Shown piece by piece: positions 1 to 32,000 of a DNA stretch of 32,000 nt. Both the position numbers and the translations under genes were made by a program. Source of the stretch: Dickeya dadantii NCPPB 898. GTDB taxonomy: Bacteria > Pseudomonadota > Gammaproteobacteria > Enterobacterales > Enterobacteriaceae. The notes beneath the pieces are model-generated. The model was not told the origin of the DNA. It saw only the letters and a list, made by a program, of their open reading frames with translations, and searched no databases. Within the stretch, counting starts at the first letter, position 1; every line of letters starts with the position of its first letter. The stretch covers positions 958,505 to 990,504 of the forward strand of contig NZ_CM001976.1 of assembly GCF_000406145.1 (NCBI RefSeq), read 5' to 3'.

Positions 1-810
1 GAAGCCGCGCAGCAAATAACGTTGAACAAAGCCCGCCACCAGCAGCACCGGCAGCGAAGACAGCAGCCCGATGCCCATCAGTTCTCCCCAGTAGATCTGG
101 TTTTCGGTCATGAAGTTGGCGATAAACAGCGGCAGCGTGAACTGCTGCGGGGTTTGCAGGTACAGCAGGGCGAACAGAAATTCGTTCCACGCCATGATCA
201 GAGTGAAGATCGCCGTGGCGACCAGACCGGGGGCGCACACCGGCAGCACGATGTAGCGCAGCCGTCGCCACAGCCCGGCGCCGTCCATCGCCGCCGCCTC
301 TTCCAGCGACAGCGGCACGTCGCGGATAAAACTGAGCAGCATCCAGATGCAAAACGGCAGGGTATAGACCTGATAAGCCAGCATCAGCCCGGTCAGGCTG
401 TTGAGCAGGTGCAGCGATTTGAGCAGCGAATAGAGCGGGATCGCCACTACCATCGGCGGCATCATCTTGATCAGCAGCACCAGCAGCAGGAACAGACTGT
501 CGAGCCGCGCCGGAAAGCGGTGGCGCGCCAGCGTGTAGGCGGCCAGAAACCCGGTCAGCAGCGATAACGCCGTAGCGCCGGCGGCCACCCACAACGTATT
601 AAACAGCCGTGCGCCGACGCCGTTATTCAGCAGGCTTTTCAGGTGAGTGAGCGTCCACTGTTGCGGCCAGAACGGGCTGGCAAGGCTGGAGAATTCGGCG
701 GTGGACTTAAACGCCGCCGCCACCATCCACAGGATCGGCAGGGTGAAAAACAGCAGCGCGACGGCCAGCGCCAGCGCACGCAGCGCCGTCAGCCAGTAGG
801 GGAGTCTCAT
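1..810 (-). CDS. carbohydrate ABC transporter permease (MalG/UgpE-like); 3' end runs off the window
   Basis: Not in the ORF track because it has no stop in the window. My reverse-strand translation from the ATG at 810-808 gives MRLPYWLTALRALALAVALLFFTLPILWMVAAAFKSTAEF... It is open for all 270 codons. It carries the EAA-loop motif LSLEEAAAMDGAGLWRRLRYIVLP and multiple TM segments. Its ATG overlaps the TGA of the upstream permease (ATGA at 807-810). Confidence 0.88.
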   Translation of the reverse strand, partial: MRLPYWLTALRALALAVALLFFTLPILWMVAAAFKSTAEFSSLASPFWPQQWTLTHLKSLLNNGVGARLFNTLWVAAGATALSLLTGFLAAYTLARHRFPARLDSLFLLLVLLIKMMPPMVVAIPLYSLLKSLHLLNSLTGLMLAYQVYTLPFCIWMLLSFIRDVPLSLEEAAAMDGAGLWRRLRYIVLPVCAPGLVATAIFTLIMAWNEFLFALLYLQTPQQFTLPLFIANFMTENQIYWGELMGIGLLSSLPVLLVAGFVQRYLLRGF

Positions 811-1679
811 GCGGTTTTCCCTCCGCGCAGCAACTGCCAGGCGTAGATCAGGCTCATGGCGGCGGCGAACAGCAGCATGATCACCGCGCCGGCGCTGGCA
901 AGCCCCAGATTGAAGAACTTGAAGCCCTGCTGATAGATATACAGCGACAGGGTTTCGGTGGCGTAGCCGGGGCCGCCGCCGGTCAGGGCGTAGACTTTAT
1001 CGAACAGCTTGAAGGTGTCGATGGAGCGCAGCAGCAGCGCCAGCATGAGAGGCTGGCGGATCAGCGGCAGCGTGACGTACCACAGCCGTTTCCAGCCGTT
1101 GGCGCCGTCGCTCTGCGCGGCTTCCAGCACGTCTTTGGGAATCGCCTGCAACCCGGCGAGGATTACCAGGCAGGCCATCGGCGTCCACTGCCAGATGTCC
1201 ACCAGCATCAGCGACCATAAAGCCAGATGCGGGCTGGACAGCCACGGCTGCGGCATCAGCCCCAGCACGGTCAGGCAATTGTTGAGCAGACCAAAATCGT
1301 AATGAAACCAGACGCGCCAGATAGCCGAGCACACCAGCGTGGAGATCATCATCGGGTAGATGAGCAGGCTCAGCACCCACTGGCGGCCGGGAAAATGGCG
1401 ATACAGCAACAACGCCAGCGCCAGTCCCAGCAGCACCTGCAACAGCGAACTGCCGAACGAGAACAGCAGGGTGTTTTTCAGGCTGGTGGTGAAGAACCAG
1501 TCGGCGAACAGCTGGCGGTAGTTTTCCAGCCCGACCCAACTGCGGCTGGCGGCGGCGTAATCCACCTTGCTGAAGGAGTAGAGCAGCATCTGGCCGATGG
1601 GATAGAGCGTCAGCAGCAGCAGCAGCGTGGCGGCGGGCATCAGCAGCAGCCAGCGTTGCCAGCGTGAATCAAAATGCAT
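807..1679 (-). CDS. carbohydrate ABC transporter permease (MalF/UgpA-like)
   Basis: Track ORF 807..1721. It is a multi-TM protein with a binding-protein-dependent transport inner-membrane motif (DVLEAAQSDGANGWKRLWYVTLPL). The 1721 start is TTG. I prefer the ATG at 1679 (MHFDSRWQRW...), which follows AAGGA with 6-nt spacing and leaves the GC hairpin at 1696-1715 intergenic. Confidence 0.88.
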   Translation of the reverse strand: MHFDSRWQRWLLLMPAATLLLLLTLYPIGQMLLYSFSKVDYAAASRSWVGLENYRQLFADWFFTTSLKNTLLFSFGSSLLQVLLGLALALLLYRHFPGRQWVLSLLIYPMMISTLVCSAIWRVWFHYDFGLLNNCLTVLGLMPQPWLSSPHLALWSLMLVDIWQWTPMACLVILAGLQAIPKDVLEAAQSDGANGWKRLWYVTLPLIRQPLMLALLLRSIDTFKLFDKVYALTGGGPGYATETLSLYIYQQGFKFFNLGLASAGAVIMLLFAAAMSLIYAWQLLRGGKTA

Positions 1680-1695
1680 GGGATGTCCTTGCATG

Positions 1696-1715
1696 GGCGG
1701 GCTGTGTAGCCCGCC
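1696..1715 (-). other. intercistronic GC-rich stem-loop between the binding-protein and permease genes
   Basis: ggcgggct / gtgt / agcccgcc forms a perfect 8-bp stem with a 4-nt loop. It lies between the SBP stop (1740) and the preferred permease start (1679). Confidence 0.5.
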
Positions 1716-1739
1716 TGACAACGGTGATTGCAGTGCCCG

Positions 1740-3050
1740 TTACTTCAGTACCTGCGCGATCTTCTGATTGGCCTGCTGCAACGCGACCTGCGCCGGCATC
1801 TGATCCATCAGCGCCAGTTGCAGGTAGTCGCCGAGAATACTTTCCACTTCCTGCCAGTTGCGGATGCGCGGACGCGCTTTGCCCGCTTCCAGCGCGGCCA
1901 GCTGTGCCGGATACCAACGGTACTTCTGCACCACCTGCGCATCCTGATAGACGCTGCGGCGAGTCGGCGGCAGCCCCAGTTCCAGCGCCAGTGCTTTCTG
2001 GTTTTCCGCGCTGGTGAGGTAGCTCAGGAATTGTTGCGCCAGTTCGTTGTGCTGGCTGTTTTTGGCGATCGCCATCTGCCAGATGCCGAGCATCGGCGAC
2101 GGACCGGCGCTCTGCCCCGGCGCGGGTTGCAGCGTCATTTTTCCGACCACTTTGGATTTAGTTGCGTCGTCCAGCGTCGAGGCCCAGGCCGGCCATACTT
2201 CGATCGCCATCGCCGCTTTGCCCTGTTCCATCGCCTGACGTACGTCGGCGGCGTTGTACACCTCAACCCCGGTGGGGGCGAATGCCTTCAGCGCCTTCAG
2301 GGTATTGAGCGCCTGTAGCGCCTGCGGGGAGTCCAGCGACGCTTTGCCGTTAGTTATCACGTTGCCGCCGTAGGCCCACAGCATCGGCATAAAGCCGGAA
2401 ACGATCGGGTTGCCTTTCATGCCGCGGAACACCACGCCGGAAACGCCCGGTTCCTGCTGTTGCAGGGTTTTGGCGTCGCTCAGCACCGCGTCCCAGTTAG
2501 CGGGCGCTTTGAGCTGGTGTTTATCGAACAGATCCTGACGATAGGCGAACATCGCCACGTTGCCGACCACCGGCAGGCTATACGCCGGGCCGCTGTTTTC
2601 CGGCACGCGTGAGACGTTCAGCACCGCTGGAATGAAGTCGCTGCTTTGCAGGCTTTCCGGCAGCGGTTGTAGCCAGCCGTTACCGGCGAATTCCGGGCTC
2701 CAGCTGTCGTCCATCAACATCAAGTCGTAGGCCGAGGCGTTTTCCCGCAGGGAAATCACCAGTTTTTCATACAGGTTGGCGTAGGGCAGTTTCAGCAGTT
2801 CGATTTGTTTGCCGGGGTATTGTTGCTGAAAGCGGGCCAACGTGCTGTCGAGCGCCTTGCCGTAAACGTCATCGCGCCCGGCGATGACCAGGTCGGCGGC
2901 TTGCGCCGTCATGCCGCACGCCAGACCGATGGCGAGCAGCAGGCGGGAAAGGGTTTTTGTGCTGTGCGGTTTTGTTGTCAGCGTGGTGTTGCCAGGCTTG
3001 TTTTTACCAAACATCTTGTTTTTAACAAACATGTCGTTGTTGCCAAACAT
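1740..3050 (-). CDS. ABC transporter periplasmic substrate-binding protein (family 1 extracellular solute-binding protein), sugar-type
   Basis: Track ORF of 436 aa. It has a signal peptide (...SRLLLAIGLACGMTAQA/ADL) and typical SBP length and composition. It is the first gene of the SBP-permease-permease operon. An AAAGG Shine-Dalgarno lies 8 nt upstream of the ATG at 3050. Confidence 0.88.
   Translation of the reverse strand: MFGNNDMFVKNKMFGKNKPGNTTLTTKPHSTKTLSRLLLAIGLACGMTAQAADLVIAGRDDVYGKALDSTLARFQQQYPGKQIELLKLPYANLYEKLVISLRENASAYDLMLMDDSWSPEFAGNGWLQPLPESLQSSDFIPAVLNVSRVPENSGPAYSLPVVGNVAMFAYRQDLFDKHQLKAPANWDAVLSDAKTLQQQEPGVSGVVFRGMKGNPIVSGFMPMLWAYGGNVITNGKASLDSPQALQALNTLKALKAFAPTGVEVYNAADVRQAMEQGKAAMAIEVWPAWASTLDDATKSKVVGKMTLQPAPGQSAGPSPMLGIWQMAIAKNSQHNELAQQFLSYLTSAENQKALALELGLPPTRRSVYQDAQVVQKYRWYPAQLAALEAGKARPRIRNWQEVESILGDYLQLALMDQMPAQVALQQANQKIAQVLK
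2997..3050 (-). repeat. 18-bp x3 in-frame tandem repeat at the 5' end of the SBP gene, each unit beginning with ATG
   Basis: Minus-strand units are atgtttggcaacaacgac, atgtttgttaaaaacaag and atgtttggtaaaaacaag. Units 2 and 3 differ at 1 of 18 positions. They encode MFGNND-MFVKNK-MFGKNK. Confidence 0.85.
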
Positions 3051-3161
3051 AGTGAGCGCCTTTTGTCAGGAGTGCATACGTTTGCACAGGCGCTATCTTT
3101 GGCGACAAGGATGACAGAAACATGAATGCGGGATGAACAATCCGAGATGCTGGGGTGAGGA

Positions 3162-3182
3162 GGAAGCCGGATTCCGGCTTCC
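3162..3182 (-). terminator. hairpin downstream of mdtG (possible terminator, no clear U-tract)
   Basis: ggaagccgg / att / ccggcttcc forms a perfect 9-bp stem, 10 nt beyond the mdtG stop. The flanks are not T-rich on the minus strand. Confidence 0.35.
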
Positions 3183-3191
3183 CTAAAGCGG

Positions 3192-4385
3192 TCAGCCTTT
3201 TTTCGGCATGCGGGCGAAGCTCACCATCAACTGTACGCCGTTAATCAGCACCAGCAGCGCGGTGACCAGAAACACCCAGCGGTAGCCCAACGTGGCGGAA
3301 ACGGTAGAGCCGAGCAGCGGCCCGACCACGTTGCCGAGATACATGCAGGATTGGTTATACCCGAAAATGCGGCCGGTCACCTGCTGGCTGCTGTATTTCA
3401 CCAGCAGCGCCTGCACCGCCGGCATCAGCGCGCCGTCGGCGAAACCCAGCGCGAAGCGCAAAATCCCGAGCTGAACCGAGCTTTGCACCGCCGACATCAG
3501 GAAGAACAGCAGCGCGCACAGGAACAGCGCCACGATCAGCACCCGCTGGGAACCGATGCGATCCCCCAACCGGCCGAGGCGCGGCGCGGACAACAGCGCC
3601 GACACTCCCGGCACGGCGGCGATAACGCCGCTGATAAACGCGATATTATCAATGTTGGGGGAGAGGTCGCGGATAAACAACGTCAGGATCGGGCTGATGG
3701 AGCCGTTCGCCATCTGAATCATCATGGTGGTGAAGCACAGGCTGACAATCAGCAGCGGATAAGGCAGCGAGGCGAACACCGCCCGGCCGCTGAGCTGCGC
3801 TTTTTTGCTGACGGTAACGGCATTTTCACGGATGGCGAACAGCGTGATGAGAAAGCAGATAAACAACATGGCGGAGGTGACGAAAAACACCATGCGCAGA
3901 CCGATGGTATCGGCCATGAAGCCGCCGAGCAGCGGACCGATCAACACCCCCGCCACCTGCCCGGTGGACAACGTGCCGAGCGCCCAACCGCTGCGGCTAC
4001 GCGGCACCTGCGAGGCAATCAGCGCCATGGCGTTGGGAATGTAGCCGGAGGTCAGCCCCATTAGCGCGCGCAGGATAAACAGCTGCCAGACGTTGGTGGC
4101 CATGCCTTGTAGCGCCATGACGATAGACATACCGAGCGCGGCGCGCAGCAACATCAGCTTGCGGCCCTTGCGGTCGGCCAGGCTGCCCCACAGCGGCGCG
4201 ACAATCGCCGAAATCAGAAACGAGGAACTGAACACCAGCCCAGACCACAGATTGAGCGCGGTGTGATCGCTAACGCCCAGATGTTCGATGTAGAGCGGCA
4301 GGAACGGCAGTATCTGGCTCATGGCCATGCCGGTGAAAAAACATCCCAGCCAGGCGGAGAAAAGGTTGAGTTTCCAGGTTTCCAT
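3192..4385 (-). CDS. mdtG: MFS multidrug efflux transporter MdtG (YceE)
   Basis: The 397-aa ORF aligns along its whole length with my recollection of E. coli MdtG. Shared stretches include WLGCF.TG..., [58 protein letters not shown] and GRIF.YNQS. Confidence 0.9.
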
Positions 4386-4616
4386 AGGGCAGGTTTTTAC
4401 GTCGTCAGTGAAAGGCCGGGTCGCTCCCGCGCCAGTGCCACGCTGAATTACGCGACACCGCTAGTATGGCCGCTTTTGTCTTAGCCGGGAAATAATTTTA
4501 TATATCAAAGAATAATCCAACCCCGGTGATTGATGGGTTTTTGGTTGCAAAGCGGTCGTCGAACACACTGTGGTGCCCAGATAAACAAGAAAACCAAAAC
4601 GTGATTCTGAATTTTT

Positions 4617-4632
4617 TGTGATTTGAATCACA
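4617..4632. promoter_or_regulatory. near-consensus CRP (cAMP receptor protein) binding site
   Basis: TGTGAtttgaaTCACA matches TGTGA-N6-TCACA perfectly. The palindrome extends to 9-bp arms (ttttgtgat / atcacaaaa, 4614-4635). It lies between divergent mdtG and the small ORF. Confidence 0.6.
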
Positions 4633-4638
4633 AAAGTG

Positions 4639-4667
4639 TTGCGTCAGGATTCAACAAAACGTACAAT
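4639..4667 (+). promoter_or_regulatory. candidate sigma70 promoter for the small ORF
   Basis: TTGCGT (4639-4644), a 17-nt spacer, then TACAAT (4662-4667). It is about 45 nt upstream of the GTG at 4715. The CRP-site centre would fall near -49, which is a non-canonical spacing. Confidence 0.35.
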
Positions 4668-4714
4668 CTTTTACCAGAAAGTTCACAAATCATTCATTAG
4701 CCAAGGTGATCGAC

Positions 4715-4792
4715 GTGCGTAAATTCCTGAAAAAACTTCTGGTCGCTTACATCAATGCTTACAAAGACATCCCGCCGGGTGCCATGCATTAA
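4715..4792 (+). CDS. candidate small protein (25 aa), MRKFLKKLLVAYINAYKDIPPGAMH
   Basis: GTG start preceded by AAGGTGA with 5-nt spacing. The TAA stop is at 4790-4792, and a strong intrinsic terminator begins 24 nt downstream. It is below the ORF-track size cutoff. I recall no homologue. Confidence 0.4.
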   Translation: MRKFLKKLLVAYINAYKDIPPGAMH

Positions 4793-4815
4793 TTGCCCTG
4801 AGCAGACCAAAATTA

Positions 4816-4854
4816 AATAAGAAGGCCGCTATGACAGCGGCCTTCTTATTTTTC
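4816..4854 (+). terminator. rho-independent terminator (15-bp stem)
   Basis: aataagaaggccgct / atgac / agcggccttcttatt followed by tttcg. The A-tract/T-tract symmetry suggests it could act bidirectionally. Confidence 0.75.
4822..4844. repeat. copy 1 of a perfect 23-bp direct repeat (aaggccgctatgacagcggcctt)
   Basis: An identical 23-mer recurs at 5801-5823, 979 bp away. Confidence 0.9.
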
Positions 4855-4985
4855 GTTAGGTATGAACATACAGGCGGGCTGTAATTTCTTGGGTTATTGC
4901 GTCTGTTAGGGCTGGAAGATGGGTTCAACCGCGTAGCAGCAGCGGTGGGCCGGGTGCTATTGTTTAAATTGGTTAATAAACACAC

Positions 4986-5654
4986 ATGGTTTTTGATATT
5001 ATCAATCTTAACAAAGTACAACAGGCTATGCTTACAATGTCACCAGTCCTCAACGATAGCGGGAGTTTTGATATGGCGATTCTTCCAATGTCATATAGTC
5101 CTGCCACTATGGCGCGGGAATACCGGAAAATTGGCGAAACGGGTGTGAACGGTCGTGCGGTGGATATTTATATTCACAGTGATCGGCACCATGCAGTGGC
5201 AATATATGGCGAACCCGATGACGTTGATGGTGATTTACGGCATGTTGTGGTAGCAAAGATTGACCTGAAATCCCGTAACAGCGACGACGAAACCGAAACT
5301 ATTTTGGCTGTCATCGGTTATTACGAGAATCTGCAACCGGTGAATACCCATCCTGCCCAGGTTGAAGGCGTGATTGTCGCCAAGCGTGAACGAAACGCCA
5401 ATGTCGCCAGCGCCATGTATAAGGCGCTCATTAACGACGGCATTGTGCTGGTTAGTGATAACCTTCAATTCCCTGGAGGGAAAGCACTATGGGCGCGTAT
5501 GGCACGTAAAGAGATGGGTATTGATGGTTTGTATTCGACTCAGAACGGCGTGCTTTCTGGCCGTATGACGGTGAACGGATCCGATACGATGGCCGCAGTA
5601 TTCCAGAGAGCGACATCTGGAGTCTTGCGCCGAATGAATCGCGAAAAGGGGTAG
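4986..5654 (+). CDS. hypothetical protein (orphan; weak GNAT-like motif only)
   Basis: Track ORF of 222 aa. The best translational start is probably the ATG at 5073 (MAILPMSY...), which follows GGGAG with 7-nt spacing and gives 193 aa. The gene is visibly AT-richer than its flanks. The segment VIVAKRERNANVASAMYKALINDGIVLVSDNLQFPGGKALWARMARK loosely resembles an acetyltransferase motif-A region. I recognise no confident family. Confidence 0.6.
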   Translation: MVFDIINLNKVQQAMLTMSPVLNDSGSFDMAILPMSYSPATMAREYRKIGETGVNGRAVDIYIHSDRHHAVAIYGEPDDVDGDLRHVVVAKIDLKSRNSDDETETILAVIGYYENLQPVNTHPAQVEGVIVAKRERNANVASAMYKALINDGIVLVSDNLQFPGGKALWARMARKEMGIDGLYSTQNGVLSGRMTVNGSDTMAAVFQRATSGVLRRMNREKG

Positions 5655-5757
5655 TGCTGGTAGCTGAACGCAAACGAGATGAATCAGCAGTTTGATGCAG
5701 CCTCAACCTGCGCAAAAACTTGCAGCGTCTAACTTGTGGTAGAAGTTCATACCTATT

Positions 5758-5800
5758 GACAAAGTCCCTGCCGGCGAGTCAGGACTTTGTCTGTAGTTTT
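5758..5800 (+). terminator. hairpin plus T-rich tail downstream of the orphan ORF
   Basis: gacaaagtcc / 14-nt loop / ggactttgtc forms a perfect 10-bp stem, followed by tgtagtttt. Confidence 0.5.
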
Positions 5801-5828
5801 AAGGCCGCTATGACAGCGGCCTTTTTCA
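5801..5828 (+). terminator. rho-independent terminator; copy 2 of the 23-bp direct repeat
   Basis: aaggccgct / atgac / agcggcctt followed by tttc. The 23-mer is identical to 4822-4844. Confidence 0.65.
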
Positions 5829-5895
5829 TATCTTCGCTTTTTGCTTCGTCGGTTTTATTTCAACTCACGTGTGTAACGGCTCATCGTCTTGGCGA

Positions 5896-5975
5896 ATCAT
5901 AGTTTTAACAAAGCATAGTTTTAACAAATCATAGTTTTAAAAAATTATAGTTTAAAAAAATTATAGTCTTAACGA
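5896..5975. repeat. 16-bp x5 tandem repeat (consensus ATCATAGTTTTAACAA)
   Basis: The units are atcatagttttaacaa, agcatagttttaacaa, atcatagttttaaaaa, attatagtttaaaaaa and attatagtcttaacga. The last unit contains the dmlA stop codon (5969-5971). Confidence 0.9.
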
Positions 5976-7054
5976 CTCAGCGCCTGCGCAATCGCCTCGC
6001 CCAGCGCGGCGGTGTTGCCGCTGCCGCCAAGGTCCCGCGTCAGCGGCGCATTTCCCGGCCCCTGTGCCAGCACCCGTTCAATGGCGCTTAGCACCGCCGC
6101 GCCGGCGGCGTCGTGACCGAGGTGTTCCAGCATCATCGCCCCGCACCAGATTTGGCCGATTGGATTGGCGATGCCTTTGCCGGCGATATCCGGCGCCGAG
6201 CCGTGCACCGGTTCGAACAGGCTGGGGAAGGTGCGATCCGGATTGATGTTGGCCGACGGCGCGATGCCGATAGTGCCGGTACAGGCCGGGCCGAGGTCGG
6301 ACAGAATATCGCCGAACAGGTTGCTGGCGACCACCACGTCAAACCAGTCCGGGTGCAGCACGAAGTTGGCGGTGAGGATATCGATGTGATATTTGTCCAC
6401 CTTCACTTCCGGGTAGCGGGCGCTCATGTCGGCGACGCGGCTGTCCCAGTACGGCATGGTGATGGCGATGCCGTTGGATTTGGTGGCGGAAGTCAGATGC
6501 TTTTTCGGGCGTTTCATCGCTAGTTCGTAGGCGAATTTAAGGATGCGATCGACGCCGACGCGGGTCATCACCGTTTCCTGAATCACCACTTCGCGCTCGG
6601 TGCCGGCAAACATCGTGCCGCCGACGCTGGAATATTCGCCTTCGGTGTTTTCGCGCACGATGTAGAAGTCGATATCACCGGGTTGACGCCCGGCCAGCGG
6701 CGCTTTCACGCCCGGCATCAGGCGGCAGGGGCGCAGGTTGACGTACTGGTCGAATTCACGGCGGAACAGCAGCAGCGATTGCCACAGCGACACGTGATCC
6801 GGCACCACCTCCGGCCAGCCCACCGCGCCGAAATAGATGGCGTCAAAGTCCTTGAGCTGCGCGAACCAGTTGTCCGGCATCATCTTGCCGTGCCGGAGGT
6901 AGTAATCGGCGTTGGCGAAATCAAACCATTCCCACTCCAGCTGGATATCAAACAGTTCGGCGGCACGGGCGATCACCCGTACCCCTTCCGGCATCACTTC
7001 CTTGCCGATGCCGTCGCCGGGAATGACGGCAATGCGGTAACGCGGTTGAGACAT
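5969..7054 (-). CDS. dmlA: D-malate dehydrogenase (decarboxylating) / tartrate dehydrogenase, isocitrate-isopropylmalate dehydrogenase family
   Basis: The track ORF runs 5969..7333, but the real start is the ATG at 7054 (MSQPRYRIAVIPGDGIGKEV...), which follows AGGAG. The 361-aa product closely matches my recollection of E. coli DmlA/YeaU. Shared stretches include FDAIYFGAVGWP, FRREFDQYVNLRP, DFY.VRENTEGEYS, LTSATKSNG, VVASNLFGDILSDLGPACTGTIGIAPSAN and SLFEPVHGSAPDI. Confidence 0.9.
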   Translation of the reverse strand: MSQPRYRIAVIPGDGIGKEVMPEGVRVIARAAELFDIQLEWEWFDFANADYYLRHGKMMPDNWFAQLKDFDAIYFGAVGWPEVVPDHVSLWQSLLLFRREFDQYVNLRPCRLMPGVKAPLAGRQPGDIDFYIVRENTEGEYSSVGGTMFAGTEREVVIQETVMTRVGVDRILKFAYELAMKRPKKHLTSATKSNGIAITMPYWDSRVADMSARYPEVKVDKYHIDILTANFVLHPDWFDVVVASNLFGDILSDLGPACTGTIGIAPSANINPDRTFPSLFEPVHGSAPDIAGKGIANPIGQIWCGAMMLEHLGHDAAGAAVLSAIERVLAQGPGNAPLTRDLGGSGNTAALGEAIAQALSR

Positions 7055-7175
7055 GGCAACTCCTGAACGGTTTTTCTGATCGATTGCACTTGGGTAACAG
7101 AGAGTGTATTTATTCTGTTCGATGTAAACAATTTCGCTTCCGGTAAAGGCATTGTTGAATAAAAGAGAAGAATAA

Positions 7176-8132
7176 ATGAGTGCAATCGACGATTTGTTGT
7201 TCTTCAGCCGTATCGCCGCGCTTGGCAGCCTGACGGCGGTGGCGCGCGAAAGCGGGTTATCGCTGCCGGCCGTCAGCAAACGGTTGACGCAACTGGAGCA
7301 ACGGTTGGGGGTACAGCTGATCAGGCGTACCACCCGGCGGTTGGATTTAACGCCGGAGGGGCAATTGTACGCCGAAGGTGCGTTGCCGATTCTGCATGAA
7401 ATCGAAGAACTGGAAAGTCAGGTTCGCCGTAACCAGCTAACGCTGCGCGGGCGGCTGACCGTCAATGCGTCGTTCGGTTTCGGGCGTCGCCATATTGCGC
7501 CGCTGATTTCCGCCTTCGCCCGTCAGCACGGCGAGCTGGAAGTGCAGTTGCAGCTCACCAGTCAGCCGCTCAACATGCTGGACGCCGGCGTGGATATCGA
7601 TATTCGCTTCGGCGCGCCGCCGGACTCGCGGCTGGTGGCGCATCGGCTGATGGAAAATCCGCGGGTGCTGTGCGCCGCGCCGGCTTATCTGGCGCGCTGC
7701 GGCACGCCGCAGACGGTGGCGGATCTGGCCGGGCACAACTGTCTGGTGTTGCGTCAGTACGAGAGCGACTACGGTTTATGGCGTTTTTACCGCGACGGCC
7801 GCGAGTTTACCCACCGTGCTTTCGGCAATCTTTCCGCCAACGACGGCGAGGTGATCATGCGCTACGCGCTGGACGGGCACGGCATTATCCTGCGTTCGCT
7901 GTGGGATGTGCGCCCCTGGCTGTCCAGCGGCGAGCTGGTGGCGCTGTTGCCGGACTACATCATGCCGGAAGCGGATATTTACGCGGTCTATCAGCAGCGT
8001 CGGCATGTGCCGGCGCGCATTTCCGCGTTTATCGTCTGGCTGAAACAGCAGTTGCTGCAAGGGGAGGAAGGCAGGCCGCGCCTCCCCGGCGGGGAAGCGC
8101 GGAGAATTACTGGCGCACCAGACGGCCGGTAG
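7176..8132 (+). CDS. dmlR: LysR-family transcriptional regulator, divergent from dmlA (DmlR-like)
   Basis: 318-aa ORF with an N-terminal LysR HTH ([45 protein letters not shown]). It is arranged divergently from dmlA, like E. coli dmlR-dmlA. Its 3' end overlaps queF convergently by 26 bp. Confidence 0.82.
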
Positions 8133-8949
8133 CGGCTTCGGTTTCGAAATTGCTGCGGAACGGGTTGATGTCCAGACCGCCGCGACGGGTATAGCGGGCG
8201 AACACGGTCAGTTTTTCCGGCTGGCAGTAGCGCTTGAGGTCATTAAAGATACGCTCGACGCACTGTTCGTGGAATTCGTTGTGCTGGCGGAACGAAATCA
8301 GGTAACGCAGCAGCGCTTCCCGGTCGATTTGCCGGCCCTCGTACTTGATGACCACGCTGCCCCAGTCCGGCTGATAGGTAACCAGACAGTTGGACTTCAG
8401 CAGATTGGAACACAGGGTTTCCGCAACCACCGGCGCCTTATCGCGTACCGCATGCTGCAGATAATCCGGGTTGAAGCCGTAACCGTTCACTTCGATGTCC
8501 AGCTCGTCAATGTTGATGCCGGGTAGGGTATCGATCTGCGACGGGTAGCCGGTCAGGCCTGGGTACAGTGTGACCTTGACGTCGCCGTTGGCGGCGGCGG
8601 ACAGATCTTTGATCAAGGTAGCATGCACTTCGCCGATGTCGCGAAAGCGGGTCTGGTTGAAGCTGTTAAGGTACAGCTTGAACGATTTGGACTCGATCAG
8701 GTTTTCCGAACTGGCCGGGATGATGAATTCGGCGATGCCCACCAGCGGTTTTCCCTTGTGGTTGAGCCACGACAGCTCGAAGGCGGTCCACAGATCGTAA
8801 CCGTCAAACGGCAGGTCCGACCCGGTCAGGCCGACCAGATCGCGCCCGCGGGCGCGCGGCAGCGCTTCCAGCAGCGTCGGGTCGTATTTGTCCGGGTAGC
8901 TGGAGCGCACCCCCAGATGGGTAATGCTATCGTTTTCTGTAATATGCAT
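8107..8949 (-). CDS. queF: NADPH-dependent 7-cyano-7-deazaguanine (preQ0) reductase
   Basis: The 280-aa ORF closely matches my recollection of E. coli QueF/YqcD. Shared stretches include [65 protein letters not shown] and [16 protein letters not shown]. Confidence 0.93.
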
Positions 8950-8954
8950 ATCGC

Positions 8955-9830
8955 TCAGTTCCTTGCTGGTACGGGTATGGCATGAATGTATTTTCTGAAC
9001 AGCCTGCGGGTACCGTAAATAGGGCCGACGCCCAACACCGCATAGACCACTTTGATCAGAAATTGCGACAGGATCATGGTGCGGATCACGTCAGAACTCA
9101 GCACATTATAAAACGCGATGGTGCAGAAAATCACACTGTCGACGGCAGAGGCGGTGACCGTGCTGGTGATCACGCGGATAAACAGGTAGCGGGACTTGGT
9201 CAGAATCTTGATTTTGTGCAGCACCCAGGCATTGATGTTTTCGGAGATCAGGTAGGCCAGCGATGAGGCCACCAGCACCGCCATCATGCTTTCGACGATG
9301 CCGCTATAGGTCTTGCTGTATTCCCATTCCGGCAAGCCGGGGATCAGGCTGGTGACCCACAGCCCGAGCACAAACGCCAGATGGAAGAAAAAAGCGATGA
9401 GAATGGTGCGGCGCGCCAGCCGCAGCCCATAAAATTCATTCAGAATATCCACCAGAATAAAGGTCAGCGGGTAGACGAAAACGGCGGGGGGCACGACCAG
9501 ATTCAGGGCCGGAATAAATATTGGTTTGACGCCGCTGACGGTGGAAAAAATATAAATGACGCAAAGCGCGGCGGTAATGATGAGGTATGCCAGCCAGGAT
9601 CGTTCGTTTCTGTCGCTGATGTCGTAGGCGGTGGTGATGTCTTTGCCGGAATAGAGTTTTTTGTACAGAGCATTGAGTTCGTGCCGGCTTAGGTCATCGG
9701 AGATTTCGCTGTCGACCAGTTCCTTGAGATCCATGTGGATCATCTTGCCGGTCGATAACACCATGATATTGGCTGACAGTTCGCCGCTGTGGTTGAACCC
9801 CAGCAGCTTGAATTTCCTGTTTGCATCCAT
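8955..9830 (-). CDS. YhhQ/DUF165 (VUT) family queuosine-precursor transporter homologue with an N-terminal extension of about 80 aa
   Basis: In the 291-aa ORF, residues from about 80 to 291 are a multi-TM region. It resembles E. coli YhhQ from memory (P.TF...D.L.E..G...ARR.I; SL.AYL.S...), including positively charged loops. The ATG at 9830 directly abuts the TAA of the upstream gene and follows AGGA with 5-nt spacing, so the extension appears to be translated. Confidence 0.78.
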
Positions 9831-10451
9831 TTATATCCTTTCCTCTATGATATATCCCAGCAGGACTGCGTCCTCGGGGCGTTTTCTGTCTGCCATGTCC
9901 GGCGAATCCGGGATGTCGACAAAAAATCCGGTGGCAGGAGAGTGACAGAGTATCGGCGTATCCGGCACCAGCGCAGGCGGCCGTTTGATGATGAGCAGCG
10001 CGCCGGGGTAGAAAGCGTCGCCAATCGGCGATTCGATCTGTACCGCCACCATGTTGGATTCCTCTCCGAAGAAATAGGTCAACGGATATTGAACCGCTAA
10101 CTGACCAATCTTGTGCTGCCGTGCCAACAACAGTTGCGACTGCGGAACGATGGGAATCGCCGCCGGGTTTTTATTGCCTTCAAAAGAGACGGTATTGTTC
10201 AGGCGCTCGACCTTTTCCAGATCGTAATCTTCGATTTCCTCACAGGACACGCCGAAGAAATCGGAAATACGATTGATGGTGGATTGCTGAACCTTGTTTA
10301 CCCTACCTTCAAGAATTTTGTAGATAGTGGTGCGCGTTACCCCGGTACGATTAGAAAACGAGGCTTTGGTTTCGCCTCGGGTACGCATCAGATATTCAAT
10401 ATTTTTAATGATATTAGTTTTGCGCTGAGCATTCGTTGTTTTCATGGTCAT
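9831..10451 (-). CDS. XRE/Cro-CI family HTH regulator with a C-terminal LexA/CI-like (S24-like) beta domain
   Basis: 206-aa ORF. The N-terminus carries the HTH KASFSNRTGVTRTTIYKILEGR...STINRISDFFGVS. The C-terminal 100 aa or so (VAVQIESPIGDAFYPGALLIIKRP...LLGYIIEE) resemble the S24 fold. I see no G-D-S-M context and no conserved Lys, so it is probably not self-cleaving. Confidence 0.78.
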   Translation of the reverse strand: MTMKTTNAQRKTNIIKNIEYLMRTRGETKASFSNRTGVTRTTIYKILEGRVNKVQQSTINRISDFFGVSCEEIEDYDLEKVERLNNTVSFEGNKNPAAIPIVPQSQLLLARQHKIGQLAVQYPLTYFFGEESNMVAVQIESPIGDAFYPGALLIIKRPPALVPDTPILCHSPATGFFVDIPDSPDMADRKRPEDAVLLGYIIEERI

Positions 10452-10670
10452 CCCTTCTCAGGTCAGTTCTCAGACAGGTTCATCTTACGATAAAGCGTTA
10501 CGTTCACCTATGCCGCCGGAAAGAAAAAAATCGGCAACCGCGGCGTGTAGCGGGCATGTATGACGGAGAAAAACAGGGGGGATAGTATGAACTTATTCAG
10601 TTTATTGGTGGTTGCTGTAATGGCGCCGTTAAAAATAGACACTAAAGATCATAATGTGTCCATTAATCTG

Positions 10671-10698
10671 TTGACTTGACTGTTTTTATTGCTATAAG
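10671..10698 (+). promoter_or_regulatory. candidate strong sigma70 promoter in the AT-rich intergenic core
   Basis: TTGACT (10671-10676), a 16-nt spacer, then TATAAG (10693-10698). It points rightward into an ORF-poor stretch that ends at a hairpin (10893-10914). Confidence 0.35.
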
Positions 10699-11108
10699 GT
10701 TTAGAAAAATTAATTAATCTGTGTGATACAGATAATTTACTATAACCATAAGATATAGTTAATAAACTAATTGGTTGTTTCTGACGTCACTGACGCAGAC
10801 CACCATCAATCCGACACCAGGGAACCCAGAACGGACGCTTAGCAGAGAGGTGAGAAAATAAGGGAGCGTCATTATCGATGACACACGCCGACGACGCTGC
10901 GCTTTGACGCAGCGTTGGCGTTTCTGGGGCTATTTGCCGCCAGCCACATCAATCTCCAGTCAAATTAATCTCCGGTCACCTATCACGTCGCTGGCTTGAT
11001 CTTGATCCGACAGCCGCCCGCATGGATATGAATATCGTTATAAAGAAAGACGGGCGTTCCGCGCCGACCTGATGCCGACGCGGGACGAGGCGTGATGAGC
11101 GCTGCGGG

Positions 11109-12839
11109 TTATTGCGGCGTTTCCGTCAGCGTAATGGCGTCGTACATCACCATGCCGCCCAGCAGTTCCAGCGTGATGCGGTTGCCGCCCTGTTGCAGTG
11201 CGCCCGCGGGCAACGGAATATGCGCTTCATGGTAACGACCGCTTTGCATGGCGCCCCGGTAGATGGACTTATCGTTGTCGTACTTCAGCGTGGTCAGCAA
11301 CTGGCCGTTGAGCCTCACCGCCAGTTGCGGTGAACTGGCCGGCGTGGTCATGCCGTTGTTGCTGGCGGCGGCGATAGCGATATTCAGGGTGTAAGGCTGC
11401 TCGGGCGTGCGGGTGTTGAACAGGATATGCCAGCTACCCGGTTGAGTCTGGGCGTAGTACCAGTCCTTACGTTCGCGGCTTTTGCCGATCTCGAAGATCA
11501 GGTCGGCCGGCACCTCGGTTTGCCAGCGATACTGACGTGGCTTGTCGCCGAAGCGGAACTCGTCGGCCCGGCGGTCGGCCTGACCGATGGCCCATGCCAG
11601 CGGCGCAGGTTGCTGCGCGTCAATTTGGCCGAGTCGGGTTTTCTTGCCTTCTACCCGCACGGTTTGTTGCGCCAGCAGGCCGATTTGCGTGCCGCCATCG
11701 GCGTAGGCCGACAGCCGATATTCACCCGGCGGCACATTGCTCAGGCTGAAACGGCCGTCGCGGTTGGTGCGGGCGCTGAACAGGTAACCGGTAGTCTGAA
11801 TATCAAAGTTTTCCGCGCTGCTGTTCAGCACCACCGTGGCGTGAGGCGCCTCGGTGCGCAGGCGGCCGCTGACGGTGGCGCGCTGGCGTGGATAGCGCGC
11901 ATCGTCCAGCCAGCGGTAGGGCCAACTGGCGCGCTCATGCTCGGCCCGGCGGCTGACGTCCGCCACCAGTTCCCGGTCGTTGCCCTGATTGATGTACAGC
12001 AGCCACGGACCGTAGAGTTTCTCAAAACCCGGCTGCGCCACCATATCCGGGGTGCCGAAGTGAGAACCGGTAAGATAGTTCAGGATAATCGCGTCCTGAT
12101 GCACCAGCAGTTCCTGTTTCAGCGCGTCGCCTGAGTAATACTCGCCGCTGGCGGGCACCATCCAGGCGCCGTAACCGTTGCCCATCACCCCCCAGTAGCG
12201 GCTTTCGCGTTGATAACCGGCAAAGTCGTATTTGGAGTAGACGCTACCGTCAGGCAACCGCCAGGTTTCATCCTGCACTTTCGGCAACTGCTCCAGTTCG
12301 TCGTACAGTAGCGGCGTGCCGCGCCGGATGCTGTTGAACAACGTGTCCAGCCGGGTGGCGTCGAAACGGTAAACGTTGCGCAGTTCGCTGACCGTCACCG
12401 GCGCTGAACCGGTGTTGGCGGCCACCACATAACTGTAAAGGCCGCTGACGTCGCGGGTCATGATCAGGTGATATTCCAGCCGCAGTTTGCCGTTCTGGTC
12501 GTCGATATAGGCCAGATGGACCTGATCCGGCGTCTGTTTGATCACCTCCAGTCGTTCCGGCACGAATTCGTTGACGCCGCCGGAGTAGTAATCGAGGTAA
12601 AAACTGCGGTTTTTATCCGGATCGCGCGCCGCGCCGGAGAGGCGGGAAATCAGGTTGGTGCCGCCTTTCCACACTTCCTTCGCGCTGCCGTCCGCGCCAA
12701 AGCGGACTTTCAGCAGCCCGTTGTCCAGCGTACTGTTCATGCCGTCGAGCGTCAGTTTCACCGCGCCTGTCGCCGTCAGCGGCAGCACGAATATCAGTGT
12801 CAACAACGGGGTACGCCATGCCTGCAGAGGTTTATTCAT
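11109..12839 (-). CDS. rhiE: rhamnogalacturonan (RG-I) lyase, polysaccharide lyase family 4, RhiE-like, secreted
   Basis: The track ORF runs 11109..12902. The probable start is the ATG at 12839 (MNKPLQAWRTPLLTLIFVLPLTATGA/VKL, a signal peptide), or 12845. The size (about 576 aa) and the three-domain beta-rich sequence (...GRFSLSNVPPGEYRLSAYADG...) fit PL4 RG lyases such as Dickeya dadantii RhiE. This is from memory. Confidence 0.8.
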   Translation of the reverse strand: MNKPLQAWRTPLLTLIFVLPLTATGAVKLTLDGMNSTLDNGLLKVRFGADGSAKEVWKGGTNLISRLSGAARDPDKNRSFYLDYYSGGVNEFVPERLEVIKQTPDQVHLAYIDDQNGKLRLEYHLIMTRDVSGLYSYVVAANTGSAPVTVSELRNVYRFDATRLDTLFNSIRRGTPLLYDELEQLPKVQDETWRLPDGSVYSKYDFAGYQRESRYWGVMGNGYGAWMVPASGEYYSGDALKQELLVHQDAIILNYLTGSHFGTPDMVAQPGFEKLYGPWLLYINQGNDRELVADVSRRAEHERASWPYRWLDDARYPRQRATVSGRLRTEAPHATVVLNSSAENFDIQTTGYLFSARTNRDGRFSLSNVPPGEYRLSAYADGGTQIGLLAQQTVRVEGKKTRLGQIDAQQPAPLAWAIGQADRRADEFRFGDKPRQYRWQTEVPADLIFEIGKSRERKDWYYAQTQPGSWHILFNTRTPEQPYTLNIAIAAASNNGMTTPASSPQLAVRLNGQLLTTLKYDNDKSIYRGAMQSGRYHEAHIPLPAGALQQGGNRITLELLGGMVMYDAITLTETPQ

Positions 12840-13170
12840 GTGCATCGTCCATTTGTCTTGTGATGTGTGGTGCGTTGTAGGGAGAGGAATACAGCAGTAC
12901 ACAGCCTAACGCGGTGATGAATGGCGCTCCTTTGTTGGATGGTCATCCGCGGGGCGAAGGTGGCAATAGCGCGAAGATCGGCGCGATCGGGATCATATTT
13001 GTCGATTCGGATGGTGTGGGGCTGCACTTGGGCTATTGGCGGTATAATTCGGTGAAAATCAGGTTATTTTTTTTAAAATCAACAAATTATATCGATAAGT
13101 AATTGAATAACACTCCGCTGCGGTTTTTCGCTATTATGCATTCCTCTCAAACCTGTACCTGATAGGCGCT

Positions 13171-13704
13171 ATGGAACGTTTTCTGGAAAATACGATGTAC
13201 GCTGCACGGTGGCTGCTGGCTCCGGTTTATCTGGGGTTATCGCTGGGATTACTGGCGCTGGCCATCAAGTTCTTTGAAGAAATCTGGCATGTCCTGCCGA
13301 ACATCTTTTCCATCGCGGAATCCGATCTGATCCTGACGCTGTTGTCGCTGGTGGATATGACGCTGGTGGGCGGGTTGCTGGTGATGGTGATGTTTTCCGG
13401 CTATGAAAACTTTGTGTCGGCGCTGGATATCGGCGAGGACAAGGAGAAGCTGAACTGGCTGGGCAAAATGGACGCCAGCTCGCTGAAAAACAAAGTGGCG
13501 GCGTCGATCGTGGCGATTTCGTCCATCCACCTGCTGCGGGTGTTCATGGATGCCAAGAACGTACCGGACAACAAGCTGATGTGGTATGTGATCATCCACC
13601 TGACTTTTGTGCTGTCGGCCTTTGTTATGGGCTATCTGGATTGGCTGTCCCGCCACGAACATCATGCCCATCATGGCGCCGACAAGGCTCAGGATAAGCA
13701 TTAA
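13171..13704 (+). CDS. yqhA: UPF0114 family inner-membrane protein YqhA
   Basis: Nearly identical over about 160 aa to my recollection of E. coli YqhA ([22 protein letters not shown]...[40 protein letters not shown]...). It carries an extra His-rich C-terminal tail. Confidence 0.93.
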
Positions 13705-13749
13705 GTCTCGTCATAAGCATTGATAACGATGCGTTGCTGCCATGAACGA

Positions 13750-13781
13750 CGCCCCCGGTCGATCGCCGGGGGCGTTTTTTT
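13750..13781 (+). terminator. rho-independent terminator of yqhA
   Basis: cgcccccgg / 7-nt loop / ccgggggcg followed by a run of 7 T. Confidence 0.88.
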
Positions 13782-13869
13782 CGCCCGTCAGGCGCGAAAC
13801 CGGGCGACAGCGGCGCTGTTGTCGTGTGATACAGTTTGTGCTGTGTGCGATCTACGGAGACGATGAGCC

Positions 13870-14763
13870 ATGCACCGACTTCCTCCCCTGCCGGCGTTGC
13901 GGGCCTTTCTGGCCGCCTGCCGGGCAGGAAGTTATACCGCCGCGGCCGAAGAACTGAATGTCACCCACGGCGCCATCAGCCGCCAGATCCGTATTCTGGA
14001 AACCTGGCTGGGGCAGACGCTGTTCGTACGCGCCGGCCAGTGCATGGTGCCGACGCTGCATGCGCAGGCGTTTGCTAAAGAGATGAACGACGTGCTGGCG
14101 GTGATGGACGAAGCCGCCCGCCGCTATGGTCGCGGTGAAGCCACCCAGGTGCTGCGCATCAGCGCGCCCGCTACCTTCACCATGCGCTGGCTGGCGCCGC
14201 GACTGCCGGCATTTTATCAGGCCAACCCCGGTACGCTGATTCAGATTCACACCGCGACCACCCAGCAACTGGCGATGACCAGCGGCTTTGATCTGGTGAT
14301 TCGCCTTGGCGTGTTCAACAGCGACCGCTTCAGCGCGTTGCCGTTTATGCAGGAGCATTACACCTTGCTGGCCGCGCCTTCGCTGCTGGCCCGTCAGCCG
14401 CTCGCCACACTGGCGGCGGTGACGAACCACACGCTGCTCGACACCGAAACCCGCCCGGGCTTCTGGCCGCAACTGTTTGATTTGGGCGGGGTGGTCGACC
14501 CCGGTACTCTCAACTGGCTGCGGTTTGATCACTTCTACGTCACTTACGCCGCCTTGATCGACGGGCTGGGCGTCGGGCCGGGACCGCTGCCGCTACTGGC
14601 GCGCGACGTGGCGCTAGGCCGGCTGACGGTGCCGTTGCCGGATCTGCGTATCGCCGAGCGCACCTACTATTTGCTGACGCCGGCCGGGCTGGCGAAAACT
14701 CGTCTGCATTATCGTTTTGAGCGCTGGCTGCAGGAAGAAGGCGCCAAACCGGATAATGCGTGA
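13870..14763 (+). CDS. LysR-family transcriptional regulator (GcvA-like subgroup)
   Basis: 297-aa ORF with the N-terminal HTH LPALRAFLAACRAGSYTAAAEELNVTHGAISRQIRILETWLGQTLFVR, followed by a LysR substrate-binding-type domain. Confidence 0.85.
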   Translation: MHRLPPLPALRAFLAACRAGSYTAAAEELNVTHGAISRQIRILETWLGQTLFVRAGQCMVPTLHAQAFAKEMNDVLAVMDEAARRYGRGEATQVLRISAPATFTMRWLAPRLPAFYQANPGTLIQIHTATTQQLAMTSGFDLVIRLGVFNSDRFSALPFMQEHYTLLAAPSLLARQPLATLAAVTNHTLLDTETRPGFWPQLFDLGGVVDPGTLNWLRFDHFYVTYAALIDGLGVGPGPLPLLARDVALGRLTVPLPDLRIAERTYYLLTPAGLAKTRLHYRFERWLQEEGAKPDNA

Positions 14764-14767
14764 CCCG

Positions 14768-14818
14768 CACTGATTCCTGACCCACACTGATACCTGACTC
14801 AAACTGATATCTGGCTCA
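14768..14818. repeat. 17-bp x3 tandem direct repeat (consensus CACTGATWYCTGRCYCA)
   Basis: The units are cactgattcctgaccca, cactgatacctgactca and aactgatatctggctca. They start 5 nt after the LysR stop and end 62 nt upstream of the NUDIX start. Confidence 0.85.
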
Positions 14819-14879
14819 CATTATTGTCATGCATCAACGGTACGGTGGGGCGGAATGACCGAATAAGGAGGTGGTAGCC

Positions 14880-15344
14880 ATGAATTATGTGCAGGAAATG
14901 CGTCAGTTGATCGGGCATCGCCCGCTACTGCTGGCCGGGTCTAACGTGATTGTGCTCAATGCGCGCCGGCAGGTACTGTTGCAGCACCGACTGGAGGGCG
15001 TCTGGGGATTACCCGGCGGTCTGCTGGAATTGGGTGAATCGCTGGAAGAGGCGGCGATTCGGGAAGTGCGTGAAGAAACCGGCTTGCAACTGAACGCGCT
15101 CGATTTTCTGAAGGTGTTCTCCGGTCCCGATCATTTTTTTACCTTGCCTAATCAGGATCAGATCTACGTGATTACCGCTCTGTATGTCTCCCATAGCTGG
15201 CAGGGCGATATCGTGGTGGATAAAACCGAATCGCGGGACGTGCGTTTCTTTGATCTTCAGGCATTGCCGACGCTGGGCGATGAGTACCGCGAATACCTTG
15301 ATTATTTTCTGTCATTGCCGTTATTACCGTCATTGCCGCGCTAA
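14880..15344 (+). CDS. NUDIX hydrolase
   Basis: Nudix box GLPGGLLELGESLEEAAIREVREETGL. The ATG at 14880 follows AAGGAGG with 8-nt spacing. The track's GTG at 14871 lies inside the SD. Confidence 0.87.
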   Translation: MNYVQEMRQLIGHRPLLLAGSNVIVLNARRQVLLQHRLEGVWGLPGGLLELGESLEEAAIREVREETGLQLNALDFLKVFSGPDHFFTLPNQDQIYVITALYVSHSWQGDIVVDKTESRDVRFFDLQALPTLGDEYREYLDYFLSLPLLPSLPR

Positions 15345-16069
15345 TGCGCGGGCAGCGTTTCCCACAGCAGCGACAGACCGGCGATCAGCATCATGCCGTC
15401 CACCAGCCGGTTGAACAGGGCATCGGACAGGCGCAGTACGAAGCGTTTGCCGATATACACCCCGGCCACCTGCGTTAGCCCGACCATCAGCCCGGCGCAC
15501 AACACCGACAGCGGCAGCGCGCCGACCACGCCGAAGGTGGCGGCTTTGGTCAGGTAGATCACCAGCGACGCGGCCGATTCGGTCGCCAGCAACGCGCCTT
15601 TCAGCAGGCCGTAACCGGCAAATAGCGGCAGCGTCAGCGGGCCGGTGGAAAACACCACGCCGGTGAGGAAGCCGACCACGCCGCCCGCCACCGCCAGTTG
15701 GCTATCGTTCAGGCTGAAGGCGCGCTGTCGGGCCAGATGGCGTAGCGGAATCAGCAGCAGAAAAAACAGACCGATGCACAGGCTGGATAAGCGTACCGGC
15801 ATCGCCCACAGCAGGCTGGCGCCGATTATCGACGCCGGGATGCCGGGCAGACAGTAGCAGCCCAACGCCCGCAAGTTGATGGCGTTACGCCACAGGATAA
15901 CCTTGGAAATGTTGCTCATGGTGGCGGCGATCGCCATGATCGGCACCGCCGCCTGCGGGCCGAACGCCCATGCCAGCGCGGGCAGCAGAATGATGGAGCC
16001 GCCGGTGCCGACGATGCCGCTGACGCTGCCGGCGAACAGGCCGAGAAGAAGAATCAGGATGTAGCTCAC
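15341..16069 (-). CDS. TauE/SafE family sulfite-exporter-like membrane permease
   Basis: The track ORF 15341..16579 is over-extended. The hydrophobic core is typical of TauE/SafE: SYILILLLGLFAGSVSGIVGTGGSIILLPALAWAFG... with a second repeat ...GGVVGFLTGVVFSTGPLTLPLF. I prefer the GTG at 16069, preceded by GAGGT. The alternative is the ATG at 16111. The stop overlaps the NUDIX stop by 4 bp (convergent). Confidence 0.8.
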   Translation of the reverse strand: MSYILILLLGLFAGSVSGIVGTGGSIILLPALAWAFGPQAAVPIMAIAATMSNISKVILWRNAINLRALGCYCLPGIPASIIGASLLWAMPVRLSSLCIGLFFLLLIPLRHLARQRAFSLNDSQLAVAGGVVGFLTGVVFSTGPLTLPLFAGYGLLKGALLATESAASLVIYLTKAATFGVVGALPLSVLCAGLMVGLTQVAGVYIGKRFVLRLSDALFNRLVDGMMLIAGLSLLWETLPAH

Positions 16070-16347
16070 GAGTGACCTCGCTGTGCGGATTGAGTTGTCT
16101 GCGGCGAGCATACCTGTGTGATAAGTGAATATCTCTGACGAAAAAATCACGAATACGTGAGTTAAATTCACACATTGGGTGACGCGGAGGCTACGGCCGC
16201 AAACGCCTTGACAGCCAATCTTCCGCTCGCATAGGGTGGAAACGGCAGGCGCGATGGACGGGTGAAATCCGCCGGCCGACGCCAATGGCGGTTTTACACA
16301 CAGCCTGACGTATCCGGTAACGAGAATAATAAACAAGGTGCTGCAAC

Positions 16348-17172
16348 ATGAGTCTGACGACGTATCTTGGCAAACAGGTGCTGGGGGTGCTGGCCTGTTA
16401 CCAACAAGGAAATGTGGTAATTCATATCTGTGGGGTCTATCCGCGCGCCGACAACAGCCTGCGGGTATTTTTCCCCAAGGGGCATGACCTGACGGTGGGT
16501 GATCTGGCGACAGTGCACCTCGACAATCGCACCGGCGTTGATGAGTTCGACGCCAATATTTCGGTGTACCGCGCCTCATACAAGGGGCGGGTGGTCAGCG
16601 TGGATGACGACTGGGTGATTCTGGCGCCGCGCGAGTGCCAGCTGTTGCATGGCTTTACGCCGGTGGTGGATATCCGCGAGCCGGGTTATGCGTTCCCGAC
16701 CGATCTCCGGCCGGAACGACCGGTGCCGTTTACCTCCATGACCGCGCTGCCGGATACCGAACGCAAAGATTTTACCAATAAGGTCGGCGTGCTGGTGACG
16801 ATGGCGGAAGAGCAGCCGCACACCACGGTGCTGGCGTTCCTCTCCTCGGTGGAGGACGATATTTTCCTGATTACCTTCCCGGAAACGTTCAAATCCAAAC
16901 TGCTCAAACGTAACCCGCACTGCTTTTTCGCCATGGATGAACGCTCGCACTACACCTTTGAACGTTCAATCGAATGGAATTACACCCTGATTGAAGGCGA
17001 TGCTCACCTGATCGACCCGGCAACGCCGTTGTTTGAGGACGTCCGTCACGCGTTCATCAATAAAAACCCGTGGGAAATGGCGTTTTTCCTGCGGCCCAAT
17101 CTGGAGATGTACCATATCAAGAGCAGGCAGCTGGTTTGTCCCGGCTCCCGTCAGCCTATCGGCGATGCGTGA
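16348..17172 (+). CDS. hypothetical two-domain protein; the C-terminal half is pyridoxamine-5'-phosphate-oxidase-like (FMN-binding split barrel)
   Basis: 274-aa ORF. Residues from about 140 to 260 (VGVLVTMAEEQPHTTVLAFLSSVEDDIFLITFPETFKSKLLKRNPHCFFAMDE...) fit the PNPOx/general-stress-protein-26 pattern. I do not recognise the N-terminal beta-rich region of about 125 aa. Confidence 0.7.
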   Translation: MSLTTYLGKQVLGVLACYQQGNVVIHICGVYPRADNSLRVFFPKGHDLTVGDLATVHLDNRTGVDEFDANISVYRASYKGRVVSVDDDWVILAPRECQLLHGFTPVVDIREPGYAFPTDLRPERPVPFTSMTALPDTERKDFTNKVGVLVTMAEEQPHTTVLAFLSSVEDDIFLITFPETFKSKLLKRNPHCFFAMDERSHYTFERSIEWNYTLIEGDAHLIDPATPLFEDVRHAFINKNPWEMAFFLRPNLEMYHIKSRQLVCPGSRQPIGDA

Positions 17173-17200
17173 AATAACGCAGCCTGATAATATCGATTGG

Positions 17201-17231
17201 CGCCCCGTAATTGCGGGGCGTTGTTTTATTT
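17201..17231 (+). terminator. rho-independent terminator
   Basis: cgccccg / taattg / cggggcg followed by ttgttttattt. Confidence 0.82.
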
Positions 17232-17559
17232 GATGCTGAAAATAGAGCGTATTGAAACGTCATTTCTATTTTATGACAGATTTTAATAACTGCTTTACAA
17301 GCAGAGTGTTATCTATTTTTATTCGCTTGTTGAGATTGTTCTGTGGTGGCGTCATTCGTTATCTGGTTTTGTTTTTTATATCAACGGTATTTGTTTTTAT
17401 TATCAATCGGCGCTGCGTTAATTATTCTTGCGAGGATATTTCTTTATTGATGGGCAGTAAAATAAATAATGGGTCGTAACATGCAGGGCGATGGTTTGGC
17501 GTATATTTATTTGCCCCGCCATCTTCGGTAACGATAGCAGGGCAGCGCGGTAAACGATG

Positions 17560-18669
17560 TTATTTGAAATCTACCGTCATCAATTCCGGCACGCTGAATT
17601 GACGGGTGGTTTCGACGCACTTGCCCACATATTCGGTAAAGCGCGGCGGGGTTTTCATACCCAGTTGCAACAGCTTGCGGTTGCTGAACTTGACATTCAA
17701 CTGGGCGAACGAACCGTACAGACGCATGGCGCGCAGCATCAGGCGTTCGTTGCAGGGGCCGTACAGTTCGCTGAAGCTGCTGCGCAGTTTGATCAGGTCG
17801 TGGTAACTCACCTGACGGTAGGCCTCGCCCATCGGCGGGCGCGCCGCTGCCTGCGCCATCGCCATATCCACTTCGCTGAAACTCACGCTGGAGGCTTCGC
17901 CGGCGGAAATATGGTAGATATCGTCGACCGCCTGATCGCTGTGCAACAGCATCAGGATGGCTTCGGCGCAGAAATCCACCGGGATGACATCGATTTTATC
18001 GTCAAGCGAGCACATGAATCTCTGGAGTTTCATCGCCATCTCGAACACCCAGTAGATGCTGCTGGACGGCTTACAGCCCAGACGGGAATGGCCGACGATG
18101 ATCTACGGGCGCACAATCAGCAGCGGCATGGCCGGGCAGTGTTCACGCATCAGGTTTTCGATGGTGGCTTTGGACAGGGTGTATTCGACGATGTGCGATT
18201 TTTCCGTATCCAGCAGGTTGGATTCCACCACCACTTCGTCCTGATTCGGTACGCAGGACATCGCGGTGCCGATCTGAATGAATTTTTGCAGCGATTTAAC
18301 CTGGCTCATCCGTTTGGCAAAGGCCAGCGTGCCTTCCACGTTCACTTTCCAGATCAGCGGATTGTTGCCAAACGAGGCGATTGCCGCGCTGTTGATAACA
18401 TAGGTGACGCTGTCCAGCGCCGGATGTTGAAGAAATGATTCAGGCTCCGCCAGGTCGCCGATAATAATATTGTCTTCTGTTAAACGAGATAATAATGGTT
18501 CCGAAATATCAAATTTACGCAAGTTATTTAGGATTCGTTTAAGTCCGTTCTGTTTATTGCTGGCTCTGACTAACATAAACAAATTTTCAATTCGCTCGTC
18601 CTGCAGCGCTTTTTCCATAACAGCACCGCCCAGGAAGCCTGTTGCTCCGGTGATGAGTACCGTTTTCAT
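17560..18669 (-). pseudogene. SDR-superfamily NAD-binding reductase (NAD_binding_4 / thioester-reductase-like) interrupted by an in-frame TAG
   Basis: Track ORFs 18103..18669 and 17560..18048 are in the same frame. My reading across the gap is ...PLLIVRP-TAG-IIVGHSRLGCKPSSSIYWVFEMAMKL... The N-terminus has the Rossmann motif VLITGATGFLGG and the YTLSK catalytic motif. The stop (18103-18105) sits where homologues have the RPS-I-V motif. The reconstructed protein is about 369 aa. Confidence 0.75.
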
Positions 18670-19009
18670 GATGTTAAGACCATTTTATGTAATAGGGAGG
18701 TGCTGTCTGAATTGCGCTCAGATGCAGCGGCGACATTCTATTTCAGTGGGTTTTCGCTTTTCAATTTCCCGGTCGGCTTTTCTTATCTTGTTGTCGTTCC
18801 GTTTAGTTTTTTAACTGTTCCGTTATTTTTTTTAATTTAATGTCGCTGCCATTGCTGTAATTGATTGTGTACGAATTAAGAAATCAAGCGCTGAATTATT
18901 AAACCTGGCGCGGGTGTCAACGTCTGGGGGGAGCGAGTGCCGTCGATTTCTGCGCGCCTGTCATCGGCGGCGGTCAACATTTCGCGCTATGCGGCGGGGT
19001 GAAGGTGGA

Positions 19010-19072
19010 GTGAAGAAAAGAACAGAGCAGCCTGTCGCCACCGAGCGCTGCAAGCGTGGTCGGTGGCGACAG
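19010..19072 (-). terminator. rho-independent terminator of the mipA-like gene
   Basis: Perfect 13-bp stem ctgtcgccaccga (19032-19044) / tcggtggcgacag (19060-19072). On the minus strand it is followed by gctgctctgttcttttcttcac. Confidence 0.75.
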
Positions 19073-19080
19073 AGATTGAA

Positions 19081-19866
19081 TTAAAACGTATAAGTAACAG
19101 CAAATGTCCCTTCGCCCTGATCGGCGCGAAACACGATGGGGCTGTTCGAGGCTTTATCGTTCAGGCGGGTATAGCTGCCGCTGAGCGTGGTGGCCCAATG
19201 CGGATCAAACTGATGGGTCCAGAACAGCGAGACTGACTGGCCGTACAAACCGCTGCCGGCCTGATAGGCGCGATAGCCGGAGTTCTGGCTCTGCTGCTGG
19301 TTGACGCCGTAAAACAGGTTGTTATAGCGGGCGTCGCCGAACAGCAAGGTGCCCTGAGCGCCCAGCGTATCCGATTTGTCCTGGAACAGAATGCTGGTCA
19401 GCGATGTCTGGTATTGCACGCCCTGGCTGTCGGTCAGCGGCAGAATCGCCTTGGCTTCCACCGACAACTGGTCGGTAAATTGCCAGCCCAGCGCCACGGC
19501 GGTGTTCAGGGCGCTGTCAATGTCGCCCATGCCGCGCAGTTTGTCGGAACCGGGACGGAAAGAGGATTTCTTGTCGGTGCGCCCGATGGAATAACCCAGC
19601 GTGTGTTCAAGGTAGAACTGGCCGAACTGCAGGTCATAACCCGCGCCTTTGGCGGTATCGAAAAAGAACGCGCCCTGACGAGCCTGAATCACCGGCAGCA
19701 CATCCCAACGGCGTTCATCCGAGCCGCTGTAGCGCGGCCCATTGTGGGCGGCGAGGCCGAGGGTGACGCCGTCTTGCTGACCGGGTGCGCTATCGTCGGC
19801 CCAACTGATGTTGCTGCCGGCGAAGAAAAGAGTAGCTATATAAAAAGGAATATGTCGCACTATCAT
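19081..19866 (-). CDS. MipA/OmpV family outer-membrane protein (MltA-interacting protein-like)
   Basis: The track ORF is over-extended. The start is the ATG at 19866 (MIVRHIPFYIATLFFAGSNISWA/DD, a signal peptide), preceded by AGGAG. The C-terminal pattern GSYTRLNDKASNSPIV...FAVTYTF matches the MipA family signature (E. coli ...ARYTRLSDEVTDSPMV...GITYKF, from memory). Confidence 0.85.
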   Translation of the reverse strand: MIVRHIPFYIATLFFAGSNISWADDSAPGQQDGVTLGLAAHNGPRYSGSDERRWDVLPVIQARQGAFFFDTAKGAGYDLQFGQFYLEHTLGYSIGRTDKKSSFRPGSDKLRGMGDIDSALNTAVALGWQFTDQLSVEAKAILPLTDSQGVQYQTSLTSILFQDKSDTLGAQGTLLFGDARYNNLFYGVNQQQSQNSGYRAYQAGSGLYGQSVSLFWTHQFDPHWATTLSGSYTRLNDKASNSPIVFRADQGEGTFAVTYTF

Positions 19867-20008
19867 CCTGACTTGACTCCTAAGACGGGTAAATGTTGTT
19901 GCCTGTAACAGGTGTTTTCGTGCATCCCTGTACGAGATGCTGGTTAGTATACGCATCAGCGTCAATGTACTGTCAGCAAATCATGAAGAAATTATCAAGA
20001 GAACCACG

Positions 20009-20704
20009 ATGAGTCCGAAACGCATTCTGATAATCGAAGATGACACGGATGCTGCCGGCGTGCTGGAAGCTTACCTGAAACGCGACAATTTCCAGGTGTT
20101 GCTGGCGGGAGATGGGGTGAACGGTCTGGATATGGCTCAGCGCCTGAAGCCGGATCTGATCCTGTTGGATGTGATGCTGCCGGGCATGAACGGCACCGAA
20201 GTGCTGACCGCTCTGCGCCGCAAAAGCGATGTGCCGGTGATCATGGTCACCGCGATGGGCGACGACACCGACAAGATCGGCGCGCTGCGGTACGGCGCAG
20301 ACGATTACGTGACCAAACCCTATCACCCCGGCGAGGTGGTGGCGCGAGTGCAGGCGGTGTTGCGGCGCACTTGTGGGGTGATGACGCCCGGTCGATCGTT
20401 GACCTTCGGCTCGCTGGAGGTGGATCTGGATGCGATGGTCGCTACCGTGGCCGATGCACAAGGCCAGCGCCAGTTGCTGGATTTGACGCCGACGGAGTTC
20501 AGCCTGTTGGCGACCCTGTTGCGCGCTCAGACCCGCGCCTTTTCCCGGCAGGAACTGCTGGAGGCGTGCCTGCCGGACAGCGACGCGCTGGAGCGGGTGG
20601 TGGATACCCACATCTATAATCTGCGCAAAAAACTTGAAGCGGTCGGTATCGGCGGGGTGCTGCTGACGGTGCGTGCGGTTGGCTACAGGTTTCGTCAGCC
20701 ATGA
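20009..20704 (+). CDS. OmpR/PhoB-family two-component response regulator
   Basis: The receiver domain reads MSPKRILIIEDDTDAAGVLEAYL...DLILLDVMLPGMNG...VIMVTA...KPY. The winged-helix output reads LTPTEFSLLATLL...VDTHIYNLRKKLE...TVRAVGYRF. The internal ATG at 20009 is preferred over the track start at 19937. Confidence 0.9.
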   Translation: MSPKRILIIEDDTDAAGVLEAYLKRDNFQVLLAGDGVNGLDMAQRLKPDLILLDVMLPGMNGTEVLTALRRKSDVPVIMVTAMGDDTDKIGALRYGADDYVTKPYHPGEVVARVQAVLRRTCGVMTPGRSLTFGSLEVDLDAMVATVADAQGQRQLLDLTPTEFSLLATLLRAQTRAFSRQELLEACLPDSDALERVVDTHIYNLRKKLEAVGIGGVLLTVRAVGYRFRQP

Positions 20705-21870
20705 ATAATCTGCCTCCTCTCTCGCTGTGGCGCTGGCTGTGTATTCGCATTCTGTCGCTGGCGATTGGTACGGTAGTGCTGATCGCCACCTGCATGTGGC
20801 TGCGGTTCGCCATCTGGAATCTGTGGGTGCGCCATACCATGCCGGAAGCGGTGCGTCATGAGTTTGCGGCATTACAGATCAATCCCGATCTGAACCGCAC
20901 CCGCTATTACGAGATTCTGGATACCTGGTACGGTCCTAAATCTTTCGACCTGTCTATTGTCTCCGAGGATTGGTTGATCCTGGGGGTACTGGTGCTGGTT
21001 GCTATTCCATTGATTGTGATGCTGGGGCTGTGGGCGGCCCGGCCGTTGTCGGTGCAATTCAGCCAACTGGCGATGTCGGCCCGCGCGGTGGCTCGCGGGC
21101 AGTTCGCCACCCGAGCGCGTACGGTGCCGGGCGCACCGGCGGAGTTGACGCTGCTGACCCAGGACTTCAATGCCATGACGGCCCAACTGGAGCGTTACGA
21201 GCGTGAGTTGCATGCCTCGCATGTGGCGATGGCGCATGAATTACGCTCGCCGCTGACGGCGGCGATGGGCCGGTTACAAGGGATGCTGGACGGCGTGTTC
21301 GAGCCTGATGCCCAACAACTGCAGATGGTGATGAACCAGATGCTCAACCTTAATCGCCTGATTGAAGATCTGCATCTGTTATCGATGGCCAGCGCCGGGC
21401 AACTGGCTATCGACAAGACCCGACTGAACCCGGTGGAACTGCTGCGCGACCGTATTGCCTGGCTGAAGCCGAATGCGGAAACGGTCGGTTTTACCATTAC
21501 GCTGCATGCCGATGAGGAAGGGTATTGTCTGGCGGACCCGATTCGGCTCGGGCAGGTATTTACCATCCTGATGGATAATGCGCTGCGTTATGCGGTGGAA
21601 GGCAAAATGCAGCGGATTGAGGTGGCGCGGCAGCAGAACCGCTGGCAGATTTGCTTTCGCGACTACGGCCCCGGCGTCAGCGAGACATTCCTGCCGCATA
21701 TTTTCGAGCGCTTTTCCCGCGCCGATACCTCGCGGGCACGCCATTCCGGCGGCAGCGGACTGGGGTTGTCCATCGCCCTGGCGATTTGCGAAGCGCTCGG
21801 CGGCAGCCTGACGGCGGAAAACCACCCGCAAGGCGGCATGTGCTTTACTCTCGAACTGCCGGCGGTGTGA
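20701..21870 (+). CDS. two-component sensor histidine kinase (two TM segments, HAMP, HisKA, HATPase_c)
   Basis: H-box HELRSPLTAAMG, N-box LMDNALRYA, G-boxes DYGPGV and GGSGLGLSIA. The start overlaps the response regulator stop (ATGA). Confidence 0.9.
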   Translation: MNNLPPLSLWRWLCIRILSLAIGTVVLIATCMWLRFAIWNLWVRHTMPEAVRHEFAALQINPDLNRTRYYEILDTWYGPKSFDLSIVSEDWLILGVLVLVAIPLIVMLGLWAARPLSVQFSQLAMSARAVARGQFATRARTVPGAPAELTLLTQDFNAMTAQLERYERELHASHVAMAHELRSPLTAAMGRLQGMLDGVFEPDAQQLQMVMNQMLNLNRLIEDLHLLSMASAGQLAIDKTRLNPVELLRDRIAWLKPNAETVGFTITLHADEEGYCLADPIRLGQVFTILMDNALRYAVEGKMQRIEVARQQNRWQICFRDYGPGVSETFLPHIFERFSRADTSRARHSGGSGLGLSIALAICEALGGSLTAENHPQGGMCFTLELPAV

Positions 21871-21938
21871 CTCACTCAAGGGAGGCGGCCGGGAGCGAAC
21901 CGATTTTTCAGCGTCCTTGACGGTTTCTTGATGAAGCG

Positions 21939-21956
21939 TGGAAACAATCTGGAAAT
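21939..21956 (+). promoter_or_regulatory. candidate response-regulator box: direct repeat TGGAAAc-N4-TGGAAAt with 11-bp phasing
   Basis: tggaaacaatctggaaat lies 44 nt upstream of the adaptor-gene ATG (22000). 11-bp-spaced direct hexamers are typical of OmpR/PhoB-family sites. The assignment is inference only. Confidence 0.3.
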
Positions 21957-21999
21957 GCGTGCGGTGTAATGGCGACCAGTGAGTAACAGGAAGCCCATC

Positions 22000-23145
22000 A
22001 TGACGAATACCGAATCCACCTTTTGCGCCCTTCATCACGTAGCCCATCATGGGGGAAACGCTATTTTTCGCGCCGGCGGGCTGGGCGTGCTGCTGTTGCT
22101 GGTCACAAGCCTGTTGTCTGGCTGCAACGACGCCAGTAATGAACCGGCGCCTGCACCGCCGCGTCCGGTTCGCACGGTCACCGTCGAACCGTCAGCCACC
22201 GGTGAAGTGCTGTCGCAGGTCGGGGAGATTCGCCCGGCGGAAGAGACCGCGCTGGGGTTTCGTCTGGATGGGCGGGTGGTGTCGCGCGCGGTAGATGTGG
22301 GGACGGTGGTAAAGGCAGGCGAGGTGATCGCCACGCTGGATACCCGCGACAGCGAAAACCAGTTGCAGAGCGCCAAAGCCGATCTGACCCGCGCAGCAGC
22401 CTCGGAACGGCTGGCGGAACAGAATCTTAACCGTATGAAGCAACTGGTGCCCAACGGTGCTATTGCCCGATCGCAGTTGGATGAGGCGCAGTCGAACTGG
22501 GCCTCGGCGGTATCCGTACGTGAAAGCGCCCAGGCCAGCGTCAAAAGCGCGCAGGATCGTTTGGAATATACCCGGTTGTCCGCGCCGGTCGCCGGCGTGA
22601 TCACCGCGGTTAGCGCCAATCCCGGTCAAGTGGTGAATGCTGGTCAGGAAGTGGTACGGCTGGCGACGTTTGCCGGCCGCGACGCGGTGTTCAATGTTTC
22701 CGAACGTCTGATTACCAGCGGCCTGACGGATCCGCTGGTGACGGTTTCCCTGCTGTCCAACCCGGCTATCAAAACCCAGGGGCATGTGCGCGACGTCAGC
22801 CCGCTGGCCGATGCCGAAACCCGCACCTGGCGAGTACGCGTCTCGCTGATTGAACCGCCGAAAGAGATGGTGCTAGGCGCCACCGTACAGGGTGAGGTAA
22901 CGCTGCCCGGTGGTACCGCCATTGCGCTGCCGGCGTCGGCGCTGACCCGTCAGGGCGATAACCCCGCGGTGTTTGTGGTCGACCCGCAGACGCAGACGCT
23001 GCGGCTGCAACCGATCACCCTGCGTCATTACAGCGATTCGCAAATCGTTGTCGCCGACGGTCTGTCCACCGGCGATAAGGTGGTCACCGCCGGCGTGAGT
23101 AAACTGCGGGCCGGCGAGAAGGTCACCCTGGCGGAGGCGCAATAA
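22000..23145 (+). CDS. RND efflux periplasmic adaptor (membrane fusion protein), lipoprotein
   Basis: The ATG at 22000 follows AGGAAG. The sequence has the lipobox LLSGC. A coiled-coil hairpin region (ENQLQSAKADLTRAAASERLAEQNLNRMKQL...) is followed by beta-barrel regions typical of the HlyD_D23/MFP family. Confidence 0.9.
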   Translation: MTNTESTFCALHHVAHHGGNAIFRAGGLGVLLLLVTSLLSGCNDASNEPAPAPPRPVRTVTVEPSATGEVLSQVGEIRPAEETALGFRLDGRVVSRAVDVGTVVKAGEVIATLDTRDSENQLQSAKADLTRAAASERLAEQNLNRMKQLVPNGAIARSQLDEAQSNWASAVSVRESAQASVKSAQDRLEYTRLSAPVAGVITAVSANPGQVVNAGQEVVRLATFAGRDAVFNVSERLITSGLTDPLVTVSLLSNPAIKTQGHVRDVSPLADAETRTWRVRVSLIEPPKEMVLGATVQGEVTLPGGTAIALPASALTRQGDNPAVFVVDPQTQTLRLQPITLRHYSDSQIVVADGLSTGDKVVTAGVSKLRAGEKVTLAEAQ

Positions 23146-26100
23146 TGTCATCCGGATTCAAGCAAAAGTGGAATCTTTCTGCCTGGGCGCTGGCTCATCA
23201 GCAACTGGTGGCCTTTTTTATGCTGGTGATCGTGGCGGCGGGCGTCATGAGTTACGAACGCCTGCCGCGCAACGAAGACCCGGCCTTTACCATCAAAACC
23301 GCGGTGGTGTCCGCCAGTTGGCCGGGCGCCACGGTGCAGGACACCGTCAGTTTCGTCACCGATGTGCTGGAAAAGAAACTGCAGGAAACCCCTTACCTTG
23401 ATTTTATCGAGAGTTATAGCCGCCCCGGCGAAGCGGTGATTTTCGTCAACCTGCGCGACAGCACGCCGCCATCCGAGGTACCGGGCATTTGGTACACCGT
23501 CCGCAAAAAGATGAAGGACATTACCCCCAGTCTGCCCGACGGGGTGAGCGAACCGGCGGTTAACGACGAGTTCGACGATACCTTCGGCACGATTTATGGC
23601 TTTACCGCCGACGGCTACTCGCCGCGCGAGCTGCGCGACAAGGTGGATGATATCCGCACTGAACTGCTTGCCACGTCGGATGTCGGCAAAATTGATGTGC
23701 TGGGCGTGCAGGAAGAGCACATCGTGGTGGCGTTTTCCCCGCGACAACTGGCCGGCATGGGGCTGGACCTACAGCAGGTGACGGCGGCGTTACAGGCGCA
23801 AAACGCCGTCAGTCCGACCGGGACTATTCGCACGGCGAACGACAAGGTGGAACTGCGCGTCAGCGGCGCGTTTGTTTCCGAAGAGAGCCTGCGTCAGGTG
23901 ACGCTGCGCATCGGCGGTCGCTTTATCCCGCTGACCGATATCGCCACGGTTCACCGTCAGGCGGCAGAGCCGCCGGCGCCGGCGTTTCGCGTCAATGGGC
24001 AGCCGGCCATCGGGCTGGCGATCTCCATGGCGCCGACCGGCAACATGCTGGATTTCGGTCAGGCGTTGCGCGGCAAAATAGCGACGATTAGCGCATCGCT
24101 GCCGCACGGCATTGAGGTCACCAACGTGGCGGACCAGTCATCGGTGGTGAAATCCTCGGTGAGCGGTTTTGTTAAGGTGCTGCTGGAAGCGGTAGTGATC
24201 GTGCTGGCGGTGTCGTTCGTCTCGCTGGGCAGCCGCGCCGGGCTGGTGGTGGCCGCATCGATTCCGATTGTGCTGGCGATGACGTTCACCGGCATGGAGA
24301 TAGCCGGTATCGGCTTGCAGCGCATTTCGCTGGGCGCGTTGATTATCGCGCTTGGGCTACTGGTGGACGACGCCATGATCACGGTAGAGGCGATGGTGTC
24401 CAGCCTGGAGAAGGGCGAGGCCCGCGAGCAGGCCGCCACCCGCGCCTACGAAACCACCGCGTTTCCGATGCTGACCGGCACGCTGGTGATGATAGCGGGT
24501 TTCATTCCGGTCGGATTTGCCGCCTCCAGCGCCGGTGAGTACTGTTATTCGCTGTTTATTGTGGTGCTGATTTCGCTGCTCAGCTCCTGGGTGGTGGCGG
24601 TGCTGTTCTCGCCGCTGATTGGCGTCTGGCTGCTGCCGAAGACGATGAAGGCCCATGATCACAACGCCGGCCGCCTGTCGCGGGCCTATGACCGTCTGTT
24701 GTCGACGGCGCTGCGCTATCGCGGCCGCACGCTGTTGTTATCGGTGGCGCTGCTGGCGCTGGCGGTATGGGCTGCCGGTCGGCTGGAGGGCGAGTTTTTC
24801 CCGGCCTCGGACCGGCCGGAACTGCTGGTCAGCCTGACGCTGCCGCGTAATGCAACGCAAGAGGCCACCGAACGGGAAGTGGTGCGGCTGGAGCAGTCGC
24901 TGAAGAACGATCCGGACCTGGATCATTTCTCCACCTATGTCGGGTCCGGCGCGGTGCGGTTCTATTTACCGATGGATGTGCTGTTGCAGAATGAAAACAT
25001 CGCGCAACTGGTGGTGGTGGCGAAAGGGCTAAAAGAACGGGATGCGCTGCGCGCCCGGCTGGAAAAACGCGTGCAGCAGGATTTCAGCCACCTGGTGACC
25101 CGCGTATCGCCGTTGGAACTGGGGCCGCCGGTCGGCTGGCCGCTTAAGTACCGGGTTACCGGGCCGGATATCGACAAGGTACGCGAGTACGCCACCGGGC
25201 TGGCGACGCTGATTGGCAACAATCCTGATGCGCGCGAGGTTAACCTCACCGCCGGTGAACCGGAACGCGCTATCCGCGTCGGCGTCAACCAGACCGAAGC
25301 GCGGGCGGTGGGCATCAGCTCGCAGGATGTCGCCAGCGCGCTGGCGACCATTTTCTCCGGCTCGGCCGTGACCAGCGTACGCGATCGCAACCGGATGGTG
25401 GCGGTGGTGGTACGCGCCCGGGATGAGGAGCGTCAGAATCTGGATACCGTCGCCAGCCTGCAACTGCGCGCCGCTAACGGCCAGCGGGTGCCGCTGGGGC
25501 AAATTGCTTCCGTCGGGTACGGCGTGGATGAGCCGATCATCTGGCGCCGGCAGCGTCTGCCCTTTATCACCGTGCAGACCGACCTGGCGCCGGGCGTGCG
25601 CGCCCAGACCTTATCGGCCACGCTGGCGCCGCAGGTGGCGGCCTATCAGGCGTCGTTGCCGACCGGTTACCACATCGAAGAGGGTGGGTCGGTGGCGGAG
25701 TCCAACAAAGGCAACAATTCGGTGTATCAGGTGCTGCCGGTGACGTTGCTGGTGATGCTGATTTTGCTGATGGTGCAGTTGCAGCGTTTCTCGCGCATGA
25801 TGCTGGCGCTGCTGATGGCGCCGTTCGGGCTGATTGGCGTAGTGGCGGCGATGCTGCCGACCGGCACGCCGATGGGCTTCGTCGCTCTGCTGGGGGTGAT
25901 CGCGCTGGCGGGGATGATCATCCGTAACGCGGTGATCCTGATTAGCGAAGTAGACACCAACACGGCCGCAGGCATGCCGATCAACGAGGCGATTATCCAC
26001 GCCGCCCGTCATCGCTCCCGCCCGATTTTGCTGACCGCGCTGGCGGCGATTTTGGGGATGATCCCGATCGCTACCCAGGTATTCTGGGGGCCGATGGCCT

Positions 26101-26210
26101 ACGCCATCATCGGTGGGTTGATCGTCGCTACGCTGCTGACGCTGACGGTGTTGCCAGCGGCGATCAGTCTGGTGATGCAGTGGGAAACGCGCGGAAAAAC
26201 GCAGGGGTAA
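23145..26210 (+). CDS. RND efflux transporter permease (AcrB/AcrD/AcrF family)
   Basis: 1021-aa ORF with 12-TM architecture and two large periplasmic loops. Characteristic motifs are LGLLVDDAMITVE and ALAGMIIRNAVILI. The start overlaps the adaptor stop by 1 nt. Confidence 0.93.
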   Translation: MSSGFKQKWNLSAWALAHQQLVAFFMLVIVAAGVMSYERLPRNEDPAFTIKTAVVSASWPGATVQDTVSFVTDVLEKKLQETPYLDFIESYSRPGEAVIFVNLRDSTPPSEVPGIWYTVRKKMKDITPSLPDGVSEPAVNDEFDDTFGTIYGFTADGYSPRELRDKVDDIRTELLATSDVGKIDVLGVQEEHIVVAFSPRQLAGMGLDLQQVTAALQAQNAVSPTGTIRTANDKVELRVSGAFVSEESLRQVTLRIGGRFIPLTDIATVHRQAAEPPAPAFRVNGQPAIGLAISMAPTGNMLDFGQALRGKIATISASLPHGIEVTNVADQSSVVKSSVSGFVKVLLEAVVIVLAVSFVSLGSRAGLVVAASIPIVLAMTFTGMEIAGIGLQRISLGALIIALGLLVDDAMITVEAMVSSLEKGEAREQAATRAYETTAFPMLTGTLVMIAGFIPVGFAASSAGEYCYSLFIVVLISLLSSWVVAVLFSPLIGVWLLPKTMKAHDHNAGRLSRAYDRLLSTALRYRGRTLLLSVALLALAVWAAGRLEGEFFPASDRPELLVSLTLPRNATQEATEREVVRLEQSLKNDPDLDHFSTYVGSGAVRFYLPMDVLLQNENIAQLVVVAKGLKERDALRARLEKRVQQDFSHLVTRVSPLELGPPVGWPLKYRVTGPDIDKVREYATGLATLIGNNPDAREVNLTAGEPERAIRVGVNQTEARAVGISSQDVASALATIFSGSAVTSVRDRNRMVAVVVRARDEERQNLDTVASLQLRAANGQRVPLGQIASVGYGVDEPIIWRRQRLPFITVQTDLAPGVRAQTLSATLAPQVAAYQASLPTGYHIEEGGSVAESNKGNNSVYQVLPVTLLVMLILLMVQLQRFSRMMLALLMAPFGLIGVVAAMLPTGTPMGFVALLGVIALAGMIIRNAVILISEVDTNTAAGMPINEAIIHAARHRSRPILLTALAAILGMIPIATQVFWGPMAYAIIGGLIVATLLTLTVLPAAISLVMQWETRGKTQG

Positions 26211-26242
26211 CGCGGGTAAGGGGACGAATCATTCGAGCCGTT

Positions 26243-26268
26243 CCCCGGCATCCGTCACGATGCCGGGG
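26243..26268. other. GC hairpin between convergent genes (possible bidirectional terminator, no U-tract)
   Basis: ccccggcat / 8-nt loop / atgccgggg forms a perfect 9-bp stem between the RND stop (26210) and the beta-barrel gene stop (26277). Confidence 0.4.
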
Positions 26269-26276
26269 GCGTAGGA

Positions 26277-27524
26277 TCAGAAGGTAAAGCTCAGTTTGGC
26301 GGCGGCGCCGTAGGTGTGTTTGCTTTCGGTGCCGACCATGCCGGTCAGGTCAAGGTGTACGCCAAACGGCGACAGACCGAGACCGGCGGTAACCAGATTC
26401 TTGTCGCTGTCGCGCATATTGGCGCGGTAACCGACGCGCAACTGCGCCCAGGACAGCACGCGGTATTCCGCTCCCACCCCGGCGTACTGGTTTTTCTTCT
26501 CGGAATCAAAACCGCTGGCGGGCGTCAGGTCGATATCGGTGGCCAGCGTCAGTGCGTCCGTGCTCCAGGCGGTGCCCGCGGTGACCTGCGGCCGAAGGTG
26601 GAAGGTTCGCTGTATGCCCTGCACCTCTTTGGTGTCGATGCGGCGGCCAATCAGGTTCTGCGCCACCAGCCCGGCGCTCCAGCGCGAGGTCAGATCGGTA
26701 CTGAAACCGAGATCCAGGTTGGCGCCGGAGCTGGATTTCTTGAATTCCGAATTGCGGAAATCAGAAGAACTGTAGTTATTGATCGACGCAATATAGTTAT
26801 AGGTGTCGATCCGTTGCAGTTTGGGGGTGATACCCACGGAAAACGGCTGACCGGCGATGCTGAACGCTTTCGCCATCGCTACGCCGTATTCGGTCACCAG
26901 CGCGCCTGCGCCCTCGGCCCGGGAGGTGAAATTGTTCAGGTCGGCCGACGTCGGAATGGTGGTGCCCGCCGCCACGCTATCCAGATAAGCCAGATCGCGG
27001 TCGGTCACCACGGCTTTGGCATTCGCCACGCCCCAGCCTTTGACGACGACGGCGAAAGGCAACGTTTCGTTGGGAACCGCCACCACGGTAGCGGCGGCGG
27101 CATCGCCGTAAGCACGGTCATCATTGATGCTATTCAGATCGCTTCTCAGCGACTGGAAGGAGGAGATGCCCTGTTGCAGCGCCAACCGACGCAGCAGCGG
27201 ATTGGTGATACCGCTGCTGGAATTCAGCACGTCTTTGATGCTATCCCAACTGTTTTTGATGCGGTCAAACTTATCTTCGACTTTTTCAGGGTCGGACACC
27301 ACCACGCCTACCGACGGCAGGATTAAGCTGACGTTGTCGCTGGCTTGCGCTTTGGTCAGCAGCGCCGGGTTGGCCAGCGCGGCGGAGCCGTAGTGCGATG
27401 AAGCGACCCCGGTTCCGCCCATGGCATCGTTCCTGGCATCCGACCAGGTTCCGGCGGCAAAGGTTATGGCAGGAGAAAACAGACCCGCTACCGTCATGGC
27501 GCGGACGAGTGATTTTTTATGCAT
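26277..27524 (-). CDS. outer-membrane beta-barrel protein, TraF-like (TraF_2) / FadL-like family, putative
   Basis: 415-aa ORF with the signal peptide MHKKSLVRAMTVAGLFSPAITFA/AG. The N-terminal motif WSDARNDAMGGTGVASS is typical of TraF_2/FadL-like barrels (from memory). It has alternating beta-strand patterning and a C-terminal beta-signal ...AAKLSFTF. AAAGGA lies 8 nt upstream of the ATG. Confidence 0.72.
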   Translation of the reverse strand: MHKKSLVRAMTVAGLFSPAITFAAGTWSDARNDAMGGTGVASSHYGSAALANPALLTKAQASDNVSLILPSVGVVVSDPEKVEDKFDRIKNSWDSIKDVLNSSSGITNPLLRRLALQQGISSFQSLRSDLNSINDDRAYGDAAAATVVAVPNETLPFAVVVKGWGVANAKAVVTDRDLAYLDSVAAGTTIPTSADLNNFTSRAEGAGALVTEYGVAMAKAFSIAGQPFSVGITPKLQRIDTYNYIASINNYSSSDFRNSEFKKSSSGANLDLGFSTDLTSRWSAGLVAQNLIGRRIDTKEVQGIQRTFHLRPQVTAGTAWSTDALTLATDIDLTPASGFDSEKKNQYAGVGAEYRVLSWAQLRVGYRANMRDSDKNLVTAGLGLSPFGVHLDLTGMVGTESKHTYGAAAKLSFTF

Positions 27525-28179
27525 ACGAGCATTCCTTTATCAACGAAGGTATTGAGGAAAAAATTCCTTTTTGCTGTGTGCTCGTAATTTTTTTATAGAT
27601 ATAAACGCGGTAACTAAAATAAATAAAACCAGAGGACACCCTTGTGCAGGCTGAGCAAAAACAGACCTTGGTTGAAAGGAATGAATATCTCGCGTCAAAC
27701 TGAGACTGCTTTTCGGTGTGTCATTACGACAATAGTGGCACAGCCTAGCATTTTCATTTCCGGCGGCGATAGCCCTTTACCCGGTTTCCGGTGTGATGGG
27801 GTATAGTGATTAATTAATTGATTGAATTTATTGGGTTTATTGATTGAGCGAATAAAGGGGTTTAATTCATCTTATTTGAGGGAATGAAATTCTTGAATTG
27901 CTGAATAGCTTATGTCTATTTTTAAACCATAGTCCCCATCAGATAAAAAGAATATTCACTTTGCGGTAATCCGGATTCTTTCACTGCTTTTTCCACAATC
28001 GTATTCGGCGGCATTAAATCAACCGCTATTCCATCAGATTCTTTTATGCTGATACGGCTTGTCGATGCCTGATGCGGCCGAAGAGATTGACGCACGAAAG
28101 CGATTGCTTATTTAAGGGGGCCTCCTTACCCTGAAACGTACAGGCGCAATGCGATTCAGTGAGCGGCAAAGGGTAAGGT

Positions 28180-28575
28180 ATGCGGACAATTGAAAAATTT
28201 CAGCGCGGTGACTTGCTGGTGGCAGCCTGCCCGTCACGCGAAGTGCTACAGCACATCACCAGCCGTTGGGGCATCCTGATTCTGATTGTGCTGGAATCGA
28301 AAACGCTCCGTTTCAGCGAACTGCGCCGCCTGATCAATGGCGTCAGCGAACGTATGCTGGCCCAGACATTGCAATCTCTGGAAGGCGACGGTCTGATCAA
28401 CCGGGTGGCTTATGACGTGGTGCCGCCGCACGTGGAATACAGCCTGACCCCGCTGGGGAAAGAAGCCGCGGAGAAGGTGCGGGTGCTGGTGGACTGGATT
28501 GAAGAAAGCATGCCGCGCATCGCTGAACACTGGCGCGAGTCGGGGACGACGCGATCGCGGAAAACCTCTGCCTGA
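28180..28575 (+). CDS. HxlR-family winged-helix transcriptional regulator
   Basis: 131-aa ORF containing CPSREVLQHITSRWGILILIVLESKTLRFSELRRLINGVSERMLAQTLQSLEGDGLINRVAYDVVPPHVEYSLTPLG, which matches the canonical HxlR domain pattern. Confidence 0.87.
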   Translation: MRTIEKFQRGDLLVAACPSREVLQHITSRWGILILIVLESKTLRFSELRRLINGVSERMLAQTLQSLEGDGLINRVAYDVVPPHVEYSLTPLGKEAAEKVRVLVDWIEESMPRIAEHWRESGTTRSRKTSA

Positions 28576-28859
28576 AATGTGGTGGGAATCATGCCGGATT
28601 TCCGCCTTCATTTAGCGATATTTTATGCGCGAGTGAATGATCACAGCCTAATGATTTCTACCGGTTTTATTGTTGATAAAACCAGAAAGCTGTGTTTAAT
28701 TTTAAGTTAATGCTTTCGCATTTTTCTATTTTAGCGTTATCGATTTTTACACCAGGTTTGATTTTTTAAATTAATAACAGATTTTTGCCATGGATATCCT
28801 GCCGGTTGGCGCAGGGGGCGGCTGCCTGTTTCTCAAACCTGTCAATATCGGTGATGCTT

Positions 28860-31800
28860 ATGGCTCAGCAACGAACTCTGTATAACGCGACCCGCATGGT
28901 GCTTGAGCGCCGTTTAATGTTTGATGCCGCCGCTGTTGCCACGGCGGATCAGGTCGCCAATGACCAGCCAGACGCCGCCAACCATGACGGTAGTGCCGAT
29001 TCTACGGCGCAGGAACATACCAATACCGATTTAATTCAGGCTGTTAGCCAGATCGAGACGCCGCCCGCTCGCGTCGAGGTATTCTTTATTGACGGCGCGT
29101 TGCCAAATAAAGACGCGCTGGTCTCGCAATTACCAGCCAATGCGTCGGTTTATATTCTGGATAGTAATCAGGATGGGTTGAATCAAATTGCTGATATTCT
29201 TTCTAATTATAAAAATGTCGATGCGATTCATATTATTTCACACGGTGATAGTGGACAGATTGAATTAGGGAATAGCCTAGTCTCGGCGGAAAATATTGAT
29301 AGCTACCAAACTATATTGGAGCAAATCAATTTATCTCTAAACAGCTCCGCCGATGTTTTAATTTATGGCTGTAATGTCGGGGATGAAGCCGGGCAACAGT
29401 TATTGAGCGCGCTGTCGTCATCGCTGGATTCGGACGTGGCGGCGTCATCCGATATTACCGGGGTTGATGGCGACTGGGTGCTGGAAAGCCATGTCGGCAG
29501 TATCGAAACCGAATCCATCAATCCGACAGGCTGGCATGCCAACCTGTTGTTGGGAATAAACACCGCGCCTACCGCCGTGGCCGATGTGGCGCTGGTGAGC
29601 CAAAATAGCTCGACCATCATTAATGTGACCGCGAACGACATCGATCTGGAAGGCGATGCCATCAAGGTAACCGGAGCCAGCGCGCTATTTGGCAAGGTCA
29701 CGGTCAATGCCGACAGCACGCTGACCTATACCCCTAATGCCGGTTATTTCGGCGTCGACACCATCACGTATACCATTGCGGACAGTAAAGGACTGTCGGC
29801 GTTGCTGCCGGGTACGGTGGCGGTCACGGTCAATAGCTTGCCTACCTTGTCGTTACCAGTGCTGGTTAATCTGTTCAATGAAGATACGCCGATAGTCTTC
29901 GCCAATGTTCTGGGCACCAAAATCAGCATTGGCGACCTCGACGGCAGCATCGCCAGGATCTCATTGTCGGTGCCGCTGGGGTCGCTGACGCTATCCCAGA
30001 CCGCCAATCTGTCGTTTAGCCAGGGCGACGGCATCAACGACAGCAACATCACCATGCAGGGTAATATTGCAGATATTAATGCCGCGCTGAATGGCCTGAT
30101 CTATACCCCGGACGCGGACTATAACGGTCCGGTAACCATTACTATCGGGTTAACCGACACCTTGCTGGCGATACCGATTACCGCCACGTTGCCAATCGGC
30201 ATTGCGCCGGTGGCGGATATTGTCAGTGATTCCGTCATCACCAATGTCAGCTCGCCGGTCAGCTTCAACGTGATGGCGAACGATACTTTTGAAAATATCA
30301 ACGCGCGGGTGACGTCTTACAGCACGCCATCACACGGTACGGTGGTGATTGATAGCACCGGCAACGCGGTCTACACCCCCAATAGCGGTTATCTGGGTAA
30401 TGATTCGTTTACCTATACCGTTACCAGTAATGGCACCACGGAAACCACCACCGTTACCATCCACATTAATACGCCGCCGGTCGCCAACCCGGACAGCGCT
30501 ACCACGCCGGAAGATACATCGGTGACGGTGAACGTGCTGGCGAATGACACCGATGCTGATGGTAATACGTTGACCGTGACGTCGGCGACGGCCGGACACG
30601 GCACGGTGGTGATCAACGCCAACGGTACGCTGACCTACACGCCGGCGGCCAACTACAACGGCAGCGACACCATTACCTATAAGATCAGTGACGGATTGGG
30701 CGCCAGCGCGACGGGTACGGTAACGGTCACCATCACCCCGGTCAATGACGCGCCGGTGGCGGCCAACGACACCGCCACCACGCTGGAAGACACCCAGGTG
30801 ACGGTGAATGTGCTGGCCAACGACAGCGATGTGGACGGCGACAGCCTGACGGTCACCGCCGCCAGCGCCGGCCACGGCACGGTGGTGATCAACGCCAACG
30901 GCACCCTGACCTATACCCCGGCGGCCAACTACAACGGCAGCGACACTATCAGCTATACCGTCAGCGACGGCCACGGCGGCACCGCCACGGCCACGGTGGC
31001 GGTGACCGTCACCCCGGTCAATGACGCGCCGGTGGCGGTGAACGACACCGCGACCACGGCGGAAGACACCCCGGTGACGGTGAATGTGCTGGCGAACGAC
31101 AGCGATGTGGACGGCGACAGTCTGACGGTGACCTCCGCATCGGCTGGGCATGGTTCCGTCACCATTAACGCTGATGGCACGCTGACTTATATCCCCAATG
31201 TCAACTTTAACGGCACCGATACCGTGACTTATAGCGTCAGCGATGGTGCCGGCGGCGTGGCGACAGGAATGCTGACCGTGACGGTTACCGCTGTGAATGA
31301 TACACCGGTTACCGGGGCGGATATGGCAGCCACCAGTCAAAATACCCCGGTGACGGTCAATGTGCTGTCCAACGACAGCGATGTGGACGGCGACAGCCTG
31401 ACGGTCACTGCCGCCAGTGCCGGGCATGGCTCGGTGGTGATCAATGCTGACGGTACCCTGACCTATACGCCCAACACGAATTACAGTGGTAGCGATACGG
31501 TGACTTATACCGTCAGCGATGGTGCCGGCGGCACAGCGCAGGGGACGTTAACGGTGACAATCGCGCCGGTGAATAGTGCTCCTTCGGCAAACCCAGACAG
31601 CGCAAGTACATTGGAGGATACGCCGGTAACGGTGGATGTGTTGGCAAATGATACCAGTGCAAACGGCTCGCCCTTGACAATACAAGGGGCTGTTGCGGGG
31701 CATGGAACTGTAGTCATTAATTCGGACGGTACGCTGACCTACACGCCGAATGCCAATTTCAACGGCACCGATACGGTGACCTATACCGTCAGCAATAGTC

Positions 31801-32000
31801 AGGGAGGATTGGCTACGGGCACCCTGACCATTACCGTGACTGCAGTCAATGACGCCCCGGTGGCCGGCGCGGATACCGCTATCACAGCGGAAGACACCCC
31901 GGTCACCGTCGACGTGCTGGCGAATGACGTCGATGTGGACGGCAACCTGTTAACCGTCACTGCTGCTACCGCCGGCAACGGCACCGTGGTGATTAACGCT
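28860..32000 (+). CDS. giant repetitive surface/secreted protein (5' part only): N-terminal DUF4347-type domain followed by tandem cadherin/Ig-like repeats of about 92 aa ('tandem-95'/VCBS-like); probable T1SS adhesin
   Basis: Absent from the ORF track because it has no stop. I translated it by hand from the ATG at 28860 and it stays open for 1047 codons to the window end. An in-frame ATG at 28854 is also possible. The N-terminus reads MAQQRTLYNATRMVLERRLMFDAAAVATAD. The DUF4347-like region reads VFFIDGALPNKDALV...VYILDSNQDGLNQIADIL...AIHIISHGDSGQIELG...VLIYGCNVG...DVAASSDITG. The repeat pattern is NDAPVA.ND.ATT.EDT.VTVNVLANDSDVDGD.LTVT.A.AGHG.V.IN.DGTLTYTP..N.NG.DT.TY.VSDG.GG. Confidence 0.92.
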   Translation, partial: MAQQRTLYNATRMVLERRLMFDAAAVATADQVANDQPDAANHDGSADSTAQEHTNTDLIQAVSQIETPPARVEVFFIDGALPNKDALVSQLPANASVYILDSNQDGLNQIADILSNYKNVDAIHIISHGDSGQIELGNSLVSAENIDSYQTILEQINLSLNSSADVLIYGCNVGDEAGQQLLSALSSSLDSDVAASSDITGVDGDWVLESHVGSIETESINPTGWHANLLLGINTAPTAVADVALVSQNSSTIINVTANDIDLEGDAIKVTGASALFGKVTVNADSTLTYTPNAGYFGVDTITYTIADSKGLSALLPGTVAVTVNSLPTLSLPVLVNLFNEDTPIVFANVLGTKISIGDLDGSIARISLSVPLGSLTLSQTANLSFSQGDGINDSNITMQGNIADINAALNGLIYTPDADYNGPVTITIGLTDTLLAIPITATLPIGIAPVADIVSDSVITNVSSPVSFNVMANDTFENINARVTSYSTPSHGTVVIDSTGNAVYTPNSGYLGNDSFTYTVTSNGTTETTTVTIHINTPPVANPDSATTPEDTSVTVNVLANDTDADGNTLTVTSATAGHGTVVINANGTLTYTPAANYNGSDTITYKISDGLGASATGTVTVTITPVNDAPVAANDTATTLEDTQVTVNVLANDSDVDGDSLTVTAASAGHGTVVINANGTLTYTPAANYNGSDTISYTVSDGHGGTATATVAVTVTPVNDAPVAVNDTATTAEDTPVTVNVLANDSDVDGDSLTVTSASAGHGSVTINADGTLTYIPNVNFNGTDTVTYSVSDGAGGVATGMLTVTVTAVNDTPVTGADMAATSQNTPVTVNVLSNDSDVDGDSLTVTAASAGHGSVVINADGTLTYTPNTNYSGSDTVTYTVSDGAGGTAQGTLTVTIAPVNSAPSANPDSASTLEDTPVTVDVLANDTSANGSPLTIQGAVAGHGTVVINSDGTLTYTPNANFNGTDTVTYTVSNSQGGLATGTLTITVTAVNDAPVAGADTAITAEDTPVTVDVLANDVDVDGNLLTVTAATAGNGTVVINA
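30462..32000 (+). repeat. 276-bp (92-codon) tandem repeats inside the adhesin gene, at least 5.5 units, continuing beyond the window
   Basis: The equivalent AAT (Asn of the V-N-D motif) occurs at 30468, 30744, 31020, 31296, 31572 and 31848, an exact 276-bp period. Long exact DNA matches occur between units, e.g. aacgacagcgatgtggacggcgacag in three units. More divergent units sit at about 29559-29834 and 30201-30467. Confidence 0.92.

Follow-up and report, generated by a model that had tools for sequence, protein, structure and literature searches.

Phage 'morons' are self-contained promoter-gene-terminator units that lie between conserved genes. Islands at the 3′ ends of tRNA, tmRNA and small RNA genes are bounded by direct repeats that overlap and regenerate the 3′ end of the RNA gene, and hot-spot or minimal mobile element loci carry contents that vary between conserved flanking genes. 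An islet between azuC and dmlA of Dickeya dadantii NCPPB 898 shares features with all three. Like a moron, it carries one gene that has a promoter-like site and a terminator of its own, at a GC content below that of its surroundings; its homologues are accessory genes of P1-like phage-plasmids, and the shared unit is promoter plus ORF. Unlike a moron, it sits in a gap of the bacterial core genome rather than in a prophage, and its terminator is copied from the host gene azuC. As in 3′-end islands, the direct repeat corresponds to the hairpin that closes an RNA gene at its 3′ end, here the 23-bp azuC terminator, the 3′ end is regenerated and loss is precise; unlike those islands, the islet is only 956 bp long and lacks an integrase, and our searches found neither a larger relative nor an attP donor. 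The azuC-dmlA gap resembles a minimal mobile element locus in its variable contents, and differs from that concept in that the islet adds a duplicated hairpin and repeat-mediated precise deletion. We regard the islet as an unusually clean natural case of the gain and loss of a foreign single gene at a core site; it is fairly ordinary in kind and reveals no new class of mobile element.

The azuC-dmlA islet and its repeats

We analysed a window of 32 kb from D. dadantii NCPPB 898 (the whole stretch of DNA under study), in which the islet and its neighbours comprise the following features.

4706–4792, + strand: azuC, small-protein gene (28 aa), upstream neighbour; NCBIfam NF033642 stress_AzuC equivalog, E 2.7e-11, 42.9 bits, cutoff 30
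4815–4851, no strand assigned: left hairpin, consisting of the native azuC/dmlA terminator and the first 7 nt of the insert, CTTATTT (4845–4851); perfect 16-bp stem
4845–5800, + strand: inserted DNA, 956 bp, missing from empty sites, as defined by occupied versus empty junctions
4857–4867, no strand assigned: left inverted-repeat arm, TAGGTATGAAC
4973–5002, + strand: promoter-like site of the cargo gene, TTAATA-18-TATTAT with TG, within a block conserved between Dickeya and Pectobacterium
5037–5695, + strand: cargo gene, predicted GNAT fold, phrog_7522, a pseudogene here; frame as written to 5654, conserved C-terminus 5561–5692, stop 5693–5695
5743–5796, no strand assigned: D. dadantii-specific 54-nt block with the right inverted-repeat arm (5745–5755) and the internal hairpin (5756–5791); GTAG at both edges
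5801–5823, no strand assigned: right 23-bp copy of the terminator hairpin, followed by the native U-rich tail TTTCATATCTTCG...; native downstream flank retained
5969–7054, − strand: dmlA, D-malate/3-isopropylmalate dehydrogenase (PF00180), convergent downstream neighbour

The 23-mer AAGGCCGCTATGACAGCGGCCTT is a perfect palindrome (8-7-8 or 9-5-9) with just two occurrences in the 32 kb, at 4822–4844 and 5801–5823. Allowing up to three mismatches revealed no further copy in the window, where none is expected by chance. Just inside these copies lies the 11-bp inverted repeat, TAGGTATGAAC and its reverse complement, with a chance expectation of 0.09 and no second copy in the window. GC content is 0.48 in the enclosed segment, as against 0.57 for the window and 0.61–0.63 for the flanking genes. 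A preliminary description of this DNA had reported both sets of repeats, the AT-richer segment between them and a hairpin of the segment's own, and we recovered all of these; the internal hairpin (5756–5791) folds well.

The left hairpin is the native intrinsic terminator that azuC shares with the convergent dmlA, and it has a folding energy of −28.2 kcal/mol (z −7.3); the right copy has a terminator-like score on the + strand and folds at −17.1 kcal/mol. Pfam AzuC is also called on the azuC orthologues in L001, L012 and L016–L018, and Rfam searches around the hairpin gave sub-threshold chance matches only. The landing point of the insertion is the terminator of a dual-function small-RNA/small-protein gene, which was copied, so that neither neighbour lost its terminator.

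The cargo gene and its predicted product

The segment had been credited with a single ORF of 193–222 aa. One ORF (4986–5654) does read 222 aa as written; however, by comparison with every other D. dadantii strain, one T is missing near 5526. The resulting frameshift leaves the conserved C-terminus (5561–5692) in another frame and, judged from these strains, the cargo gene of the window is a pseudogene inactivated by a 1-nt deletion. Its start is likely to be M18 (5037) or M30 (5073) rather than 4986, since the latter position falls within the predicted promoter, in a disordered part of the structural model and in a part of the protein that is not conserved in the family. Exact look-ups of the 222-aa ORF and of the window's DmlA returned no record.

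Although first labelled an orphan, the cargo gene is part of a family that forms about 250 clusters at 50% identity. It matches phrog_7522 at 1e-44 and has full-length homologues in the P1-like phage-plasmids SJ46 and RCS47. A dN/dS of 0.04–0.09 points to a real gene under strong purifying selection. The gene is found at other loci in Pectobacterium, other Enterobacteriaceae and E. coli. The Pectobacterium ORF shares 89% DNA identity and occupies an unrelated site; DNA homology between the genera begins about 45–80 bp upstream of the ORF, and the shared unit is essentially promoter plus ORF. A search of viral contigs for the locus, using a narrow cargo alignment, detected only relatives at ~31–38% identity.

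The protein had also been described as having no nameable family and only a weak acetyltransferase-like motif. The resemblance to acetyltransferases extends to the predicted fold, and a family can now be named. An AlphaFold model (pLDDT 84.9) gave top matches in the PDB by Foldseek that are all GNATs (HAT1, AANAT, Naa10/20; E ~2e-4, probability ~1.0), with TM-scores of only 0.3–0.37, and its matches in BFVD include phage 'NAT_SF' proteins. PGAP labels an E. coli relative of the cargo 'GNAT family N-acetyltransferase'. We conclude that the cargo protein is predicted to be a divergent GNAT-fold member of a phage-associated family. For the acetyl-CoA-binding motif A of GNATs (Q/R-x-x-G-x-G/A), the family consensus reads [R/Q]-x-x-G-x-[A/G], with R/Q in 34, G in 32 and A/G in 38 of the 45 aligned sequences, whereas the Dickeya protein itself reads R-N-A-N-V-A, with N replacing the motif G. 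Besides its low TM-scores and this substitution, the Dickeya protein differs from typical GNATs in having an additional conserved region at the C-terminus, where Y201 and W212 are invariant, and in its sub-threshold match to Acetyltransf_1 (PF00583; E 0.15, 12.7 bits, below the gathering score of 20.7). Only 4 of the 45 family members reach E<0.01 with that profile. A search of PDB sequences with the cargo profile gave no match, and PADLOC gave no defence-system match for the cargo. The locus places an uncharacterised, well-conserved, phage-associated GNAT-like family in plant-pathogen chromosomes.

Occupied and empty sites in Dickeya

The preliminary description had proposed an insertion at a pre-existing terminator, with duplication of that terminator, and had suggested looking in relatives for a site with one copy. 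Such sites exist: in D. solani, in D. undicola, in Musicola keenii and in L024, a D. dadantii strain, the azuC-dmlA gap has a single hairpin that is followed by what is the right flank in the window. The empty sites of D. solani, D. undicola and L024 read aaataag[23-mer]tttcatg; Musicola and D. lacustris have homologous hairpins (with changes) that run straight into T-runs. In Dickeya the gap may be empty, be occupied by the GNAT-like gene or contain an unrelated esterase. We found the islet at the same site in D. dadantii (about 15–16 loci including the window), D. dianthicola, D. chrysanthemi and Dickeya sp. L049.

Low GC content, phage homologues and an unrelated site in Pectobacterium argue for a foreign origin of the insert. 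These observations also bear on the converse possibility, that no insertion took place, the state with two hairpins and a gene being ancestral and every empty site a secondary deletion. The occupied state is indeed phylogenetically widespread in Dickeya, and precise deletion between the repeats does occur (see below). However, the outgroup M. keenii has one hairpin that leads straight into the T-run and dmlA, the single hairpin of D. lacustris is accompanied by a different gene in the gap, and an ancestral islet would have to be squared with the different loci that the cargo occupies in Pectobacterium, in other Enterobacteriaceae and in E. coli. We consider an ancestral two-hairpin state highly improbable.

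Sequence divergence of the islet tracks that of the flanking genes, indicating that it was inherited together with its flanks in several Dickeya species. Identity between occupied sites is 98.9% for the islet versus 97.8% for the flanks in D. dadantii L001, 94.7 versus 93–95% in D. dianthicola, and 92.5 versus 89.4% in D. chrysanthemi. Cargo dS rises along with dmlA dS, but is only 0.35–0.7 times as high, so that some spread between Dickeya species by homologous recombination in the flanks is possible. If descent were purely vertical, the islet would have to have been lost precisely and independently three times or more, in D. solani, in D. undicola and in L024.

One such loss can be read from the junction. 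The flanks of the empty D. dadantii strain L024 are ~99% identical to those of occupied D. dadantii strains, and L024 joins an ATGAT loop, which in 3937-type strains is confined to the left copy, to the flank of the right copy. Because the left-copy loop variant is joined to the right flank, the two 23-bp copies mediate occasional precise deletion of the islet, restoring a single-hairpin site. Both states thus exist within one species, GCA_009903315.1 being a natural empty strain, with the point of recombination fixed by a single-base marker, and strain pairs that differ only by the cargo gene provide a handle on its function.

We also asked how often the 23-mer occurs at large, since a high-copy, REP-like element would have spoken against this reading. 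Apart from the two copies in the window, we counted one in the whole D. undicola assembly, the genome-wide figure being that of D. undicola alone (the contig scan missed other Dickeya assemblies that carry the 23-mer). Hence, a REP or BIME element was rejected. The same scan gave a chance match in a Micavibrio MAG; in metagenomes, a chance-identical terminator was seen in an unrelated GC-rich organism (L048).

Origin of the duplicated hairpin

The preliminary description had treated the inverted repeats as termini, and had suggested that the islet could be a non-autonomous mobile cassette or a site-specific, hairpin-targeting insertion. Neither proposal was supported. A MITE-like or cargo transposon ending in TAGGTATGAAC...GTTCATACCTA was suggested by the perfect 11-bp repeat just within the direct repeats of the window. 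However, the right arm lies in the 54-nt block, which is single copy in the window and absent from D. dianthicola, D. chrysanthemi and L049. Of the 16 occupied D. dadantii loci examined, 14 have an imperfect right arm (GTTCAGACCTA); it is perfect only in the window and L022. In place of the left arm, D. dianthicola has CAGGTATGAAC and D. chrysanthemi has CGGTTATGAAC, and the two arms are set back from the insert boundaries by 12 nt and 45 nt. Together with the single occurrence in the window and the lack of arms around the Pectobacterium and Enterobacteriaceae copies of the cargo, this makes an inverted-repeat transposon scarcely credible. The 11-bp repeat is specific to the D. dadantii lineage, and its arms are not element termini.

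Other element classes were also set aside. For a transposon or MITE of any kind, we found no conserved terminal inverted repeats at the insert boundaries and no copies elsewhere with the same ends. IS200/IS605-type elements and PATEs do not fit a hairpin that belongs to the target, being the native azuC terminator that is kept once at empty sites. An integron cassette attC site, which would show conserved R''/R' core sites (RYYYAAC ... GTTRRRY), was rejected: GTTAGGT (4854–4860) occurs in D. dadantii only, and no inverse core is present; D. dianthicola and L049 have GTCAGGT at the corresponding place, and D. chrysanthemi has GTCGGTT.

The islet contains no integrase gene or remnant, in agreement with the initial reading that it lacks a transposase or integrase; its sole ORF encodes the GNAT-fold protein. 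Among about 25 Dickeya loci, none has a larger element between azuC and dmlA; viral contigs do not contain the 23-mer, and islet DNA has no blastn match in phage and plasmid collections. Cargo copies in L002, L007 and L050 have unrelated flanks; around the copies in Pectobacterium and in an Enterobacteriaceae genome, both the 23-mer and the inverted repeat are absent. No repeat flanks the islet of Pectobacterium polaris or the cargo copy of a P1-like phage. An Enterobacteriaceae islet between yidE and ibpB has a 14-nt repeat of one arm of the ibpB terminator, with E. coli too diverged to serve as its empty site. A literature search found nothing relevant. Since the cargo has unrelated flanks elsewhere and the inverted repeats are not termini, there is no evidence for a recurrently mobile or hairpin-targeting cassette. 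We conclude that the islet is an old insertion that is not self-mobile: it has no recombinase, no conserved terminal repeats and no recurrence with the same ends.

Many of these observations also weigh on site-specific integration, by which a small circular element, or a prophage or integrative element now mostly deleted, would have used the 23-bp palindrome as its attP core to enter the azuC terminator, much as islands enter tRNA and sRNA genes at their 3′ ends. A tyrosine recombinase would have acted in trans, leaving the 23-mers as attL and attR, and a circular or phage-borne form would carry the junction ...GTAGTTTT[23-mer]CTTATTT.... The palindrome is perfect, has the dimensions of a recombinase core and marks where an RNA gene ends. 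The foreign DNA lies exactly between the direct repeats and is excised precisely, the cargo belongs to a family associated with phages, and the non-coding stretches of ~100–190 bp to either side of the gene could be what is left of att arms. Nonetheless, site-specific integration offers no explanation for the 7 nt by which the palindrome is extended at the left junction and, with no integrase, no larger occupant, no viral or plasmid donor and cargo copies elsewhere that lack the 23-mer, we consider it unlikely.

Target-site duplication would instead invoke a transposase or integrase acting in trans, by analogy with casposases and Cas1-Cas2. Staggered cuts at the outer bases of the palindrome, joining of a linear fragment and gap filling would double the 23-bp stem-loop. 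Cas1-type integrases duplicate whole palindromic repeats and favour the borders of cruciform-prone sequence, a habit that agrees with a duplicated unit matching the borders of the stem-loop exactly. The insert lacks terminal inverted repeats and lineage-conserved ends, though, and no second such insertion was found for the cargo. We know of no Cas1 substrate that resembles a 956-bp insert, and a single event allows no target preference to be demonstrated. Target-site duplication thus seems improbable to us. A broader version, in which the islet is the footprint of a trans-mobilised ~1-kb cassette, or of an enzyme activity that targets terminator palindromes and duplicates the whole stem-loop, can be likened to CRISPR repeat duplication by Cas1-Cas2 and to integron cassettes that use folded hairpins. 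Such terminator targeting would provide a general route for planting moron-type genes behind host genes, terminator supplied; we think it very unlikely to apply here.

The islet is probably best explained as a non-mobile, one-off insertion with duplication of the terminator and repeat-mediated loss. According to this explanation, 956 bp of AT-richer foreign DNA entered, within Dickeya, exactly at the 3′ base of the azuC terminator stem-loop, as one self-contained transcription unit made up of a promoter and the phage-family GNAT-fold gene. Since the insertion azuC has used the left hairpin, and the cargo gene and dmlA share the right copy with its original tail. The islet was then inherited with its flanks and sometimes lost by recombination or slippage between the 23-bp copies. 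For the duplication itself we infer, tentatively and with somewhat less than even confidence, a one-off replication or repair accident at the hairpin, because in every occupied lineage the insert opens with the reverse complement of the 7 nt that precede the hairpin. Fold-back and a template switch at the stalled palindrome would be followed by copying of foreign DNA and a return upstream of the hairpin.

The 7 nt that lengthen the stem could also reflect later selection, restoring a terminator that had lost its U-tail. Across five lineages the left stem shows two compensatory pairs and a U·G intermediate, a level of covariation reached by 36 of 500 shuffles. Despite the insertion, azuC keeps a full hairpin in the left copy with its 16-bp stem.

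Insertion at the azuC terminator

The islet, a 956-bp insert with a single gene (the cargo), is flanked by two copies of a 23-nt hairpin sequence, AAGGCCGCTATGACAGCGGCCTT, in the gene order mdtG-like, 28-aa gene, islet, dmlA, dmlR, queF.

Features of the locus (window coordinates)
3192-4385, minus strand: mdtG-like MFS transporter gene
4706-4792, plus strand: 28-aa gene, azuC (NCBIfam equivalog NF033642)
4822-4844: left copy of the 23-mer
4845-5800: islet
4857-4867: left arm of the 11-bp inverted repeat, TAGGTATGAAC
5743-5796: 54-nt block with GTAG at either end, containing the right arm (reverse complement, 5745-5755) and an internal hairpin (5756-5791)
5801-5823: right copy of the 23-mer
5969-7054, minus strand: dmlA

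The preliminary description was accurate as to both repeat pairs, the single substantial ORF that they enclose, the internal hairpin, which folds well, and the AT-richer composition (GC 0.48 vs 0.57 for the window, and vs 0.61-0.63 for mdtG, dmlA and dmlR). No third 23-mer site was found in the 32-kb window at up to three mismatches, with zero expected by chance. MdtG is identical to a protein in D. dadantii assemblies and one residue off that of strain 3937, which identifies the window as D. dadantii, and the 28-aa gene exceeds the family cutoff for azuC (NF033642, E 2.7e-11). The left hairpin lies 30 nt past the azuC stop, which makes it the terminator of azuC; with dmlA converging on this hairpin, both genes share it. 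Upstream of azuC, TGTGATTTGAATCACA (4617-4632) is a perfect CRP-type palindrome (TGTGA-N6-TCACA), accompanied by a -10-like TACAAT near 4662, which suggests possible catabolite control of azuC in Dickeya.

The suspected insertion with terminator duplication was borne out by single-hairpin empty sites, of the kind that had been proposed as a check.

Junctions at empty and occupied sites
Empty site (D. undicola 2B12; three D. solani assemblies): ...aaataag[23-mer]tttcatgtcttcg..., on into the dmlA 3' end
Occupied, left junction (window): ...aaataag[23-mer]cttatttttcgttaggtatgaac...
Occupied, right junction (window): ...gtctgtagtttt[23-mer]tttcatatcttcg...

Thus, the occupied site equals the empty site plus 956 bp and a second copy of the stem-loop: insertion took place at the 3' base of the native terminator palindrome, duplicating exactly the stem-loop. 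The outgroup Musicola keenii has AAAAGGCCGacagtgatactgCGGCCTTTTTT and then dmlA at once, and the outgroup D. lacustris has AAGGCCACTGTACAGTGGCCTTTTCTTTT and then an unrelated esterase gene, with no second hairpin. From these outgroups, the hairpin is native to azuC, and one hairpin with a T-run after it is the ancestral form.

In all occupied lineages, the two 7-nt stretches on either side of the left copy are complementary to each other.

Seven nucleotides before / after the left copy
D. dadantii: AAATAAG / CTTATTT
D. dianthicola: AAACAAC / GTTGTTT
D. chrysanthemi: AAACAAG / CTTGTTT
Dickeya sp. L049 (metagenome contig): TAATAAG / CTTGTTT; one T.G wobble, outermost position unpaired

With this extension the left copy forms a 16-bp stem (-28.2 kcal/mol), compared with 12 bp (-20.1 kcal/mol) for the empty D. 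solani hairpin and 9 bp (-17.1 kcal/mol) for the right copy. Compensatory changes occur at two pairs, and the proportion of paired cells is 98.8%, a result that 36 of 500 shuffles also reach; with five sequences, the apparent covariation is suggestive only. The U.G intermediate points to possible selection at the RNA level, on the azuC terminator.

Inheritance and precise loss of the islet

The islet with both hairpin copies occupies the same site in the window and 15 other D. dadantii loci, including strain 3937, and also in D. dianthicola, D. chrysanthemi Ech1591 and Dickeya sp. L049.

Nucleotide identity to the window (cargo ORF; mdtG/dmlA)
D. dadantii L001: 98.9%; 97.7-97.9%
D. dianthicola: 94.7%; 93.4-95.0%
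D. chrysanthemi: 92.5%; 89.4%

Islet divergence tracks flank divergence, and dS for the cargo rises with that for dmlA (cargo/dmlA 0.04/0.06, 0.07/0.20, 0.10/0.15 and 0.27/0.44). The loop reads ACGTC in the D. chrysanthemi right copy, ATAAC in the L049 left copy and ATGAT in the left copy of 3937-type strains; judging by these variants, the two copies are now diverging independently of each other. This pattern fits one old insertion passed down together with its flanks, and partial spread between Dickeya species through flank recombination could also have contributed. D. dadantii is more closely related to D. solani than to D. dianthicola or D. chrysanthemi, and more closely to D. undicola than to D. 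chrysanthemi; since D. solani and D. undicola both lack the islet, losses must have occurred.

One such empty site is found within D. dadantii, in assembly GCA_009903315.1, whose flanks share ~99% identity with those of occupied strains. The one hairpin in this assembly has the ATGAT loop, exclusive to the left copy in 3937-type strains, joined to tttcatatcttcg, the tail of the right copy. This junction matches the expected product of recombination or slippage between the two 23-mer copies, with the exchange 3' of the loop marker. Hence, the 23-bp repeats mediate precise deletion of the islet.

Outside the islet, between the right copy and the dmlA stop, the window carries 4-5 units of a 16-bp tandem repeat, CATAGTTTTAACAAAG (5898-5961), with promoter-like hexamers on both strands; unit number varies from 0 to 5 among D. 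dadantii strains, and the array is degenerate in D. undicola.

Mobility and the origin of the hairpin duplication

The proposal of a non-autonomous mobile cassette or hairpin-targeting insertion was not supported, as the cargo occurs elsewhere in unrelated contexts lacking the 23-mer and the inverted repeat. It is flanked by RGI lyase and hydrolase genes in Pectobacterium polaris and by yidE and ibpB in an Enterobacteriaceae genome (CP015774.2), and it adjoins yjdP as a pseudogene fragment in E. coli O145:H28; neither repeat was found at these loci, and inter-genus DNA homology is limited to the promoter region and cargo ORF. Nor do the inverted-repeat arms mark element ends: they lie off the insert boundaries, the 54-nt block with the right arm is absent from D. 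dianthicola, D. chrysanthemi and L049, and in all D. dadantii strains except the window and L022 the right arm is GTTCAGACCTA (10/11 match). This block, restricted to D. dadantii, has a 12-bp hairpin stem, and part of it repeats the left end of the islet in inverted orientation (16/19 nt); either the block was added as a small secondary insertion, or the other lineages lost it by microhomology deletion.

REP-like abundance of the 23-mer was not seen. The whole-genome count rests on D. undicola, whose whole assembly has a single copy; an exact-match scan of genome contigs returned this species and missed D. solani, D. dadantii and D. dianthicola, although assemblies of these from other routes carry the 23-mer, so that scan counts are lower bounds and the collection is apparently masked or incomplete around the azuC-dmlA locus. 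Other occurrences were chance terminators in two unrelated organisms, and the 23-mer was not found in viral contigs. The islet resembles islands integrated at RNA-gene 3' ends, but on the membership tests it does not qualify for the transposon/MITE, IS200/IS605-type, REP, integron-cassette or integrase-island class. It is not a self-mobile cassette: it has no element-encoded machinery and is inherited with its flanks.

For the hairpin duplication, our tentative preference is a single accident of replication or repair at the palindrome, in which fold-back and template switching would be followed by copying of foreign DNA and re-entry upstream of the hairpin. Such an accident predicts both duplication of the whole hairpin and a 7-nt palindrome extension at one junction. 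The main rival, which we rate as rather unlikely, is that a recombinase acting in trans integrated a circle with the palindrome as core. Target duplication at a staggered cut would also yield flanking copies, and we consider it improbable. We regard the islet as a clear and well-resolved example of how a single gene is gained and lost, not a new kind of element, and it is very doubtful that it reflects a general process in which terminators are targeted and hairpins duplicated.

In D. lacustris, a 343-aa Abhydrolase_3 esterase gene fills the azuC-dmlA gap (L014, 1794-3100) and the hairpin is not duplicated; being unrelated to the cargo, this gene makes the gap a recurrent insertion hot spot in Dickeya. 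The islet's behaviour is that of a phage moron set into a hot spot of the core genome.

The cargo gene and its relatives

Described initially as an orphan, the cargo belongs to a family that forms ~250 clusters at the 50% identity level, almost all of them ~210 aa long, and matches phrog_7522 (E 1e-44). Full-length homologues (~38% identity) are accessory genes near the repL region of P1-like phage-plasmids, SJ46 and RCS47 among them. PADLOC gave no match, and no Pfam match was above threshold (GNAT family, E 0.15). The earlier hint of an acetyltransferase gained support from a GNAT-like fold in a confidently predicted model (pLDDT 84.9, pTM 0.82), whose PDB matches are exclusively GNAT acetyltransferases (E about 2e-4, TM 0.3-0.37) and whose phage matches are uncharacterised or 'NAT_SF' (best TM 0.66-0.71). 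The family consensus retains the GNAT motif [R/Q]-x-x-G-x-[A/G], in which N replaces G in the Dickeya protein. The start codon is likely M18 (5037) or M30 (5073) and not 4986, because 4986 lies within a promoter-like site (4973-5002) and the model shows residues 1-29 as disordered.

Intact copies have dN/dS of 0.04-0.09, indicative of strong purifying selection. The window copy is frameshifted, lacking one T near 5526 that every other D. dadantii strain has, with the conserved C-terminus ...PYDGERIRYDGRSIPESDIWSLAPNESRKGVVLVAERKRDESAV readable from 5561; there is a premature stop in D. dianthicola, an internal deletion in D. chrysanthemi and a frameshift in some Pectobacterium copies. Directly 5' of the cargo ORF, a ~19-bp unit, ACCGGGTACTATTGTTTAA, is repeated in ~4 tandem copies in L049 (990-1085, JAAIGF010020711.1), vs one in the window.

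In CP015774.2, the cargo-family gene and a 96-aa ORF form a ~1.8-kb islet bounded by a 14-nt direct repeat, AAAAAAGCCCTGCC (4559-4572 and 6371-6384 of L007), which corresponds to one arm of the terminator of ibpB; a second terminator-associated insertion may thus be represented here. The E. coli O145:H28 RM13516 fragment (L050, 3995-4198) is C-terminal, with a hybrid sensor kinase gene on one side and yjdP on the other; fragments of this type, labelled 'GNAT family N-acetyltransferase' by PGAP, are present in 34 E. coli chromosomes.

Follow-up and report, generated by a model that had tools for sequence, protein, structure and literature searches.

Membrane proteins of the YhhQ/QPTR family import the queuosine (Q) precursors preQ0, preQ1 or queuine, and every member characterised so far is a Q-precursor importer (PMC5372724, PMC10723273). 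The family is a heterogeneous one (PMC5372724, section 2.4), with subgroups that differ in substrate (PMC5372724, PMC10723273). Elsewhere, riboswitch control is the regulation described for the Q genes, yhhQ and queT (PMC11625349), with E. coli yhhQ in particular placed under a type III preQ1-I riboswitch (PMC10622847, PMC11625349). All regulation of queuosine genes described in the literature searched was by preQ1 riboswitches; protein-based control was not reported there, nor was a module in which a regulator, a transporter of this family and queF stand together.

Here, we describe such a module in Dickeya dadantii NCPPB 898. The window, which is the whole 32,000-nt stretch of DNA that was analysed (GCF_000406145.1, NZ_CM001976.1, positions 958,505-990,504 of the forward strand), carries the three genes head to tail on the minus strand (Table 1). 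Like E. coli YhhQ (COG1738, PF02592), the Dickeya transporter has a six-helix membrane core and a genomic tie to queuosine genes. Unlike it, the Dickeya-type protein has an extra 60-80 or so N-terminal residues found in its own subfamily only, and whereas E. coli yhhQ is described as being under a riboswitch, the cassette transporter is always preceded by a dedicated protein regulator. The logic would be that of the yhhQ, queT and queCDEF units controlled by preQ1 riboswitches, namely that expression of a Q-precursor transporter or enzyme is matched to supply, but the cassette lacks a riboswitch and control would be exerted through a DNA-binding protein. We lean, somewhat beyond an even balance, towards the view that the locus is a mobile cassette for uptake of a 7-deazaguanine Q precursor, preQ0 being the likeliest, under the control of its own DNA-binding protein rather than of a preQ1 riboswitch.

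Table 1. Features of the regulator-transporter-queF locus (positions within the window)
Feature	Positions	Strand	Evidence
Candidate operator array (conserved block)	10630..10700	-	motif counts, anchored alignment
Upstream CCTTATAGC block	10691-10699	-	part of upstream block
GTCAACA, candidate operator half-site	10669-10675	-	motif search
Second candidate half-site, ATGGACAC	10656-10663	-	part of upstream block
Third candidate half-site, inverted	10635-10643	-	part of upstream block
TAAGAT, -10-like hexamer 37 nt ahead of probable start codon	10482..10487	-	aligned upstream regions; weak evidence
CI/LexA-shaped XRE regulator, 206 aa as ORF	9831..10451	-	ORF, HTH_26, AF2 model, Foldseek
Cro/C1-type helix-turn-helix domain, regulator residues 17-76	10224..10403	-	Pfam PF13443, PF01381, PF13560
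S24-like C-terminal beta domain (suggested by model), regulator residues 92-206	9834..10178	-	AF2 model, Foldseek
Junction 1: AGGA 9839-9836, regulator TAA 9833-9831, transporter ATG 9830-9828	9828..9842	-	read from sequence
N-terminally extended QPTR/YhhQ-family (Vut_1) transporter, 291 aa	8955..9830	-	PF02592, TIGR00697
N-terminal domain and linker, transporter residues 1-80	9591..9830	-	conservation, AF2, profile search
Junction 2: AAGGA 8964-8960, transporter TGA 8957-8955, 5-nt gap, queF ATG 8949-8947	8947..8964	-	read from sequence
queF, two-domain NADPH-dependent preQ0 reductase (QueF type II), 280 aa	8107..8949	-	TIGR03138, Pfam
GC-rich hairpin just past queF stop, 13-nt arms, 12/13 complementary	8076..8102	-	read from sequence

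Three closely packed genes and their products

A preliminary description of this DNA had the regulator's stop codon abutting the transporter's start, with a Shine-Dalgarno-like AGGA just upstream, and queF beginning 5 nt past the transporter's stop. An ORF check and a reading of both junctions agree with it on each point. The same packing recurs elsewhere: the gap between regulator and transporter is 0 nt in 40 loci and an overlap in 18 (58 of 89 together), and it is at most 39 nt in 88 of the 89, while in each of the 49 loci with queF the distance from the transporter to that gene falls between -23 and +13 nt. Conservation of this kind argues that the arrangement is more than chance, and because the packing is so tight, the three Dickeya genes probably form one transcript. 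The two upstream genes had also been called AT-richer than queF, which holds, but the difference is mild: GC is 0.498 in the regulator, 0.522 in the transporter and 0.584 in queF, and GC3 is 0.589, 0.716 and 0.769, against 0.76-0.83 in neighbouring genes.

The assignment of queF is secure, with 388.9 bits to TIGR03138 (cut-off 293.45) and matches to both QueF_N and QueF (PF14819, PF14489). The hairpin beyond its stop codon is not followed by a T-run, lies within the 3' end of a convergent LysR gene, and was not called by a terminator scan.

The DUF165/YhhQ core proposed for the transporter is confirmed by two models above their cut-offs, Vut_1/PF02592 (residues 116-271, E 5.6e-41, 140.9 bits against 27.2) and TIGR00697 (99.1 bits against 50.95, aligned only from residue 79). 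The protein falls well below the cut-off of the E. coli YhhQ equivalog NF008406 / PRK11212 (27.9 bits against 252), so its substrate cannot be carried over by orthology; on these profile scores, it belongs to a subfamily distinct from E. coli YhhQ. The equivalog model has 221 positions and aligns to residues 109-274 only, which puts the extension outside the E. coli-type protein, in line with what the preliminary description had said of the 221-aa E. coli YhhQ.

Is the extension a genuine part of the protein? Homologues of 285-300 aa cover 96-100% of the query, and the extension is kept from Dickeya to Pseudomonas and Moritella at 46-49% overall identity. Its AF2 model has a folded part at about residues 6-60 (three strands and three short helices; pLDDT 75-82 for residues 1-60), followed by a disordered linker at 63-74. 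Thirteen positions of the domain are invariant, among them K6, K8, L9 and F12, which precede any internal Met, and dN/dS over codons 1-62 is 0.014-0.046, below that of the membrane core and indicative of strong purifying selection. This conservation and the low dN/dS argue that the extension is translated and constrained, and they answer the earlier concern that the N-terminal 80 aa might be unconserved or be skipped by an internal Met start. No Pfam family covers the domain, and a profile of it run against 1.84 billion representative proteins gave 42 matches at E<=0.001, the strong ones all being members of the transporter family or fragments of them. The weakest few were multi-stretch matches to proteins of 940-2204 aa, one of which proved repetitive on inspection, and were taken as spurious; these aside, the domain was not found outside the transporter family in that collection. 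The domain, about 60 residues long, is cytoplasmic and peculiar to this transporter family.

The regulator stands as described in its ORF coordinates but not in its start: its 81 full-length homologues are mostly of 204 aa, so translation probably begins at the second ATG (10445-10443), giving 204 aa, rather than at 10451. A DNA-binding domain is identified by HTH_26 (residues 17-76, E 1.4e-9) and HTH_3 (E 3.8e-5), and homologues share a near-invariant helix-turn-helix segment (T39, R40, T42, Y44, I46, L47, G49). The AF2 model (pLDDT 85.5) has a five-helix bundle within residues 7-75 and seven strands in the C-terminal domain. Foldseek ranks lambda CI, LexA and phage CI repressors highest against it, with alignments of about 215-255 columns (7jvt and 3bdn, E ~1e-5; LexA 3k2z and 1jhf; phage CI models, E down to 1e-8), with TM-scores that are modest overall (0.25-0.47) and reach 0.41-0.47 for the lambda CI C-terminal domain (2ho0, 2hnf).

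As modelled, the regulator resembles lambda CI and LexA in its two-domain build, with an N-terminal helix-turn-helix, a linker and a C-terminal beta domain, and by eye its 'F-PGD-LIIKR' and C-terminal 'LG-IIEER' motifs recall S24 strands. It differs from them in several ways. The C-terminal half has no Pfam match, to S24 or otherwise, and hhalign detected no sequence-profile similarity between this domain and lambda CI or LexA. Among 28 homologues the invariant positions of the domain are G92, N95, P96, A98, P100, G116, F128, G199 and E204, and no Ser or Lys is invariant or nearly so at residues 92-206; the linker has no conserved Ala-Gly (or Cys-Gly) cleavage site, the conserved segment being G-N-x-N-P-A-A-h-P. 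The model suggests an S24-like fold, as the preliminary description proposed together with the loss of the Ser/Lys dyad, and without conserved Ser/Lys and Ala-Gly site RecA-stimulated self-cleavage is not expected. Regulators that join an XRE helix-turn-helix to a cupin, such as Vibrio cholerae 1y9q, offer a second comparison, since they too have a small beta-rich, possibly ligand-binding domain after the helix-turn-helix. 1y9q is the fourth-best PDB match to the model (E 4e-4), but CI and LexA match better, and the strand-order motifs are more S24-like.

The regulator family (81 matches) is as narrow as the transporter subfamily. The C-terminal domain of the regulator and the N-terminal domain of the transporter are both orphans confined to one and the same narrow family. 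Regulator and transporter are translationally coupled, and their orphan domains share a phyletic distribution.

Distribution and neighbourhood of the cassette

The two genes recur as a pair in many gamma-proteobacteria and on plasmids, with the regulator directly ahead of the transporter at every one of the 89 loci examined, among them 80 of 80 genome loci and each plasmid or assembly locus added to these. Directly downstream of the pair is queF in 49 loci and a convergent queC in 21; the remaining 19 have no adjacent Q gene. Linkage to queF spans at least 10 genera and two plasmid types, and is found in Dickeya, Lonsdalea, Serratia, Erwinia, Pantoea, Izhakiella, Winslowiella, Rouxiella, Xenorhabdus, Cedecea, Moritella and an Arsenophonus plasmid. 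Of the 21 loci with a convergent queC, which lies about 10-120 nt downstream, 20 are from Pseudomonas and one is on the Serratia SCBI plasmid; the orientation of queC means that it is not co-transcribed with the pair. Loci with no adjacent Q gene are those of Photorhabdus (between uvrB and bioD), Mixta, E. tasmaniensis, one MAG and a Vibrio plasmid. A neighbour-joining tree groups the queC-linked loci in a single clade; the queF-linked loci make up the rest, and the loci lacking a Q gene are nested among these. The pair thus does keep company with queuosine genes elsewhere, a point on which the preliminary description had staked its reading.

The cassette is plasmid-borne in Serratia, Arsenophonus, Vibrio and Cedecea, so the earlier idea of an acquired cassette was right in a broader sense: this is a unit carried on plasmids. 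It is also retained in the insect symbionts Hamiltonella, Regiella, Arsenophonus and Serratia symbiotica, and such retention in reduced genomes fits a salvage role. No match to the cassette came from 5,426 complete E. coli genomes in a DNA search able to detect about 65-70% identity.

The upstream control region

A permissive Rfam scan of positions 7900-11300 found no riboswitch, only a chance snoRNA match appearing up to E=5, in agreement with the earlier failure to see a preQ1-riboswitch-like sequence upstream. RNAalifold on seven leaders likewise found no conserved structure (-3.99 kcal/mol, covariation term +0.41).

What the upstream region does contain is a conserved block that is a candidate operator array. 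Of 22 representative upstream regions, 13 contain GTCAACA, where 0.7 would be expected; the motif is found in Enterobacterales, always in a single orientation and 186-262 nt ahead of the start codon. Anchored alignment over 16 taxa gives the consensus GTCAACAnAAAAGTnnACA-N15-TGTnCAC, and in Photorhabdus the block moved together with the regulator-transporter pair. Sequence by sequence, tests of the inverted repeats against shuffles were mostly not significant, and neither the Pseudomonas nor the plasmid versions of the cassette have GTCAACA. Alternatively, the block could supply a divergent promoter with its -35 element (TTGAC, read on the opposite strand). As for the promoter of the cassette itself, TATAGT or TAAGAT stands at the equivalent position in most Enterobacterales homologues; since a consensus promoter scan did not call the Dickeya hexamer, it is weak evidence for a -10 element.

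A working model, its alternatives and its implications

How might the cassette work? Its core unit would be the two genes that always travel together, and the C-terminal domain of the regulator, having lost its catalytic residues, would serve oligomerisation and/or signal sensing in place of self-cleavage. Association with queF (49 loci) and queC (21) supports transport of preQ0, preQ1 or queuine, presumably inward, and the likeliest of these is preQ0, which QueC makes and QueF uses as its substrate. In Dickeya, QueF would convert incoming preQ0 to preQ1 straight away, and TGT would insert the preQ1 into tRNA. In the sister clade of Pseudomonas and Serratia plasmids, QueC takes the place of QueF as the partner enzyme, an arrangement that suggests either uptake of the compound one step back (CDG/ADG) or a connection with the preQ0 pool. 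The GTCAACA-centred array of half-sites is probably where the regulator acts on its own operon, and a 7-deazaguanine signal would relieve or strengthen its action.

Dickeya, Serratia and Pseudomonas hosts probably make Q de novo. If so, the gain from a salvage cassette, and from an extra queC or queF on a plasmid, is hard to see. Perhaps the transporter carries some other purine-like compound, or is an exporter, and serves to exclude or detoxify toxic 7-deazapurines of the toyocamycin type or excess preQ0, with the adjacent QueF or QueC modulating the deazapurine pool instead of feeding tRNA modification. A conditional or defensive benefit does fit better than housekeeping salvage with conjugative plasmids that enter presumed Q-making hosts, and on the Cedecea plasmid a guanine deaminase gene, guaD, follows queF. 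Moreover, the transporter misses the E. coli YhhQ cut-off within a family whose subgroups differ in substrate (PMC5372724, PMC10723273), and preQ0 is a scaffold of antibacterial deazapurines (PMC11625349). Considering, however, that all characterised relatives import Q precursors (PMC5372724, PMC10723273), that preQ0 is where the two partner enzymes meet, one making it and the other consuming it, and that nutrient uptake would account for retention in reduced symbiont genomes, we regard this alternative as unlikely.

A bolder version of the uptake model would make the N-terminal domain of the transporter and the catalytically dead S24-like domain of the regulator a co-evolved signalling pair that reports 7-deazaguanine occupancy or flux, the transporter sequestering or releasing the repressor at the membrane. 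Mlc-PtsG and MalT-MalK are regulators controlled through contact with a transporter, and by analogy only, regulator and transporter domain could communicate directly here as well; we consider it rather improbable that they do so.

The regulator might also sense nothing related to queuosine, being an immunity or maintenance repressor of a mobile element, or a regulator of plasmid transfer, with the transporter and queF or queC as cargo. Its CI/LexA-like fold, with phage repressors among the top structural matches, would suit such a role, as would its GC3 of 0.589, well under that of its neighbours. On Serratia F-type plasmids, the cassette sits in the traM-traA interval with a divergent 120-aa HTH_3 gene, and on the Arsenophonus and Vibrio plasmids it lies beside a pilin operon. 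Yet the regulator is never without the transporter in 89 loci, and its family is equally narrow. Nor was a full-length copy of either gene present in 50,697 phage records, where the regulator drew generic helix-turn-helix matches only; chromosomal copies are flanked by genes of ordinary metabolism, with neither integrase nor prophage genes close by, and among PADLOC defence models the regulator drew nothing better than weak generic helix-turn-helix matches (best E 3e-4), the transporter and queF none at all. On the phage records and flanks covered, we reject a prophage immunity cassette, akin to the prophage-type repressor cassette that the preliminary description had offered as its alternative, and find the broader reading as a mobile-element or transfer repressor distinctly doubtful. 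The last alternative, that an unrelated pair was inserted beside queF in Dickeya by chance, might draw on the mild compositional difference and on the genera in which the pair has no Q-gene neighbour, but the neighbourhood survey effectively refutes it, with queF held within -23 to +13 nt in 49 loci of many genera and two plasmid types, queC adjacent in a separate clade (21 loci), and the transporter itself a member of a queuosine-precursor transporter family.

Under the preferred reading, as an uptake cassette with its own regulator, this is a candidate for the first protein-based, as opposed to riboswitch, control of queuosine-precursor salvage. If that is true, a DNA-binding protein dedicated to the task would stand beside the preQ1 riboswitches as a second, protein-based solution, and would offer a handle on how Q-precursor uptake is tuned in proteobacteria that have no preQ1 riboswitch. 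The system is small, consisting of three genes and a control region of roughly 300 bp. It also marks out a clean, narrow subfamily within the heterogeneous QPTR/YhhQ proteins, bearing an extra domain that belongs to no known fold family, and the linkage to queF or queC by clade can help to assign substrates (preQ0 versus CDG). Should the signalling pair prove real, queuosine precursors would have their first protein-based sensor, and a switch in the traJ/traY slot of Serratia-type conjugative plasmids could couple precursor availability to transfer. Finally, carriage on conjugative and symbiont plasmids, with a private queF or queC, suggests that the supply of 7-deazaguanines is a traded and selectable trait.

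Gene arrangement and surroundings

The preliminary description had claimed three packed minus-strand genes, with the regulator stop against the transporter start and 5 nt before queF, and this layout is confirmed by the ORF coordinates and by the sequence itself. The regulator TAA (9833-9831) abuts the transporter ATG (9830-9828), with an AGGA at 9839-9836, and the transporter TGA (8957-8955) is followed after 5 nt by the queF ATG (8949-8947), with an AAGGA at 8964-8960. This cassette is surrounded by metabolic genes of the chromosome, namely those for an MdtG-like MFS protein, tartrate dehydrogenase with a TtdR-like LysR regulator, and a GcvA-like regulator, as well as yqhA and a gene resembling PL4 rhamnogalacturonan lyases.

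Coordinates of the cassette genes and nearby features
Feature	Position	Strand	Size
222-aa ORF	4986-5654	+	222 aa
TtdR-like LysR gene	7176-8132		
GC-rich hairpin	8076-8102		13-nt arms
queF ORF	8107-8949	-	280 aa
Transporter ORF	8955-9830	-	291 aa
Regulator ORF	9831-10451	-	206 aa
Inverted repeat ATCTGT-gtgat-ACAGAT	10717-10733	+	6-bp arms
PL4 rhamnogalacturonan-lyase-like gene	11109-12845	-	
yqhA	13171-13704	+	

Several details of this region can be recorded in their own right. The 3' ends of queF and the convergent LysR gene overlap by 26 nt, and the hairpin, which carries no T-run, lies directly past the queF stop within the LysR coding sequence. The 222-aa ORF lies in a stretch of lower GC (0.47-0.51) and has no Pfam or NCBIfam match. 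The lyase-like gene (Pfam PL4 domains II and III) separates the cassette from yqhA; since yqhA of Lonsdalea is the direct divergent neighbour of the cassette, with no lyase between, the lyase gene looks like an insertion in the Dickeya lineage.

The transporter and its regulator

While the queF product is a standard two-domain QueF (TIGR03138, 389 bits), the transporter exceeds the thresholds of Pfam Vut_1 (residues 116-271) and TIGR00697 (99 bits, the alignment beginning at residue 79) but fails the equivalog model of E. coli YhhQ (27.9 bits against a cut-off of 252), and it therefore falls in a separate QPTR subfamily with about 80 residues before the core. Its closest homologues are in Dickeya (99% identity with a D. 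fangzhongdai protein), and an exact-sequence look-up of the protein returned no record.

The N-terminal extension claimed at first reading is both conserved and translated upstream of any internal Met. An alignment of 18 homologues, ranging from Dickeya to Pseudomonas and Moritella at 46-49% identity, has 13 invariant positions within the first 80 residues, including K6, K8, L9 and F12, all of which precede the internal Met codons. For codons 1-62, dN/dS comes to 0.046 with D. oryzae as the comparison and 0.014 with D. undicola; the corresponding values for the membrane core are 0.124 and 0.031. In the AlphaFold model, residues 6-60 form three strands then three short helices (pLDDT 75-82), followed by a disordered linker (63-74) and six membrane helices; an even number of helices, taken with the positive-inside rule, predicts a cytoplasmic N-domain. 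No Pfam family matched the N-domain, and a PDB fold search with the whole transporter model gave nothing below E 0.39. Its profile found 42 matches among 1.84 billion representative proteins, the strong ones all being members of the extended-transporter family, in some cases as truncated or frameshifted copies. At the weak end, a few proteins of 940-2204 aa match in several stretches each; these are taken as spurious, because the single one inspected is repetitive. Candidate free-standing N-domain proteins, whether short matches in the representative search or matches on Arsenophonus plasmids, turned out to be damaged copies of the transporter (frameshifted, truncated or IS-split).

In the regulator, a Cro/C1 HTH at residues 17-76 is joined to a C-terminal half without a Pfam match, and the model (pLDDT 85.5) shows five helices in the HTH, one in the linker and seven strands in the beta domain. 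The top Foldseek matches in the PDB are lambda CI and the lambda-186 hybrid repressor (E ~1e-5), LexA and the isolated lambda C-terminal domain; among predicted viral structures, nearly all of the top 20 carry a CI or LexA-like repressor annotation, with alignments of 215-255 columns and E values as low as 1e-8. Sequence profiles were less telling: hhalign against lambda CI and LexA gave no signal for the C-terminal domain, and a PDB search with the regulator profile matched the HTH only. Considering the modest TM-scores and this lack of C-terminal profile similarity, a CI/LexA shape is probable for the modelled regulator, not certain. The C-terminal domain by itself retrieved the same regulator family and nothing else, and the family is small, with 81 matches among 5.8 billion clusters, and its members are of uniform length; because most members are 204 aa, the Dickeya protein probably begins at the ATG at 10445.

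At first reading the S24-like domain seemed to lack the Ser/Lys dyad, and the alignment of 28 homologues agrees: G92, N95, P96, A98, P100, G116, F128, G199 and E204 are invariant in the C-terminal domain, and no Ser or Lys, nor an Ala-Gly, is invariant in that region. Judged from this alignment, the regulator is not expected to self-cleave.

Control of the cassette

A permissive Rfam scan found no family, in keeping with the initial observation of no preQ1-riboswitch-like sequence upstream, and RNAalifold on seven aligned leaders found no conserved structure except an inverted repeat in the upstream block, so that a novel leader RNA was dropped. No promoter was called by the promoter scan, and terminator-like matches were at chance level; a -10-like TAAGAT or TATAGT about 35-45 nt before the start codon was not called by the consensus scan. 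A divergent Cro-like gene was also rejected, with no conserved opposite-strand ORF in 17 taxa and a divergent HTH gene on the Serratia plasmid only.

The motif GTCAACA belongs to a conserved block upstream of the pair: of 22 representative upstream regions, 13 contain it (0.7 expected), in constant orientation and 186-262 nt before the start codon. Anchored on this motif, 16 taxa have GTCAACAnAAAAGTnnACA-N15-TGTnCAC in common, which can be read as a pair of putative direct half-sites, 12 bp apart, together with a third that is inverted; the last two make up a near-perfect palindrome in Serratia, its arms being 16 bp long. This block accompanies the pair in Photorhabdus, where the pair has relocated, and in Dickeya, where the lyase gene lies between the block and yqhA, and the motif is absent from the Pseudomonas and plasmid versions of the cassette. 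Because the region is AT-rich, a per-sequence inverted-repeat test against shuffles was not significant in most taxa, and we therefore rely only on positional conservation and regard the operator as a candidate. Alternatively, the motif could be a -35 element, as it reads TGTTGAC on the opposite strand. The half-site pattern GTNNACANAAAA occurs in the window at a chance-level count, and the Dickeya half-sites do not fit it. The 6-bp inverted repeat in the table is perfect and lies in AT-rich intergenic DNA about 40 nt beyond the GTCAACA block.

Linkage to queuosine genes, mobility and function

Co-occurrence with queuosine genes was surveyed at 89 loci, 80 from a scan of one genome per species and 9 from assemblies and plasmids. 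The regulator is immediately 5' of the transporter in all 89; the two genes abut (0 nt) in 40 loci and overlap in 18, and their spacing stays within 39 nt in 88. Adjoining queF is found in 49 loci, at -23 to +13 nt from the transporter, in at least 10 genera and on Arsenophonus and Cedecea plasmids; convergent queC is the downstream neighbour in 21 (20 Pseudomonas loci and the plasmid of Serratia sp. SCBI). The remaining 19, from Photorhabdus (where the pair sits between uvrB and bioD), Mixta, E. tasmaniensis, one MAG and a Vibrio plasmid, have no nearby Q gene. In a neighbour-joining tree of the transporter the queC-linked genes form one clade and the cases without a Q gene are nested within the queF-linked majority, which suggests secondary relocation. 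One record titled Pseudomonas lundensis strain I31 (locus L017) shares 72% identity with the query and, unlike every other Pseudomonas locus, shows the Serratia-type order with queF; its assembly may be mislabelled or contaminated.

PreQ0 is the product of QueC and is consumed by QueF, and it would therefore be the theme that the two arrangements share, although for the queC clade the theme is possibly CDG, the precursor of preQ0. The alternative raised in the preliminary description, a prophage-type cassette beside queF by chance, is excluded on both counts, by the recurrent queF and queC linkage and by the absence of any full-length regulator or transporter gene from phage records. PHROGs gave only generic HTH, Vut-core and QueF-like families, PADLOC models nothing meaningful, and 5,426 complete E. 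coli genomes no match when searched at the DNA level with a sensitivity to ~65-70% identity.

An acquired cassette, as first suggested, is upheld in a wider sense by plasmid carriage. GC3 is 0.589 in the regulator, 0.716 in the transporter and 0.769 in queF, with neighbouring genes at 0.76-0.83, a gradient that fits an old acquisition partly adjusted to the host. The extended transporter is on 24 plasmid records (Serratia 12; Vibrio 6, some of them megaplasmids or chromids; Arsenophonus 5; Cedecea 1), of which 10 are typed as conjugative. The F-type plasmid of Serratia sp. SCBI (NZ_CP003425.1, locus L085, 5893-8571) carries the regulator, transporter and convergent queC between traM and traA, together with a divergent 120-aa HTH_3 gene; in the F plasmid this interval is occupied by traJ and traY. 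No DpdA/TGT or other Q/Dpd genes lie elsewhere on the SCBI plasmid, and a plasmid-borne DNA-modification pathway is therefore unlikely. An Arsenophonus plasmid has regulator, transporter and queF as overlapping genes next to a type IV secretion operon. The pair adjoins a TrbC/VirB2 pilin operon on Arsenophonus and Vibrio plasmids (loci L086 and L089). In sister Arsenophonus plasmids an insertion sequence splits the transporter, and some plasmids of symbionts show the cassette in decay. On A. nasoniae NZ_CP123548.1 (locus L087, 3412-7612), transposase genes split the transporter, leaving a 57-aa N-domain remnant beside the regulator and the core with queF 2 kb away. The Cedecea neteri plasmid NZ_CP023526.1 (locus L090, 4381-8149) has guaD (guanine deaminase) directly after queF and co-directional, which may point to an additional processing step for some guanine-like compound.

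What would such a cassette do? The best-supported reading, and one that we consider probable, is a mobile unit for salvage of Q precursors with its own repressor; as far as sequence analysis reaches, the salvage module first proposed is supported. YhhQ/QPTR proteins import preQ0, preQ1 or queuine (PMC5372724, PMC10723273), and it is unlikely that this transporter has a different substrate, or a role in export or detoxification. Direct signalling between the transporter N-domain and the regulator C-terminal domain, both orphans, is a rather doubtful proposition. Given the traM-traA and pilin-operon positions on plasmids, the regulator might also act on transfer genes, but that its main job concerns the mobile element seems quite improbable.

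Riboswitches control yhhQ, queT and queCDEF (PMC11625349), and in the searchable literature there is no mention of the extended transporter subfamily, of the regulator paired with it or of any protein that regulates Q genes. What is new here, and sets this transporter apart within the QPTR family, is the combination of a new N-terminal domain with a dedicated and probably CI-like regulator, linked to queF or queC.
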